Virus record (IMG/VR): IMGVR_UViG_3300025108_000028
Location: 14,865 to 78,864 of that record
Direction: 5' to 3' (one strand)
Source: a virus
Length of the DNA: 64,000 bases
Part shown: positions 1 to 64,000 of the stretch, one piece after another
How the letters are laid out: each line of letters opens with the position of its first letter
How positions within the stretch are numbered: the stretch's first letter is position 1
The notes under the pieces: generated by a model
The model's database searches: none
What the model was told of the DNA's origin: nothing
The model's input: the letters and a program-made list of their open reading frames with translations, nothing else
Position numbers and translations under genes: made by a program

Positions 1-68
1 CCTGTCCATCTTCTTCCGTTTTTACTAGAAGGTACATTTCCTGGTATAAACCATCTATTGTTCTTCAT
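1..68 (-). CDS. Holliday junction resolvase (RusA-like), 5' part only, truncated by window edge
   Basis: ATG at 68 reads MKNNRWFIPGNVPSSKNGRRWT; the FIPGNVPSSKN start resembles phage RusA-like resolvases; follows primase. Confidence 0.55.
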   Translation of the reverse strand, partial: MKNNRWFIPGNVPSSKNGRRWT

Positions 69-69
69 A

Positions 70-1047
70 TTATTTATTTAATGTTTCTTTTAATAAGGGC
101 TTAAGCATAGAGTGTACTTTATCAAAACCATGATTCTTCATAGCATCTGATATATCTTTAGACATAGTTGGTACACAACCGTGTATTTTATATGTTTCTA
201 AATATCTTTGTACAGCTTTTACGCCTGCATCATCATTATCAAATAGAGTTATAACTTTTTTATACTTCTGCTTCAGATTAAATATTATATGAGGTTTAAT
301 CATTGTATTTTCTGAATCAGGGCATATTACTTCTATATTATAACCCATACCTTTAAGACACATAGCATCTTTAAGTGAACTGCATATTACTAAATAAGGT
401 TGATTGTATTCTAGTTGATCAATACCTTGTATATAATTCTTAACTTTATGAAACTTATGCTTTTTACTATGAGGTTGATATATTTTATATACTTCACCGT
501 TTTTATCAAAGTAACCATAACAGCATTTGCTTCCAACTTGTAAGCTTTTATGCAAACCATTATCATCCTTGGCCATATTAAAATAATCAATTGGTTTTAC
601 ATTATATTTAGTTAACATAGTTTTACCTATTCTAAATGATAACCAATACTTTTGATCTTCAATGGTCCAATTTCTATACTTTATATAATCTATCTTCCAC
701 TTTGCTTGTGGTTTAAATGATTGATCTATTGATCCGCCTGATTGTATAAAGTTGTTGTAGTCTTGAATTATTCTCCTGGTTGCTTGTGGATAACCTAAGT
801 TAAATAGTAATCCAACTAAGTCAGCCTTGTTACCACCTTTACCTGTTGAGAAATCTTTAAATTTATATTGCATAATTGATTTATCAACATATATGCAGAA
901 ACTTGGTGTCTTCTCATTAGGATTAAATATAGATCTAATCTTAATATCTTGACCCGTAAGTTGCTCAGGTAAATCTAAATAATATTGAAATACCCAATAA
1001 CTTGGTATTTCTGATTCTTCTAATTTTAAATTTTTAGTGCTGAACAT
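70..1047 (-). CDS. DNA primase (DnaG-like, TOPRIM)
   Basis: N-terminal degenerate Zn-binding-like region (SIF..EKTPSF..FKDFSTG.GG); TOPRIM motifs SSLKDAM, LFDNDDAG, KDISD. Confidence 0.85.
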   Translation of the reverse strand: MFSTKNLKLEESEIPSYWVFQYYLDLPEQLTGQDIKIRSIFNPNEKTPSFCIYVDKSIMQYKFKDFSTGKGGNKADLVGLLFNLGYPQATRRIIQDYNNFIQSGGSIDQSFKPQAKWKIDYIKYRNWTIEDQKYWLSFRIGKTMLTKYNVKPIDYFNMAKDDNGLHKSLQVGSKCCYGYFDKNGEVYKIYQPHSKKHKFHKVKNYIQGIDQLEYNQPYLVICSSLKDAMCLKGMGYNIEVICPDSENTMIKPHIIFNLKQKYKKVITLFDNDDAGVKAVQRYLETYKIHGCVPTMSKDISDAMKNHGFDKVHSMLKPLLKETLNK

Positions 1048-1061
1048 AAACCAAAGATATT

Positions 1062-1095
1062 AAAAAGAAATGGGCCCAGCATAACACTGAGCCCA
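1062..1095 (-). terminator. Intrinsic terminator-like hairpin
   Basis: TGGGCCCAG/CTGAGCCCA inverted repeat with A-tract at 1062-1070 (U-tail on minus strand). Confidence 0.6.
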
Positions 1096-1110
1096 ATCTT
1101 TAGGTTTATA

Positions 1111-1785
1111 TTATAAATCAAAGTCACTACCTGTTGAAGATACAGGCTCAAAACTATTTGTTGGTGCTGACTCTTTCTTTACAAAGGGTCTAAAATGATT
1201 TGTATTATTTCTATCAAACGTTAGTAAGTTAGAAGACTCTGCATCAATTGCTTCCAATGGCATACCATCTCTACTTCTTTTAGGTAAGAATAGATCATTG
1301 TTAACATAACCTTCTTTGTTTTCCCACTCACGTGCACCTAAACAAGCATTGATGTAACCAGTTTCTGAACAAATCTTTGCAGCTTTAATCATAAAGTCTT
1401 CAATAGTATTTGCCTCAATAGCATCTAACTCAGTTCTTTTACCAACTACTTCAGATAAGAATACCATTGCTTTTAGAACTTCAGTATCACGACTAATCTC
1501 ATTTCCATTATTTAATGTAGCATCTTTAAATGGATATGGAGAAAATCTTACTCTACCAACTTGGCCTGCATAGCGCTCACCATTAGGATTATTCATATCT
1601 TTTAAGAATCCATTAAATTCTCCTGTAACTGGCTCTGATTCTACATGCAATGTGATATTGTATGCTTCAGAGTCATAAGGTGTCTGATCAAATGTAATTG
1701 AGTTAATTTTCACTTTGTGATTTCCTGTTCCAATAACTGGTTTTGTCCCACCATTACCGGCAGACATGTCTTTAGTACTTAACAT
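1111..1785 (-). CDS. Conserved replication protein, possible ssDNA-binding protein
   Basis: 224 aa, beta-rich, acidic-aromatic C-terminus (SDFDL), directly downstream of Sak4-like ATPase. Confidence 0.45.
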   Translation of the reverse strand: MLSTKDMSAGNGGTKPVIGTGNHKVKINSITFDQTPYDSEAYNITLHVESEPVTGEFNGFLKDMNNPNGERYAGQVGRVRFSPYPFKDATLNNGNEISRDTEVLKAMVFLSEVVGKRTELDAIEANTIEDFMIKAAKICSETGYINACLGAREWENKEGYVNNDLFLPKRSRDGMPLEAIDAESSNLLTFDRNNTNHFRPFVKKESAPTNSFEPVSSTGSDFDL

Positions 1786-1810
1786 AATTTACTTTTTTAT
1801 TAATTATTAA

Positions 1811-2494
1811 TTATTGATTATACTTTTCAATACAATCTTTTACAAACTGCAGGTCATTTGGGATAAACTTATCCTCAAACATACCCATTGGTGATTTACA
1901 TGTGTTCTCTCCTGAGTTTTGTGTTTCAAAACCATATTCAAGTTCACCATCATCATTTTTATTTACTTTACCAAATAATACTATAGAGAATAGTCCTTCT
2001 AATGTTAGAGTATTGTCAATCATTTTGCCAATAGTCTTAGCTTTAATTTTTCTATTCCCATTTATATCAGTTGAATCTTCTGAGTGAGTCAAAAAGATTA
2101 CTGTTAAATCTTCTCTTAGATCTTTAGGTAACTTAGCAACCATGGCTAAATTTGCTGCAATCTGAGTAAATTTATCATATCCTTTTTCATTTGCTCTATC
2201 AAAATATTCAAAAGAACTCATATATTGCCAATCATCTACAACTAGATTAGTTATATGTGGCATTTTATCATTAACATGTTGTATAGCTTTAACTATACCT
2301 GCAGAAGAAGACGCTGAGGTTAAATTTCCATCTTTATTTTCTTTACTGATTTGTGTATACTTGCTTTTCCATCCTTGAAATGGAAGTGGTTTGTTAGCAA
2401 TGTTTATAATGAAAGTCTCTTTAGGGTTTAATGTTCTGATTGAGGTAGACTTTCCTGTACCTGAATCTGCAATTACCAATACGCTGTTTGCCAT
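1811..2494 (-). CDS. AAA-family ATPase (Sak4/AAA_24-like ssDNA annealing protein)
   Basis: Walker A ADSGTGKST, Walker B LVVDD, C-terminal KSPMGMF..IPNDL. Confidence 0.8.
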   Translation of the reverse strand: MANSVLVIADSGTGKSTSIRTLNPKETFIINIANKPLPFQGWKSKYTQISKENKDGNLTSASSSAGIVKAIQHVNDKMPHITNLVVDDWQYMSSFEYFDRANEKGYDKFTQIAANLAMVAKLPKDLREDLTVIFLTHSEDSTDINGNRKIKAKTIGKMIDNTLTLEGLFSIVLFGKVNKNDDGELEYGFETQNSGENTCKSPMGMFEDKFIPNDLQFVKDCIEKYNQ

Positions 2495-2495
2495 A

Positions 2496-3050
2496 TTACT
2501 TGTTTTTGATTATAGTTATTAATTCTTTTAATGTATTATTTAATTCATCTAGTTTATTTACTACAGGAATTAGGTCGGGAGCAGTGGAGGAAGGGAGCAG
2601 TTCATCTGGATTTGGTAAATCTGGATTAGCAAAATCTATGATTGCTTTACCTCTACTTGTTACATCATTAATAACTTTAAGTTCATTGACAGGTATTATG
2701 TGTCTGATAAAACCAGCACTTGATTGTATTAATTCATACTCATCTCTCCAATGTGGATTATGCTTATGCAAATATAACGTTCTCTTTGGATCCTCTGTAT
2801 CATAATCTATAGATACAAACTCTGTGTATATATCTTCACCTTTCTCAAATTCACTGGGAAAGAAACTGATATGTAAATCATCTTTTCCAGATGGTCTATA
2901 CGCCATCTTAGGTATATATAGAGAATTAATTATTCCCATTGTTTGGAAGTAATCCTCATGTTCTTCTCTGAGGGCTGCTACCTTTTGCTTTCTTTCTTGA
3001 GGTGTTAGTCCCATTCTTTTTTTATTATTTAAGTTTTTAGTATTTATCAT
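2496..3050 (-). CDS. Hypothetical protein
   Basis: 184-aa ORF coupled to helicase by 4-nt overlap. Confidence 0.7.
   Translation of the reverse strand: MINTKNLNNKKRMGLTPQERKQKVAALREEHEDYFQTMGIINSLYIPKMAYRPSGKDDLHISFFPSEFEKGEDIYTEFVSIDYDTEDPKRTLYLHKHNPHWRDEYELIQSSAGFIRHIIPVNELKVINDVTSRGKAIIDFANPDLPNPDELLPSSTAPDLIPVVNKLDELNNTLKELITIIKNK
2571..2601 (-). promoter_or_regulatory. G-rich repeated motif, copy 1 (long form)
   Basis: TAGGTCGGGAGCAGTGGAGGAAGGGAGCAGT, about 80 nt upstream of the ATPase start; aligns to 14081-14113. Confidence 0.5.
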
Positions 3051-4003
3051 CTGCGTTCTTGTTGTCCTGGTGTTAACATTTCTTCTATTTGCATTTGTTC
3101 AAACTTTGCTTTAAAGAATGACATACGTGCATCACCATTTCTGGCTTTTAAAAAATGTAGCACCAATGTTCTATCATTTTCTATTATATATCTATCAGGC
3201 CCATAGTATCTGATCTTCTGCTTAGCTGGCCGGTTAATACCAATCAACATATCTGCATGTTGTAACATTGCATCTGAGCCAAATATATCTGACTCAAGTA
3301 TATAATTACCATACTTACCATCTATAGCTCTGTCTGGATTATCTATATTCCTATTTAGCTGTGATAAAGCTATAAATAAACATGGATAATCTCTTTTACA
3401 TTGTGTAAAGAACTCACCTAATTCAAATAACATATCTAAACTACTATTCTGATAGGGTGCTCTCTTTACAAGCATTGTATGATCTAATGTTATAATAGTA
3501 TTTACACCTTTATGTAAAGTCATATACTGATCAATTTGCTCACGCATTTGATTTACAGTCATAGGTGTACTAATTATATCAACCGGGTGCTTTACTCTTT
3601 CTTTTGCATACTGATGACATTTGTTTAATTCATTAGTACCTAATACAGATCCTGCACTACATAATTCTTTATATGTCTTGCCGGTTATAGAACTGAATTC
3701 TCTAATAGCTGATGTTCTACCAACCATCTCAAATTGAAATTCTAATACTCTAAATTTATCATTTGGATTTAATGCAAAAGACTCTCTTATAATTTGATCT
3801 TTAATTAATGTTTTACCTGAACCAGGTCTACCACCAATTACTGTCAATGTATTCCACTCTAATCCATCTGTAGCAGCATCATTAAACTTAGGCCAAGGTG
3901 TATATATAGATTTCTCTTCCCCTGTAGATCTCCTGTACATGTACTTAAGAGCTTCATTAAAGGCTGCATATTGCCCAACCCATGCTTCTGATGTTTTTTT
4001 CAT
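3047..4003 (-). CDS. Replicative DnaB-like (SF4) helicase
   Basis: Walker A GGRPGSGKT, FQFEM, LDH, ALSQLNR, KARNG motifs. Confidence 0.9.
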   Translation of the reverse strand: MKKTSEAWVGQYAAFNEALKYMYRRSTGEEKSIYTPWPKFNDAATDGLEWNTLTVIGGRPGSGKTLIKDQIIRESFALNPNDKFRVLEFQFEMVGRTSAIREFSSITGKTYKELCSAGSVLGTNELNKCHQYAKERVKHPVDIISTPMTVNQMREQIDQYMTLHKGVNTIITLDHTMLVKRAPYQNSSLDMLFELGEFFTQCKRDYPCLFIALSQLNRNIDNPDRAIDGKYGNYILESDIFGSDAMLQHADMLIGINRPAKQKIRYYGPDRYIIENDRTLVLHFLKARNGDARMSFFKAKFEQMQIEEMLTPGQQERR

Positions 4004-4590
4004 ACTACGTTTTCTTTAAAGTGTTCATCTTCTGTGCTTACTCCGTCAACTATCATATCACAATAATCAGCTAATCTAGAATGTTTAACTCTATGCTTAT
4101 CTTGTTTAGATATAAAGTATTGACTTGTCTGCATATACAAGTAGTCTGCATCTCTATACTCATTCACATACATTCTGGTTGCTTTTATTATATCATCCCA
4201 TGTATGATCATAAGTTTCAAAGAACCATCTAAAATTTTCTCCTAATGCTTTAACATTATTTCTTGCTGGATTACCGCTTGGTAGTTTCTTAGCAGGAAAT
4301 ATTTCTCTATAAGTATGGATCTTATCATTAAAGTCCTTACCCATGAGTTGTATATCAGTTTTCTTTTTAGCTTTAATAAAATAGTTATCTAGCTTTGCAC
4401 AAAATGCTTTTGCATCTGGTGTCATTTTATAAAGACCATCCTCTAGAGTGAGCATGTTCATTTTTAATAAATATTCTTTGTCTTCAGATAATGAATTAGG
4501 TAATGATACGCCTTGCTTCATTCCAAATAGGATCAACGCTTGGTTTGGTGTTATCTTTACTTTCATTATCTTCTGAAATAGTTCCCACAT
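4000..4590 (-). CDS. Hypothetical protein (possible initiator/helicase loader)
   Basis: 196 aa, immediately upstream of and coupled to DnaB. Confidence 0.6.
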   Translation of the reverse strand: MWELFQKIMKVKITPNQALILFGMKQGVSLPNSLSEDKEYLLKMNMLTLEDGLYKMTPDAKAFCAKLDNYFIKAKKKTDIQLMGKDFNDKIHTYREIFPAKKLPSGNPARNNVKALGENFRWFFETYDHTWDDIIKATRMYVNEYRDADYLYMQTSQYFISKQDKHRVKHSRLADYCDMIVDGVSTEDEHFKENVV

Positions 4591-5005
4591 ATTTTTCTAA
4601 GTGTTTTAAAGTGTTATCATGAGCATCCATAACTTTTTTATCATTTGTAAAAAATCCATTTTCAATCATTGTACATGAATTGATGATGGTTGCATGGTTG
4701 CGTTTTAAAAATCTACCTATACTACTTTTAGTATGTCCTTCCTTGTGTGCCAAGTAAGACATTACCTGTACATATACAAGGTAATCTCTGAATCTAGTCC
4801 TATGCTGTAGATTTTTAACTCTACTAAATTTTGGTTCATTCTCATGTAGAGCTGCTAATGCACTGTCATGAAATATACCTAAAGGAATCCTTTTGTTTTT
4901 TTCTTGGGGGGTGTAAATATACAATTTTACTCCATAAGATGTATAAAAAGATTTTTTAAATTCAGCAATATCTTGCTTCTGGTTAAGTTCCTGGTTATTA
5001 GCCAT
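4496..5005 (-). CDS. DnaA C-terminal (domain IV)-like HTH protein
   Basis: SSIGRFLKRNHATIINS resembles the DnaA signature IG..F..RDHTTV; no AAA+ domain. Confidence 0.65.
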   Translation of the reverse strand: MANNQELNQKQDIAEFKKSFYTSYGVKLYIYTPQEKNKRIPLGIFHDSALAALHENEPKFSRVKNLQHRTRFRDYLVYVQVMSYLAHKEGHTKSSIGRFLKRNHATIINSCTMIENGFFTNDKKVMDAHDNTLKHLEKYVGTISEDNESKDNTKPSVDPIWNEARRIIT

Positions 5006-5027
5006 TTATATTAAAATTTAAGGTTAT

Positions 5028-5035
5028 CAAAGATA
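5028..5035 (-). promoter_or_regulatory. Bacteroidota -7 promoter element TATCTTTG
   Basis: Matches TAnnTTTG, about 22 nt upstream of ATG 5005; same octamer at 1052-1059(-), 5750-5757(+), 10874-10881(-), 43977-43984(+). Confidence 0.6.
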
Positions 5036-5042
5036 GTAAAAT

Positions 5043-5732
5043 TTACCATTCTATACAAGGTATATCTTGCTTTTCTAACTCTTGGTTTACTTTATTAAAG
5101 ACATCATTACAATCCCATTCACCACCTCTGTATGCTGCTGAAGCTGGATGTGTAACTTTATAAATTTTTTGATTATTAAGCATTGTTTCCCATGCTTCTG
5201 CTTTCTTACCCATAAGTATTACAGGTATGTTTTTCTTATGTCTATTTATATTTTCAAATATATATCTTGAAAATGGTTTCCATAAATCATAATGTGAGCC
5301 AATAGAGTTTACTTCACATGTAAATGCTGTATTAATAAGTAATACGCCTTGGTTAGCCCAACATCTTAAATCAGTGTGATCTGTACCAATTGCTTTGTTT
5401 ATATATTGTAAAGACTTTTCTGCTTTACCTTTTCTGCTACAGCTAAAAGCTATACCATCCGCAACACCTAGCTGTGGATAAGGATCTTGACCTACTATTA
5501 TACATTTAAGATCACTATAATTACATTCTTTAAAACCATTAAAGATGTCTTTAAATCTAGGTGTAAATCTTCTTTCTGCATTTACTAAGCTTACTAGTCT
5601 TTCAACTATAAGATCAAAGTCAAGACCATTTATAAAAGGAGTAAGCATAGGTGCCCATCCTGAGTCTTGTAGTTTATCATTTGCTGAATCTCTTAATTCA
5701 TTTATGTCAATGTTAATTGGTATTTGTTTCAT
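5043..5732 (-). CDS. ung: Uracil-DNA glycosylase, family 1
   Basis: GQDPY, GIAFS, W..QGVLLIN and HPAS motifs. Confidence 0.93.
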   Translation of the reverse strand: MKQIPINIDINELRDSANDKLQDSGWAPMLTPFINGLDFDLIVERLVSLVNAERRFTPRFKDIFNGFKECNYSDLKCIIVGQDPYPQLGVADGIAFSCSRKGKAEKSLQYINKAIGTDHTDLRCWANQGVLLINTAFTCEVNSIGSHYDLWKPFSRYIFENINRHKKNIPVILMGKKAEAWETMLNNQKIYKVTHPASAAYRGGEWDCNDVFNKVNQELEKQDIPCIEW

Positions 5733-5749
5733 AATTAGTTAATTATTTG

Positions 5750-5757
5750 TATCTTTG
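5750..5757 (+). promoter_or_regulatory. Bacteroidota -7 promoter element TATCTTTG
   Basis: 17 nt upstream of ATG 5775 of the lone plus-strand gene. Confidence 0.6.
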
Positions 5758-5774
5758 ATTAAAATCTATTTATT

Positions 5775-6191
5775 ATGTCTGAGAAAAAAACTATTATAAG
5801 CTACGATGTTACTAAAAACATGGACTGTCAAATAAATCCAGCATTTATTAGCGGCTTACAGCAAATATACTATAGATATATTACTGAGTTTTATGATGAT
5901 GTAGGAAATTTTGGTGAACTTATAAAAGACTTTAACCTATTGGTTACTAATCCTAAAGAAGCTAAAGCTAAGAATAGAATTTTTACACCTGTTGAGAGTG
6001 ATATTTATACACTATATTCCCTTATAACATTACTTAAAGGATTTGCTGTTGAACAAGGTTTAGAAAGAACTGAAGAAACTGCTGTAGATAAAGAAGCATT
6101 TAAAAATGCTGCTGATAAAGCTATGAAAGATAGTAGCAATCCTATAGAGATACTAAATAATCTTACTAAAAACTTAGGAGAGCTATCTTAA
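5775..6191 (+). CDS. Hypothetical protein, counter-oriented
   Basis: 138-aa ORF fills the gap between minus-strand genes, has its own promoter and an AT-rich leader. Confidence 0.7.
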   Translation: MSEKKTIISYDVTKNMDCQINPAFISGLQQIYYRYITEFYDDVGNFGELIKDFNLLVTNPKEAKAKNRIFTPVESDIYTLYSLITLLKGFAVEQGLERTEETAVDKEAFKNAADKAMKDSSNPIEILNNLTKNLGELS

Positions 6192-6566
6192 TTGCATTCC
6201 ATTAAAGTCACCTATCTCTATACATGACTGTATTGCTAAGTTCAACTCATCTTTATCACAGTCTGCAAAAGATTTACAATACTCTTGTTTGTCTCTTACA
6301 AAACATAGCCCTGCGGATCTTTTCACTTGTATTTTGGCTTCTTCAAAGGTGTAACCAATTTCTTGTGCTATTTCTCTAATCATTGCATGTACACGTGCTA
6401 ATTGTGGGTTACTACCCTTATCACCACTCACACCTACAAATATTTCTAATTTAGATCCTTCTTCAAGCTGCTCAAAGAACTTTCTATACTTAGTACCCAT
6501 TGCTTTAATAGGGAAATGTAGTTGACCGTCTTTAACTGATGCTTTTATGTATAAATTATCTTTCAT
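6183..6566 (-). CDS. NinB/YbcN-like recombination protein
   Basis: S..Q....HAMIREIA..IG...EE.K and KSFA.CDK.E...I pattern. Confidence 0.5.
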   Translation of the reverse strand: MKDNLYIKASVKDGQLHFPIKAMGTKYRKFFEQLEEGSKLEIFVGVSGDKGSNPQLARVHAMIREIAQEIGYTFEEAKIQVKRSAGLCFVRDKQEYCKSFADCDKDELNLAIQSCIEIGDFNGMQLR

Positions 6567-6712
6567 AAAGATATTATATTGTATAAACCAGTAACTGCTA
6601 CGCTAGATAAAAATATTACTATCATCCAAAAGCAACCTTTATAAACTTTTTCCATTTGTTCAGGAGATCTTCCTTGATTGCTCCTGTACTGTCTAAATTT
6701 TTTTTGTTTCAT
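6563..6712 (-). CDS. Small membrane protein (49 aa, not in ORF track)
   Basis: MKQKKFRQYRSNQGRSPEQMEKVYKGCFWMIVIFLSSVAVTGLYNIISL; ATGA overlap with next gene. Confidence 0.65.
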   Translation of the reverse strand: MKQKKFRQYRSNQGRSPEQMEKVYKGCFWMIVIFLSSVAVTGLYNIISL

Positions 6713-6839
6713 TTTGTTTAATTTTTTTTAATGTTTCTAATAAAAGTATAGCAACATCCAGGTTCCTTTGTGAGGTCCCCGGATTTACTTCTACTTTATC
6801 TAATAAAGTTATAATATCCTCTACTAAATTAGCTTTCAT
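6693..6839 (-). CDS. Small hypothetical protein (48 aa, not in ORF track)
   Basis: MKANLVEDIITLLDKVEVNPG...; fills gap and overlaps both neighbours. Confidence 0.5.
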   Translation of the reverse strand: MKANLVEDIITLLDKVEVNPGTSQRNLDVAILLLETLKKIKQNETKKI

Positions 6840-7074
6840 GATATTCTAATACTTTTTCTTCTATATCTTCTTCTAATAAATGTTGTACATCTACGGTAAC
6901 TTGATTACCGTTAGTATCCGTGTTAGTATACCAAACATGCTTTATATCTGCCGTTGGCCCATAACCCGGTGTCCCTGGATCTCCATTAGAATCATACCAT
7001 TGGTCTGGTTCTCCTGGATCATAAGTATATTCTACTTCTACTGTTTCTCCTGTGTTAGTTATAAATTCCATCAC
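6829..7074 (-). CDS. Hypothetical acidic protein
   Basis: 81-aa ORF in operon, 4-nt overlap with upstream gene. Confidence 0.65.
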   Translation of the reverse strand: MMEFITNTGETVEVEYTYDPGEPDQWYDSNGDPGTPGYGPTADIKHVWYTNTDTNGNQVTVDVQHLLEEDIEEKVLEYHES

Positions 7075-7310
7075 AAAAATCTTAGTGCTCCTCCGTCAAC
7101 ATAAACAAACTCTTGTGCACACTCAGTACACTTGGCGTTTGATTCATTGCGTAACAAAGTTGGCATATTACAGTTAGGACAAGGAGTTTCTCCTTCTTCT
7201 ATATATTCTTCAATTGCTTTTCTTGCGTAGCTATGTATCATTGCATCATGTGCACCACGATACTCTAGCTCTTCTTGTTGCTCAATAAAGAGCTCTTTCA
7301 TTCTTCCCAT
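7071..7310 (-). CDS. Zn-ribbon protein
   Basis: CPNC...CTEC. Confidence 0.65.
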   Translation of the reverse strand: MGRMKELFIEQQEELEYRGAHDAMIHSYARKAIEEYIEEGETPCPNCNMPTLLRNESNAKCTECAQEFVYVDGGALRFL

Positions 7311-7312
7311 AA

Positions 7313-8434
7313 TTAATTTTTTAGTGGATTATAACGTTTTATTTTACTTGAGTCAAATGAACTAAGAGCTGACTCTACCCATTTCTCATCTTGTGTTCCT
7401 TTATAGCATAGTATATGGCATACAGCTGTCTCAGTTGGGTTAAGTCTTAATAACCTACCAATCCTTTGTGCTGTTTTCTTTTCATTACCATATGCATGCA
7501 TAATAATACCTTGTTTTAGCTGAGGTATTGTAACACCTTCTGATAACTGTAACACACAGGATAACTTATTTATACGTCCATCTGAAAAGTATTCTAAGTT
7601 ATCTGCTGATTTATTATTTCCTGAATGATAGCTGTACTTACAAACACGGTCTGCTTGATCTTGTGTGTTTGCAAATATTATACATTTATCATCTATATTA
7701 TTAACCATAGACTTAACATATGCTTCTTTAGTAGTATATTCCATAAGTGCACGCATTCTCATAATATAAGCCCATTGCTGTTGCTTAGGAGTTTGTGCTT
7801 CTGCTACTCTACGAGTAACATAAGTATAGTCTTTAATTTCACTTGTGTACCAGTGTCCACCATTTTTGTTTTTCTTCTTAAGTGATGGTACACCTGATAA
7901 TTGTAAATCATGTATAACTATTCTATAATCATTTAATATGTTTGAGTCAGTAGCATCATCAACTTTAAATGTATATTTTATAGGACAGTATTTTTGTACA
8001 AGCTTTCCCTTCTCTGATTGTTTATCTCTTGGCGGTGTGCCTGTCAAACCTAATATCTTACCTGTATAAGGGCCTAAAAACAATTCATGAGAGTGTTTTA
8101 ATGAATGACACTCATCTAAATACACTATGTCATAATTATTAGGATCTTTCTTTTTAAGAGATATATAAGTTGTAAAAGTAATATGCTGAAGTAGGGACTC
8201 TAATCCCATTTTGCCTAGTTCATCAATCCAAGACTGAGTAACTGAATGCTTTGGTACTACTACCAAGACTTGTATAAATTGATTAAAGTTCATCTGCAGG
8301 TGCTGTATAGCAATTCTTGTTTTGCCTACACCCATAGATATACCTAAACCACATCTTTTATGTTGTGCTGCAATTGCTAGTGCGTCACTCTGTACTACAT
8401 CTCTGGAAAGATTAGCTGAAGGATTGTATGCCAT
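7313..8434 (-). CDS. Superfamily 2 (DEAD/ResIII-like) helicase
   Basis: MGVGKT, DECH, LTGT, QRIGRLLR; likely start at ATG 8434 rather than TTG 8467. Confidence 0.88.
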   Translation of the reverse strand: MAYNPSANLSRDVVQSDALAIAAQHKRCGLGISMGVGKTRIAIQHLQMNFNQFIQVLVVVPKHSVTQSWIDELGKMGLESLLQHITFTTYISLKKKDPNNYDIVYLDECHSLKHSHELFLGPYTGKILGLTGTPPRDKQSEKGKLVQKYCPIKYTFKVDDATDSNILNDYRIVIHDLQLSGVPSLKKKNKNGGHWYTSEIKDYTYVTRRVAEAQTPKQQQWAYIMRMRALMEYTTKEAYVKSMVNNIDDKCIIFANTQDQADRVCKYSYHSGNNKSADNLEYFSDGRINKLSCVLQLSEGVTIPQLKQGIIMHAYGNEKKTAQRIGRLLRLNPTETAVCHILCYKGTQDEKWVESALSSFDSSKIKRYNPLKN

Positions 8435-8508
8435 AATATTATTGTTATTGTTAAGATTATTGTCCAAACTAATGTTTTTATTAGTCTATCTTTTTGATAT
8501 TGTTTCAT
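8395..8508 (-). CDS. Small single-TM protein (37 aa, not in ORF track)
   Basis: MKQYQKDRLIKTLVWTIILTITIILWHTILQLIFPEM; ATGA overlap with upstream gene. Confidence 0.5.
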   Translation of the reverse strand: MKQYQKDRLIKTLVWTIILTITIILWHTILQLIFPEM

Positions 8509-8809
8509 TTCTCTTTGGTGTTAAAGGTTTTGTAGAAATCTTCAAATGTTCCGTCTCCGTCACATTCATACATACCATCTTGCCAAGCAGACTCCATCAC
8601 CTCTTTCTCTTTCTCAAGCATTGCTTCGGCTGCCTCAATACACGGAGCAACCTCGTAAGAGTCTCCGTACTTGGCTATTTCCCACATTTGGTCAATCAAC
8701 TCCTGCATTGGTGTTTTCATTTCTCTTTTGTTTTAAAGGTTTCGTAAGGTTTTACTCTTACTTTATATAGTCTATTGTAAGGTTATACTCTTACTTTGGT
8801 TTTAAAGGT
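8503..8809. repeat. Junction direct repeats
   Basis: 8503-8530 vs 8715-8742 (26/28 identical); partial third copy 8794-8809; separate 21-nt repeat 8744-8764 vs 8777-8797 (20/21). Confidence 0.8.
8505..8720 (-). CDS. Hypothetical protein flanked by direct repeats
   Basis: 71 aa, visibly more G+C than neighbours, ends TFNTKEK. Confidence 0.7.
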   Translation of the reverse strand: MKTPMQELIDQMWEIAKYGDSYEVAPCIEAAEAMLEKEKEVMESAWQDGMYECDGDGTFEDFYKTFNTKEK

Positions 8810-8882
8810 GGACCCTACAGGACTTGAACCTGTGACCTATCCGTTATGAGCGGAGTGCTCTGACCAACTGAGCTAAGAGTCC
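8809..8882 (-). tRNA. tRNA-CAT, probably Ile2 (lysidine type); Met not excluded
   Basis: Cloverleaf GGACTCT...CTCATAA...GGTTCAAGTCC...AGGGTCCA; acceptor stem resembles Ile2; followed by CCT, not CCA. Confidence 0.85.
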
Positions 8883-8971
8883 TGGTAGCCGGAGTGGGAC
8901 TTGAACCCACACGAACTATCCAGTTCAACAGATTTTAAGTCTGTCATGTCTACCAATTCCATCATCCGGCC
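8883..8971 (-). tRNA. tRNA-Leu(TAA)
   Basis: Anticodon arm ACAGA-CTTAAAA-TCTGT, long variable arm, encoded CCA. Confidence 0.92.
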
Positions 8972-9048
8972 TGGTGATCCCACTAGGATTTGAACCTAGA
9001 ACCTACAGCTTAGAAGGCTGTTGCTCTATCCAGTTGAGCTATAGGACC
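8972..9048 (-). tRNA. tRNA-Arg(TCT)
   Basis: Anticodon arm ACAGC-CTTCTAA-GCTGT, T-arm GGTTCAAATCC, encoded CCA. Confidence 0.92.
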
Positions 9049-9054
9049 ATAAAG

Positions 9055-9324
9055 TTATGTTCTAGAGCCTGAAAATCCTAATTCATAAGATTCTTCTGGG
9101 TGTTCTTCTATCCACATGTGACAGTTTCTGCAAACTGGTAACCATGTAGATGTATCTAAGTGATAAATACCACGACCATGCATATGATGGACATCAGTAG
9201 CTTGCACAGAACACTTATGGATCTTTGCATGACATACTGGTTTGTCTGTTAAATACTGCCTACGCAATTTGCTGTAAGCAGTATTTAATTTAGACATTTT
9301 ACTTGAGACTTTTTTGATGCTCAT
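9055..9324 (-). CDS. HNH-like Zn-finger nuclease
   Basis: C....C...ATDVHH..GRG......W..VCRNCH. Confidence 0.7.
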   Translation of the reverse strand: MSIKKVSSKMSKLNTAYSKLRRQYLTDKPVCHAKIHKCSVQATDVHHMHGRGIYHLDTSTWLPVCRNCHMWIEEHPEESYELGFSGSRT

Positions 9325-9839
9325 TTTTTTAGCTGTAAATAGTTTTTAGGAAGTAAACCTAAAGACATGAATTTTAATATAACATCCTCATATGTAATAC
9401 CTAAGTCTTTGAAACTCATGGTATTAGTATAATCATCTAAAATCTCATCAGCAGGTATACTTGCCATATACTGTGCTGTTGGTGAATGCTTGAATGTTTC
9501 ACTAAGATAAGCATTTATACGCTTATTACAAATAGTTTGTTTCCATGCATTGATCTCTCTTTGGCTTCTTTTCCAAACTTTAGTTATTCTACGTTTCTTG
9601 TCCCAATGTAGCTTCTTAACTTCTTCAGGTTTATAAACCTTGAGGCCATGAAGTACACGTTTAAACAAAAAATGTTGATACGGATTTAGTTTAGTATAAC
9701 TTAAAGAGTTTACTATTGATTCAGGATGTAACTGGTATTCTGTTAATATCCCATAGTATTGGTAGCGTTCCTCTCTCTTTGAGAGTAACTCACGTTGTTG
9801 TTGTTGTTTGAGTATATTTATTTGATCTTGAGATAGCAT
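9321..9839 (-). CDS. Hypothetical protein
   Basis: 172-aa ORF with AT-rich leader. Confidence 0.7.
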   Translation of the reverse strand: MLSQDQINILKQQQQRELLSKREERYQYYGILTEYQLHPESIVNSLSYTKLNPYQHFLFKRVLHGLKVYKPEEVKKLHWDKKRRITKVWKRSQREINAWKQTICNKRINAYLSETFKHSPTAQYMASIPADEILDDYTNTMSFKDLGITYEDVILKFMSLGLLPKNYLQLKK

Positions 9840-9944
9840 AATGATTTAGTTGTTATTGATTAAGTAAAGTGATTAAAGTATTAAGCCTGCATAGAAATTA
9901 ACTAAAATCTCTACACAGGCTCTCTACATATTTAGAAAACTATA

Positions 9945-10553
9945 TTATAGTTCAAAAGTCTCTTCTACGAGTTCTTCTGTTTCTTCACTTACTTCATCAG
10001 TAACTTCATCATTGCTTTCTTCTAAGTCATCAACATCATCTACTGTAGAGTTATCAAAGCCTTCTGATTTAATATCAAATGCTTCTTCTACACTAGCTGC
10101 TGGTACACCTATACTGTTAGACTTAGTATTACTAGTTCCATTAGCATCTTTGATGTCTTCACCATTTGTATGAGCTAATAATACGTCTTGTGCTGTAGTA
10201 TCAGCTACAAAAAACGTTTTCCTATAAATAGGTTGACCATCAACACAACATATGATACCTGTATCACCTGCGTATTTATAATCTCTATCTGGATCATTAC
10301 TATTGAATGGTTCCAATTGCTCTTTAATAATGATTTTACCTGCTAACTCACTGTTTGCTTTAAAATCTAATGATTGTAAGTCTTCTAACTTACCATGTAA
10401 TAGAGTTGATACTTTAGATCTTTTGACCCAACCTCCATTACCAAAGGTTACTCTGTCTTGTTGTAATCTGATGTACCCATACTCTGAGTTGTTGTTTGAT
10501 TGACGGATAACATTGCCCATGTCATCAGCTAAGATAATTACTTGCTTTTGCAT
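9945..10553 (-). CDS. Hypothetical protein with long acidic tail (possible SSB)
   Basis: Beta-rich N-terminal half, D/E-rich C-terminus ending TFEL; downstream hairpin about 9884-9921. Confidence 0.6.
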   Translation of the reverse strand: MQKQVIILADDMGNVIRQSNNNSEYGYIRLQQDRVTFGNGGWVKRSKVSTLLHGKLEDLQSLDFKANSELAGKIIIKEQLEPFNSNDPDRDYKYAGDTGIICCVDGQPIYRKTFFVADTTAQDVLLAHTNGEDIKDANGTSNTKSNSIGVPAASVEEAFDIKSEGFDNSTVDDVDDLEESNDEVTDEVSEETEELVEETFEL

Positions 10554-10594
10554 TTTTTTGAAATTTAATAAATTAATAATTGTTTTGTTGATGA

Positions 10595-10864
10595 CTACAC
10601 GTCATCTGAATGAAAATATGGATCATCTAGCTTTTCATAAGCTTCCAGTTCATCTAATGCTTTCTCATACTCTTCTATGAACTCTGGTTCATCTTGTACG
10701 GAAGGCACTTGTTTACCTGAAAACCTATTATAAAACGGATTGACCACTTCTTTGGTGTATGCTGAACTTAAACCATTAAGGTCCTGTACTTCTTCATCAG
10801 TTAATGAGAGGTATTGCTCTACTGAGCATTCAATTATACGTCCATTGGGCAGTTGTACTATCAT
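10595..10864 (-). CDS. Hypothetical acidic protein
   Basis: Likely start ATG 10864 (MIVQLPNG) because TATCTTTG lies at 10874-10881. Confidence 0.65.
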   Translation of the reverse strand: MIVQLPNGRIIECSVEQYLSLTDEEVQDLNGLSSAYTKEVVNPFYNRFSGKQVPSVQDEPEFIEEYEKALDELEAYEKLDDPYFHSDDV

Positions 10865-10963
10865 ATCTGTAAACAAAGATAAAAATATAACTAACCCTGG
10901 CTCACTAATTTTAAGGAATTAATGTCTAAGATCAAAAATAAATTGCATATATATAGCTATCAC

Positions 10964-11215
10964 TTATATGATAACCAACTTGCCCTTTACTCTTTTTATG
11001 TAATTGTGCTCTCTCAGCTCTTTTAATAGTTTAAATATGTACCTTTGGGATACATCTGCTGAGTCAGCTAATGTTGAAGCAGACGGATATGCTTCACGGT
11101 TTTTATCTGCATAGCACGCTATGAGACTATATAACCCTTTTGCTTGTATAGACAAACTTGGATCTGACAATACTTTGTATTTGACTATCCCAAACCTATC
11201 TGATTTCTTGGACAT
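10964..11215 (-). CDS. Winged helix-turn-helix protein (HTH_36-like)
   Basis: LS..AKGLY..I..YA.....AYPS..TLA....VS...I...LKEL....YI pattern. Confidence 0.75.
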   Translation of the reverse strand: MSKKSDRFGIVKYKVLSDPSLSIQAKGLYSLIACYADKNREAYPSASTLADSADVSQRYIFKLLKELREHNYIKRVKGKLVII

Positions 11216-11408
11216 GGTCTTTTAAAAGCATTAGCATGGCCATAGATTCACTTTCTTCTTTAGCAAGTTCATCACTGTTCATACCATACTTGTCATTCAT
11301 ATATCTCCCAAAGGATATATTCTTGCCATTAGCGTCTTTTAAAGCATTGTCTAATAGTTTCCAAGATGCTTGTTCACTATGTAATAAAGCCATTGATATT
11401 TTTGCCAT
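11196..11408 (-). CDS. Hypothetical protein
   Basis: 70-aa ORF in operon. Confidence 0.6.
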   Translation of the reverse strand: MAKISMALLHSEQASWKLLDNALKDANGKNISFGRYMNDKYGMNSDELAKEESESMAMLMLLKDHVQEIR

Positions 11409-11410
11409 AA

Positions 11411-11968
11411 CTATTCTTTTATAGTATTATCTTCTGTTTGCTCTACATTCATAAATAAATCAGCTTGATGTATAGGCTCAGAATCTGTAGCCAATATATC
11501 AAAATATTTAATATCATCAACAGATACAGCTATTAATTCTAATGGTGAACAAGAGTGCTCATACATTTCCAATTGCTTTTCTTTATTATGATACATAAAT
11601 TCTATCTTAATGCTACTATAGAAAGGATTAAATGGTTCTGATCCCCATGAAGTATCACCTATAACTTTTGCATATACCATACCATGGCCTGCATAAAGAC
11701 CCATATCTTGCAATATGTCTTCTTCATACTTGTCTGATCTATGATAAGATGGTGGTATTAGTTTTACATAACCATTTAGTGTCACTGGTTTATATACTTC
11801 TTCTATAAGACTTAAGTGTACTATAGATTCTTTTGCAGTGTCATTAAGATTATCCATAAGGATCTTAAACATGTGTTCATAGTTCTGCGGTTCTTTTGAT
11901 TTGATAGAGATAGCATTACTTAGAATGTTCTCCATCACTTTTTCTGAAATTTTAAATTGATTTGCCAT
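11411..11968 (-). CDS. Hypothetical protein
   Basis: 185-aa ORF with A-rich leader. Confidence 0.7.
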   Translation of the reverse strand: MANQFKISEKVMENILSNAISIKSKEPQNYEHMFKILMDNLNDTAKESIVHLSLIEEVYKPVTLNGYVKLIPPSYHRSDKYEEDILQDMGLYAGHGMVYAKVIGDTSWGSEPFNPFYSSIKIEFMYHNKEKQLEMYEHSCSPLELIAVSVDDIKYFDILATDSEPIHQADLFMNVEQTEDNTIKE

Positions 11969-12001
11969 TGTTTATTATTATTTTAAGGTTTGACGAATGA
12001 G

Positions 12002-12016
12002 AGGTAGGGAGCAGTG
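12002..12016 (-). promoter_or_regulatory. G-rich repeated motif, copy 2
   Basis: AGGTAGGGAGCAGTG, 33 nt upstream of ATG 11968. Confidence 0.55.
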
Positions 12017-12164
12017 AGTATGATATGCAACAGCTACATGATATAAATCACGTATATGCTGTTGCTATCAAGGGTCATCACTTACATAACCAATCTCAAG
12101 GCCTAACTATAGTAGTATATATTATATATAAATATCTACTGGTACTGTTTGTATGAACCGTGGT

Positions 12165-12494
12165 TCACTTTTTTTCTATACTAAACTCAAATGATACGAA
12201 AGGTATGAGTAATAACCATGATACTCTATGTTTTATATCTGGATCTACACCAAAGGCAAATCCAAATATAGGTATAAACTCTACCTTGACGTTAGGGAAC
12301 ATCTTTATCTTTGACATAAAGACGAGGTACATAACTGAGTTTGCTACAACAACTACACCTAGTAAGGTAATAGTTGTTAGCATAAATGTGTCTACATCAT
12401 AATTTGTTACAAAATTATATGTACCTATTACGAATGCTAGTGGTAATACCACAACGTATAGGATTTTTACTAATGATCTGATGAATGATTTCAT
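12165..12494 (-). CDS. Membrane protein
   Basis: Two or more hydrophobic helices; likely start ATG 12494 (MKSFIRS). Confidence 0.65.
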   Translation of the reverse strand: MKSFIRSLVKILYVVVLPLAFVIGTYNFVTNYDVDTFMLTTITLLGVVVVANSVMYLVFMSKIKMFPNVKVEFIPIFGFAFGVDPDIKHRVSWLLLIPFVSFEFSIEKK

Positions 12495-12517
12495 AATTTG
12501 ATTTATTAAGTGATTAA

Positions 12518-12688
12518 TTAACGACCCCATTTGGATCTTTTGTGTTTCTTATTTGGTTTCCAGTAGTTTTTTTTGGCCCATGCTTTCTTTGATTTAGATG
12601 TCTTACATCCACGAGATGATCCACAAGACTGAAGTACTGGTCCTCCTATAAATAGGAGTAACATTAAATAAAGGATTTTCTTTTTCAT
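12518..12688 (-). CDS. Small basic lipoprotein (56 aa, not in ORF track)
   Basis: MKKKILYLMLLLFIGGPVLQSC lipobox followed by K/W-rich tail; ATGA overlap. Confidence 0.65.
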   Translation of the reverse strand: MKKKILYLMLLLFIGGPVLQSCGSSRGCKTSKSKKAWAKKNYWKPNKKHKRSKWGR

Positions 12689-13044
12689 AATTTTGCTATT
12701 GAAGATTGAACTGTTATTACTACGTATTGTTGACCATTATTGATAAGTCTATTATCAAAGAGATAATATAAATCATCTCCTACATACTCTGGTTGTCCAT
12801 TTGCTCCTGGTACATACCATGGTTTAACTATATATACATAGTCATAGTCTGAAGATGTAGGTAACAATGGATAACATTGATTGGTAGGCCAAGCTACATT
12901 GTAGTCAACTAATTCTACTTCAGTATCATACTGATAAATTATGTTAGTACATTGTATTTGTTCTGGTTCAGTAATTTCTAATTCCTCTTTCTGACAAGAG
13001 GTGAATGCTAAGGTTAGGCATAAGCCTATGAATAAATGTTTCAT
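12685..13044 (-). CDS. Lipoprotein, probably surface exposed
   Basis: Signal peptide with FTSC lipobox followed by QKEE. Confidence 0.75.
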   Translation of the reverse strand: MKHLFIGLCLTLAFTSCQKEELEITEPEQIQCTNIIYQYDTEVELVDYNVAWPTNQCYPLLPTSSDYDYVYIVKPWYVPGANGQPEYVGDDLYYLFDNRLINNGQQYVVITVQSSIAKL

Positions 13045-13068
13045 GATGGTTTTTATTTAAGTGATTAA

Positions 13069-13269
13069 TTATATACGATGATAGTAATCATCTGCTACGA
13101 TGACTGCTGGTATCCAACCAATGAGTAACATAGTAAATATGGTTGCTCCATGGCTAAATGATTGTTTAAATGTAATAATATCTGTTAGATACCATACGAT
13201 AGTATTGACGATTAATAAAGTGATTACGAATGTGGTTATGCATACAAGCATAGTTTTAGTCTTTAACAT
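13069..13269 (-). CDS. Two-TM membrane protein
   Basis: Two hydrophobic stretches in 66 aa. Confidence 0.65.
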   Translation of the reverse strand: MLKTKTMLVCITTFVITLLIVNTIVWYLTDIITFKQSFSHGATIFTMLLIGWIPAVIVADDYYHRI

Positions 13270-13631
13270 AATGATTTAGTATTAGTGATTAGTAAATAAC
13301 TTAGAGTGCTTATCCATCTTATGTTGACTAGCTATACATGTATCTCATGCTTTAGTTGTCCAATGGCTGACACTATCTCAGAATAGTCAGTGGTATTGCT
13401 TGACTCATATCTCTAAGCTTTTGATTACAATATTCCGGGTACTATGTCTATTATCCTATAGAGGAAGAGACAAACATTACCCATGTAGTATTGTTGAGTG
13501 TAATTGTTACTCTTGTAGTAGTGTTAGCTATATTAATATATTAATGTGCTATGGAAGTTATGATAGTGGTAAAAGGTGGTATATTGTGGGTATGTGATGT
13601 CATACTGTTTGTATAACACACATTAATGCAC

Positions 13632-13671
13632 AAAAAATAAAAAGATTAACCAGCTTTTACACTGATTAATC
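13632..13671 (-). terminator. Intrinsic terminator
   Basis: GATTAACCAG/CTGATTAATC stem with A-tract, downstream of 13694 gene. Confidence 0.65.
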
Positions 13672-13693
13672 AATTTATCTACGGTTTACTAAA

Positions 13694-14029
13694 CTAAACT
13701 GCCTCTACCCATCTCAAATCTGTTTCTTCTCCAGTTGATAGGTTCATTACTGGATTATCAGACAATCTAAAGCCAGGCATCTTATCACCTCTGTTTAGTT
13801 TGCTCTGTAATTGTTTTATTGTAGGATGATCTGCCTTCATTACTTGACCTGTCTCTGGGTCCATTAGGCTTAACACACCAAAGCTAATGTTGGTCTGCTT
13901 TCTACTTGCCACTTTTAAACCGGCTATAGTAGTTTCAGATTGTACCATTGGCACATCTGATACAATAAGTGTTGCACTGTTAGTATTCTGATTGATACTA
14001 AATTTTCTAAAATAAACTGCTGTTTGCAT
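13694..14029 (-). CDS. Hypothetical early protein, paralog A
   Basis: About 65% identical by hand alignment to 14487-14816 product. Confidence 0.85.
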   Translation of the reverse strand: MQTAVYFRKFSINQNTNSATLIVSDVPMVQSETTIAGLKVASRKQTNISFGVLSLMDPETGQVMKADHPTIKQLQSKLNRGDKMPGFRLSDNPVMNLSTGEETDLRWVEAV

Positions 14030-14080
14030 AATAAATGTATTTAATGAATAATTATTTTGTGTATAAATGTATACGTATTA

Positions 14081-14113
14081 TAGGTGGGGAGAAGTGAAGA
14101 GGAAGGAAGCAGT
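14081..14113 (-). promoter_or_regulatory. G-rich repeated motif, copy 3 (long form)
   Basis: TAGGTGGGGAGAAGTGAAGAGGAAGGAAGCAGT, 51 nt upstream of ATG 14029. Confidence 0.55.
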
Positions 14114-14180
14114 GAATATATACAATAGGATTGTATGGTCTATAGCAATAGGATTTGAAATGTATACCCTAAAGCAGTAG

Positions 14181-14210
14181 AAAAAAAAAGGTGTGATTTT
14201 ACACACCCTT
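14181..14210 (-). terminator. Intrinsic terminator
   Basis: GGTGTG/CACACC stem with A9 tract. Confidence 0.7.
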
Positions 14211-14214
14211 AATC

Positions 14215-14412
14215 TTATTGACCCATATCCATATCATTAATCATATCTTCTTGGAAGTTACGACTGATACCTGTTTTCTTAGGATACATATCTTGTTTGA
14301 GAGATTCATACACTTGCATAAACTCTTCTACGTTCATATCTCCTGCTTCTTGACAGATAGCATCAAGTTTTAGTTTTATCTTGTGATGGATTTTAAATAA
14401 GTTGTTTTCCAT
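14215..14412 (-). CDS. Hypothetical protein
   Basis: 65-aa ORF between two terminators. Confidence 0.6.
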   Translation of the reverse strand: MENNLFKIHHKIKLKLDAICQEAGDMNVEEFMQVYESLKQDMYPKKTGISRNFQEDMINDMDMGQ

Positions 14413-14446
14413 GTTAATTTAGTACAATGCTCTCCAGCGTTAAGTT

Positions 14447-14477
14447 AAAAAAAGGGTGTGCTGTTACACACACCCCT
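14447..14477 (-). terminator. Intrinsic terminator
   Basis: GGGTGTG/CACACCC stem with A7 tract. Confidence 0.7.
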
Positions 14478-14486
14478 TGTTCCTGA

Positions 14487-14816
14487 TTAGGCTTGTTCAA
14501 CCCAGAACAGGTTCTGGTTCTCTTCACCAGTCTGTAGATTAACTACTTTTTGCTCACTTAACCTGAAGCCAGCCATCTCGTCACCAAGGTTGAGCTTTTG
14601 CCCAAGAGCTTTGATTGTTGGATGAGTACTCTTCATCACCTGATTAGTTTCAGGGTCTATTAGAGATAACACACCAAAGGAGATGTTCCCTTGTGTTCTT
14701 GTTGCAACAGACAGACCAGCAAGTGTAGTCTTGTTGTTTGACATTGGAGCTGAGCTCACGATGATTGTTGCTGAGCCAGTAGACTCATTGATGTTTAGTT
14801 TTCTAAAGTAAACCAT
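14487..14816 (-). CDS. Hypothetical early protein, paralog B
   Basis: First gene of minus-strand block; paralog of 13694-14029. Confidence 0.85.
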   Translation of the reverse strand: MVYFRKLNINESTGSATIIVSSAPMSNNKTTLAGLSVATRTQGNISFGVLSLIDPETNQVMKSTHPTIKALGQKLNLGDEMAGFRLSEQKVVNLQTGEENQNLFWVEQA

Positions 14817-15069
14817 AATTTAAAATATTTAAAAAATTAATTAAAATTGTGGAACATTACAGGGGTACCCCCAACCACAAACACTAGGTGGGGAGCAGTT
14901 TATTATGGCATCTCAAGCACGCTAAATATATAATTTTGCCAGGGCCGGGATGGGGGCATACAAACTTTTTTACTCAGGTGAGGGGTAGGTTATGACGGAA
15001 AAATTTTTATAGGATTTATAATTTTAGTATATTGTTTCTATAGACGCAGTTTAACTTAAATTACATAAC
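14817..15069. other. Strand-switch intergenic region with GC-rich palindrome and motif copy 4
   Basis: GGGGTACCCC at 14862-14871; TAGGTGGGGAGCAGT at 14885-14899; several G-runs; GTATATTG at 15027. Confidence 0.7.
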
Positions 15070-15396
15070 ATGGCAAATTGGGATGACAACAGTGGGGAGG
15101 ATAATAAAAATGGACTGACTGAAATAGAGCAAATGCAACTAGACGCAGTAATGCTTGATACGGCATATAACAACTCCTATTTAGTTCTAACTAATCAAAT
15201 AACATTTGAAGACTTGTTGACTGAAAGATTTACAAAAGGGGGCGAGGCTGTAATGGCTTTTGATCCAACTGAAGGCCCACTGCAAGAAGAATTAGAAAAT
15301 ATGATTAGTTATTATATTCAAGAAGAAGCTTATGAGAAGTGTGCTAAACTGCAGAAACTCGTAAATAAGATTTATCCACAAACCATAAATGAGTAA
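15070..15396 (+). CDS. Hypothetical protein with C-terminal UVR-like motif
   Basis: EEAYEKCAKLQKL. Confidence 0.6.
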   Translation: MANWDDNSGEDNKNGLTEIEQMQLDAVMLDTAYNNSYLVLTNQITFEDLLTERFTKGGEAVMAFDPTEGPLQEELENMISYYIQEEAYEKCAKLQKLVNKIYPQTINE

Positions 15397-15398
15397 CA

Positions 15399-15593
15399 AT
15401 GGCAACAAAAAAGAAAAAAAGTACCGTAAATAGTTCGGGTAATTACACAAAACCGGGAATGCGTAAAAGATTATTTAATTCTATTAAAGCTGGAGGTAAA
15501 GGGGGAGCACCTGGACAATGGTCTGCTCGTAAAGCTCAGATGCTTGCTAAACGTTACAAAGCAAACGGAGGCGGATATAAATCTAAGAAATAA
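15399..15593 (+). CDS. Small basic protein (DUF5872-like)
   Basis: YTKPGMRKRLF..IKAG.KGG.PGQWSARKAQMLAK.YK..GGGY. Confidence 0.7.
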   Translation: MATKKKKSTVNSSGNYTKPGMRKRLFNSIKAGGKGGAPGQWSARKAQMLAKRYKANGGGYKSKK

Positions 15594-15715
15594 TGGCTTT
15601 ACCAAATAAAAGGACTAAAAAGAAATCATCTTGCTGGACCGGATACGTAAAAAAAGGCGTAAAGAAAAAAGGAAGTAAAACCGTAAATAATTGTGTACGT
15701 AAAAAGACAAGGTAA
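15593..15715 (+). CDS. Small basic protein (40 aa, not in ORF track)
   Basis: MALPNKRTKKKSSCWTGYVKKGVKKKGSKTVNNCVRKKTR; TAATG overlaps at both ends. Confidence 0.75.
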   Translation: MALPNKRTKKKSSCWTGYVKKGVKKKGSKTVNNCVRKKTR

Positions 15716-15957
15716 TGGCAAAAACTAAACAACAGAAAAGCCTAAGTAGATGGACTAAGCAAAAATGGACAACAGCTTCAGGTAAGAAGAGTTCAGAGAC
15801 AGGTGAAGTATATGCACCTAAAAAAACTATTGCTAAGTTAAAAAGCACTAAAAAGGGTAAAGCAAAGTTAGCCGCAGCAAATAAAAAGAAACGTGCAGCT
15901 ACAAAAAAAGGTAAACAACATGCAAGTCATGGTTTACATAAAGGAAAGAAAAGATAA
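15715..15957 (+). CDS. Small basic protein
   Basis: QKSL.RWTKQKW.T.SGK; Lys-rich; TAATG coupling. Confidence 0.75.
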   Translation: MAKTKQQKSLSRWTKQKWTTASGKKSSETGEVYAPKKTIAKLKSTKKGKAKLAAANKKKRAATKKGKQHASHGLHKGKKR

Positions 15958-16211
15958 TGGCAACACCAAGAAAAGGAAAAGCAAAAGTCAAAGTAACTAA
16001 ATCTGGAAAGAAAGTAAGTTACGGACAAGCAGGAAAAGCTAAAGGTGGTGGACCAAGAGTAAAACCTGGTACATCAAAAGGAGATAGTTACTGTGCTAGA
16101 AGTTTAGGTATTAAAAAAAGAGTATCTAAGAAAAAAAGGAATGATCCTAATACACCAAACAACCTATCTCGTAAAAGGTGGAAATGTTCTGGTGCTAAGT
16201 CTAGAAAGTAA
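15957..16211 (+). CDS. Small basic protein
   Basis: KKVSYGQAG, PGT.KGDSYCARS, RWKC. Confidence 0.75.
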   Translation: MATPRKGKAKVKVTKSGKKVSYGQAGKAKGGGPRVKPGTSKGDSYCARSLGIKKRVSKKKRNDPNTPNNLSRKRWKCSGAKSRK

Positions 16212-16376
16212 ATGATTGAAGTCATAAAACATACATTAGGTATATGTGGAGAGCATTGGCACCCAAATATATTTACAGCAGTTGCGTCAGCACCAGTAGT
16301 TACTACTGCAGTATATTATATCAAATGCAAGTGTGGAGGCTGGTTTAGCCATAAGAAGGAATGCAAAAATAAATAG
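16212..16376 (+). CDS. Small Cys/His protein (54 aa, not in ORF track)
   Basis: MIEVIKHTLGICGEHWHPNIF...CKCGGWFSH..C. Confidence 0.55.
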   Translation: MIEVIKHTLGICGEHWHPNIFTAVASAPVVTTAVYYIKCKCGGWFSHKKECKNK

Positions 16377-16378
16377 TC

Positions 16379-16630
16379 ATGACAGAAGGAGATTTAATAG
16401 AATTAGGATTTACTAAACAAATACAGGACACATGTTGTGATCCTCAACCTTATACATTTTACAAAACAGTTGGTAATAGCTCACCATTTATTACACCAGA
16501 CAGTACTACTATTGATGATAATAATTGGCCAGTAGAAAATTATGCTATGAACTTTAAAACGTACATCAAATCGGATCTAGTTGATATGATAAACCTTATA
16601 GAAAAAAATCCGTTATTTCCACCGGAATAA
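16379..16630 (+). CDS. Hypothetical protein
   Basis: 83-aa ORF. Confidence 0.6.
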   Translation: MTEGDLIELGFTKQIQDTCCDPQPYTFYKTVGNSSPFITPDSTTIDDNNWPVENYAMNFKTYIKSDLVDMINLIEKNPLFPPE

Positions 16631-16709
16631 AATAAAACGTCTTTAAACTTTTGAAATTTAAACTATTTGTATATATTTGTACTAATGTTTAATTTTAAAA
16701 CCAAAAGAA

Positions 16710-17015
16710 ATGTCAGACGTTAAAAAACTAAATCCAGAACTTCAGGATAAAGATCCTCAGCTAACAAAAGAAGAGTTGGCTAGCCGTAGAGAAGAAATTA
16801 CAGCATTTTACAAAGACAACATTCCACATCTTACTGTTCAAGCAGAATATGAGGAGTTATTAGCTACCATTGATAAAGCTAGAGCAGAAAGACTGCAAGC
16901 TCAAATCTTTATGGCACAAGCTGCAGCCCAACAGCAACAAGGTGCAGAAGGTCCATCAGAAGATGAAAAAGAGTTTAAAGCAGCAATGGAGAAGGCAGCA
17001 ACTAATGTAGAATAA
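16710..17015 (+). CDS. Hypothetical coiled-coil protein
   Basis: 101 aa; TATATTTG promoter at 16672-16679. Confidence 0.7.
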   Translation: MSDVKKLNPELQDKDPQLTKEELASRREEITAFYKDNIPHLTVQAEYEELLATIDKARAERLQAQIFMAQAAAQQQQGAEGPSEDEKEFKAAMEKAATNVE

Positions 17016-17016
17016 C

Positions 17017-17937
17017 ATGAGACTGCTAAAAAAAGGTGATACCGGCAATGATGTAAAAACTTTACAGCAAAAGTTAATGATCTCTCCTGATGGAGTATTT
17101 GGACCTGTAACTGAAAAGCATGTAATTAGATTCCAACTATCTCACAGTTTATCTGCTGATGGTATTGTAGGGTCTGATACATGGGCTATTTTATTACAAA
17201 AAGGACCACAAGTAACAGAAGATATTGATGAAGACACTGATTCTTCTAAACAATACTTTAATACTCCCTTTAATCAGATAGTGCATAAACATTATCTTCC
17301 AGATGGTGAATACTTAAAAGGACCAATCAAAAATGATTATATATTCCTACACCACACAGCAGGTAATAACAATCCTTATAGATGCATTGATCACTGGGGA
17401 AGAGATAGCAGAGGAAGAGTAGCTACTGAATTTGTATTAGGTGGGATTAACCATAGAAATGGAAATGATGATTATGATGGAGTTATGGTTCAAGCTTTTC
17501 CTGAAGGATGTCAAGGTTGGCATCTTGGAAGAACAGGTTCTGGTTATATGAACCGTCATTCTGTAGGATTAGAAATATGTAACATGGGTTACCTTGATAA
17601 TAACAAGAGAACATACGTAAAATCATTGTGCCAAAGAGAACAAGTGATAGGTTTACAAGAAGCTTTTAAAGGTAAACTATTATGGCATGCATACTCTGAG
17701 AAACAAATAAAAGAAACGGAAAAGTGGATTAAGTTTGTTGCTGAAAGAGATCAAATAGATATTAGATTAGGTTTAAAACAATATATCAAAAAGTACGGAC
17801 CTTCAAAAGGTTTTGATTTTCAGGAAGATGCGTACTATGGTAAGGTGAAAGGATTACTGACTCACGGAAATGTTAGAAGTGGTAAGTCAGATATATATCC
17901 TCACCCTGACATGGTTGATATGATAATGAGTTTATAA
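17017..17937 (+). CDS. Endolysin: peptidoglycan-binding domain + N-acetylmuramoyl-L-alanine amidase (Amidase_2-like)
   Basis: LKKGD.G.DVK.LQ..L...DG.FG..T...V..FQ..DGIVG PG-binding domain; LHHTAG, SVGLEIC, LTH...KSD. Confidence 0.88.
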   Translation: MRLLKKGDTGNDVKTLQQKLMISPDGVFGPVTEKHVIRFQLSHSLSADGIVGSDTWAILLQKGPQVTEDIDEDTDSSKQYFNTPFNQIVHKHYLPDGEYLKGPIKNDYIFLHHTAGNNNPYRCIDHWGRDSRGRVATEFVLGGINHRNGNDDYDGVMVQAFPEGCQGWHLGRTGSGYMNRHSVGLEICNMGYLDNNKRTYVKSLCQREQVIGLQEAFKGKLLWHAYSEKQIKETEKWIKFVAERDQIDIRLGLKQYIKKYGPSKGFDFQEDAYYGKVKGLLTHGNVRSGKSDIYPHPDMVDMIMSL

Positions 17938-18308
17938 TGGCGTTAGTAAATAAAGTAGATTTAAAATTGAAAGTAAGTATTAATGTATCAATAAAGTATC
18001 AAATACTTACATACTGTTTCTTTAATGATATAATAGTATCTAATTCAGATATTAAGTTTTTATGTGAACTAGCAAAGAATAAAGGCGTAGAGCTTACTAA
18101 ATTTTGCTTGGACCTAGTATCTAAAAATATATTTAAAAGCCCGCAATCAGCTAGAAATGCAATAACAAAGGCAGAGAAAAAGGGATTACTGATCAAAGAT
18201 GGTAATAATAAAAAAACAATTTCTTTAAATGAAGATATTAATGTTCAGTCAGAAGGTTTAGTATTACTTGATTATAAAATCTTAGGCAATGTATCCCAAG
18301 TCTCATAA
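17937..18308 (+). CDS. Conserved hypothetical (winged-helix-like)
   Basis: SPQSARNAITKAEKKGLLIK helix-wing pattern; precedes IHF-like gene. Confidence 0.5.
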   Translation: MALVNKVDLKLKVSINVSIKYQILTYCFFNDIIVSNSDIKFLCELAKNKGVELTKFCLDLVSKNIFKSPQSARNAITKAEKKGLLIKDGNNKKTISLNEDINVQSEGLVLLDYKILGNVSQVS

Positions 18309-18645
18309 AGATTTTAAAAAAGGTATTGCTGAAGAGGTAGGAGTACATGAGCAAGTTGTAGATGACTTTATTTCTTTTTATTACTCTAAAGTAAGGAAGT
18401 CATTATCAAATATATCATTTCCTAGAGTTTATGTGGAAGGATTAGGTACGTTTGAACTAAGAATAAAAAAGTTAGAAAATGCTATACTTAAAAACAAGAG
18501 TTTGTTGGGTAACATTGCTAAAAGAACTTATAATGGATATGCAAAAAGTGAAGATGTATCTAAAAAAATAAAGCAGATGGAAATAGCCATGGATCAAATA
18601 CAAAAAGATATTAAAGAAAAAAAGAACTTTAGAAATGAAAAGTAA
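18289..18645 (+). CDS. IHF/HU-like DNA-binding protein
   Basis: IAEEVGV....V...I and RVYVEGLGTF. Confidence 0.65.
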   Translation: MYPKSHKDFKKGIAEEVGVHEQVVDDFISFYYSKVRKSLSNISFPRVYVEGLGTFELRIKKLENAILKNKSLLGNIAKRTYNGYAKSEDVSKKIKQMEIAMDQIQKDIKEKKNFRNEK

Positions 18646-18970
18646 ATGGAGTAAATATTTAGATGTATTTAAGAATGCTGATAAGATTACAGAAGGTATT
18701 AAAAATAGTATTTTTAAAAAAGAACATGTTGAAGCAGTAGCAACTGATAGATTTCAAATATGTGTAAAGTGTTCTTTGTTTGATGCTGGAGGGGACAAAT
18801 GTATTGCACCAGGTACTCAACCATGTTGTGGAGATTGTGGATGTAGCTTAGGTTTTAAATTAAGATCTTTATCCTCAGAATGTCCTAAAGGATACTGGGA
18901 TGCATACACAACAGAAGAGCAAGAAGAAATAATAAATAAACAAATAGAAGATGAAAAACTTAATAATTAA
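18635..18970 (+). CDS. Cys-rich Zn-binding protein
   Basis: R..IC..C...CGDCGC.L..K.RSL...CP...W. Confidence 0.7.
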   Translation: MKSKWSKYLDVFKNADKITEGIKNSIFKKEHVEAVATDRFQICVKCSLFDAGGDKCIAPGTQPCCGDCGCSLGFKLRSLSSECPKGYWDAYTTEEQEEIINKQIEDEKLNN

Positions 18971-19048
18971 CTATGTATACAATGATCATGTTACTAATAT
19001 TGTTATTGGTGAACAAAATTCTTATTGGTATACAACAATAGCATAACT

Positions 19049-19861
19049 ATGGGACTAAAATTTATAGAAGAAGGACATGTGTATGAAAGCACAACTGAAG
19101 AAAAAATAAAATGGACTAGTGTCACTTCTTTGGTAGGTAAATTTAAACCTAAGTTTGATAGAGATGGTCAAGCAAAGAAATCATCTAAGAATAAAAGATC
19201 TAAGTGGTATGGTATGACCCCAAAGGAAATCATAGCAGCATGGGATGCTGAAACTGATAGAGCAATCAAACTAGGTAACTTTTATCATAACCAGAGAGAA
19301 TCTGATATGTTGGATCTAAATACAATAGGTAGAGAAGGTGTGGAAGTTCCTATCATTAAACCTATTGTAGATAATAAAGGAACTAAAATAGCACCAGAAC
19401 AAAAGGTTTCTGATGGTGTATATCCTGAACATTTAGTTTATTTAAAATCATTAGGAGTTTGTGGTCAAGCTGATTTAGTAGAAATTGTAAATGGTAAAAT
19501 AAATATTACGGATTACAAGACAAATAAAGAAATAAAAGAGAAAGGATTTACAAACTGGGAGGGTATAACAAACAAAATGTTTAGACCAGTTAATCATTTA
19601 GATGATTGTAATCTTAATCATTATAACTTACAACTCAGTATTTATGCGTATATTATTAAAAAGCACAACCCTAAACTTAAAGTAGGTAAACTTATTATTC
19701 AACATGTAAAGTTTAAGAAAGTTGGAGAGGATAAAAATGGATATCCAATAAATGAGCATGTAAATGGTGAGCCTGTATTAGAAGATATAAAAATTTATGA
19801 ACTCCCATATTTAAAAGATGAAGTAACATCTTTGATGATGTGGTTAAAAGATAACCAATAA
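19049..19861 (+). CDS. PD-(D/E)XK nuclease
   Basis: F.EE.H.Y, SVT, GQADL, I.DYKT, Y.LQLS.Y; likely start ATG 19049. Confidence 0.85.
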   Translation: MGLKFIEEGHVYESTTEEKIKWTSVTSLVGKFKPKFDRDGQAKKSSKNKRSKWYGMTPKEIIAAWDAETDRAIKLGNFYHNQRESDMLDLNTIGREGVEVPIIKPIVDNKGTKIAPEQKVSDGVYPEHLVYLKSLGVCGQADLVEIVNGKINITDYKTNKEIKEKGFTNWEGITNKMFRPVNHLDDCNLNHYNLQLSIYAYIIKKHNPKLKVGKLIIQHVKFKKVGEDKNGYPINEHVNGEPVLEDIKIYELPYLKDEVTSLMMWLKDNQ

Positions 19862-20115
19862 TGAAAGAATATATAGCAGCAGTAGAAGTGCAATCCAGAA
19901 AATCAAAAGTACCTACAGATTTTAGATTTGAAGAAACAAAAATACGTATTGATCTTGATAAAATAGTATGGTTTAAAGAGTACTTTCACGTAGCAACAAA
20001 TAAGTTTCAAAACTCACACACTGAAGTATTATTATTTGGTCAAAGTAAACCAATAATTTTAGTCATTGGTTACAATAAATTATGGGAAGATATAATTAAA
20101 TCTAAAGAAGTATGA
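19861..20115 (+). CDS. Hypothetical protein
   Basis: 84 aa, coupled on both sides. Confidence 0.6.
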   Translation: MKEYIAAVEVQSRKSKVPTDFRFEETKIRIDLDKIVWFKEYFHVATNKFQNSHTEVLLFGQSKPIILVIGYNKLWEDIIKSKEV

Positions 20116-20630
20116 TAGTAAAATTATTTGATATACAAAATAGCAAGTTAGTTGTAACAGAGCATTGTTATGCACTTCCGTTTCTTAAAAATATTATGGA
20201 TGAGTATCCTGATAGTTATATTAAAGTATATCAGTATATATTCTATTTAAGTTGTCCTGATCCAGATCTTAATCCATTTTTTAATTTACCTGAACATGAA
20301 AAGGAAGATATCATTATAGATGAGATTGAACTAGAAGAATCTCCAGAAGATGGTAAGATAAGGTATGCGTTAGACATGTGTAAAAAGCTATATGAAACTC
20401 CTACATACAGAGCTTACGTGGGTATTAAGGCTATGTTAGACAGACTTGCACGTTATATGGAGGTTACCCCTATAGAACATGGTAGAGATGGTAATATGAA
20501 CTCTATGATTAATGCAGCAGCTAAATTTGAGAATATAAGACAATCCTATAAAGGAGCATATACTGATATGAAACAAGAACAGGAAAGCTCAGTAAGAGGA
20601 GGTGCGGGTCTTGCTTATGATCAACTCTAA
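20112..20630 (+). CDS. Conserved protein, terminase small-subunit candidate
   Basis: Helical, ends with VRGG motif, lies upstream of terminase. Confidence 0.45.
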   Translation: MIVKLFDIQNSKLVVTEHCYALPFLKNIMDEYPDSYIKVYQYIFYLSCPDPDLNPFFNLPEHEKEDIIIDEIELEESPEDGKIRYALDMCKKLYETPTYRAYVGIKAMLDRLARYMEVTPIEHGRDGNMNSMINAAAKFENIRQSYKGAYTDMKQEQESSVRGGAGLAYDQL

Positions 20631-20695
20631 AAAAGAAACCCAATACATTTTTTGTTATTGGGATGAACCAATTAATAATCAAATAAAAATCAAAG

Positions 20696-20974
20696 ATGAA
20701 AAAACAAGTAGTAATTCCAGTAGGCAAAAGGTTACTGATAAAAAGAAAAGCAGCAGAAACAAAAACAGCTTCGGGTCTAATCATACCTGAAATAGCACAA
20801 AAGAAAGAGTTTAAAGGAACTGTTGTTGGTGTAGGTGCTGATGTTGCAGAAATTAAAATAGGTGATGAGGTGCAATATGCTGATCACGCTATGCCAACTC
20901 CAATGGAACATGATGGTAAAGAACATTTATTATTGCAATCTGGTGATGTGTTTGCAATTATAAGATATGAGTAG
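20696..20974 (+). CDS. groES: Co-chaperonin GroES
   Basis: P.GKRLLI...ETKTASGLIIP..A...GTVVGVG...IKIGD.V.Y...LLL...DVFAI. Confidence 0.9.
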   Translation: MKKQVVIPVGKRLLIKRKAAETKTASGLIIPEIAQKKEFKGTVVGVGADVAEIKIGDEVQYADHAMPTPMEHDGKEHLLLQSGDVFAIIRYE

Positions 20975-23159
20975 ATCTATACCTACATATGATTCAGGTA
21001 ACTGGTCTATAACAGAGTTTGAAAATGATTCTGATTTTCAGGAATACATATACTCTTTATTCAAAGAGCCAGGTGAATATGACTTTGATGAAACAAGTTA
21101 TATATTCAATGAAGAGGCTAAAAGATTTAATAAAGAAGGTTTATATTGTAGTTCTCCTTTTAGATCAAAAGACTTTATGTCTTATTGGGATGATCAGAAG
21201 AACAAATGTAGGGAGGGTGTAATTTACAAGAATAAAGATAAGACTTGGTATTTAACTAGGGATTATTATATGTGGTTGAATTTTCTACCAATATTTGATA
21301 AAGAAGAAAAAAAATATGGTTTTGCTAAAGTTAGAGATGCACAATATCATATGGCTTTATATGAACTATTAGCAGAGCTAAACAATCAACATTCAGCAAT
21401 ATTAAAAAAACGTCAGATTGCTTCTTCTTATTTCCATATGGGTAAGATAATTAATACCTATTGGTTTGAAGAAGGTAGTACGTGTAAAATTGGAGCATCA
21501 TTAAAAGATTATATTAATGATAAAGGTTCCTGGAAATTCCTAGAAGAATACAAAACCTTCTTAAACGAACATACAGCTTGGTATAGACCTAGTAATCCTG
21601 AAAAGGTTTTACTATGGCAACAGCAGATAGAAGTTAAGGTAGGAAACAGAAAAACTTCACGTGGTTTAAAATCTAAAATACAAGGGGCATCATTTGAGAA
21701 AAATGCAACAACTGGTGTAGGTGGACCATGTTCATACTTCTTTCATGAAGAGGCAGGTATAGCACCAAAAATGATGCAAACTTATGAGTACCTACGTCCT
21801 GCAATGTCTTCAGGTATGGTTACTACAGGAATGTTTATTGCAGCAGGATCAGTTGGTGATTTGGAACAATGTAATCCCTTGAAGGATATGATACTCAATC
21901 CAAGTGCTAATGATATATATGCTGTAGAGACTAACCTTATGGATGCAGAGGGTACAATAGGTATGGCTGGTTTGTTTATACCAGAGCAATGGTCTATGCC
22001 TCCATACATTGATTCTTATGGAAACTCAGAAATAGAGGAAGCAATTATAGCTATAGACAATGAAAGAGCAAGATGGAAGTCTGAATTAGGACCTGAACAG
22101 TTTCAATTAAGAATATCTCAGAAACCAAAAAATATAGCTGAAGCTTTTGCATATAGAAAAGCATCAGTTTTTCCACAAGGTATATTGTCAAAACAATTAA
22201 AAAAGATTGAAGAGAAAGAATATTCCTATGAACTATTAGATCTTGAAAAAGAACAAGATGGTATTGTAGCAAAACGTACAACTAAATTACCTATATCTGA
22301 GTTTCCAGTTAATAAAAAACAAACAGATAAAACTGGATCTATAGTTGTGTGGGAAAGACCTGCTAAGAAAAAACCAGACTTTGGAGCATATTATGCTTCT
22401 ATTGATCCCGTGTCAGAAGGTAAAACAACAACTTCTGATTCTTTATGTAGTATATATGTTTACAAAAATGCTACTGAAGTTACTAGAACAACTGTTTCTG
22501 GAGATATAGAACAGTTTATAGAAAAAGATAAAATTGTTGCAGCATGGTGTGGAAGATTTGATGATATAAATAAAACGCATCAAAGGCTAGAATTAATTAT
22601 AGAATGGTATAATGCATGGACTATTGTTGAGAACAATATATCATTGTTTATTCAACATATGATTGCTAGAAAAAAACAAAGATATCTTGTACCTAAACAA
22701 CAAATACTTTTCTTAAAAGATCTTGGATCTAATAGAACAGTTTATCAAGAGTATGGATGGAAGAATACAGGTACTTTATTTAAAAGTCATTTAATATCAT
22801 ATGCAATTGAATTTATAAGAGAAGTCATAGATGAAGAATTAGATGATGATGGTGGTGTGATGAATCAAACATTGGGTGTAGAAAGAATACCAGATCCTAT
22901 GCTAATTAAAGAAATGTCTGCGTATTATCCTGGACTTAACGTGGATAGATTAGTTACGTTTGGTGCACTTGTTGCTTTTGCCAAAATACAACAATCAAAT
23001 AGAGGTTATAGTAAAAGACGTGAATCAGAAGGAGAATCTTTGGTAAATTCAGAAAAAATAAGTAAATTAAAGTATACCAGTGCGTTTAAAAATATAGGTC
23101 GTAGGAGATCTGGCTTAGGTGGTAATAGAAGACGCTCAGGTTTTAAGAATATTAAATAG
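20967..23159 (+). CDS. terL: Terminase large subunit
   Basis: LKKRQIASSY (Walker A variant), FHEEAG (Walker B), ASIDP nuclease motif, IVENN, NVDR. Confidence 0.92.
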   Translation: MSRSIPTYDSGNWSITEFENDSDFQEYIYSLFKEPGEYDFDETSYIFNEEAKRFNKEGLYCSSPFRSKDFMSYWDDQKNKCREGVIYKNKDKTWYLTRDYYMWLNFLPIFDKEEKKYGFAKVRDAQYHMALYELLAELNNQHSAILKKRQIASSYFHMGKIINTYWFEEGSTCKIGASLKDYINDKGSWKFLEEYKTFLNEHTAWYRPSNPEKVLLWQQQIEVKVGNRKTSRGLKSKIQGASFEKNATTGVGGPCSYFFHEEAGIAPKMMQTYEYLRPAMSSGMVTTGMFIAAGSVGDLEQCNPLKDMILNPSANDIYAVETNLMDAEGTIGMAGLFIPEQWSMPPYIDSYGNSEIEEAIIAIDNERARWKSELGPEQFQLRISQKPKNIAEAFAYRKASVFPQGILSKQLKKIEEKEYSYELLDLEKEQDGIVAKRTTKLPISEFPVNKKQTDKTGSIVVWERPAKKKPDFGAYYASIDPVSEGKTTTSDSLCSIYVYKNATEVTRTTVSGDIEQFIEKDKIVAAWCGRFDDINKTHQRLELIIEWYNAWTIVENNISLFIQHMIARKKQRYLVPKQQILFLKDLGSNRTVYQEYGWKNTGTLFKSHLISYAIEFIREVIDEELDDDGGVMNQTLGVERIPDPMLIKEMSAYYPGLNVDRLVTFGALVAFAKIQQSNRGYSKRRESEGESLVNSEKISKLKYTSAFKNIGRRRSGLGGNRRRSGFKNIK

Positions 23160-23166
23160 AATCTAG

Positions 23167-25926
23167 ATGAGAGTATTAAATGCAATGCAACTTAAGAACG
23201 GTGCTAAGGCGGAAAGTGGACCAACATTTTCTAGTTTAACGCAACCTACACAGTTTTTAACATATAAAAAGAAAACTGATGATTGGGCTGCATGGAATCT
23301 AGATTGGCTTGAATTGCAGGGTATAGAATTTTTACGTATCAATTCTAGACGCTTACTTAAAAACTATAAGCTTGCTAAAGGTATTATTGATAAAACAGAT
23401 TATATTGTAGAGCCAGATAATGACTACAAAGATATGATGGATGTTTTAACTGCTGAGAATGAATCAGCATTGGAATTAAAGTTTTATCCAATTGTACCTA
23501 ATGTAATAAACGTTCTTACAGGTGAGTTTGCTAAAAGATATTCTAAAGTACAATTTAGAGCTGTTGATGATACATCTTATAATGAGATGCTTGAGCAAAA
23601 AAGAGTTCAAATAGAAGAAACACTACTTGCTGAAGCAGAAACTAATCTAGTTTTAAAGATGGTAGAAATGGGCATGGACCCAAGTTCTAAAGAAGCACAG
23701 CAACAACTTAATCCTGAAACATTAAAAACTTTACCGGAGATAGAAGACTTTTTTAGTAAGTCATATAGAAGTATGGTTGAAGAATGGGCATCTCATCAAT
23801 TAAATGTAGATGAGGAGAGATTTAAAATGCAGGAGTTAGAAGAAAGAGGCTTTAGAGATATGCTAATTTCTGATAGAGAGTTTTGGCATTTCCGTATGTT
23901 AGAGGATGATTATGATGTTGAGTTATGGAATCCTGTATTAACATTTTATCAAAAATCACCTGATCAAAGATATATATCAGATTCAAATTACGTAGGTAAA
24001 ATAGATTTGATGACTGTATCTGATGTTGTTGATAAGTATGGATACTTGATGGATGAAAAACAATTAAAGTCTTTGCAAAAGATTTATCCTGCTAGATCAG
24101 CACAATATCAAGTTAATGGATATCAAAATGATGGATCATATTATGATGCTACAAGATCCCATGAGTGGAATACTCAAATGCCTGGATTATCATACAGACA
24201 ATACACTAGCAATTATTGGAATGACCCAGCAACTGGTGGTGATATTATAAGTGAAATATTAGATCAGAGTGAAGACATGACTCCATTGGATGAAGGAAAC
24301 CTGATGAGAGTATCAACTATATATTGGAAGACTCAAAGAAGAATAGGTCACTTAACCAAAATAGAATTAGATGGTTCTGTTACTCAAGAGATAATAGATG
24401 AGACATTTAAGATAACTGAGAAAGCTGTATATGATACATCTATATTCAAAAATAAAACTAAAGAAAACCTTTTACAAGGAGAGCATATAGAATGGATATG
24501 GATTAATGAAGTATGGGGTGGTGTTAAAATAGGACCAAATTTACCAGCAATGTGGAGATCAACAATGGGTGATAACATAAACCCTATTTACGTTGGTATT
24601 AATAGAACTAAACCTGGAAGAATACCTTTTCAATTTAAAGGAAACAATACATTATATGGTTGCAAACTCCCTGTAGAGGGTAGAGTTTTTTCAGACAGAA
24701 ATACAAAATCTACATCATTAGTAGATTTAATGAAAGCGTATCAAGTTGGATATAATATGGTTAATAACCAAATTGCTGACATTCTAATAGATGAATTAGG
24801 AACAGTAATAATGTTTGATCAGAATGCTTTACCACGTCACTCTATGGGTGAAGACTGGGGCAAGAACAATTATGCAAAAGCATATGTAGCAATGAAAGAT
24901 TTCCAAATGCTACCTCTTGATACATCTATTACTAATACTGAGAATGCAACTAACTTTAATCACTATCAAACTCTAAACATGGAGCAGACTAGTAGATTAA
25001 TGTCTAGAATTCAACTTGCAAATTATTTTAAACAACAATGTTTTGATGCAATAGGAATTAACCCACAGCGTCTAGGAGGTGCTGTATCAGCACAAACAGC
25101 AACAGGTGTAGTTCAGGCTATGCAACAATCATATGCACAAACAGAAATGTACTTTGTACAACACTCAGATCAGTTAATGCCAAGAGTACATCAAATGAGA
25201 ACTGACTTAGCTCAGTATTATCAAAGCACAAATCCAAGTGTAAGATTAAGTTATATTTCATCAGAAGCAGAGAAAGTTAACTTTTCAATAAATGGAACTG
25301 ATTTATTGCTGAGAGACTTTAATATTTTTGCTACAACTAAAACAAATCATAGAGCTATCTTAGAAAGTCTTAAACAGATGGCACTACAAAATAATACTAC
25401 AGGCGCAAGCATTTATGAATTAGGTAATATTGTTAAAGCTGACTCAATAGCTGAAGTAACAGATATCTTAAAAGATTCACAAGAGCGTGTTGAAAAACAA
25501 AGAATGCAAGAAATGCAACAGCAGCAAGAAATGCAACAGCAACAAATCCAAGCTAAACAACAAGAAGATCAAATGAAACTTCAAGTTGAAATGGAAGAAA
25601 ATGATAAAGACAGAAAGAATGACGTTTTATTAGCAGAAATAAGATCTGCAGGTTATGGATCAATGGTTGATATAAATGAAAACAAAAAATCTGATTATCA
25701 AGATGCTATGAAAGATATCAGAGAATCACAGAAGTATCAAGATCAAATGAATCTTAAGCGTGAAGAAAATGTTGCTAAATCAGGAATGGAAAAAAATAGA
25801 TTGCAAGTTGAAAGAGAAAAAATTGCTGCTCAAAAAAGTATAGCACAGACTAAACTTGATATAGCTAAAGAGAATAAAAACAAATATGACGTATCTTCTA
25901 CTAAAGAAAAGAAAGATAAAAAATAA
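23167..25926 (+). CDS. Portal protein
   Basis: 919 aa directly after terL; YPI..NVI.VL.GE, GINPQRLG, Q-rich C-terminal coiled coil as in crAss-like portals. Confidence 0.88.
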   Translation: MRVLNAMQLKNGAKAESGPTFSSLTQPTQFLTYKKKTDDWAAWNLDWLELQGIEFLRINSRRLLKNYKLAKGIIDKTDYIVEPDNDYKDMMDVLTAENESALELKFYPIVPNVINVLTGEFAKRYSKVQFRAVDDTSYNEMLEQKRVQIEETLLAEAETNLVLKMVEMGMDPSSKEAQQQLNPETLKTLPEIEDFFSKSYRSMVEEWASHQLNVDEERFKMQELEERGFRDMLISDREFWHFRMLEDDYDVELWNPVLTFYQKSPDQRYISDSNYVGKIDLMTVSDVVDKYGYLMDEKQLKSLQKIYPARSAQYQVNGYQNDGSYYDATRSHEWNTQMPGLSYRQYTSNYWNDPATGGDIISEILDQSEDMTPLDEGNLMRVSTIYWKTQRRIGHLTKIELDGSVTQEIIDETFKITEKAVYDTSIFKNKTKENLLQGEHIEWIWINEVWGGVKIGPNLPAMWRSTMGDNINPIYVGINRTKPGRIPFQFKGNNTLYGCKLPVEGRVFSDRNTKSTSLVDLMKAYQVGYNMVNNQIADILIDELGTVIMFDQNALPRHSMGEDWGKNNYAKAYVAMKDFQMLPLDTSITNTENATNFNHYQTLNMEQTSRLMSRIQLANYFKQQCFDAIGINPQRLGGAVSAQTATGVVQAMQQSYAQTEMYFVQHSDQLMPRVHQMRTDLAQYYQSTNPSVRLSYISSEAEKVNFSINGTDLLLRDFNIFATTKTNHRAILESLKQMALQNNTTGASIYELGNIVKADSIAEVTDILKDSQERVEKQRMQEMQQQQEMQQQQIQAKQQEDQMKLQVEMEENDKDRKNDVLLAEIRSAGYGSMVDINENKKSDYQDAMKDIRESQKYQDQMNLKREENVAKSGMEKNRLQVEREKIAAQKSIAQTKLDIAKENKNKYDVSSTKEKKDKK

Positions 25927-26044
25927 GTGTTAGCTATATACTGCAAAAAACTTTTCAAATTTTCAAATATTATAAGTTTATTATAAAAGTTTATTCTTAT
26001 ATTATATATGTATAGAAAGTTTAATATTAAAACCAACAAATATT

Positions 26045-27355
26045 ATGAGTACTGAAACAACAACAGAAAGTAAAACTGTGAATAGTAAAGTAGAGCAAGT
26101 AGACATAAACTTAGATGAAATTTTTGCAGCAGCCCCAGGTGCAGCAGAAGTAACTTTACCTGAAGAGAAACCTGCAAAAAGCATTTTTTCAAGAGGAGAG
26201 AAAGCTGACATGTCATTTGCTGATCCAGATGTTACAGATACAGATGACTTAAATGCTAAAGTAGAAGAAAAAGCAGAAGTAGAAAATACTACTGTTAATG
26301 AAGATGAAACTAAATCTACTGAAGATGTTAAAGAAGAAGTAAACATTGATGAGGTTATTAATTCAATAGATGAGATAACTGAAGAAGATGAAAAGAAAGA
26401 AACTAGAGGTAGAAAAAAGATCTCAGGAATTACAGATGTATTTTCAAAGCTTATTAAGGATGATAAAATAGTTCCTTTTGATGATGATAAAGAATTAGAA
26501 GATTATACCGCAAAAGACTGGGAAGAATTAATTCAAGCAAACCTTGAAGAAAAGGCTAATCAAGTTAGGAGAGAAACTCCAAAACAATTTTTTGATAGTC
26601 TGCCACAAGAATTACAAATAGCAGCACGCTATGTAGCAGATGGTGGTCAAGATATGAAAGGTTTATTTGCAACTTTAGCTAGTGTTGAAGAAAACAGACA
26701 GCTAAATACTAAAAGTGAAAAAGACCAAGAAAAAATTATTACTGAATACTTATCTGCAACTGGGTATGGTAACTCAGAAGAGATTGCTGAAGAAATTGAA
26801 ATTTGGAAAGATTTAGGTAAGCTTGAATCACAAGCTAATAAGTTCAAGCCTAAGTTAGACAAAATGCAAGAAAAGATTGTAGCAAGAAAACTTCAAGAAC
26901 AACAACTGAAGAAAAAGCAACAAGAGCAAGCATCTCAACAATACATGAAAAATGTATATGAAACATTAAAATCAGGTAGTATAGGAGAAATTAAATTAGA
27001 TAAGAAAACACAAGCCATGATATATAATGGTTTAGTACAACCTTCTTATCCTTCTGTTAGTGGTAAGAATACTAACTTACTTGGACATTTATTAGAAAAA
27101 TATCAATTTGTTGAGCCAAACTATGGTTTAATATCTGAGGCATTATGGTTATTGCAAGATCCAGATGGATACAAAGCAAAGATTATGGATAAAGGTGCTC
27201 AGAAAACTATAGAAAAAACGGTAAGAAAACTTAAGACTGAACAATCTAATGCTGGTGGGTCTACATCTTTAGGAGTTAAAGATAAAGAACCAACCGCTCA
27301 GAGAACAGCTAAAAGAAAAATACCAAGAGCTAACAACATATTTAAACGAATTTAA
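26045..27355 (+). CDS. Scaffold-like acidic protein
   Basis: Acidic N-terminus, helical, located between portal and capsid genes. Confidence 0.65.
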   Translation: MSTETTTESKTVNSKVEQVDINLDEIFAAAPGAAEVTLPEEKPAKSIFSRGEKADMSFADPDVTDTDDLNAKVEEKAEVENTTVNEDETKSTEDVKEEVNIDEVINSIDEITEEDEKKETRGRKKISGITDVFSKLIKDDKIVPFDDDKELEDYTAKDWEELIQANLEEKANQVRRETPKQFFDSLPQELQIAARYVADGGQDMKGLFATLASVEENRQLNTKSEKDQEKIITEYLSATGYGNSEEIAEEIEIWKDLGKLESQANKFKPKLDKMQEKIVARKLQEQQLKKKQQEQASQQYMKNVYETLKSGSIGEIKLDKKTQAMIYNGLVQPSYPSVSGKNTNLLGHLLEKYQFVEPNYGLISEALWLLQDPDGYKAKIMDKGAQKTIEKTVRKLKTEQSNAGGSTSLGVKDKEPTAQRTAKRKIPRANNIFKRI

Positions 27356-27406
27356 TTAAGTAAATTAAATATAAACAATAATTATTAATCAAAAACAATC
27401 AAAATT

Positions 27407-29026
27407 ATGGCAACTCCAGTTTTAAATAATGGGATTTTCCTACGTGATACAAGCTATAAAGCTAGTTCTCATGTTGATTCTTATCACCTTACCCAAATGC
27501 TTGGATCTTCTGAGCCTATGGATATGGGACCAATTGATTTATGGGCTATGACCCAAAAGGTAGAAATGCCTTTATATCAAATGGCTTCTTTTGGTGGAAA
27601 GAATACAATATTAGTAGACAATGCTAGAGGTGAGTACAAGTGGCAAACTCCTATTGCACAAGATCTACCTTACATAGTAGCAGACATTGAACCAGCTAAT
27701 GATAGCAAAGGTATTGATGGAACTCTATTTAAAATTAAGATCAACAAAAGAACATTTGGACATGGTGACATTATTACTTATGATAAGTATAATGGACTTG
27801 AACTTTACATCACAGCTGATGATATTATCCCAGCAGGTGACGGTTTTGTTTACACTGTTCAATTAGTTAACAACAACAACGCAGCAATCTTAGATAACAA
27901 GTATCTTGCAAAAGGAACTAAGTTCTTTAGAAAAGGTTCTGCAAGAGGTGAGTATGGAGAAAGATTCTCTGATATTGAAACAGGTTCTGGTTTCCGTGAA
28001 TTCTACAACTTTGTAGGAGGAGCTGAAGCACATGTACACTATTCAGTATCTTCAAGAGCAGACTTAATGATCAAAGGCGGATTGAACGCTGATGGTACAG
28101 TACCTGTAACTGAAATTTGGAGAAACTTTAATACTGACCCTAACAATCCATCTGTACCTAGTATTGAAGGATTAGTAGCTAATATGGGTAAAGCAGGTGC
28201 TAGAGAAGCGTTTGAAAATGGAAGTTTGACAAGAACATTCATTACAAATATGGAAGCAGCACACTTATCTAAAATTGCTACGGATATTGAAACTTACCTT
28301 ATGTGGGGTAAAGGTGGTAGAATTAAGCAAGATGGACCAGATGATATTAGATTATCTGTAGGTTTATGGTCACAGTTAGATAACTCTTTCAAGAGAGTAT
28401 ATAACAAGTCATCATTTACTCTTGACATGTTTAAGTCTGAGCTTTACAACTTCTATCAAGGTAAAGTTGAATTCAAAGGACCAGACCCACAAAGATCACT
28501 TGTTGTACAAACAGGTATTGGTGGTATGCAACTAATCAACAAAGCAATTGCTGATGAAGTGTATGGTTCTGGTTTAGTACAAAATGCATCTGACATTGGA
28601 GCTGTTAAAGGTTCTGGTATGGATTTAGATTATGGTTTTGCTTACACAAGCTTTACTATTCCTTTCTTAGCTAACGTTAAGTTTGTATTGAATCCAGCAT
28701 TTGATAACTTAAATACTAATGACATTGAGAATCCATTAATTGACGGAAGACCTCTAAGTTCATATAGCTTTATTATCTTTGATGTTACTGATGAAGGAAA
28801 TGACAACATTCACTTGTTGAAACTTTCTTGGGATAATCAACTTAAGTGGTTCTACCAAAATGGTACTATGGACTACATGGGAAGAACTCAAGGGTTTGCA
28901 TCTTCTGGTAACTTTAATGGATATAGAGTATACATGACTCAGACCATGCCAGCAATATGGGTTAAAGATCCAACCAAAGTTCTTAAAATTGTAATGAGAA
29001 ACCCTGTTACAGGAGGATCATTCTAA
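27407..29026 (+). CDS. Major capsid protein
   Basis: 539 aa; position, strong terminator, LMWGKGG and VQTGIGG motifs typical of crAss-like MCP. Confidence 0.88.
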   Translation: MATPVLNNGIFLRDTSYKASSHVDSYHLTQMLGSSEPMDMGPIDLWAMTQKVEMPLYQMASFGGKNTILVDNARGEYKWQTPIAQDLPYIVADIEPANDSKGIDGTLFKIKINKRTFGHGDIITYDKYNGLELYITADDIIPAGDGFVYTVQLVNNNNAAILDNKYLAKGTKFFRKGSARGEYGERFSDIETGSGFREFYNFVGGAEAHVHYSVSSRADLMIKGGLNADGTVPVTEIWRNFNTDPNNPSVPSIEGLVANMGKAGAREAFENGSLTRTFITNMEAAHLSKIATDIETYLMWGKGGRIKQDGPDDIRLSVGLWSQLDNSFKRVYNKSSFTLDMFKSELYNFYQGKVEFKGPDPQRSLVVQTGIGGMQLINKAIADEVYGSGLVQNASDIGAVKGSGMDLDYGFAYTSFTIPFLANVKFVLNPAFDNLNTNDIENPLIDGRPLSSYSFIIFDVTDEGNDNIHLLKLSWDNQLKWFYQNGTMDYMGRTQGFASSGNFNGYRVYMTQTMPAIWVKDPTKVLKIVMRNPVTGGSF

Positions 29027-29038
29027 GAACTATAATTA

Positions 29039-29069
29039 AAGGGGAGGGGCTAATACCTCCTCCCTTTTT
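29039..29069 (+). terminator. Intrinsic terminator
   Basis: GGGGAGGGG/CCTCCTCCC hairpin with T-tract. Confidence 0.75.
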
Positions 29070-29095
29070 ATTTTTAACCTTTAAATATAATAATA

Positions 29096-29335
29096 ATGGG
29101 AGCACCAAAACAAATAACTAAGTTGAAGCAACAATTTGAAAGCCCAGCTTATGACGGTGTATCAAGAGCAGAAACAGGAAATGCTAGATTGCTACATGTA
29201 AATGAAGTAATTAGTTGGGTACGTGATGTAGCCAGTTCTGATTCATACGCTGATGAAGCGGCAGCAGTAGCAGCCGGTTTAAAAAAAGGTGATATATATC
29301 ATACAGAAGGAGCTTTAAAAATTGTTATAGGATAA
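29096..29335 (+). CDS. Small structural/decoration protein candidate
   Basis: C-terminal YADEAAAVAAGL..GDIYHT.GALKIV motif. Confidence 0.55.
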   Translation: MGAPKQITKLKQQFESPAYDGVSRAETGNARLLHVNEVISWVRDVASSDSYADEAAAVAAGLKKGDIYHTEGALKIVIG

Positions 29336-29452
29336 AAGTCAAAAAACTTTAGCAAGGGTAAAACCTTGCTTTAGAAATTAGTAATAATAAATGTACATAA
29401 ATATGTACTTTTGACTGTGAGTAATAATTATTAATTAAAACCAAAAACAAAG

Positions 29453-30469
29453 ATGAGTGATTACACTATTGTAGAAAAGTATCAACAGAAGAAAAATCAA
29501 ACTGTTGCTGTACGTCCATTTTTTAATCCCAATAGAGAAAACATGGGGTTAGAAAAGTATGGTCTATCATTACATGATGGAGTATACCATGAAGAGTCTT
29601 TAGCATGTTTAGAAATGAACGGTGTTAAAAGATATGTAACAGGATTAAACGAATTTGCACCTGAAGTAAAAAAGCTAGCACCAAAAGAAAAAAAGGCTAA
29701 GATTAAAGAAATTAGATCAGTAGTTGCTGAATTAGAAGCATCTCTTGCTGCTAATGTGGTTGATCCAGATGATAAAGACTTTTGGAATAACTTAACCATT
29801 ATGAGCCCTAATAATGATAAATTTTGGGACAAGATTAGTATAAGATGTGGTAATGAGCCAGTATTTTTAGATCCAGAATTAGACCCTTATGATAGAATTA
29901 AACTTCATGCAATTAAGGCAGGAGGATTTTCTATTGTTGCTAAATCTTTAAAAGATGCTAAGGCTAGCCCTAAAGGAGTTAAGTTCTATTTGGATACTTT
30001 AGAAGAATCATTAACTACAAGAACTGAATTAACGAAAGTTAGAAATAAAGCATTAGTAGAATTACAAACAATGTTTGATAGTAATCCAACTAAGTTAATG
30101 TATGTTTCTAAAATATGCGATGTCAATAGTGTACAGTATGTTAAATCAACACCTAATGATATACTATATGAGAACATGGATGATTACATTCAAGGACATG
30201 GTAGTGAATCAAATAAGAAAAGAGCAGCTCAAAACTTTCTAGATGTTGCAACACTATCAATGGAAGAAATAAAGCTAAGAGCTCTTATTAAAGATGCATT
30301 GTTTTATAGATTTTTAGCTACAAAAGCAGGTGGATGGATTGAGCCTTTAGATAGTGGAGTAAGGTTAGGTAAATCACCGGGAGAGTGTCTTACATTCTTA
30401 ATGGATCCTAAAAATGAAGAAACATTATTATCCTTAATGCAAAAAATTGAACCATACTGGAATTCATAA
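29453..30469 (+). CDS. Conserved crAss-like capsid-block protein
   Basis: 338 aa; RYVTGLNE, D.FW, FLDP..DP.D; synteny after MCP. Confidence 0.65.
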   Translation: MSDYTIVEKYQQKKNQTVAVRPFFNPNRENMGLEKYGLSLHDGVYHEESLACLEMNGVKRYVTGLNEFAPEVKKLAPKEKKAKIKEIRSVVAELEASLAANVVDPDDKDFWNNLTIMSPNNDKFWDKISIRCGNEPVFLDPELDPYDRIKLHAIKAGGFSIVAKSLKDAKASPKGVKFYLDTLEESLTTRTELTKVRNKALVELQTMFDSNPTKLMYVSKICDVNSVQYVKSTPNDILYENMDDYIQGHGSESNKKRAAQNFLDVATLSMEEIKLRALIKDALFYRFLATKAGGWIEPLDSGVRLGKSPGECLTFLMDPKNEETLLSLMQKIEPYWNS

Positions 30470-30479
30470 AAAATAAAAA

Positions 30480-31181
30480 ATGGAAAATAATACTCTACTT
30501 GTAAAACTAAAACAGCGTCTAAACAAATTAGATAGCCAAGATTTTGACAATGTTGAATGCTGGCAATTTGTTGAAGCTTTTAATAAAGCTCAAGTTGAAT
30601 GGTGTAGAAGAAATTTGCATGGGGGTAATATGTATAAAGAAGGAGATGAATTATCTAAAAGAAGAATAGATGATTTGCAACCTCTTCTCATTGAATTATC
30701 TTTAACAGGTAATGATTTTCCAGATTATTTTGAAACAGATAATTTTCCTATAGATCAATATATGGAATTTAAGAGAGTGACAACACAAGCCAAAGATGAT
30801 TGTTGTACGCCTAGGTCAATGACAGTATATTTAGCAGAAGAAGCTAATGTACCACTTATTATGAGAGACCCTCTTAAAAACCCTGATTTTGAATGGGGAG
30901 AGACATTCTGCACAATGATTAATAATACAATAAGGATATACAAAAGAAATTTTGATATTGTAAATCCTGTTCTTACTTACTACAGACAACCAACTATTAT
31001 GCAAATAGAAGGTTGTGTAAATCCATATAGTGGGCAAGTAAGTCCTGTAGATGTTGAGTGTGAATTTAAAGATGATTTAGTAGAAGTAATCCTTGATGAT
31101 ACAGCTGCGTTAATTGCAGGTGATATTGAAAATCTGTATCAGCAGCAAAGAGGAATGCAATCTGCAGAAAGAAATAATTAA
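30480..31181 (+). CDS. Head-tail adaptor/ring protein
   Basis: NKLDS, FNKAQ..W, RIDDLQ.L, LTYYRQP, CEF pattern. Confidence 0.65.
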   Translation: MENNTLLVKLKQRLNKLDSQDFDNVECWQFVEAFNKAQVEWCRRNLHGGNMYKEGDELSKRRIDDLQPLLIELSLTGNDFPDYFETDNFPIDQYMEFKRVTTQAKDDCCTPRSMTVYLAEEANVPLIMRDPLKNPDFEWGETFCTMINNTIRIYKRNFDIVNPVLTYYRQPTIMQIEGCVNPYSGQVSPVDVECEFKDDLVEVILDDTAALIAGDIENLYQQQRGMQSAERNN

Positions 31182-31306
31182 TTTATGTTTTTAGTTTAAA
31201 AAAGCGTATATTATTATAGTAACAAGAAAGTTACGGACAGAGTAAACTGTAAAAATCTTTTTTTATAACCAGTGAGGGTAATGGTCCTCACACAATTTTA
31301 TTTATT

Positions 31307-32527
31307 ATGGCATATTTTAATAATGCGTTTCAAAAAACGTTTGTAGCATCATCAGTTGATATGGCTGGTAGTTCTGCAACAAGTGTACTTACCGCAGGTG
31401 AGTTAGCTCTAGTTGATGGCAAAGATTGGAAGTCACTAAGTATTACAAGTCAAGCAACTCCTGCAGCAGGAGATTTAGCTTATGTAGTACAAGGTTCTTT
31501 CTATACTAAAGATTCAATTGGAAATAACCCTGGTCATGGTGGTTACAAAGAATCAGTAAAATCAAAAGGAATCAATCCTAGATATATTACTAGATTATGG
31601 TCAGCAGCATGTTTAACTGCATCACAAGCAACAGCTAGTTTATCTTTAGCTTCTGATTGTGCACCATGTGGTAAAACACAATTTATGAGAATTGATGTAA
31701 AGGGTTCACCTGCATTAAGATTCTTAAATCACAATGCTTATGCAATTGGAGATTCAGCAAATATTTGCTGTGTTGAAGGACAAGAGTATATTGATCCAGT
31801 ATTAGTAGCTGCAACAATGGCTCAAATGGTATTAGCAGATCCGTTAATCAAGCCTTTTGTAGCTGAGAAACAAGGTGGTGGTGTAGATGTAACTGTTACA
31901 GAAGCAGGAGTAGCTACAACAACTACAATAACTATAGCAGAAGCATTAGACGGAACATATGTTCCATCAACTGATCCAACTGGTGTTAAAGCAGTATCTG
32001 TAAAAGTTAATTTTGTAGGAGCTTATGTTGACACAGTATTTGGAAATTGTTCTTTTGATACAAGAGATCACTTCAATGCTGAGCCAGTAGAAGTTCTTGT
32101 TTCTTTACTTGATGAAACTGGAAACCCATGTAATGATTGTGGAGTTGCTACAGCAACACCAGGTTCTATGCAACAAACACAAGGTGAAGAAGTAATTAGA
32201 GAATTAATTTTATCTGAAAGATACCGTCAATCTCCTTATAACCAAGGAAATGCTGACAGTGCTAGAATCAGAGAAATTGAAATGTCTGATGAAATCTTAG
32301 CTGCTGTTGATAGATCTTCAACATACAAAGCATATTACATTCAGCATTCTGTACCAAGATTCAATAATCCTACTGGAGTATTTGATAATGATCAGTATAT
32401 TTACAAAGTATATGTAAAATGTAGTGATACAGAAGCACAATCTCAAATGGTTGCGTTTATGGAATTATTGCAAGATTGGGCAGCTGATAATGGCAACAAT
32501 TTAGCATTTGACCAAAATGACTACTAA
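31307..32527 (+). CDS. Abundant structural protein (auxiliary capsid protein candidate)
   Basis: 406 aa with its own promoter, structured leader and terminator. Confidence 0.55.
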   Translation: MAYFNNAFQKTFVASSVDMAGSSATSVLTAGELALVDGKDWKSLSITSQATPAAGDLAYVVQGSFYTKDSIGNNPGHGGYKESVKSKGINPRYITRLWSAACLTASQATASLSLASDCAPCGKTQFMRIDVKGSPALRFLNHNAYAIGDSANICCVEGQEYIDPVLVAATMAQMVLADPLIKPFVAEKQGGGVDVTVTEAGVATTTTITIAEALDGTYVPSTDPTGVKAVSVKVNFVGAYVDTVFGNCSFDTRDHFNAEPVEVLVSLLDETGNPCNDCGVATATPGSMQQTQGEEVIRELILSERYRQSPYNQGNADSARIREIEMSDEILAAVDRSSTYKAYYIQHSVPRFNNPTGVFDNDQYIYKVYVKCSDTEAQSQMVAFMELLQDWAADNGNNLAFDQNDY

Positions 32528-32555
32528 TTAGTAAATAGTTAGTTTGTTAATTAAT

Positions 32556-32586
32556 AAGGGTGGGAGAGAAATCTCCTGCCCTTTTT
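32556..32586 (+). terminator. Intrinsic terminator
   Basis: GGGTGGGAGA-GAAA-TCTCCTGCCC with T-tract. Confidence 0.8.
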
Positions 32587-32647
32587 ATTTTATATTGTCT
32601 AGATTTTTTTGTATATTATTTATATAGTATTTATAAATAAAACAAAA

Positions 32648-33208
32648 ATGGCAAACAGACATATTTTAAGCCTTGAAATACCAACAGTATCTAATTGTAA
32701 TTTGTTATGTATAAAAGATACAAGTCAGTATTCTGAGAACCTTGCGGTTGAATGTGAGGAGTTGCTTATTACTTTGCCAGGTTATTCTGTGCCTGTACTT
32801 ATAAAAGTAGATAAAGATTTTGACATGTGTTTAACTGCATGTACGCTTGCTTTGCAATCAGAGAATTGTGGTACAGAACAACAAAATATTCCTGACGGTA
32901 TATACATTATACGGTACAGTGTATCACCAAATTCAAAAGTGTATGTTGAATATAATCATTTAAGAGTAACAAAATTATTGTCTCAGTATTATGAAGTATT
33001 ATGTGACTTAGATGTACATCCTTGTCAACCTGATTCTGATAAAGCTGAACTACTTTCTGAAATGAGTTATATAAGAACAATGATAGATGCTGCAGTTTCA
33101 AACGTAGAATACTGTCAATCACCTGCACAAGGAATGCAGATATATAATTATGCAAAGCAAAGATTAAATAAAATTACATGCCCTAATGGGAATTGTGGTT
33201 CAAAATAA
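32648..33208 (+). CDS. Cys-containing structural protein
   Basis: Likely start ATG 32648 (MANRHILSL); IPDGIY.IRYSVSPN. Confidence 0.65.
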   Translation: MANRHILSLEIPTVSNCNLLCIKDTSQYSENLAVECEELLITLPGYSVPVLIKVDKDFDMCLTACTLALQSENCGTEQQNIPDGIYIIRYSVSPNSKVYVEYNHLRVTKLLSQYYEVLCDLDVHPCQPDSDKAELLSEMSYIRTMIDAAVSNVEYCQSPAQGMQIYNYAKQRLNKITCPNGNCGSK

Positions 33209-33229
33209 TATAACATAAACCAATTAGTT

Positions 33230-33400
33230 ATGAGTAACTGTAATATATGTGGAAGAAGATTTACTTGTGGATGTCAAAAGGCATATGATGAAAATGGTGC
33301 AGCAGTATGTAAATCATGCAAGCCTGTAAAACAAGCATCAACAAATACATTAAGTAGAGAACTTGCACAGCAAAAAATTATGGATTTGAAATCTAAATAA
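33230..33400 (+). CDS. Small Cys-rich protein (56 aa, not in ORF track)
   Basis: MSNCNICGRRFTCGCQK...VCKSC; TAATG overlap with next gene. Confidence 0.65.
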   Translation: MSNCNICGRRFTCGCQKAYDENGAAVCKSCKPVKQASTNTLSRELAQQKIMDLKSK

Positions 33401-33939
33401 TGAGTACTACAAGAGAAATAACAAATGCAAACCAGGTAAGCAATGTTGCCTTAATGAAAGAAATTAAGATTGAGCAAAATTTTGCTAATCAAGCTTATGC
33501 TAATTTTAAGTCAGTTAAGTTTGGTATTGAAGCATGCTGCTATACAGATTTTGTAAGTGCAACATTAAAAAAAGATATATGTGATTGGCAAAACTCTATA
33601 AGTAATAAGCTTGTAGTAGCAACAGAAACACCAGGTGTATTTGTAGAGCCATTAGCAAAAGTAAATCTTAAAGCTAGTGTAAGTTGTCCAGAAACACCTA
33701 CCGGTGTTTGTACAATATTAGATTTAGAAGAAATAATACAGGATACAGGAACATATACACAATGCTTTGAAAAGGCATCTAGTGTATGGACTGTAACTCA
33801 TAATTTAGGAAGTTTTCCGTCAGTTACTGTTGTAGATAGTGGAAATACAGTAGTAGTGGGAGACGTAGATTATATAAGTTCACAACAATTAAGAATAACA
33901 TTTGCAGCCTCTTTTTCAGGGTGCGTCTTTTTAAATTAA
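33400..33939 (+). CDS. Tail/fibre-associated protein
   Basis: C-terminal WTVTHNLG.FPSVTVVDS module. Confidence 0.6.
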   Translation: MSTTREITNANQVSNVALMKEIKIEQNFANQAYANFKSVKFGIEACCYTDFVSATLKKDICDWQNSISNKLVVATETPGVFVEPLAKVNLKASVSCPETPTGVCTILDLEEIIQDTGTYTQCFEKASSVWTVTHNLGSFPSVTVVDSGNTVVVGDVDYISSQQLRITFAASFSGCVFLN

Positions 33940-33973
33940 ATAACTAAAATAAATAACAAATAAATAAAACAAA

Positions 33974-36379
33974 ATGGCAGTACAATTTTTAACAGGACTA
34001 GATGTCCAAGGAAATTTAAATCTGAATGATAATCAAATACAAAATGTTATTATTCAGCCTCTTGGCGCTGACCCGTCAGGAATTGCAGGTAAAATCTATT
34101 ATAACTCTGGTACAAATAAACTAAAATTATATGATGGTTCTGCCTGGGTAGATATAACAACAGGTGCAGATGGTAATACAACTTATGACTTAACAGCAAC
34201 AGGATCTGGTAACGGAACTGCAACATTAAATTTAGTTGCTTCAAATCCAGCTAGTACTGATGCAATAGTATATACAGGTTCAGGTACAACTACAGTAACA
34301 CGTGCTGGTTCTACATTCACTATTAATTCAGCTGATCAATATGTTGGTACAGTTACAGATGTAGTAAAAGGTAAAGGAATTAGTATTACAGGTACCACAA
34401 CTGTAACACCAACTGTAAGTATTAATTATGTCGGTAATGGTAATGCAATCTTAGAGGCTGTTTCACAAAGTCCAAATTCAGAAGACTATTTATGGTTTTC
34501 ATCTGCAGATGATAAAAATATCTACAAGACTACAATTGATAAAATGCCAGGCTTTGGTAAAGATGGAACAGTTACTTCTATAGCGTCTGGAGCTGGTTTA
34601 ACTGGCGGTCCAATCACTGCATCAGGAACATTAGAAGTTGATTATGCAGGAACAGATAACGTTGTATTAGCAGCAGGTGATGGAACACTTGTCACTTTAG
34701 ATGGAGCAGATAAAGTTTTATTTTCTGATGATACAGATAGCAATGCTAAATTTGCAAACTTATCTCAAGTAGCAACTTATATTAATGCAGGTGCAGGTTC
34801 TGTAACTTCTATAGATGTAAGTGGTGGAACTACTGGTTTAACAACAAGCGGTGGTCCAATTACAACTAGCGGAACAATTACACTAGCTGGTGTACTAAAT
34901 GAAGTAAATGGAGGTACAGGATTAAATAAATATATTAAAGGAGATATATTATTTGCAGATGCTGCAAATTCTTTAGCTAAATTAGCAATTGGTGGAAGCG
35001 GGCAAAGACTTGCTGTTTCTTCAACAGGTGTAGTAGAATGGGTTAATGACTCTGGATCAGGTGTAACAAGTATTGAAATAACTGAAACAGGTAATGCATT
35101 AACAATTACAGGTGGACCAATTACTACTTCAGGTACAATTAATATTGCTGGAGCAGGTTCATCAAGTCAGGTAATCCTTGGTGATTTAACTTTAGGAACT
35201 TACACAACCGGTACAGTAACAAGTGTTGGCACAGGTGCAGGTCTTAAAGGTGGAACAATAACGGCAACAGGTACAGTTGAAGTTGATTATGGTATAACTG
35301 GTCTTATAGAAGATGCTCCACAAATGGCACAAGGACCAAAGAAAGATGACTTAATATTAATACAAGATGTATCAAGTGGTAAAGGTGAAACAGTTAAACA
35401 ACCACTAGCAAAGGTTTCATTATCTTTATTTGAGGCCCCTTTTGCTGATTTAGACTTTGCATCTTTCAAAGTTACATCTCTAGCAAATGGTACAGGATCA
35501 AAAGATGCAGTTAACTTAGGACAAGTACAAGCACTTGTAGCTGGAGTTGGTGTATTCCAAGGTGGATATGATGCAGCAGCAAACTCACCAGCAATAGCAG
35601 GAGCAAGTAACATTGCCCTAACAACTGGAGATTTCTTTGTTGTTACTAAAGACGGTACTATATCATTTAATGGAAGTACAGTAGACGTAGAGGTTGGAGA
35701 TACAATTTATGCTAATCAAGCAATTGGTGCAGGTAGCAATCCTCCTGCTTCAGATTATGCTATTGTTATTCAAGATCAAAACATTGCAGGAGTAGGTGCA
35801 ACAGATGGGGCAACCGAAAAAGGTGTGGCTGGATTTAGTAGTGCAACTTTTGCTGGTACAGCAAATGGATTTATTACTGTTAAAGCAGGTGGAATTAGTG
35901 ATGCACAACTAGCAAGCACATTTAACAAACAGATTGGTACTAGTACAAATCTTGATACAGCTGATGTAGACGTTGTAGATCAGATTAATGTTACTGATGG
36001 TGTTATTACATCAATGAGTAAAAGAACATTACCTAATGCTGCAACAGGATCAGTTGGTGTGACAGAGATTGCAACACAAGCTGAAGTTGATGCAGGAACA
36101 GATACATTTAGATATGTAACTCCAGCAACATTAGCAAAAGCTCAAGCAAAAAGATCTTACACAGCTACTGGGCCAGGAATTGTTACAAATAGTTTTGTGA
36201 TTAAACAATCAGATCATAAATTAGGTAACGGACCTTGGATCATTCAAACTTATGATCCTAAAGGAGTACAAGTATTTATGCATGTTCTTGCAGATCAAGC
36301 TTCAGGAGATATAACATTTAGTGCAACTAATAATTTAGGTGTAAATACTATTACTGTAGTAATGCAGCTTGTAGGATAA
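33974..36379 (+). CDS. Fibre protein 1
   Basis: Repeated GTVTSV..G.GL.GG.IT.SGT, DAVNLGQ, ATQAEVDAGTD..VTPATL. Confidence 0.8.
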   Translation: MAVQFLTGLDVQGNLNLNDNQIQNVIIQPLGADPSGIAGKIYYNSGTNKLKLYDGSAWVDITTGADGNTTYDLTATGSGNGTATLNLVASNPASTDAIVYTGSGTTTVTRAGSTFTINSADQYVGTVTDVVKGKGISITGTTTVTPTVSINYVGNGNAILEAVSQSPNSEDYLWFSSADDKNIYKTTIDKMPGFGKDGTVTSIASGAGLTGGPITASGTLEVDYAGTDNVVLAAGDGTLVTLDGADKVLFSDDTDSNAKFANLSQVATYINAGAGSVTSIDVSGGTTGLTTSGGPITTSGTITLAGVLNEVNGGTGLNKYIKGDILFADAANSLAKLAIGGSGQRLAVSSTGVVEWVNDSGSGVTSIEITETGNALTITGGPITTSGTINIAGAGSSSQVILGDLTLGTYTTGTVTSVGTGAGLKGGTITATGTVEVDYGITGLIEDAPQMAQGPKKDDLILIQDVSSGKGETVKQPLAKVSLSLFEAPFADLDFASFKVTSLANGTGSKDAVNLGQVQALVAGVGVFQGGYDAAANSPAIAGASNIALTTGDFFVVTKDGTISFNGSTVDVEVGDTIYANQAIGAGSNPPASDYAIVIQDQNIAGVGATDGATEKGVAGFSSATFAGTANGFITVKAGGISDAQLASTFNKQIGTSTNLDTADVDVVDQINVTDGVITSMSKRTLPNAATGSVGVTEIATQAEVDAGTDTFRYVTPATLAKAQAKRSYTATGPGIVTNSFVIKQSDHKLGNGPWIIQTYDPKGVQVFMHVLADQASGDITFSATNNLGVNTITVVMQLVG

Positions 36380-36395
36380 TAAAGAGTAGAATTTA

Positions 36396-36441
36396 AAGGG
36401 GAAGCATTTAAATCTAGAATTTAGTGTTTCCCCTTTTTTTT
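36396..36441 (+). terminator. Intrinsic terminator
   Basis: GGGGAAGCAT/GTGTTTCCCC stem with T8. Confidence 0.75.
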
Positions 36442-36476
36442 AAAATATGTATATTGCAAACAAAGAATAAAATGTC

Positions 36477-38063
36477 ATGGCTATAAGTTTTTTATCTTCA
36501 ATAGAAATAAACGGATCATCCACTGTTACTAGTATAGCGAATGATAACAGTTCATACACTGGTATATTAGTATGGGATGGTGCAGCATTGAAGTATAGAA
36601 CCAAAGCACAGCTTTTATCAGATATTGGTGCGGGTTCAGGATCAGGTACTGTAACTTCAGTTACTGTTACAGGTTCTAATGGTTTATCTGGTACAGGAAC
36701 AATTACATCAAGTGGAACAATAACCTTATCAAATAGTGATAGAGGTTCAGCTCAAAACATATTTAAAAATATTGCAGCAGCTGGTCAATCTAATATTGTT
36801 GCAGATAACAACAATGATACACTTACATTTAAAGCAGGTAGTAATATTACAATAAAAACTGACACAAGTACAGATACTATTGAGATTATTGCTAAAGATA
36901 CAACAACAAACTATTATTTAAGCTCTGCATCTTTTAATACAGGTAATGGAGTATTAACACTTAATAGATCTGGACTCAGTGCAGTAACAGTTGACCTTGA
37001 CGGAAGATATGCTACAAGCTCTGGTGTTACTTCTATAGCTACTACAAATGGTATTACTGGTGGTACAATAACCTCAACGGGTACAATTCAACTAGATAGC
37101 ACTGTTATAAGAACTACAGGTAATCAAACTAAAGCAGGAAACTTAACATTAAGCAATTCATTAACTGTAACAAGTGATATACTTGGTGATGATTTAAGAT
37201 GTAGATCAGGACAACAACTTGTTCTTAACGCAGGTGAATCACATAATTACCCTACTGGCCAAACAAATGAGTTTGTTTATATAAATGCTGAATCAGGATT
37301 GCAGATAAACTCTTCTCCTGATAATTGGAATAGTGGATGGGCAGGAAGAAAAACAACAACAATAAATGATACAAGTGGTAATTCTACTTTTGCTAATGAT
37401 ATAACAGTATCAGGTGGTGATATTACTCTTGGTGGTACAGGAAGAATACAAGGAGTAGATACAGTTTCATCTGGTACAGATGCAACAAGTAAAACATATG
37501 TAGATAATGCTATAAGCAATCATAGACCTTCAGCACCAGGTGCTCCAGGTAATGTATCAGCTTCTGTAGTTGGCCAAACAATAGAAGTTGTATTTGGTAA
37601 ATCAACAACAAATAATATAGATTACTATCAAGTTTGGTCATCAGATGATGGTGCAGACTTTGGTATTATAGGTCAAGTACCAGTAGATGATTTTTCTGGT
37701 ACAATGACAATTGTAGACACTACATTTAATACTAGTGGTACAATGTCATACAGAGTATATGCTGTTAAAGAGGGTATATATTCAAGTCCTACTTTAGTAA
37801 GTCAAGCATTTACTGCAGGTGCACTGTCTGTTATTAATATGTCAGTGATACAGTTGCCATCTGCATATTATGTTCAATATGATTTGCCCTTATCAAGGTT
37901 TATAGATCATATAGAAATATATATGGATTCAGCAGCAACTCAAGGTGCACTATCAAGATCTAATGCATCTTTAGTTTATAGTGGAATGAATTCAACTTAT
38001 ATGCATGCTGTAGGAGCAAATAGAAATTTTCACCAGTTTTGGGTAGAAGTAATAACAACATAA
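36477..38063 (+). CDS. Fibre protein 2 with C-terminal Fn3/Ig-like domain
   Basis: GTVTSV repeats, VDLDGRY, DATSKTYVD, APGAPGNV...YRVYAV. Confidence 0.78.
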   Translation: MAISFLSSIEINGSSTVTSIANDNSSYTGILVWDGAALKYRTKAQLLSDIGAGSGSGTVTSVTVTGSNGLSGTGTITSSGTITLSNSDRGSAQNIFKNIAAAGQSNIVADNNNDTLTFKAGSNITIKTDTSTDTIEIIAKDTTTNYYLSSASFNTGNGVLTLNRSGLSAVTVDLDGRYATSSGVTSIATTNGITGGTITSTGTIQLDSTVIRTTGNQTKAGNLTLSNSLTVTSDILGDDLRCRSGQQLVLNAGESHNYPTGQTNEFVYINAESGLQINSSPDNWNSGWAGRKTTTINDTSGNSTFANDITVSGGDITLGGTGRIQGVDTVSSGTDATSKTYVDNAISNHRPSAPGAPGNVSASVVGQTIEVVFGKSTTNNIDYYQVWSSDDGADFGIIGQVPVDDFSGTMTIVDTTFNTSGTMSYRVYAVKEGIYSSPTLVSQAFTAGALSVINMSVIQLPSAYYVQYDLPLSRFIDHIEIYMDSAATQGALSRSNASLVYSGMNSTYMHAVGANRNFHQFWVEVITT

Positions 38064-38064
38064 G

Positions 38065-38247
38065 ATGCCAGAAAGAGGAACTGAAATAACAGATGACAGA
38101 CAATATTGGTTAGATTGTCTAGCTGAATTTGAAGAAGCATTGGCTGAAGAGTTAAACATGGTAAATGTAGCTCCAGCAGGTTCTAATGATAGTATGATTA
38201 AAATGTTACAATTTGAAATACAAGAATGTTTAAAGCAACTAACGTAA
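38065..38247 (+). CDS. Small acidic helical protein
   Basis: 60 aa, overlaps next gene by 22 nt. Confidence 0.6.
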   Translation: MPERGTEITDDRQYWLDCLAEFEEALAEELNMVNVAPAGSNDSMIKMLQFEIQECLKQLT

Positions 38248-39971
38248 GTAAAAGTGATATAAAATCCATTGTAGGATGTGCCTCTAATAATTATAGTGGG
38301 CAAGTAGCTATTGTACCTGTAACTAAAAGAGGTATGAGTAATACTACTGTGTCTTCAGGTAGTGGTGAATATGATGGTGGTGATAGAGTAATAGGTTATA
38401 CAACAGCTTATGAAATAGATGGTGATTTGCTTTTTACAGTTGGTTGGGGAGATGGATTTGCTGTACGTAGATTAAATGATGATGGTACAATGACAAGGCT
38501 ATTTTTTGATTCTAATTTCTTATGGAGAGATAGTGGTAGTACATATAATCATTTACAATCTATTTGTATTGATAAAGAAAATAAGAAAGGTGTAGTTATG
38601 ACTTATAATGTTAATGGCTATACTACATTTGACTACAGTGGTCTTATGAATGGAGGATCAACCTTTGTTAAAGATCCAAGACCAACACACAGTAATCCTC
38701 AAATATATATAGGATCACAAGATACTGGTGGAGGTTATGTAGAAAGCACAGGTCTATATTATGTAGGAGGCTTGTGTGCAGCAGGAGAATGGGCATATGC
38801 AAGTGACTATGATGCAAGACATTATAAAAGATGTATGCGTAGAAACATGAAAACTGGTGTTGAAGAAAGATTATATATGGATGCCACAGCAGGAAATATA
38901 ATGTTTGAAGGCTCCGAACCTGTAGATAGAAATGGATACAGAGGTTGGATTATGTATGATGAAATTAATGACAGAATATTATATGCTTATTATCATAATG
39001 CTAACTTTTCTCTAATATTAGATGCATCTACAGCCAAACCTAAATCAGTTTATGTAGATATGGGAGATATAGGTCAGGGAGATGATGGTTATGAACAAGG
39101 ATGGTTTATACCCGATCCAATAAATGAACCTAATATATTTTGGGTTGGTGCATCTGGTAGACATACTAAACTTGATGTGACTCCATGTCTTACTGGTAAT
39201 AAAGCCACTGTTTTGCAAATTACATATGAAGGTTCTACTAATCCAGGTAATAACTATGGTATTTTATTTAGAGCTGGAGTAAAGTATCAAGATGCTCAAG
39301 GTGGTAAACCAACTGATAGAATGGTAGGTCATCCTAATTTTATTCCTACTGCAGCAGATAGAGGTGGAGCTATGATACCAGGATTCTTAGATCAAGATAA
39401 TGATAGATATGTTGCTTTACGTAGACATGATACAGTTGTTGAAGATACCAGTACAGGTGGAAGAGGAAGATCTTATAGAACTGATTATGGATGTAACATT
39501 ACTAGAATGTATTCTACAGGCGGTGTAGAATGGTGGATTCAGATGGGTTATGGATATGATGGACATGGTTTTAGAATATGGGATGCAAAATATGCTAATC
39601 ATTTTATACCTAATTGGGAAATAGTATATGGACCTTATATATTAGATAACTCAGCTTCTGTTGATTTTGTTTTTTGGAATAGAGTAGATTATTTTATTCC
39701 TAATGGTTGTACATTGGGTTATTATGTGTCTAATGATGATGGAGCAACATGGGAAGTATATTCCGGTACTGATACTGGAGAACATACGTTTTCAAAACCA
39801 GGAAATAAACTTTTGTTAAAAGTATCTGCATCAGGTGATGTATCTAAAAATGCATACAAGATGAGTGATTCAGAAGATTTTATGATGTGTGGAACTAAGT
39901 ATGCATCAGAAATGGATCCTGCTATTAAACAAAAAATGACTAAGTTTAAATTAAGAGGAAAAAAGAAATAA
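38226..39971 (+). CDS. Receptor-binding/beta-propeller-like protein
   Basis: G/Y/W/D-rich beta protein between fibre genes; [12 protein letters not shown] (Asp-box-like). Confidence 0.55.
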
Positions 39972-39972
39972 T

Positions 39973-42900
39973 ATGGCAACAATAACTGGCTCACAAAGAT
40001 TATTATCTTTAGAAGGTAACACTGTAGATACTACTGTTTCTTTAGGGGCAGGTGGTAGACTATTGGATAGTAATGGATCTGCTGGTACTAATGGTCAGAT
40101 TCTTAGTACTACAGGATCAGGTGTACAATGGGTTAATGACAAGACAGGTTCAAATAACTATGTATCAGGTATTAGCTTTAATACAACAAATGGAGTTCTA
40201 ACATTAACACGTTCAGGTCTAGGAGATCTTACAGTAGATTTAGATGGTAGATATTTAACCTCTGCATCAAACTTTTATCTTGATGGTATAACTAAATCAG
40301 GTAACACACTTACGTTTAGCGTTAGTGGTACTACAAATCAAACATATACATTTGGTAAAAATGCATTTAGTAGCTCTACTATTTATGCTGAGCCAGGTAT
40401 ATTTAGTGGTGGTGGTACACCAACTTTAGCTTCCGGTGTAACTGGAGCAGAAGTAAGGACATTAATTGGAGCTGGAACTGGTTCAGGATCTATGAGCTCT
40501 TGGACAATAAAAGAAGGTAATGGTACTGAATCAACTTCTGTTACTAATGGAGAGACTTTTACTATTGCTCAAGGTACCGGTATTACATCTGAGATGACAT
40601 CAACAAGTAGTGGTGGAACTATAACTATTACTAATACATTACCAGATACCGGTAGACCTGCAATATTATCTAATGGTTCAACCCCTTCTTTAAATTCAGG
40701 GATAAGTGCCGCAGAGGTAAGATCTCTTATAGGGGCAGGAACTGGAAGTGGTAGTTCTAACTTGGTTATTGGTACAACATCAACAACTGCAATGGCAGGT
40801 AATACAACAACTATTACTTCTGCACAAGCAACTGCTATTGTAAATAACAGTAAGAAAGTATCAGATACTGGAGTACCGGCAGTTTTGTCTAATGGAACTA
40901 CTCCATCATTAAACTCAGGTATATCTGCTGCTGAAATGAGAAGTCTTATTGGAGCAGGTACAGGTAATGGATCATCCAATTTAGTAATTGGAACTACTTC
41001 TACAACAGCTAAAGCAGGTAATATAACTACTATAACAGGTGCTCAAGCATCTGCTATAACTGCAAATACTGCTAAAGTTACAGATTCAGGAACACCAGCA
41101 ATACTTTCAAATGGAAGCGCACCAAGTCTTAATTCAGGAATCAGTGCTGCAGAAGTTAGAACATTGATTGGTGCAGGGACTTCAAGTAGTGCGGGAGTTA
41201 CAAGCGTTAGTGGTACTGCAAATAGAATTTCTGTTACAGCAGGTGCCACACCTACGGTAAATGCAATTACAGGTACAGTAACTTCTTCTTCTGCTAAATT
41301 AGCAACAGGAGCACAAATACAAACAGCTATTAATTCAGCTGTAACAGGAGTATTAAAATATAAAGGAACTTGGAATGCAGCCACCAATTCCCCACAACTT
41401 CAAAGTCAAAAAGGTACTGTAGGTGAATACTATATTGTATCTACAGCAGGTAATACAAATTTAGATGGTATTACAGACTGGGCAGTAGGTGACTGGGCAG
41501 TATTCTCTGATCAAGCTACAGATGCTTGGCAAAAAATAGATAACACACAAGTTGGTAATGTAACAGGTTCTGGGGTAAGTAAAAGACTTGCATTTTGGGA
41601 TAGTGCATCAAACATTTCAAGTAATAGTGGTTTTACAGTTAATACAGCATCTAAATCTTTAAATGTTAGTGGTCCAATAGTTTGGGATGGAGGTGGATCA
41701 ACAGAATCTAATAGTGCTTATGATAATATGATTACTGGCTTTAGTGATTCAGGATCAGGTACTATAACATTAACACTTACACAACAAGATGGTGGTACTT
41801 TAACTACATCATTTAGTAATCCACAAGGTACTATGTCTTCTTGGACTATTAAAGAAGGTAATGGAACAGAAAGCACGGCTGTTACAAATGGTGAAACATT
41901 AACAATAGCACAAGGTAGTGGTATACAATCAGAAATGACTTCTACATCTAGTGGAGGTACTATTACTATTACCAATACAGATAGAGGTTCTTCTCAATCT
42001 ATATTTAAAAACGTAAGTAATAAATCAGGAACTATTGTTGCTAAAAGCAACAATGATACCTTAAATATTTTAGGTTGTAAAGGAACAAACGTAGAGATTA
42101 ATGAAGAAGAACGTACTGTTATTATTTGTGCAGATCAACAAACTCTTTCTGTATCAGGTCAAACACTTACAATTTCTGATGGTAACTCTGTAACAATGCC
42201 AACTAACACAGGACCTCAAGGTCCCAAAGGAGACACCGGGTCTCAGGGGCCACAGGGTGGTAAAGGTGATAAAGGAGATACAGGATCACAGGGTATACAA
42301 GGAATACGTGGATTAACTGGAGCAGCAGGTGCAAAAGGTGACACAGGTGATGCAGGAGCTACCGGAGCAAGAGGACCGGCAGGAACAAACGGTACAAATG
42401 GAGCAAAAGGAGATACTGGAGATAGAGGTCCTCAAGGTACACAAGGTATACAAGGTAATCCTGGAACTGCAGGAGCCAAGGGAGATACGGGAGCAAGAGG
42501 TCCCGCAGGTGCAGCTGGTGCAGCCGGGGCAAAGGGAGATACTGGTGCTCAAGGACCAAAAGGTGATACTGGTTCACAAGGTCCAGCAGGACCTAATGGT
42601 GGAACATATCACTATACTAATTCAGGTGATAACCCAAGTAAATATAGATTCTGGGGTACTTCATCTACTTATGGTATAGGAATGCAATCTGGTCAAAGTT
42701 ATGGTTATTTAAATGACTATGCTACAGTATTCCAGATGAACAATGATGCAGACCGTGGTTGGGTTTGGAAATATGAAGGACAGTCAAATAGTGACGGTGC
42801 AATGTCATTAACAACTTCTGGTAATTTAAGACTTAAAGGAGTTTCTGATGTAGGATATGTTAGAATTAATGGTGCAGATGTAATTAATGAAAAAGGAGAT

Positions 42901-43476
42901 TGGGTAGGTAATCCAACAGGTTTGACAGGACCAAAGGGAGATACAGGATCTACCGGTCCAAGAGGAATACAAGGTGTTACTGGATCTCAGGGACCTGCCG
43001 GAGCTAAAGGAGATACAGGTTCAAGAGGGCCTGCTGGAACTAATGGAACTAATGGAACCGATGGTGCTAAGGGAGACACCGGATCAACAGGACCTAGAGG
43101 TGCAACCGGACCAGCTGGATCTACAGGTAGTCAAGGCCCGCAAGGTCCACAAGGTGATAAAGGACCAACTGGTAGTCAAGGACCAACTGGCGCTAGAGGA
43201 CCTACCGGTAATACTGGAGCAACAGGAAGTCAAGGACCACAGGGAATACAAGGCCCTGCTGGATCAAAAGGAGCAACTGGATCAACAGGTCCACAGGGAC
43301 CAGAGGGACCAGCCGGAAAAGATGGTGCAAGTTTTCCAGTCAATCTTGATGGTAAAACAAGTGCAATTAACAGAATGGACTTTTTTGTTGAAGGCCAAAA
43401 ATTCCCTGTTATGATAATAACATTAGAAGATGGAACACAACTTTGTTTTAATGCAGGTGATTGTCCTAGATTTTAA
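39973..43476 (+). CDS. Fibre protein 3 with collagen-like Gly-X-Y segments
   Basis: Internal repeats plus two long GXY runs (about 42211-42597 and about 42919-43329). Confidence 0.85.
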
Positions 43477-43493
43477 TACTTAAACTAACTATT

Positions 43494-43961
43494 ATGGCAA
43501 AAAAGAAAAAAGTATCAACTAAGAAAAAGGTATCAACTAAGAAAGCAATTAAAAAACCTACTAAGAAAAAGGTAGTAAAAAAGAAAGTTGTTAAAAAAGT
43601 AGAGGTGCCTGTAGTTAAAGAGCAGTTATCCCAAAGATTTTATTTTGATATTGAGTCTTTAGTTACAGATGGTAATTCTTTAATAAAAGAAATACTATTT
43701 ACTTACACAGGTTCATTAGTAATACCTAAATCATTAAAATCATCATATGAAAAGAAAAGTGTTACTGTACATGGATCATACATTGTAAAAGATGGTGATG
43801 AAGGAATTGTTACAACACAAGATTATAAATCATTATCTAAAAATGATGTAAAAGTATTTTTAGTAAAGTATTTACGGGATGATTATATAACAGGAATGCA
43901 GAACATAATTAAGAAAGATTTATTACCAGACACAAATTTAGTTGTTGATCTTCCTTGGTAG
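43494..43961 (+). CDS. Protein with Lys-rich N-tail, possible fibre chaperone
   Basis: KKKVSTKKKVSTKK..; ends LPW. Confidence 0.5.
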   Translation: MAKKKKVSTKKKVSTKKAIKKPTKKKVVKKKVVKKVEVPVVKEQLSQRFYFDIESLVTDGNSLIKEILFTYTGSLVIPKSLKSSYEKKSVTVHGSYIVKDGDEGIVTTQDYKSLSKNDVKVFLVKYLRDDYITGMQNIIKKDLLPDTNLVVDLPW

Positions 43962-44016
43962 TTTAGAAAATATTATTATCTTTGAAGAGTATACAAACTT
44001 TTAAAAACCAATTATA

Positions 44017-44271
44017 ATGGCAAAATCAAAAAAAGCAAAAAAAATTTCTGCAAAGGAATTAGAAGAAGTAAAAGTAAAGCAGAATGAAATCAATACTTTA
44101 TTGATGAACATAGGTAATGCTGAACTTGTAAAAAATCAACTTGTATCTAGACATACTGAACTTCAAGCAGAATGGAAAGATATGAGTGTAGCTTTAGAAG
44201 AAAAGTATGGATCTGTAAACATTAGTTTAGAAGATGGTACTATTAGTGACATAGAAGAAGAAAAAGCTTAG
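44017..44271 (+). CDS. Small coiled-coil protein
   Basis: LEEKYGSVNISLEDGTI; TATCTTTG promoter at 43977. Confidence 0.65.
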   Translation: MAKSKKAKKISAKELEEVKVKQNEINTLLMNIGNAELVKNQLVSRHTELQAEWKDMSVALEEKYGSVNISLEDGTISDIEEEKA

Positions 44272-44296
44272 ACTTACTTTACATATTTACTTAAAC

Positions 44297-44340
44297 AAAA
44301 TTTTAAAACCAGGCATTAGTTGTTTGGTTTTAAAATTTTT
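44297..44340. terminator. Long inverted repeat / terminator
   Basis: AAAATTTTAAAACCAGGCA...TGTTTGGTTTTAAAATTTT. Confidence 0.65.
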
Positions 44341-44400
44341 TGTATATTATTATTGTATAGTTTACAAGCAAACATTACAATATAATAAAATTAAGTATCT

Positions 44401-46626
44401 ATGATCCCAACAAGCTCAAGTGCCTCAACAAACGGGTGTGACAATATATCATCCAATTGTGTAGTGTGGCAAGGTCCAGATATTGCATGTATTGATTTAT
44501 GTACAGGTGATACAATAACTGATGTTACAGCAAAACTAGCAACTAAAGTTTGTGATATAATTACTAACGGAGTTGATGCTAATCCTAATCTTAGTGGATT
44601 AGATCTTACTTGTTTAAATATTCAAGGTCAAACACCAACAACTTTGGTACCTGTGCTACAGGAAATGGTTAATCAGATTTGTGCTAATAGTTCTGGTACA
44701 ACTGTAGGGACAAGCTCAAATTTAGCCAGATCAAAACAAACAACAGATAGTTTACCTATAATGACATTACCTGCATGTATGCAGTATGATGATAAAAATG
44801 GAAATCCTGTAACAGAACTACGTTTAGATTTATTTGCAAGTTTAATTGCCAATCAGGTATGTACTAACTTACAAAGTATTCAGATTATAAATACAACTCT
44901 TTCAAGTTATGGTGATAGATTAAATACATTAGAAGCATGTGTTTTACCATGTTCTGGAGTTGTAGCTGAAAAGCAAGTTATACCAACTTGTATTATTAAT
45001 GTAGGTAACTTAACAGATGTATCAGTACTTCTACTTGCTTTAGAACAAAGATTTTGTGCTTTAGAAAATGCTGTTGGAACACCAACACAGATTAACTCTG
45101 CAATAAGTCAAACTTCATTGATAGGGTCTACAAGTTCATTATCATCAGAAGCAACATACGGTTCTATAACTGGATATAATAATAACCCTAGTACACTTGC
45201 ACAAAGTGTTCAAAATGCATGGATTGTTATTGATGATTTATATAATGCAGTTTCATCTATACAAACAAATTGTTGTCCGACAGGTTGTGATAGTGTTGTT
45301 TTTGCATATACAACAAGTAATGTTTTAAATGCTGCAGGATCTATAGATGCTATAAACTTTGATTTCACATCATCATCTATACCATCTTCATTTACAACAC
45401 CTGCTGGATCTTCTGTTATTACTTTAACAGATTCACTTGGTTCAAGTGCAACAGCAGTAGTAGATGTGACGCAGCTACAATCTAACGGGGGAGGTTACAA
45501 TTTTCCAATACCAACATTAAATCAGTATGGAAATATAAGCGTTTCTATAGACTTTAAAGTTACTGATAGTACATCAACTTGTGAATCAGTTGAATCATCT
45601 GTAATAGATGGTGTGATTCCTTGTCCAACTATATTATTTACAGATATGACAGTATCAGGTGGAAATGCAAACTTTACAAATTTATTAGGTGTAACAGCAC
45701 AGTATACCTTAACAATTAGAGAAGCTTCATCAAACAATGTTGTTGGTACATATGTTATTAACAATCCAGGATCACAAGTTACACAACCAATAGGAGGATT
45801 AACTGCAGCAACAACTTATACAGCAGAGCTTCAAATTATAATAAATGGTCAAACAAAAGAGTGTGACAGAGTAGATTTTAATACTGCATCAGCAAGTGCA
45901 CCTTGTGATGCTGGTATGGATGTAGCATTTATTATAGACTACACAGGAAGCATGGGGGATGAAATAGATTTTATTAAAACTGGGATGTCTGGTATAATTA
46001 ATACTATAGATACTTCTTCAGGTTCTAACAACTATAGAATAGGTATAATAACTGTTGATGAAATGCCAGGTTCAGATGCGCCAAATTATGGAGCTTGTGC
46101 AGACTATACGTCATTACCTGCTACTCAAAAAATTGCTAATACAGGAATTGGGGTAACACAGTATTTAACAGCATGGGAAATGTTCTCAGACAATAATGGA
46201 ACAACAGCAAATACCCAAGTTCAAAAACTTAATGGTGGTGTTGATGGAGTATGTGTACAATTGGGTGATGGTAATTATTCTCCTGAACCTACAGATATGG
46301 CAATTGGTCAAGTATTAACAGGAAATTTCTTAAATGCATTTAGAGCAAATGTAGCAAAATATATTGTTGTAATAACTGATGCTTTACCAGGAGGTGATGA
46401 TGATGCTTTCACTCCAACTGATTATACATACATTGGTCAATTAACAAATCAAGCTAATAATCAAGGTGTTAAAATAATTGTATTAGGTGATGGTGTGGAT
46501 GCTACATTTGATAATGGAGGAACAATTGTTTACCCATGGAGAGAGTTAGCAATTAATACTGGCGGATCTTGGAATGCAAATGAAGATCCTTCAACAATAA
46601 ACGCAGAGCTTATAGCAAGCTGCTAA
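44401..46626 (+). CDS. Cys-rich structural protein with C-terminal von Willebrand A domain
   Basis: CV.W.GPDI.CI N-terminus; DVAFIIDYTGSMG (MIDAS), IVVITDALP. Confidence 0.78.
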   Translation: MIPTSSSASTNGCDNISSNCVVWQGPDIACIDLCTGDTITDVTAKLATKVCDIITNGVDANPNLSGLDLTCLNIQGQTPTTLVPVLQEMVNQICANSSGTTVGTSSNLARSKQTTDSLPIMTLPACMQYDDKNGNPVTELRLDLFASLIANQVCTNLQSIQIINTTLSSYGDRLNTLEACVLPCSGVVAEKQVIPTCIINVGNLTDVSVLLLALEQRFCALENAVGTPTQINSAISQTSLIGSTSSLSSEATYGSITGYNNNPSTLAQSVQNAWIVIDDLYNAVSSIQTNCCPTGCDSVVFAYTTSNVLNAAGSIDAINFDFTSSSIPSSFTTPAGSSVITLTDSLGSSATAVVDVTQLQSNGGGYNFPIPTLNQYGNISVSIDFKVTDSTSTCESVESSVIDGVIPCPTILFTDMTVSGGNANFTNLLGVTAQYTLTIREASSNNVVGTYVINNPGSQVTQPIGGLTAATTYTAELQIIINGQTKECDRVDFNTASASAPCDAGMDVAFIIDYTGSMGDEIDFIKTGMSGIINTIDTSSGSNNYRIGIITVDEMPGSDAPNYGACADYTSLPATQKIANTGIGVTQYLTAWEMFSDNNGTTANTQVQKLNGGVDGVCVQLGDGNYSPEPTDMAIGQVLTGNFLNAFRANVAKYIVVITDALPGGDDDAFTPTDYTYIGQLTNQANNQGVKIIVLGDGVDATFDNGGTIVYPWRELAINTGGSWNANEDPSTINAELIASC

Positions 46627-46642
46627 AATAAAATAATAAAAA

Positions 46643-47203
46643 ATGGCATGTAATTGTTCAAATAATAGTAGTAATTGTGGATGCAATGATGTTGCATTAA
46701 CTAACCCTTGTTCATACACTGATTGTAGTGTTGGTAGTGAAAGATGTGAAGATATTCAATGTGCTTCATGTGTAAGTTATTGTGGTACATCTTTTCAAAT
46801 AGGTGATCCTGGTAGCAAAATAGTTATAACTTCTGGTGAAAGACTTGATTCTATTATACAGAAGTTTTCTATGATTTTAGCAAATGGTTTAGGTGCTTGT
46901 ACATCAGATGATGTTCAACATGATCCATATAATGTATATGCAGGTGTAGTTACTAAAAACTCTGCAGAAGTTCTGTGGAATGGAGTTTGGAGTAATAGTA
47001 CTGGTATAAATATTTATATAGATACACAAATTAATCCGCAAGGATGGACATTGGTAAATGCTACACCTATTGTACCAACTACAAATAATTTTAAAATAAC
47101 AAATCTAGTTCCAAATACTCTTTACAAAATTAAAGTTGTAGATGCAGGTTTAGGTTCTAGTTGTATACCTATTGAAATTTTAATTTCAACGGGAGCACAA
47201 TAA
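46643..47203 (+). CDS. Cys-rich protein with Fn3-like C-terminus
   Basis: Many Cys; ITNLVPNTLYKIKV. Confidence 0.6.
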   Translation: MACNCSNNSSNCGCNDVALTNPCSYTDCSVGSERCEDIQCASCVSYCGTSFQIGDPGSKIVITSGERLDSIIQKFSMILANGLGACTSDDVQHDPYNVYAGVVTKNSAEVLWNGVWSNSTGINIYIDTQINPQGWTLVNATPIVPTTNNFKITNLVPNTLYKIKVVDAGLGSSCIPIEILISTGAQ

Positions 47204-47250
47204 AATAACAACAGGTGGTGGTTTGTTGGTTTTCTACTACAAACGTTGGA

Positions 47251-47284
47251 AGAGGCCGGGTTTAACTCCGGTCTCTTTTTTTTT
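47251..47284 (+). terminator. Intrinsic terminator
   Basis: AGAGGCCGGG-TTTAA-CTCCGGTCTCT with T-tract. Confidence 0.8.
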
Positions 47285-47314
47285 CTTATCTTTACAATAA
47301 TCAAAAAAATTTTT

Positions 47315-48538
47315 ATGGACAATTTAAAACAGAGAGTATTAGAATCATTAAAATGGAAAAAGCATCCTTCTATTAGTAGTGCAAGACTTGGTATAACTGA
47401 GAAACAATACAGAAAGATCAAAAAAGAATTGTTAACTGAGAGGAAGAATAAAAAAAAGAAATCAATATTTTTTAGCAAAGCAGTAGAAAATGCTCAGGTT
47501 GTAGAAGCAATTGATTTAGAAAAAGGAGAAGGTAAGATATCAGGAACTTTTGATCATGAACCTAAAAGTGCAGAAGAAATAATTGAGTTACTAAAAATAG
47601 ATACTGATAGGTGGAAGCTATCTCAGTATTGGAATAAACAAATGGGTGATCACTGGAGAGTGTCAGCATTAGTATCTCAGATTAAAAATCCAGAAGAAAA
47701 GCTTTTTAAAGAGTTATTAGAAAACTGGAAACCCAAGACTTATAAATTACCTAAAGTTAATCTAAAGAATATTGTCTCAAATGATCCTGTGTGTGGTGTA
47801 ATATCATTACAAGATATTCATTTTGGAAAAGAAGGTAATGATACTATAGATAAAGATTTTGAAGATACAGTTACCTACCTAATACAAAAGGCAGCTCCAG
47901 TTAATTATATAGAGAGAATGTATTTTGTTGTAGGAGGTGATTTAATAAACATGGATACATTTGATGGTACTACCACTAGTGGAACAGGATTAGACAACTG
48001 TATGCCTGCTACAGAGGCTTATATGCAAGCGTTTGATGCAATGCATTGGGCTATAAATTATATTAAAGCATATTGTAAAGAATTAGTTGTTGTATATGTT
48101 CCGGGTAATCATGATAGATTATCTTCTTTTCATTTAGTTCATGCTTTATCTAAATCTATTATTAGTGATGAGATAGTTTGGGATACCAAATATGAAGAAA
48201 GAAAAGTTCATGTATGGCATAATAACTTTAATGCTTTTGAGCATGGTGATAAACGCAGCAAGAATAATCCACTGATATATGCATCAGAGTATCCAAAAGA
48301 ATGGGGTGCTACAACAAACAGAACATTATTCAAAGGTCATATACATACAGATAAAAAAGTAGAATATATGACATCTAATGAAACAGCTGGTTTTATAGAA
48401 AAGACACTTCCAAGTTTAGGAAAGACAGATTACTACCACTATAGTAACAAGTATGTGGGTAATAGAAGATCTGGTAAATTAGAAATTCAACACCCAACAA
48501 TGGGAAATATATGCGTATTAACTTACCAAGCAATATAA
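47315..48538 (+). CDS. Calcineurin-like metallophosphoesterase with N-terminal HTH-like region
   Basis: DIHFG, GGD, PGNHD, EHGD, GHIH; likely start ATG 47315. Confidence 0.85.
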   Translation: MDNLKQRVLESLKWKKHPSISSARLGITEKQYRKIKKELLTERKNKKKKSIFFSKAVENAQVVEAIDLEKGEGKISGTFDHEPKSAEEIIELLKIDTDRWKLSQYWNKQMGDHWRVSALVSQIKNPEEKLFKELLENWKPKTYKLPKVNLKNIVSNDPVCGVISLQDIHFGKEGNDTIDKDFEDTVTYLIQKAAPVNYIERMYFVVGGDLINMDTFDGTTTSGTGLDNCMPATEAYMQAFDAMHWAINYIKAYCKELVVVYVPGNHDRLSSFHLVHALSKSIISDEIVWDTKYEERKVHVWHNNFNAFEHGDKRSKNNPLIYASEYPKEWGATTNRTLFKGHIHTDKKVEYMTSNETAGFIEKTLPSLGKTDYYHYSNKYVGNRRSGKLEIQHPTMGNICVLTYQAI

Positions 48539-48576
48539 AGACCTCACTTTAAATTTCATTAAGTGGGGTTTTTTTT
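48539..48576 (+). terminator. Intrinsic terminator
   Basis: ACCTCACTT/AAGTGGGGT stem with T8. Confidence 0.7.
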
Positions 48577-48598
48577 GTAAATTATAAATGTAGACTGT

Positions 48599-49165
48599 AT
48601 GATTAATAATTTTAAAAAACCTGATTTGAATGCTCCAAGATACAGACAAAAAAGATTGGGGTTATTAAATGAAGAAACATATAGAGAATTCAAAGAGAAA
48701 AAACCTTTGTATTCTAAAATAGATAATAAGAAGCTAAAAAAAATAATTAAAACATATAATGAAAATTTATGGCATGCTGTAATAGATAATAGAGATGGTG
48801 TTGAATTACCTGATTCATTAGGATTTATGTTTATTGGAACATGCCCTAACTCTAAATCAGTTAATACAAATTATGCATTATCTAATCAGTATGGTAAAGT
48901 TTTACAAAACAAGAACTGGGAAACAGATGGTAATTTAGGAAAAATATTTTATACAAACTGGTCAACAAAGTACAGATTTAAAAACAGAGAACTTTGGAGA
49001 TTTAAAGCGTGTAGAAATTTTAAAAGAACAGTTGCCAAAGACTACCCAAAAAATTGGACAAAGTATGTTATAATGAAAAATAAGTATAGGGTAGCTCATC
49101 TTTATGATAAGACACCTGACAAAACTAATGAAGCTCTTAAAGATTATAATGAATTTGAAATATAA
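48599..49165 (+). CDS. Basic protein, IHF-like (crAss tail-block)
   Basis: GVELP..LG...I and W.F.ACR.FKR. Confidence 0.5.
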   Translation: MINNFKKPDLNAPRYRQKRLGLLNEETYREFKEKKPLYSKIDNKKLKKIIKTYNENLWHAVIDNRDGVELPDSLGFMFIGTCPNSKSVNTNYALSNQYGKVLQNKNWETDGNLGKIFYTNWSTKYRFKNRELWRFKACRNFKRTVAKDYPKNWTKYVIMKNKYRVAHLYDKTPDKTNEALKDYNEFEI

Positions 49166-49170
49166 AAACT

Positions 49171-49845
49171 ATGTCAACAATAGCAGAAGTAGTATCAAGA
49201 GTAAGGGGTCAAGTCAAAGCAGAAGTACAAGACGCATTTATTACAGATAGATATATTTATAGTTTGATAGAAAAGTTTGCTCAGATATTAATGAGAAGAC
49301 AAGATTATGCAAACAAATTAATGAAGTTTAATTCAGTGTGGAAAGCTTTACCATATGTAGAATTAATAGAAGTAGATAAAGTAGAGGCTGGTTGTTCTGG
49401 AATAACAAGTGGTTGTACAATAAAAAGAACAAAGCATAGATTACCTAGTATGATAGAAGGATACTGGGGTCCTTTAATCCGTACAGTAAGTTCTATTGAC
49501 GGATCTCAAGAGTTACAAGCAACACAGCCGGGTACATATACTTCAATGACTAAAACAACCACATTTAAATATAATAAAACATTATATTTTTGGTGGTTAG
49601 ATGGGTATATATATTCTCCCAGTATTGAATGGGACGCATTAAAACTAGAAGGAGTATTTAATTCAGACATTACAAGATGGAATTGTGATTTAGAAGATGA
49701 CTGTACACCTAGATATGAACAACCAATATACATTCCAGAAGCGCTTTTTGCAGAGATAGAAGGTCAAGTTATTCAGACAATGATTGGATCAATGCAGATA
49801 CCTTCAGAAGATTCAGATAATAAACGTAATATACATAGACAATAA
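49171..49845 (+). CDS. Tail ring/tubular protein
   Basis: Size and position before muzzle. Confidence 0.55.
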   Translation: MSTIAEVVSRVRGQVKAEVQDAFITDRYIYSLIEKFAQILMRRQDYANKLMKFNSVWKALPYVELIEVDKVEAGCSGITSGCTIKRTKHRLPSMIEGYWGPLIRTVSSIDGSQELQATQPGTYTSMTKTTTFKYNKTLYFWWLDGYIYSPSIEWDALKLEGVFNSDITRWNCDLEDDCTPRYEQPIYIPEALFAEIEGQVIQTMIGSMQIPSEDSDNKRNIHRQ

Positions 49846-50798
49846 TGGGCGTATCAAATAAATACAGAACGTTTAGTCAATTAATGGAGGATGTATCCAT
49901 TGACTTTTCTAATTATGCATTAGAAGGGATGATTGAACCACAACAATTAATTAAGGTTGCAACTAGAGTAAACTATGATTTAGGTTTAAGAATACATAGA
50001 ACAAAAGAAGTTGTTTTAGATATAGAGCATGGTAAAGCTCAATTGCCATCTGATTTTGCATTTATAAATTATGCATTTAGATGTGGGTCTTATGTAATTA
50101 ATAATAGCATGCCTTCAGGTACCCATGTTGAAACATTTAATGATGTACCTTACGTTCCTGCACCAACTGATGCAGCACCTTGCGAGGATGGTCAAACATG
50201 TAAAGATGTATGTGTTGTTAAAACATGCAATGACAAAAATGAGTATCAACTTGTTCAACGGGTAGGTCCATCACAATACAGACAGTTTAGTAGTTGGACT
50301 CAGCTTAGAATACAAAATGTAAACGATCCAACATGTTTTTGTCCTGCATTAGGAGCACAAGCTTTAGATGTTGCTGAGATAAAAGATGGTTATATGATAA
50401 CTACATTTAAAACAGGAAAGGTTTATATAAGTTATCAAGGAGCAATGGAAGACGCTAATGGAGATTTACTTGTTCTAGATCATCCTTACTGTAATGAGTA
50501 TTATGAGTATGCAGTAAAACAAAGGATTTTAGAAAATATGCTATGGCAAGGAGAAAATGTTTCACAACAAATAGGTTTTGTTGAAGGTAAACTTAGAGCA
50601 GCAAGAAATAATGCACTTGGTTTTGTTAACACTCCAGACTTTGCTGAGATGAGAAAAGTATGGACAATGAATAGAAGAGCTCAATATCATAATTATTATA
50701 ATATGTTTTTAAGTTATGCTCCTGCAAATCCTCAAGTATCTGGACCAGCAGTAATAAACAGTAACGGTACGTCTGCTACTACAACTGGATATAATTAA
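49845..50798 (+). CDS. Tail ring/tubular protein
   Basis: AQLPSDF, G.VYISY.G...D.NG; position. Confidence 0.6.
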   Translation: MGVSNKYRTFSQLMEDVSIDFSNYALEGMIEPQQLIKVATRVNYDLGLRIHRTKEVVLDIEHGKAQLPSDFAFINYAFRCGSYVINNSMPSGTHVETFNDVPYVPAPTDAAPCEDGQTCKDVCVVKTCNDKNEYQLVQRVGPSQYRQFSSWTQLRIQNVNDPTCFCPALGAQALDVAEIKDGYMITTFKTGKVYISYQGAMEDANGDLLVLDHPYCNEYYEYAVKQRILENMLWQGENVSQQIGFVEGKLRAARNNALGFVNTPDFAEMRKVWTMNRRAQYHNYYNMFLSYAPANPQVSGPAVINSNGTSATTTGYN

Positions 50799-50818
50799 TA
50801 AAATATATTTAACTAGTT

Positions 50819-53800
50819 ATGGCAAAGAAGAAGTCTACATCAAAAGCTAAAGCAACACAAGCATCATCTAAAAGTAGTTCTAGTGTAAATACTAACATGT
50901 TTACCAAAGGAATGAATAAAGATGTAACACCGTCTTTTGAAAAAAATGATACTTGGTACCATGCTGTTAACGCAGCAAATAATAGTTCAGATGGTGACCT
51001 GGGTATTATTGGTAATGAGCCAGCTAATTTACAATGTGGTGTTATACCTTACACTATTATAGGAGCTATACATAGATATGGTGATGAGTGGATTGTATAT
51101 TCTACTGATAATATTAGTTCAGAGATAGGAAGATTTGATGATAGTGAATGTAAGTATGAGACAATAGTTAATGATCCATGTTTAAATTTTAATAAAAAGT
51201 TTTTAATTAGCGGTGCAGCAAAAGAAAATTTTGACTGTTCTTGGCAAGTGTATTGGGATGATGGTAACAATCCATCACGCTCAATGAACATAGATGATGT
51301 ACCATACATACAAGATATAGTATCAGCTCCAGGTGATCCATGTATTATTTATGAGGATACTTCTTTTTTAGATTGTGAAAAAATAAGATTACATCCTCTA
51401 GTAGATACACCTTGTCTTAAACTTACTAAGGCAACAGATGGAGGTACTATTATAAATGGAGCTTATCAAGCTTATATAGCTTATACTGAGAATGATCAGG
51501 TTATATCAGACTACATAGGAATATCAAACATCCAAACCATATGGTCACATAGAGGTACGAATGGATCACTTGATATAGAAATTGATGGTTTAGATAAAGA
51601 TTACTTTTATTTTGATTTAGTATTACTAATAAGACAGCAAGGACAAATATTTACAAAACTTATAGGTAACTATAGTACTGAATCAAAACATATAAATATA
51701 GACTATATAGATGATTCACTTATATCTATACCAATACAAGAAATATTTAGACAGTCACCCGCATATGAAAAATCAGAGGCAATGTACGTTGTCAATGATT
51801 ATCTTATAAGACAAGGACCAACTGAACAATTTGATTTTAATTATCAACCTCTTGCAAATAATATAAAAACTAATTGGGTTATCAATGAGGTAAGTAATGA
51901 TTATTATATAAACTCAGGTAATAAATTAGGATACATGCGAGATGAGCAGTATGCATTTTTTATTAGATGGATATATAACACAGGTGAAAGGTCTTCTTCA
52001 TATCACATACCAGGTAGAGCATCTAAGGATTATACTTTACCTAATGGGGTAGTTGAAAATGAAAGAACTATAATATCTGGTCCCAATACATTAGATCCTG
52101 CAGGTGATCCTTTATTTAAAGTTTATAATACAAGTTCTGTAGGTGCTTTAGTTAATGAGGCACAAGATGATGGATCAAGAATAATAGCTAGAGGTGATAT
52201 GGCTTATTGGGAATCTACAGAAAAGTATCCTGATAAACAACCTGAAATATGGAACTCAAGCTCACATACTTGGTCAAATGAATTTGATCCGGGTGCAGAC
52301 TTATGTGGTGAATTTATCAGACATCATAAAATGCCTAATGAAATGGTTAATCCTGTATTAGGTTTAACAGATGGTACGGATACAGGTATATACATATTAG
52401 GCGTAGAATTTTCAAATATAAAAAGACCTGTATATAATGATGGTAGTCCTATTACAAATATAGTAGGTTATGAATTACTTAGAGGGTCTAGATTAGGTAA
52501 TAGAACTATACTTGCTAAAGGTATGTTTAAAAACATGCGTGAGTATGATTTACCAGATAGTGAAAATTTAATTGGTGATGCTCAAGGTCTATATCCTAAT
52601 TATCCTTTTAATGATTTAAGGCCTGATGTGTTTCACACAACAGTTAGAAAAACAACAGGTTGTGACAATGGAGGTCCATTTTCTGGTTCTGCAATTAGTG
52701 ATTTTCCACCTCTATCTGGTTTTAGAGAAGATGTTTTTACATTTCATTCACCAGATTTAATGTTTACTAAACCATATTTAAATGCATATGAAACAGTATT
52801 CTATGGTAAGATAACTGGAGAATCATCGGGTTACTTTAAACCATCAGAGAAGCATCCTCAGTTTAAATTACTAAGAAACATTAGTGCTATAATTAGTGCA
52901 TTAATAGGTGTAGGTTATGCTTTAAGAAATATCAATGGTACACCAGATACTAAAGCATTGCCAGTTCAAGGTATTAACACTGCTTATCCTGAATGGAGAA
53001 TTGACGAAAGAGGTGGAGGTGGTGGAAATTGGAATGACTTTGCTTCATCCGTAACTCCAGGAGGTGTTGCAACTGCTAGTACATCAGGTAATATTAGTAG
53101 TCACACTGGTGGTGATGGTAATAATAATTATAAAGGAGCTGGTGCACAGACTGATGCAAACGATGCTATTAATACATATGTATCTAGTCAAGGTGGTGGA
53201 GGTATTGGAGGCTGGTTAGGTGGCCTTTTAGATTTGTTTACTGGTGGCATTCAAGATGTTCAAGATTTAACAGGATTTGGAGATAGTACAAAAGAAAGAC
53301 TAAATCAGTTGGCTATAGATAACATGTCAGATACAGGTTCTACTGCTAATGGTGGTCTTATGGGTGGTGGCTCTCAAGAAGGAGTGACATTAGATACCTC
53401 AGAATCAAACTTAGGTAAATTATTTAAAAGAGCTTTTGGTTTTGCATTACTCCAAAAAAATATTGCAGTTGGCGGTCAAGAAATAATAGATTTATTATAT
53501 AACCTAAATTCTTTTCAGGAACATGTTTTAAAATATAATGCATATGGGTTCTATAATGATTTTGATGCCCATCCTTTAAACATAACATTTAGAACATTAA
53601 ATGAAGCAGCTAATTATATAGGTTCTTCATTCCAAACATTTGATCAAAATAAATATAAAATAAATAATTTATTTAGACCTACTACTGTAGCAATTTCAAC
53701 TAAAGATAATATATCTTCAAACTATGGTGTAGAAGATAAATCTAGATTTGCTTTAGGTGGATTCTTTAATAGTAATGGTACTGCGTCAACACCAAATTGG

Positions 53801-56800
53801 CAAAGTAATTTAAAAAATCCAGAAGGTCCATATAAAAAACCTATATCTGCATTGTATGGTGCATTAAAGTTTAACATGGATAATCAGTATGGTCAACTTG
53901 ATGGTATAAAACAAATACAGCAAAGAGGTTGTGTAGAAAAAGTAGATCAATCAGATCCAGCTAATTTAAAATATACAAGTAAAGCTTTATTTAGTGGTGA
54001 TGTATTTATTTCTCACTACACTGAAAAATCTATTATGCCAATTTTTACTGACTTTTTAATTGGTCAGTATGATGGATATCCATATGATTATTACTTAAGA
54101 TACAATGTACCTTTTCCAAGATTTTGGCTTAACAGTAGAAAGTTTGATATGGCCGGTATGGCCACTACAATAAGTTCTTTTGGATTCAATGAACTGTTTG
54201 GTGGTAATGATATTGATGAGACTTTACCAAATGAATTATATTACTTAGATAGAGGTGATACTTGTGGATGGAACTTACTATCACTTTTTACTTCTGATGG
54301 TTTGAATAGTGCGTTTGCTATGAACCGTGCATACATGTATAGTCACATAAATGGGGTAAATGATTTTTATGTTGAAACAGAAATTAACTTACCGTATAGA
54401 GATTGGGAAGAACCAAAAGAAAGAAGATTTTATGACAAGTATGATTACAATGATTTAGATGATTTGTTTCATGCTGAAATAGAAAAATTTGATAACTTTT
54501 ATAAGTATGACGAGTCTCTAAGTCCATCTAAATTTATCAGTCAAAACAGTACGTTTGCAGAGCTACAAACAAAAGACTATGACCCATACGTTGCAGAAAA
54601 TTGTTATGTCAATTATCCTAAGAGATTAATATATTCCTTACGTGCTGAAGAAGAAGATAGAAGAGATTACTGGAGGCAGTATCTATTTGCTAATTACAAG
54701 GACTTTAAAAATAAAGTATCTGTCATAAAACCTTTTAGTAAGACGGGAGCATTAATGTTTTTCCCTTATCAATCACCACAATTATTTCAGGGTGTTGATA
54801 CTTTAAAAACAGATGCTGGTACTAAAATAACAATAGGTGATGGTGGATTGTTTAGTCAGCCTTTACAGAATATAGTAAATAGTGATTTATCAAATGAGTA
54901 TGGATCACTAGAAAATCAACGTGGTGTTATAAACACAGCAGCAGGTTTATTTTTTATATCCCAAGCTCAAGGTAAAATATTCCAATATACTCCAGGCAAA
55001 GGCTTAATTGCTATATCAAACCAGGGAATGAAATGGTGGTTTAATAAATATTTACCTTCTAAATTTTTAAAACAATTCCCAGAAGCAGAGGAAACAAAAT
55101 GGATAGACAATCCAGTAGTTGGAGTTGGTTGTCAAGTCATGTATGATCCAAATGATGATATAGTCTACTTTATGAAAAAAGACTATTCAATGAAATCTCA
55201 GTATGCAATAAGAGCAACTCTTACAGATAGATTGACTGCACCAATTGATATTACTCTTGGTGGTAATGTAGTTGCTGTTGAGATAGGAGATCCTATATAT
55301 TTTGATGATTGTTCTTGGACCATAAGCTATGATCCAAAAGCAAAAGCATGGATTTCATTTCATGATTGGCATCCTGAATTTGCATTGCCAAGTATAAATC
55401 ATTTCTTTACAACAAAGACTATTGAGACAGATATACCACAATGCCCTCCAGGTTATACTTTTAATTCAACAACTGGGTTATGTGAAGATATTATAAATAT
55501 AACTGAGCCACGTGAAGTAACAGTAGATGATATACCTGCAACTGTTACAGGTGGTCCACAAAATTGTTTATTAGATATTGTAATTGCTATAGATGCATCT
55601 GGTAGTACAGGTAATCCAGGCCCTGGTCAAAATACTTTAGCAGATGCAGAATTAACATGGTTGGTAGCTTTTATAAATGATCCTGCTATACAAGCAGCAT
55701 TAACTGCAAATACTATGCAGATAGGATTTTTAGCTTGGGCAACTAATTCAGCTCAAGGAAATCCAACTGGGACAGGACAGTCTATGTTAGGAGCTGTTAC
55801 TGGAGCTCAAGCAAGAACTTGGTTTCAAAATAACTGGTCAGGTCAAAATGGTATAGGTGGTCAAACTAATGCACAACTTGCAAGAACTAATGGGTTAGCA
55901 CAGCTTAATAATAAAGCAGGATCAGCTTACTCCGCTGCCTATCCAGCAAGAAGTGCTGATCCTTTCTTTAGACAAATTTTAATTGTAGTAACAGATGGTA
56001 ATGCAATTACTTCAGGTAACAATACATTAACTCCACAAAGTTTTAATTCTTTACAAAGTCCAAATGTTATACCTGGAGCAGGTGGTCCAGTTAATCAAGA
56101 ATTAATGTCTGTATTTGTAGGTCCAAATGCAAATGGTCCAAATAATTCAACCATTATTGATCAAATAACAGTTGGTGCTGGTGCGGGTCCAGCTAATGCA
56201 TATTATAATGCAGGTCCTCCAATAACACCTGGGCCAAATCAATTTATAATGAATGCAAGTGTTCCAGCATCATTGCAGGCTACAGCACAACAAATAGCAG
56301 CTCAAGTTTGTACTATTCCATTTACTTGTGATTGTCCAGCAGGGTATACTTTAGTATATCCAAATGCTACTAACGGATTTTATACAGATCCTACAGGAAC
56401 ATGTGATGATGTAAATCCACCTATTTGTAGACAGGTTGAATGTCCTGACTGTCCACCAGGTCCAACAAATACAACAACAACTACATTAGGAAGTTGCCCA
56501 GATACATTCCCTGAATTAGGTCTTATAGGAGACCCTAACTGGGTAGACCCTACACCTCCATTGTGTAATTATTATTATGCAGACTTTGTGCAAGCTAATT
56601 ACCAAGTTGGTTCATTCTGGAGACATAATGTAAGGTGTGATTTATTTGCCAATTACTATGGTGAAAGTTTCCCGTGGGAAATAGAATTAATATCAAATAC
56701 AGGTCAGACAGTAAATACTATTAGAAGTATAGAATATCAACTAGAAACATTTGTTTATAAAGGAGAACCAGAATACAATATGTGTGGGGGAGATAAATGG

Positions 56801-57226
56801 GAAGATCTTTTATTTAATTTTGATAAAGCAATTATTTATAATACAGAACAGGTATCAGGATTACTGAATATAGAAATGCAACCATTTAATAATCCATGGG
56901 CAGAGAATGCATACCCTATAGTTAGCCCTAATGACATAACTGTTCTTTCTAGTAAAGTAGAACATAAGTTTAGAATAAATCAGTTTTATGATATTACAAA
57001 TGATAGAGGTGAATTTTCTAACGCAGAACAATCTGTATTTGATACACAATGTAATGGATACATTAGGCCTTTAAATCAAACTAATCTAAATTACTTTAAG
57101 AGTCCTACTCAGCATAAAAAGTTTAGACATTATTCTAATCATGTTTTATTAAGAAGACAAGAATCTGGAAATAGAAAAATGCTATTAAGATTAGACAATA
57201 CTAAATTATTACTATCAAAAAGATAA
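50819..57226 (+). CDS. Tail stabilisation/muzzle protein with inserted vWA domain
   Basis: F.KGMNKD, YWDDGNNPSR, GYMRDE.YAF, WTISY...AWISFHDW; insertion with IDASGS. Confidence 0.8.
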   Translation: MAKKKSTSKAKATQASSKSSSSVNTNMFTKGMNKDVTPSFEKNDTWYHAVNAANNSSDGDLGIIGNEPANLQCGVIPYTIIGAIHRYGDEWIVYSTDNISSEIGRFDDSECKYETIVNDPCLNFNKKFLISGAAKENFDCSWQVYWDDGNNPSRSMNIDDVPYIQDIVSAPGDPCIIYEDTSFLDCEKIRLHPLVDTPCLKLTKATDGGTIINGAYQAYIAYTENDQVISDYIGISNIQTIWSHRGTNGSLDIEIDGLDKDYFYFDLVLLIRQQGQIFTKLIGNYSTESKHINIDYIDDSLISIPIQEIFRQSPAYEKSEAMYVVNDYLIRQGPTEQFDFNYQPLANNIKTNWVINEVSNDYYINSGNKLGYMRDEQYAFFIRWIYNTGERSSSYHIPGRASKDYTLPNGVVENERTIISGPNTLDPAGDPLFKVYNTSSVGALVNEAQDDGSRIIARGDMAYWESTEKYPDKQPEIWNSSSHTWSNEFDPGADLCGEFIRHHKMPNEMVNPVLGLTDGTDTGIYILGVEFSNIKRPVYNDGSPITNIVGYELLRGSRLGNRTILAKGMFKNMREYDLPDSENLIGDAQGLYPNYPFNDLRPDVFHTTVRKTTGCDNGGPFSGSAISDFPPLSGFREDVFTFHSPDLMFTKPYLNAYETVFYGKITGESSGYFKPSEKHPQFKLLRNISAIISALIGVGYALRNINGTPDTKALPVQGINTAYPEWRIDERGGGGGNWNDFASSVTPGGVATASTSGNISSHTGGDGNNNYKGAGAQTDANDAINTYVSSQGGGGIGGWLGGLLDLFTGGIQDVQDLTGFGDSTKERLNQLAIDNMSDTGSTANGGLMGGGSQEGVTLDTSESNLGKLFKRAFGFALLQKNIAVGGQEIIDLLYNLNSFQEHVLKYNAYGFYNDFDAHPLNITFRTLNEAANYIGSSFQTFDQNKYKINNLFRPTTVAISTKDNISSNYGVEDKSRFALGGFFNSNGTASTPNWQSNLKNPEGPYKKPISALYGALKFNMDNQYGQLDGIKQIQQRGCVEKVDQSDPANLKYTSKALFSGDVFISHYTEKSIMPIFTDFLIGQYDGYPYDYYLRYNVPFPRFWLNSRKFDMAGMATTISSFGFNELFGGNDIDETLPNELYYLDRGDTCGWNLLSLFTSDGLNSAFAMNRAYMYSHINGVNDFYVETEINLPYRDWEEPKERRFYDKYDYNDLDDLFHAEIEKFDNFYKYDESLSPSKFISQNSTFAELQTKDYDPYVAENCYVNYPKRLIYSLRAEEEDRRDYWRQYLFANYKDFKNKVSVIKPFSKTGALMFFPYQSPQLFQGVDTLKTDAGTKITIGDGGLFSQPLQNIVNSDLSNEYGSLENQRGVINTAAGLFFISQAQGKIFQYTPGKGLIAISNQGMKWWFNKYLPSKFLKQFPEAEETKWIDNPVVGVGCQVMYDPNDDIVYFMKKDYSMKSQYAIRATLTDRLTAPIDITLGGNVVAVEIGDPIYFDDCSWTISYDPKAKAWISFHDWHPEFALPSINHFFTTKTIETDIPQCPPGYTFNSTTGLCEDIINITEPREVTVDDIPATVTGGPQNCLLDIVIAIDASGSTGNPGPGQNTLADAELTWLVAFINDPAIQAALTANTMQIGFLAWATNSAQGNPTGTGQSMLGAVTGAQARTWFQNNWSGQNGIGGQTNAQLARTNGLAQLNNKAGSAYSAAYPARSADPFFRQILIVVTDGNAITSGNNTLTPQSFNSLQSPNVIPGAGGPVNQELMSVFVGPNANGPNNSTIIDQITVGAGAGPANAYYNAGPPITPGPNQFIMNASVPASLQATAQQIAAQVCTIPFTCDCPAGYTLVYPNATNGFYTDPTGTCDDVNPPICRQVECPDCPPGPTNTTTTTLGSCPDTFPELGLIGDPNWVDPTPPLCNYYYADFVQANYQVGSFWRHNVRCDLFANYYGESFPWEIELISNTGQTVNTIRSIEYQLETFVYKGEPEYNMCGGDKWEDLLFNFDKAIIYNTEQVSGLLNIEMQPFNNPWAENAYPIVSPNDITVLSSKVEHKFRINQFYDITNDRGEFSNAEQSVFDTQCNGYIRPLNQTNLNYFKSPTQHKKFRHYSNHVLLRRQESGNRKMLLRLDNTKLLLSKR

Positions 57227-60200
57227 TGGGAAGAAATAAAAGCATAGGATTAAAAGGAGGACCAAATGAAATAATTATTGATCCAAAAGGACAATGGAAT
57301 CATCCAGGAAAAAACACACGTATTGAAGGTAATCACATTACTATGCAAGATGTGCAATATCCAGTGTGGGCTCAACCTAACATTGGTCCTGGAACAATGA
57401 TGATGCCTGGTAGTGAACACTATTTTAAAAATGCAGATTATGTAGATGAATATCCCATGGCTCAAAATGGCATAGAAATTCCAAAAAGAAAGGGTGTAAG
57501 AATAAATGAGGATGGAAGTGTGTCTACACATCTAATGAAAGCTGAGACAGTTGATGGTAAATGGTATGGGTTTCCATCATTATTCCAAAACTCTAATGGA
57601 GAATGGATAGATATGTCAGGTGAGAAAGATTGGATGAATATATATAATGAAGCAAAAAAAAGAGGTGAGCTTATAGAATTTGGAGATGATGCAGAAAGTG
57701 CAATAAAGTTTGCAGAAGGTTCTTGGAAACCTAAGGCTCAACGTGGTGGTAGTGCATTACCTAAAGCTCAAGATGCTGGTAGCACTTCTACGCCAACAAA
57801 GCAAATTGAGTTTATGACTAATTGGGCAAATTCACCAATGCATAATCAAATGTTAAATGCTAGTTCTACCTCAGATAAATTTAAAGATAAAGTTAAGATT
57901 GCAAGAAATAACTTTAAGAATGTAAATATATCTGATGATGAAGTTGATGGTTTTCTAGGACAGTATATTAATGGTCAAATAACAATGAACCCTTCACTAT
58001 TGGAAGAGGCTAGAATAGGCAATGGTTATGATAGCGTTCTTGTTCATGAATTGTCACATTTTACTGATGATGGTGACCCTGATAATAAGGGTTATTTTAA
58101 AGTAAGTAATATACCTTTATCTGACCGTAAACTAATTAAAAAATATGGTAAAGAAGGAATAAAACGTGCAAAGAAAGAAGAAAAAGAACTTAATGAACTA
58201 TTATTGTCTGAAGGGTTAACGCCTAATGATAAAGAATTTCTTGAAGAAAGAATTGACCGTCTTAGATATTTAAATAGAGATACAGAAACAAGATCAAGAA
58301 TAAATGCTACAAGATATTTTTATGAAGAGGATGAAAACTTTGGTAGAAGTAGTGAAAGAAACATAGACAAAAACTTACCAAGTATATTTGATTCTAAGGT
58401 AACTCCTGAGATGATCAAGGTTATGCAACAGAGTGGGCAGTATAAACAGTTACAAGAAATTTATACGGATGATCAGATACTAGAATTATTTAATACTATA
58501 TCAGATAGCAAAACCCCAGAAAGAAGCTTTAATGTATTAAACGCAAGATATGGAAAAGAATTACCAACTGCTCAAAAGGGGAAAAGTATAATAACAGCAT
58601 TATTAAAACAAGCTAAAAAATGGGCTCCAAGTGTTTTTGGAAAAGCAGACGATGTAGCTAAAAGATCAGATAATGTAGTTAAAGCTGTTAGCAATACTTC
58701 TAAAAAAGGTTTATATGAAATGTTTCCTATTAGACAACTAGATGCACCTACAAATTATGGTACTGTAAAGGTAGATGATGGTACTATACAAACTGCTTTA
58801 GATGCAATGAAAGCCCAAGGAAAGTATGCTGATGATGTAGGATATAGCATAGATGATTTAGTAGGTAGTGATATTCAGTACTTAGGTGATGTGAGTGGCA
58901 GAACTATTGTTAATGTGCCATTACCAGATGGCAAGAGTCAATTGTTTTATAAATCTTCAGGATTGGCTGGTAAAAGAGGAAGTGGTGTAGGAGGCACATC
59001 AGAAGGATTATGGCAACCCTATGGGGGTCATGCATCTGTTAGTGATTTTCCAGGCCGTGGTTATGTAGAGAATTGGTTTATAAAAGATTCAGGTTATGCA
59101 GACTATTATGGTAGTGAATCATTTAAAAACATAGCTAATAAATTAGGTGAAATAGGAAAAGAACAAGGATGGGATATGTCTAATCAAATACTAAAAAGTA
59201 AATTGAAGTATGGTGGAGAAGATCTACCAAAAGCTCAACGTGGGTTAATTAAACAGCTCATAAAAAGTGGAGCTAAATATGCAGATGAGATTATACCAAC
59301 AATAAAAAATTATTTTAAAGGCGTTGATGATGCAGGTGAATTTGTATCTGAAATTAATTGGGGTAAATGGAATAAAACAATACCAGATAATAAACCCCTC
59401 ATGGAAGAGTATGCAACAATTGAAAAGGTTGGTAAAGCAAAAGGTACTTGGATGAAGAATCCTGATGGCTCTAAGTTTACAGGTACACCTGAGCAATGGG
59501 TACAACAACAAAGTAGTAATTATAAAGCAGCTTTTGGTGAAAGTAAATTATTAAATCCTGATGGCTCACCTATGAAACTTTATCATGGATCACCTAAAAA
59601 GTTTGATGCTTTTGATGAGTCAATGTATCAATTAGGTGACTCAGGTTATTCTGGAGCAGGGATATATACAACACCTAGTAAAACAACCGCAAATAGTTAT
59701 ACAATATCTGGCAAAAGATTTCATGATGGAGAAATTGAGCCTACTCTTTATGAATTATATGGAAGGGGAAATAATCCTATAACGTCAAAGCAATTAATAG
59801 ATAACTCTGGGGGAGATATAGGATTTGGTAAAGTTGGAGAATTAATTGATAAAAATTTACCTACAAGTCTTTTTAATTTTCATAGAAAAGGAGCTCCAAG
59901 AGTAGATCAGCTTTTACAATATGATGTTGCAATAAAAAATCAAAATAGAGGTATAAGTAATATTAGGCCAATTGAAAATGCTTGGGAAATTGTTTTTCCA
60001 TCTAATAAACAATTAAAATCAGCAGTAGGTAACAATGGTATGTTTGATATGACTGACCCCAATATATATAAACAAAATGGTGGAGAGTATGATCCATATT
60101 TTGATATTGATGATAAGTCTAAACAAAGAAGAGAAAGATTAAATGCTGCATTAAAGAGAGTAGTTGCTAATTCAGATAATGATTCAGATTTAGAAGCATT

Positions 60201-60789
60201 GTTGTTAATGACTGCTGCTATGGAAAATTCATTTGGTGGAAATTCTGATGCATATGGTAGAAATTATACAAGAGGACCAATGTCTATAGATGATGCAGCC
60301 TACAATGATTTGTTTGATCCTAGAGGTGAAAATAACAGATACACAGCTCAACAAAAAAAGATGTTTGATTGGTTAAGTTCAATGGGTTTAGATCCTACAA
60401 ATATGAACAATGCATTAAAAGCAGGAGATGAATTAGCAGGAATGGCTGCTGCTAGAATGCAATACGCTAGATCTCCTGAGAGTTTACCTAGCTCACAAGA
60501 CCCAAATGCAATGTATGACTATTATATGAAATTTTATAACAAAACAGATGCTGATCATAAAGAAAGATTTATGGGGAACTATAATGCATTTATTAAACCA
60601 AAGCTAAAAACTGGTGGTGAAGATGATCCATATAGAAGATATAAGAAATATGTAAATGGTGGGTTTGTTGGATCAGATGAAGATAAAAAAAATTATGATA
60701 AAATAAATAGAATCAATTATGCAGATGCTAAAGCAGTAGGTATGACTCCTGCAAATTACATAATGACTGAGTTATCTAAGCGTTCTTAA
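57226..60789 (+). CDS. Polyvalent ejection/cargo protein (zincin, ART-PolyVal-like and lysozyme-like modules)
   Basis: HELSH at 58045; YHGS..GIYTT..A.SY..WEIVF..KSA.GNNG.FD; modules separated by GG/LPKAQ linkers. Confidence 0.7.
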   Translation: MGRNKSIGLKGGPNEIIIDPKGQWNHPGKNTRIEGNHITMQDVQYPVWAQPNIGPGTMMMPGSEHYFKNADYVDEYPMAQNGIEIPKRKGVRINEDGSVSTHLMKAETVDGKWYGFPSLFQNSNGEWIDMSGEKDWMNIYNEAKKRGELIEFGDDAESAIKFAEGSWKPKAQRGGSALPKAQDAGSTSTPTKQIEFMTNWANSPMHNQMLNASSTSDKFKDKVKIARNNFKNVNISDDEVDGFLGQYINGQITMNPSLLEEARIGNGYDSVLVHELSHFTDDGDPDNKGYFKVSNIPLSDRKLIKKYGKEGIKRAKKEEKELNELLLSEGLTPNDKEFLEERIDRLRYLNRDTETRSRINATRYFYEEDENFGRSSERNIDKNLPSIFDSKVTPEMIKVMQQSGQYKQLQEIYTDDQILELFNTISDSKTPERSFNVLNARYGKELPTAQKGKSIITALLKQAKKWAPSVFGKADDVAKRSDNVVKAVSNTSKKGLYEMFPIRQLDAPTNYGTVKVDDGTIQTALDAMKAQGKYADDVGYSIDDLVGSDIQYLGDVSGRTIVNVPLPDGKSQLFYKSSGLAGKRGSGVGGTSEGLWQPYGGHASVSDFPGRGYVENWFIKDSGYADYYGSESFKNIANKLGEIGKEQGWDMSNQILKSKLKYGGEDLPKAQRGLIKQLIKSGAKYADEIIPTIKNYFKGVDDAGEFVSEINWGKWNKTIPDNKPLMEEYATIEKVGKAKGTWMKNPDGSKFTGTPEQWVQQQSSNYKAAFGESKLLNPDGSPMKLYHGSPKKFDAFDESMYQLGDSGYSGAGIYTTPSKTTANSYTISGKRFHDGEIEPTLYELYGRGNNPITSKQLIDNSGGDIGFGKVGELIDKNLPTSLFNFHRKGAPRVDQLLQYDVAIKNQNRGISNIRPIENAWEIVFPSNKQLKSAVGNNGMFDMTDPNIYKQNGGEYDPYFDIDDKSKQRRERLNAALKRVVANSDNDSDLEALLLMTAAMENSFGGNSDAYGRNYTRGPMSIDDAAYNDLFDPRGENNRYTAQQKKMFDWLSSMGLDPTNMNNALKAGDELAGMAAARMQYARSPESLPSSQDPNAMYDYYMKFYNKTDADHKERFMGNYNAFIKPKLKTGGEDDPYRRYKKYVNGGFVGSDEDKKNYDKINRINYADAKAVGMTPANYIMTELSKRS

Positions 60790-60843
60790 ACCTTTAAAAT
60801 TAGTGATTCTAAGTAATTATTTGTATATTAATAATATAATATT

Positions 60844-63800
60844 ATGAGTTTGAAAGTAAACAAAAAAAGTTTAAAACAACAAGGTGGACAGATGATACCT
60901 GAGCAACCTGGGATGCAGCAGCAAACGCAGCAACCACAGGTTGATCCAAAGGTTATGGAAATAACTCAAGTTATAAGTCAATCAGTTCAAGAAGGTCAAG
61001 ATCCTAAAGATGTTATTTCAAGTCTACTAGAAAATCAAGTTGATTCTCAGATGATTGCGCAAGCATTAATGGTTGCAGGAATGAAAGAAGAACAAATAAT
61101 AGCTTTATTTGATTCTATTGAAGAATCTAATCAACCTTCTCAGCCTGATCAAGTATCTAACAATCCTCAACTACTTGCAAGAAATGAAAGTTTACAAACT
61201 CAAGATCAACAAGGATCTCCTGAAGAGCAGATGATGATGCCAATGGCACAAGCCGGGACAGAAACAATTAATGATTACTGGCAAAATGCTAATGGTGACG
61301 TTGAAAGGCAAGATTTGGATGAAGTTACTATTACAGCAGATAATAGATCATGGTTAAAAAAATTAACGGATAATGCTTTGTATAATATTAATCCTTTATA
61401 CTTGGCTGATGACGCTTTACAGGTACTAGGTATACCTGCTAACTTTATAAGAGAAGGTGTACAAGGTGTTTTTGACAAAGGAGATGGTTCATTTGATTGG
61501 GGTAATATTATACCAGATATACGTAACACTACTATATTAGATGATGATCCGTCTCAAGAGGGTGTATCTAAATCATTAGGTGTAGATAATTTTTGGGGAG
61601 CTCTTGCAACAGATATGGTATTAGATCCTACTACATATATTGGTGCAGGTGTTGTAAAGAATTTGCTAAAGAAAGGATTAAAAACAGGTAGTAAAAAACT
61701 TGCACCTAAACTTCTTAATAAGGTTGATGATGGATTAAAAAGAGCACCCGGTGAATTACCTGAGGGTGTTAGCATTATTGATATATTTAAACAAAATTTA
61801 GATGATGCAGATAACGGGCTTAGTCAAATTGATGATCTTGAGAGAAAAGAGATAGAAGATTTTCTAAATGTATTTAAAGAAGACAAAGCAGCTAGATCAG
61901 CTGAATCAGCAGCAGAAAAAGAAGCACGGGATTTACTTGATAATCAAATGATAAGAGACAAGTACTTTGATGATGTTGCTGGTTTGGAAGATGAGGATAT
62001 AAGATTTATGATTGACAGAGGTGATGTCCCATCAGATGTTATTGAAAGATTAATAGAAAGCAGAAGAGGAAATTTGACAGAAGATCTTATTGGAAATCAG
62101 CAAGGTAGAAGCAGTCTTCTTGATGAATTCTTAAAAAGAAAAGACATACCTTCAGATGTAAAGTCTGATATGATAGATATAGATTATCTGAACATAGGAA
62201 ATAGACGAGAAGACGTTAAAGATTTTTTAAAGAAAACAGGTATTGATAGTGATAATTTTCCAACAGGTGGAGAGCCTAGAAGCTATGCAGTTGGAGGAGA
62301 AAAACAATATATAAATGGTGTTTACTTGCCTGACGAAAAAGATATTGATGATAAATATTTAGACAAGAATATTAATAGAGCTGTTGAGTTCTATAGTGGT
62401 GTTGATCCTACATTAGGTTTAGCTCCTTTAATGCCACCGCCAAAAACAAATATATTTTTAGATACGCTACAAACTGGTGTAAGTATGTTTGCAGATGCAA
62501 AAAGTGCATTTGGAGGATATAGTGAAAGACAAGAAGAATGGGCTAATAAGCTACCGTCTTTTTATAAATATGATGTAAATACAGAAGGTGTATTTGAACC
62601 TGAGAATCAAATGAAAATTAAAGATTGGGCACAAACTCAATTTGATGAATGGCAGGCAGAAACAGACAAAAATGTTGCAAGTTCTAATAAAGAAAAAGCA
62701 AGTATTTTAGGTACTACTGTAGACAAAATGATTAATGGTCAAACATTTGAAGAATATAATAGAGAGCAAGGTCAAACAGTTGTTGGTAAAACAGCTGAAG
62801 AAATAGCCACTATGCAAGACTTATATAGGGCCGCTGCTAAAAAAGCTAGAGGTGGAGAACAATCTTTACCAAAAGCACAGTATAATCTTCCTGACTGGAT
62901 GTATGGTAAAGATGGGGCTGAGTATGATATGGGTGGATCAGATTTCAATCCTTATACAGATAGTCTACAGGATATGATGAAAAATTCTGGTCAAACAAAC
63001 TACATGGAGGATTTAATGAATACTACACCTCCAAGAAAATCAAGCAATCAACCAACACAACCCGTATCTAATAAACCGCCTGTTAGAACTGCAGATGATA
63101 AATTTGGTGACATTACTTTACCGGAAGCCAGAGTGTCTAATCCTTTAAGCGGTACATTAGATGCTATTGCAGATAGTCCTTTATACAATGCTTATACAGC
63201 AATGTCAAACTTTGCTGTCAAAGGAGCAGGTTTTTATAATAGAAGGATGGCAGAGCGTGATTTTAAAAGACAATATGATAAGCTTGAGTTGATGGGTGGT
63301 GCTGATTTTGCTTATGATACTAAGATGTCTGATCCTATGAGTGAAGGTTATTATGGTTTAAATGATGGACGTTTACAAGGTGAAGCGGAAAGAACAACTG
63401 GTTACTATATGAACTTCCAAGGATCTCCTACTCAGTTTGGTGGGGCAACAGGAACTGCAAAAAAAGGTGGTGAGTTTGAAGCACATATGATGTTTGATCC
63501 TAAAACAGGTAAAGGATATAAAGCCAATCAACCTGCTGATCATGAAAGAATGAAGAAACTAGGTTATCTTCATAAAGATGAAATGCAAGATGGAGGACCT
63601 ATTACACCAGAAATGAAAGCTTATCTTGATGCCCTTGCATTCAATAAAGAAGCAAGGCAAGCTATTGGTACTAATGATAGAGAAAAACTAAAAAAATTAA
63701 GATTAGATAAACCATATAATACTAACGACCTAGCAAGAGATTTTCATGAATTACAACAACTAAGAAAAGCAGCAGGCTTGGGTGCAATGGAAGAAGCCTC

Positions 63801-63948
63801 TATTATTTTTCCCCATGTAGGTCAACAAATAAGAGGTGGTATTAATTCAATCCTAGGAACTAATTTTGAACAGGGTGGAGAAATAGAAGTTGATAATGAT
63901 ACATTAGCTGCATTAATAGCAGCAGGTGCTGACATAGAAATATTATAA
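60844..63948 (+). CDS. Ejection/cargo protein with repeated xxxGG motifs
   Basis: Q/M-rich low complexity, DMVLDPTTYIGAG hydrophobic motif, about 10 GG linkers. Confidence 0.65.
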   Translation: MSLKVNKKSLKQQGGQMIPEQPGMQQQTQQPQVDPKVMEITQVISQSVQEGQDPKDVISSLLENQVDSQMIAQALMVAGMKEEQIIALFDSIEESNQPSQPDQVSNNPQLLARNESLQTQDQQGSPEEQMMMPMAQAGTETINDYWQNANGDVERQDLDEVTITADNRSWLKKLTDNALYNINPLYLADDALQVLGIPANFIREGVQGVFDKGDGSFDWGNIIPDIRNTTILDDDPSQEGVSKSLGVDNFWGALATDMVLDPTTYIGAGVVKNLLKKGLKTGSKKLAPKLLNKVDDGLKRAPGELPEGVSIIDIFKQNLDDADNGLSQIDDLERKEIEDFLNVFKEDKAARSAESAAEKEARDLLDNQMIRDKYFDDVAGLEDEDIRFMIDRGDVPSDVIERLIESRRGNLTEDLIGNQQGRSSLLDEFLKRKDIPSDVKSDMIDIDYLNIGNRREDVKDFLKKTGIDSDNFPTGGEPRSYAVGGEKQYINGVYLPDEKDIDDKYLDKNINRAVEFYSGVDPTLGLAPLMPPPKTNIFLDTLQTGVSMFADAKSAFGGYSERQEEWANKLPSFYKYDVNTEGVFEPENQMKIKDWAQTQFDEWQAETDKNVASSNKEKASILGTTVDKMINGQTFEEYNREQGQTVVGKTAEEIATMQDLYRAAAKKARGGEQSLPKAQYNLPDWMYGKDGAEYDMGGSDFNPYTDSLQDMMKNSGQTNYMEDLMNTTPPRKSSNQPTQPVSNKPPVRTADDKFGDITLPEARVSNPLSGTLDAIADSPLYNAYTAMSNFAVKGAGFYNRRMAERDFKRQYDKLELMGGADFAYDTKMSDPMSEGYYGLNDGRLQGEAERTTGYYMNFQGSPTQFGGATGTAKKGGEFEAHMMFDPKTGKGYKANQPADHERMKKLGYLHKDEMQDGGPITPEMKAYLDALAFNKEARQAIGTNDREKLKKLRLDKPYNTNDLARDFHELQQLRKAAGLGAMEEASIIFPHVGQQIRGGINSILGTNFEQGGEIEVDNDTLAALIAAGADIEIL

Positions 63949-63950
63949 TT

Positions 63951-64000
63951 ATGGCAAAAGTTAAAATAAACAAATTACCTAAAGGCTTCCATATAGTTGA
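63951..64000 (+). CDS. Start of next gene, truncated by window edge
   Basis: MAKVKINKLPKGFHIV, open to the edge. Confidence 0.6.
   Translation, partial: MAKVKINKLPKGFHIV

Follow-up and report, generated by a model that had tools for sequence, protein, structure and literature searches.

Alt of phage T4 is an ADP-ribosyltransferase that travels in the phage head and is injected, and the loading of Alt and the T4 internal proteins is directed by a short conserved end peptide, a capsid targeting sequence that is removed by the prohead protease gp21. T7 gp16 is a multi-domain chain that stays uncut and includes a lytic transglycosylase module. Both gp16 and the ejection proteins of P22 are large internal proteins that are ejected ahead of the DNA (general knowledge and PMC10172136); their architecture is fixed, they do not exchange cassettes, and they lack a repeated junction peptide. 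Polyvalent proteins of phages and conjugative elements (Iyer, Burroughs, Anand, de Souza, and Aravind 2017, PMC5512222) place unrelated effector and wall-degrading domains in one polypeptide that is co-delivered with DNA, and their domains are extensively shuffled; zincin/MPTase-mediated processing has been proposed for them, and P1 DdrB is processed (PMC5512222). Finally, the cargo proteins C1 (gp45) and C2 (gp46) of Bacteroides phage crAss001 (Bayfield et al. 2023, PMC10172136; PDB 7QOG, 7QOI, 7QOJ, 7QOL, and 8CKB) are encoded by the first two genes past the muzzle and are largely floppy proteins.

Two cargo genes follow the muzzle gene

We analysed a window of 64,000 nucleotides from an uncultured crAss-like phage, positions 14,865 to 78,864 of IMG/VR virus record IMGVR_UViG_3300025108_000028; all features described below lie on its + strand. 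The gene at 50819..57226 (+) encodes a muzzle protein of 2135 aa (PF25731 crAss_MUZ, E 8e-29; phrog_37948, virion structural protein), which makes the region a crAss-type tail-tip/cargo locus. Profile searches against Pfam and PHROG also found crAss capsid and ring proteins, portal, and terminase in the contig. Two genes lie directly downstream, in the placement of C1 and C2: P0001 (57226..60789, 1187 aa), a polyvalent modular protein, and P0002 (60844..63948, 1034 aa), which is mainly helical or floppy. The initial annotation had placed swappable cassettes at a crAss cargo locus, as the adjacent muzzle gene and the modular relatives described below bear out. Synteny with crAss001 (position after the muzzle gene and crAss001 proteomics, PMC10172136), together with an ART-PolyVal domain, suggests that P0001 and P0002 are virion cargo of the polyvalent kind that is packaged and ejected.

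P0001 and P0002 have no detected sequence similarity to C1 and C2; in contrast to this locus, crAss001 lacks LPKAQxG, and its C1 and C2 are free of enzyme cassettes. The portal-binding domain crAss_CARG1 (PF25725) had no match in P0001 or P0002 at E ≤ 0.1 and was found only in a relative, P0240, at residues 342-455. As a point in common with crAss001, residues 220-322 of this relative, which adjoin crAss_CARG1, are 75% identical to a module of P0002 (residues 919-1007, 63598..63864).

A two-part peptide joins the modules

Both cargo genes encode a joint peptide of the form …K-x-Gly-Gly followed by LPKAQ-x-Gly. A recurring linker in the two post-muzzle genes had been reported by the initial annotation, and the strings and coordinates that it quoted are all correct, with the LPKAQ leucines at L178 (57757), L446 (58561), and L667 (59224) in gene 57226 and at L675 (62866) in gene 60844. 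The peptide resolves into two half-motifs, a module-closing [FYM]-[KQ]-x-G-G(-E) and then a module-opening [LVI]-P-[KMQ]-A-Q-x-G, and individual linkers carry one or both. There are 7 copies of P[KMTQ]AQ among the 2,222 cargo residues vs 3 among the 20,702 residues of the remaining contig (Fisher p 7e-6), and the longer P[KMTQ]AQxG occurs 5 times in the cargo vs 0 in the remaining contig. Similarly, 8 of the 22 cargo GG pairs are GGE vs 2/115 GG elsewhere in the contig (p 5e-6). The "xxxGG" part of the proposed motif did not hold up on its own: GG by itself is at chance in the cargo proteins (22 observed, 17.5 expected) and is therefore weak as a stand-alone motif.

The half-motifs are separable, with 87/170 PKAQxG copies lacking an upstream GG and a spacing of 0 to 6 residues. 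Separately encoded proteins carry LPKAQxG at residues 6-15 (MAKDNLPKAQVG; MKIRIIGLPKAQIG in phage Lbo-JY46), and GGWLDKY forms the C-terminal end of many relatives. Lbo-JY46 (PP438436.1) also encodes a muzzle homolog; MKIRIIGLPKAQIG opens its third cargo protein, and the second closes with FQQGG…LIELGYDFEVV. A literature text search found no published description of the junction peptide; the modular build of the cargo proteins is known from polyvalent proteins.

Modules and linkers of P0001

P0001 starts with a basic peptide ending in GG (MGRNKSIGLKGG, 57226..57261), kept in relatives as M..K..GLPGG. Module A (residues 31-78, 57316..57459) is a small six-strand beta module with an AlphaFold (AF2) pLDDT of ~80; its place in relatives varies between the N-terminus, the middle, and the C-terminus. 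Linker 1 (EYPMAQNG, 57448..57471) is a lone PMAQxG half-motif at which pLDDT falls from residue 79 onward, and 49 alignment ends lie at residues 81-90. Linker 2 (SWKPKAQRGGSALPKAQDAG, 57721..57780) has 38 alignment ends within 20 residues and pLDDT < 50 over 146-188, and similarity to two relatives (L001 and L002) picks up again nearby, at residue 175. The following zincin-like helical cassette (residues 190-445, 57793..58560; pLDDT 60-92) is optional among relatives. It contains HELSH; its matches to M91 and M48 are weak and below cut-off, and Foldseek similarity to minigluzincins is weak (E > 0.4). Linker 3 (ARYGKELPTAQKG, 58543..58581; 9 alignment ends, pLDDT < 50 over 426-460) precedes the "FYKSSG" cassette (residues ~476-660, 58651..59205), a separate module in relatives, where it spans 476, 479, or 522 to 666, 675, or 683; profile and structure searches gave no family match for it.

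Linker 4 (KLKYGGEDLPKAQRG, 59200..59244; 36 alignment ends, pLDDT < 50 over 636-704) and a helical spacer of ~30 residues lead to the ADP-ribosyltransferase cassette (module 701-950, 59326..60075). This cassette contains the hallmark polyvalent domain, PF18760 ART-PolyVal, at residues 779-940 (50.9 bits, cut-off 31.2). Alignments mark its edges with 44 starts at 701-710 and 62 ends at 941-950, and L002 has other sequence in its place. Linker 5 (YKQNGGEYD, 60067..60093) has 107 alignment ends within 20 residues and is the exact site of a 346-aa insertion in another relative, L003. Next comes a lysozyme-like or lytic-transglycosylase-like cassette (residues 958-1125, 60097..60600; phrog_3108, pLDDT > 90) with weak Foldseek matches to GH19 chitinase and MltE. 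Linker 6 (KLKTGGED, 60601..60624; pLDDT dip at 1129-1132, 18 alignment ends) opens onto a constant C-terminal tail module (residues 1134-1187, 60625..60786). The tail is kept even in minimal relatives (P0100, P0118, and P0121), which consist only of module A, one cassette, and a P0001-type tail. Homology boundaries and AF2 together delimit at least five separable modules in P0001. With an ART-PolyVal domain above the Pfam cut-off, a candidate zincin-like domain, and a lysozyme-like domain, the protein resembles polyvalent proteins; it differs from them in its conserved junction peptide, none being described in PMC5512222, and in that its zincin-like domain is an optional cassette missing from most tag-bearing genomes.

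Modules and linkers of P0002

Both ends of P0002 are conserved. In the N-terminal peptide (MSLKVNKKSLKQQGG, 60844..60888), N6, S9, Q12, G14, and G15 are invariant in 38 homologs, and in the C-terminal peptide (IEVDNDTLAALIAAGADIEIL, 63883..63945) the same holds for L1024 to I1031; the cultured Leptolyngbya phage Lbo-JY46 has a similar tail. Between them lie the junctions MMPMAQAG (61234..61257; 37 alignment ends within 20 residues), FPTGGEPRSYAVGGE (62257..62301), a double GGE junction with alignment starts at 481-490, and KARGGEQSLPKAQYN (62842..62886), where G670/G671 are invariant and the boundary signal is weak. AKKGGE (63457..63474; 18 alignment ends) precedes a mini-module of 37 aa (HMMFDPKTGKGYKA…LGYLH, 63475..63585; AF2 pLDDT 69-76) that is 59% identical to a stretch of Methylophilales phage Melnitz lacking GG flanks. 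MQDGGP follows (63583..63600), with 16 alignment starts at 911-920 and pLDDT < 50 exactly at 915-919. The module shared with P0240 is then closed by FEQGGE (63865..63882; 21 alignment ends), in which G1011/G1012 are invariant and E1013 nearly so. In the AF2 model, blocks 878-914 and 920-980 are bounded exactly by GGE 875-877 and DGGP 916-919. The weakest sites in P0002 are the LPKAQ at 62866, with few boundary ends, and YDMGG and KQQGG, with little or no boundary support, although G14/G15 of KQQGG are invariant in the 38 homologs.

Relatives recombine at the junctions

Across ~200 diverse relatives, similarity begins or breaks off at each of the six linkers of gene 57226 and at most linkers of gene 60844. 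We compared P0001 with 150 representatives at most 50% identical by local phmmer, using alignment ends internal to the target; 65% of 435 ends, which are not fully independent of each other, fell within 20 residues of linker sites vs 21% expected. For P0002, 65% of 165 ends from 48 relatives, likewise not fully independent, fell within this distance vs 28% expected. An earlier pairwise-BLAST breakpoint test on IMG/VR loci, superseded by the phmmer test on representatives, gave an enrichment of just 1.9-fold (p 0.0015) due to noisy HSP ends. All six P0001 sites fall in stretches with pLDDT < 50 that separate confident AlphaFold blocks, in agreement with the earlier proposal that the linkers of gene 57226 lie between domains. 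No usable fold assignment came from ESM Atlas, from a sequence search of the PDB, or from Foldseek with the complete model.

At these joints, relatives swap, permute, insert, or delete modules, including ART, zincin, LysM, YkuD, Amidase_2, SLT, and SET. That swaps among relatives would break at the linkers had also been proposed, and alignment ends, insertions, and permutations agree. The cargo proteins are thus modular and exchange cassettes, with breakpoints at the peptides. Flanking linkers also move with the cassettes: the P0001 linker at 657-697, for example, matches a second linker in two relatives (L043 and L047). This, along with the flexibility of the sites and their position at recombination breakpoints, is what would be expected of a passive standard linker, a tolerated connector that travels with cassettes or favours microhomology-mediated exchange and has no specific reader. 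The conservation of the peptide makes this quite improbable in our judgment: five to eight positions are kept among proteins otherwise < 30% identical, and the GG pairs are invariant in 38 homologs. Stand-alone proteins, which need no linker at their termini, keep the peptide there as well, and the Melnitz copy of the mini-module, outside a crAss cargo context, lacks GG flanks. We rejected a DNA-level recombination signal because synonymous codons of the motif vary roughly as background; conservation acts on the peptide and not on the underlying DNA.

The peptide is spread clade-wide

We found 120 motif copies in 77/150 representatives. The motif is present in at least 120 IMG/VR loci, and 46/120 of the loci listed have an adjoining muzzle gene. 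Among the 80 loci examined, all matches are in frame (82/82) and 78 lie in open frames of at least 300 aa (median 1,001 aa). The same DNA pattern behaves as chance in cellular genomes (596 Gb), with ~139 chance matches expected and at least 120 found; the matches listed have a median GC of 0.59 and a median open frame of 154 aa. A few of the cellular-genome matches are phage contigs, probably mis-binned. LPKAQ is absent in Cellulophaga phi4:1 and Flavobacterium FpV4, cultured relatives that have virion proteomics. The peptide is spread clade-wide, and the phages bearing it appear to include one isolated on a cyanobacterium and others presumed to infect Bacteroidota.

This spread bears on the possibility that the peptide is a signal read in the host after injection, for example by a refolding chaperone or an envelope sorting or anchoring factor. 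Cargo must refold after passing through the tail (PMC10172136), and tags flank every independently folding module, as such a signal would predict. We consider it very unlikely, since no host factor is known and a reader on the phage side more easily explains tags in phages of apparently diverse hosts.

Search for a cutting enzyme

The initial annotation had offered a maturation-protease site as one reading of the peptide, to be checked by searching the rest of the genome for a cysteine or other protease. As a reading of the present data, a protease from the phage or the host would cut cargo polyproteins, either inside the head or once they are ejected, and release separate effectors. The peptide occurs at every module joint, in flexible segments, and is kept among phages whose modules differ. 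Module order is permuted, and in relatives periplasm-acting and cytoplasm-acting modules lie on the same chains, GG-ending N-terminal peptides are invariant, and the zincin-like HELSH cassette of P0001 recalls the zincin processing proposed by Iyer et al. 2017 (PMC5512222).

No cysteine or prohead protease family was found in the contig, and neither the contig nor 13 relatives that are 97-100% complete contain an adenain, Ulp, C39, or HK97-type protease. Specifically, both sets lack clan-CE PF00770 and PF02902 (the positive control for PF00770 itself gave no match at E ≤ 0.01), the C39 peptidase PF03412 (controls positive in 7 genomes), and the prohead protease PF04586 (S78). Pfam and PHROG sweeps of all ORFs of at least 90 aa gave no protease family, in the late arm or elsewhere; for one set (A3), the PHROG result covers 25 of 45 families. 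Clan-CE, C39, and S78 enzymes were therefore rejected as cutters; the searches cover what Pfam and PHROG profiles can detect in phage sequence, and proteases of the host lie outside them.

Two metallopeptidase candidates were also considered. The zincin-like cassette of P0001 was rejected as a universal processing enzyme, being present in only 2/17 motif-bearing genomes at least 90% complete. DUF2201_N is over-represented in genomes with the motif (13/18 near-complete genomes vs 0/3), in favour of a protease, but this metallopeptidase-vWA/MoxR module is missing from five motif-bearing genomes that are 90-100% complete; we rejected it as the dedicated protease, and it is probably a clade marker. 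Three complete, motif-bearing genomes (G003, G037, and G043) have neither enzyme.

The peptide itself fits poorly as well. Window GG sites read K-Y-G-G, Q-N-G-G, K-T-G-G, and Q-R-G-G, and with K or Q at P4 instead of M/L/I they do not fit the adenain rule (M/L/I)-x-G-G|x. Half-motifs stand alone, are variably spaced, and occur at extreme termini, where a cut would free just 5-7 residues. In crAss001 gp45, aromatic-GG peptides are found at 208-210, 426-428, and 561-563, bracketing two segments docked on the tail barrel and portal; as the published model spans residues 425-552 and 214-245 (PMC10172136), AFGGWL (A425-L430) is ordered and continuous, and thus intact, in the crAss001 virion. The crAss001 papers do not give the termini of gp45.

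A sortase-like LPxTG reading was rejected from general knowledge, because both key positions differ in LPKAQ (T to A and G to Q). The locus resembles T4 in having an ADP-ribosyltransferase, which in T4 is carried in the head, and a short conserved terminal peptide; the T4 tag is found only at the N-terminus, is removed by a dedicated protease that cuts after Glu, and joins no modules, and no such protease was found here in the searches above. Known protease families are absent from the genomes searched, and cleavage at the junction peptide is unsupported. Overall, maturation-protease sites appear somewhat unlikely. Still less probable, in our view, is a new maturation system in which cargo would be cut at GG or LPKAQ, and the effectors freed, either by a host enzyme or by a member of a new protease family.

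A candidate handle on each module

A packaging or ejection tag, which had been suggested alongside a protease site, fits the evidence better, both being unproven. On balance of the comparisons above, we tentatively favour junction peptides that serve as uncut module-end handles or Gly-Gly hinges, a reading to which we give a little short of even chances. Constant end pieces (the N-terminal basic peptide with beta module A, and the C-terminal tail) enclose interchangeable cassettes strung on flexible linkers; in gene 57226 these are the zincin-like, "FYKSSG," ART-PolyVal ADP-ribosyltransferase, and lysozyme-like cassettes. The handles would be recognised by a conserved component, either of the particle or of the process of loading and ejection, by analogy with crAss001, in which short stretches of gp45 are docked onto portal, tail barrel, and muzzle. 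We infer that a partner recognises the peptide and that the peptide is not cut. With a Gly-Gly hinge, modules might unfold, pass through the tail, and refold independently of each other. If every cassette bears its own handles, cassettes could be moved, fused, or split with compatibility kept.

Several observations count against an uncut handle. Module A is found at the N-terminus, middle, or C-terminus of relatives, and such free permutation is easier to reconcile with modules that act independently, as if cut, than with a chain threaded in order. The long motif is rich in information, its A-Q/Q-x and G-G bonds resemble specific viral protease sites, and the conserved N-terminal peptides, with their GG ends, resemble leaders that can be cleaved off. 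Separation would make sense for the wall-degrading and cytoplasm-acting modules that share one chain in relatives. The crAss001 precedent is a GGWL-type peptide in a distant phage without LPKAQ.

CrAss-like phages are among the most abundant gut and ocean viruses, and the proteins that they inject before their DNA are largely unknown. A conserved portable tag would supply a sequence rule with which to find injected proteins in metagenomes, would explain the free exchange of effector cassettes, and could serve to load foreign proteins into particles. If the peptide is a cleavage code, it adds a polyprotein strategy to phage biology; were a new maturation system to prove true, a clade-wide cleavage grammar dedicated to effector polyproteins would be seen here for the first time in bacteriophages. 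If the peptide is a docking code, the order of cargo within head and tail would be explained.

The cargo genes and their modules

The source contig is linear, 78,864 bp long, without a terminal repeat and 68% complete by CheckV; the window is its bases 14865-78864. Judged by its capsid, ring, portal, terminase and muzzle genes it is a crAss-like phage, encoding the crAss major capsid protein, tail ring proteins 1 and 2, portal, large terminase and a 2135-aa muzzle protein (50819-57226; PF25731, E 8e-29). The first gene after the muzzle encodes P0001 (57226-60789; 1187 aa) and the second P0002 (60844-63948; 1034 aa), which ends 52 bases from the contig end; beyond the P0002 equivalent, the close relatives L001 and L002 encode further proteins of 949 and 1136 aa. 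Cargo proteins C1 and C2 of crAss001, found in virions by mass spectrometry (PMC10172136), are the products of its two genes directly 3′ of the muzzle gene. Elsewhere on the contig, one ORF of set A2 (window 5775-27352) specifies a co-chaperonin of the GroES type (Pfam Cpn10, E 4.5e-17; phrog_3188), and a 1167-aa collagen-like tail fibre (39973-43473) is 18% glycine and matches Pfam Collagen (E 1.5e-38 in ORF set A3) through its triple-helix repeats. The C-terminal half of the muzzle has Cys-rich EGF-like stretches (about residues 1540-1900; weak cEGF match) and a vWA-like DxSxS string, DIVIAIDASGSTG; compared with the muzzle of crAss001, this part appears to be inserted.

P0001 carries an ART-PolyVal domain above the Pfam cut-off. 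Its 190-445 cassette, with a HELSH motif and weak M91/M48 and minigluzincin resemblances, is termed zincin-like with reserve on those grounds, and residues 958-1125 are termed lysozyme-like from a phrog_3108 match and weak GH19 and MltE fold matches. Pfam and PHROG searches matched no family to P0001 module 476-660 or to any of P0002. Among relatives, the first cargo protein has LysM, YkuD, Amidase_2, SLT, SET, PG_binding or ART cassettes. A 37-aa mini-module (HMMFDPKTGKGYKA…LGYLH; window 63475-63585) is 59% identical to a stretch of a 462-aa protein of the Methylophilales myophage Melnitz, where it has no Gly-Gly flanks. The most conserved stretch of P0002 is its C-terminal 21 residues (…LIAAGADIEIL; window 63883-63945), invariant in 38 homologs, which look like a docking or targeting peptide; a similar tail closes the second cargo protein of the cultured Leptolyngbya phage Lbo-JY46.

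A junction peptide in cargo proteins of related phages

The initial annotation had described a recurring linker in both proteins, and every string and coordinate it quoted was correct on re-checking. Apart from GG alone, which is at expectation (22 observed vs 17.5 expected), the motif is beyond chance. P[KMTQ]AQ occurs 7 times in 2,222 cargo residues vs 3 times in the contig's other 20,702 (p 7e-6), with G at +2 in 5 cargo copies and none elsewhere, and GGE makes up 8 of 22 GG in cargo vs 2 of 115 elsewhere on the contig (p 5e-6). The 42 non-redundant instances from related loci share the consensus [KY]-x-G-G-x-[LVI]-P-[KMQ]-A-Q-x-G, and averaging the flanks of 2,889 GG dipeptides of relatives yields [FYM]-[QK]-x-GG-[ESW]-[LVI]-P-.-A-Q-.-G.

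Of the best 150 representative P0001 relatives, 77 contain [LVIFYM]P[KMQT]AQxG, in 120 copies altogether. A DNA pattern for GG-x-L-P-K-A-Q-x-G matched at least 120 IMG/VR contigs; in the 80 loci examined, all 82 matches were in frame, 78 lay in open frames of at least 300 aa (median 1,001 aa), and 43 frames had two or more copies. Among the matches listed, 46 of 120 loci had a muzzle homolog in the fetched stretch. In cellular genomes (596 Gb) the same pattern behaves as chance, with about 139 matches expected; those listed have a median GC of 0.59 and a median open frame of 154 aa, and a few low-GC contigs among them look like mis-binned phages. A literature search found no paper mentioning the peptide, nor any on Lbo-JY46 (PP438436.1, L186:17602-27543), a phage apparently isolated on a cyanobacterium and a possible laboratory model.

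LPKAQxG codons differ synonymously (TTA/CTA, CCT/CCA, GCA/GCT, GGT/GGA) at roughly the background rate, and the pairs G14/G15, G670/G671 and G1011/G1012 of P0002 are invariant across 38 homologs (25-91% identity). What is selected is therefore the peptide rather than a DNA recombination signal. That the peptide is a passive linker between modules appears improbable, and that it is a signal read by the host more improbable still.

Modules are exchanged at the linkers

That the linkers lie between modules rather than inside them was borne out, and domain swaps among relatives do break there. HMMER, run in full against 1.84 billion representatives, gave 3,658 P0001 relatives, and the best 150, mutually at most 50% identical, were re-aligned, counting only alignment ends internal to the target protein. 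Ends clustered at P0001 residues 81-90 (after PMAQNG), 171-195 (at KAQRGGSALPKAQDAG), 441-455 (at LPTAQKG), 651-710 (at YGGEDLPKAQRG and a helical spacer), 941-970 (at KQNGGE) and 1121-1145 (at LKTGGE). Within 20 residues of these six sites lay 65% of 435 ends vs 21% expected, and 65% of 165 ends lay near the annotated sites of P0002 vs 28% expected; the p-values are indicative only, since alignment ends are not fully independent.

Cassettes are replaced, inserted and permuted: residues 89-174 are replaced in L001 and the ART module (703-948) in L002; in L003, 346 aa are inserted exactly at KQNGG; L027, L028 and L030 have modules 16-87 and 77-186 in reversed order or at the C-terminus; and the related protein P0100 is reduced to the small beta module A (P0001 31-78), one cassette and the C-terminal tail. 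In the AlphaFold2 model of P0001 (mean pLDDT 60), confidence is high over residues 31-78, 190-425 and 958-1187 and over parts of 520-580 and 700-780. Each of the six linkers lies in a stretch of pLDDT<50, one of them a sharp dip at 1129-1132, though KQNGGE is less informative because the ART region is poorly modelled. P0002 (mean pLDDT 42) is largely low-confidence helices; its two highest-confidence blocks (878-914 and 920-980) are bordered exactly by GGE 875-877 and DGGP 916-919. The idea of swappable cassettes is thus supported by modules exchanged at the linkers.

No recognised protease accompanies the peptide

The junction peptide could be a cleavage site, one of the two roles first proposed. 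Consistent with this, module order is permuted freely, the motif is long and specific, P0001 and P0002 both open with a conserved basic peptide that terminates in GG, modules acting on the wall and in the cytoplasm are joined in one chain in relatives, and zincin-mediated processing of polyvalent proteins was proposed by Iyer et al. (PMC5512222). However, the suggested search for a cysteine or other protease gave no support: six-frame searches found no adenain (C5), Ulp (C48), C39 or HK97-type S78 protease in the contig or in 13 tag-bearing genomes 97-100% complete.

By hmmscan (63 ORFs of at least 90 aa against Pfam; late arm against PHROGs), the only peptidase-like protein is a DUF2201_N metallopeptidase-vWA protein of the early arm. 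Its gene (L061:13103-14263, within L061:9637-14559 of this contig, minus strand) lies just before the window's start and adjoins genes for a MoxR-like AAA+ ATPase and three unnamed proteins. Of the tag-bearing genomes at least 90% complete, 13 of 18 have DUF2201_N vs 0 of 3 tag-lacking ones; its absence from five complete tag-bearing genomes rejects it as the tag's dedicated protease, and it is probably a clade marker. The P0001 zincin cassette was rejected as a universal enzyme, since no more than 2 of 17 tag-bearing genomes at least 90% complete carry it; G003, G037 and G043 lack both metallopeptidases. With the family searches negative and both metallopeptidases patchy, no recognisable phage protease goes with the tag.

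The anatomy of the peptide also leans against a single scissile site. Its halves can occur apart: GG is absent from the 8 residues upstream of 87 of 170 PKAQxG copies, spacing is otherwise 0 to 6 residues, and GG[ED] mostly has no PKAQ after it. They also occur at protein ends, as in the separately encoded cargo proteins of L028 and L030, which start MAKDNLPKAQVG, in C-terminal …NYNTPQPGGWLDKY* of many relatives and in N-terminal MAKWLDKYEQGG of others. The cargo proteins 3′ of the Lbo-JY46 muzzle homolog (27% identity) contain module A and FQxGG joints, with LPKAQxG at an N-terminus; the third starts MKIRIIGLPKAQIG and the second ends FQQGG…LIELGYDFEVV. We consider cleavage unlikely. INKLPK is a candidate shared terminal peptide as well: third cargo proteins of close relatives (L001:17161-20007; equivalents in L003, L005, L047, L049 and L052) start MAKVRINKLPKGF…KRDGG, and the first cargo protein of L055 (L055:6680-13537) ends …VKINGLPKNWKSQ. 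This contig, being incomplete, lacks the third cargo gene.

A precedent in crAss001 and a possible role

The cargo protein gp45 of crAss001 (L184:1988-4516) contains SAYGG (206-210), NAFGGWLNTQGG (424-435) and FAYGGDTNPY (559-568), that is, aromatic-GG peptides at 208-210, 426-428 and 561-563. The published virion model shows gp45 docking through residues 214-245 to ring proteins R1/R2 and through residues 425-552 to the portal (PMC10172136; PDB 7QOG and others), so these peptides bracket the docked segments, and AFGGWL, within the modelled span, forms an ordered, unbroken stretch in the particle. We did not see this bracketing pointed out in the text of PMC10172136. GG-W-L-D-K-Y and GG-x-L-P-K-A align as one theme. 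As crAss001 is distant and has no LPKAQ, gp45 is a precedent rather than a test. The reading that we tentatively favour, at somewhat short of even odds, is that the junction peptides would be handles at module ends, uncut and hinged at Gly-Gly, which the particle's loading or ejection machinery may read.
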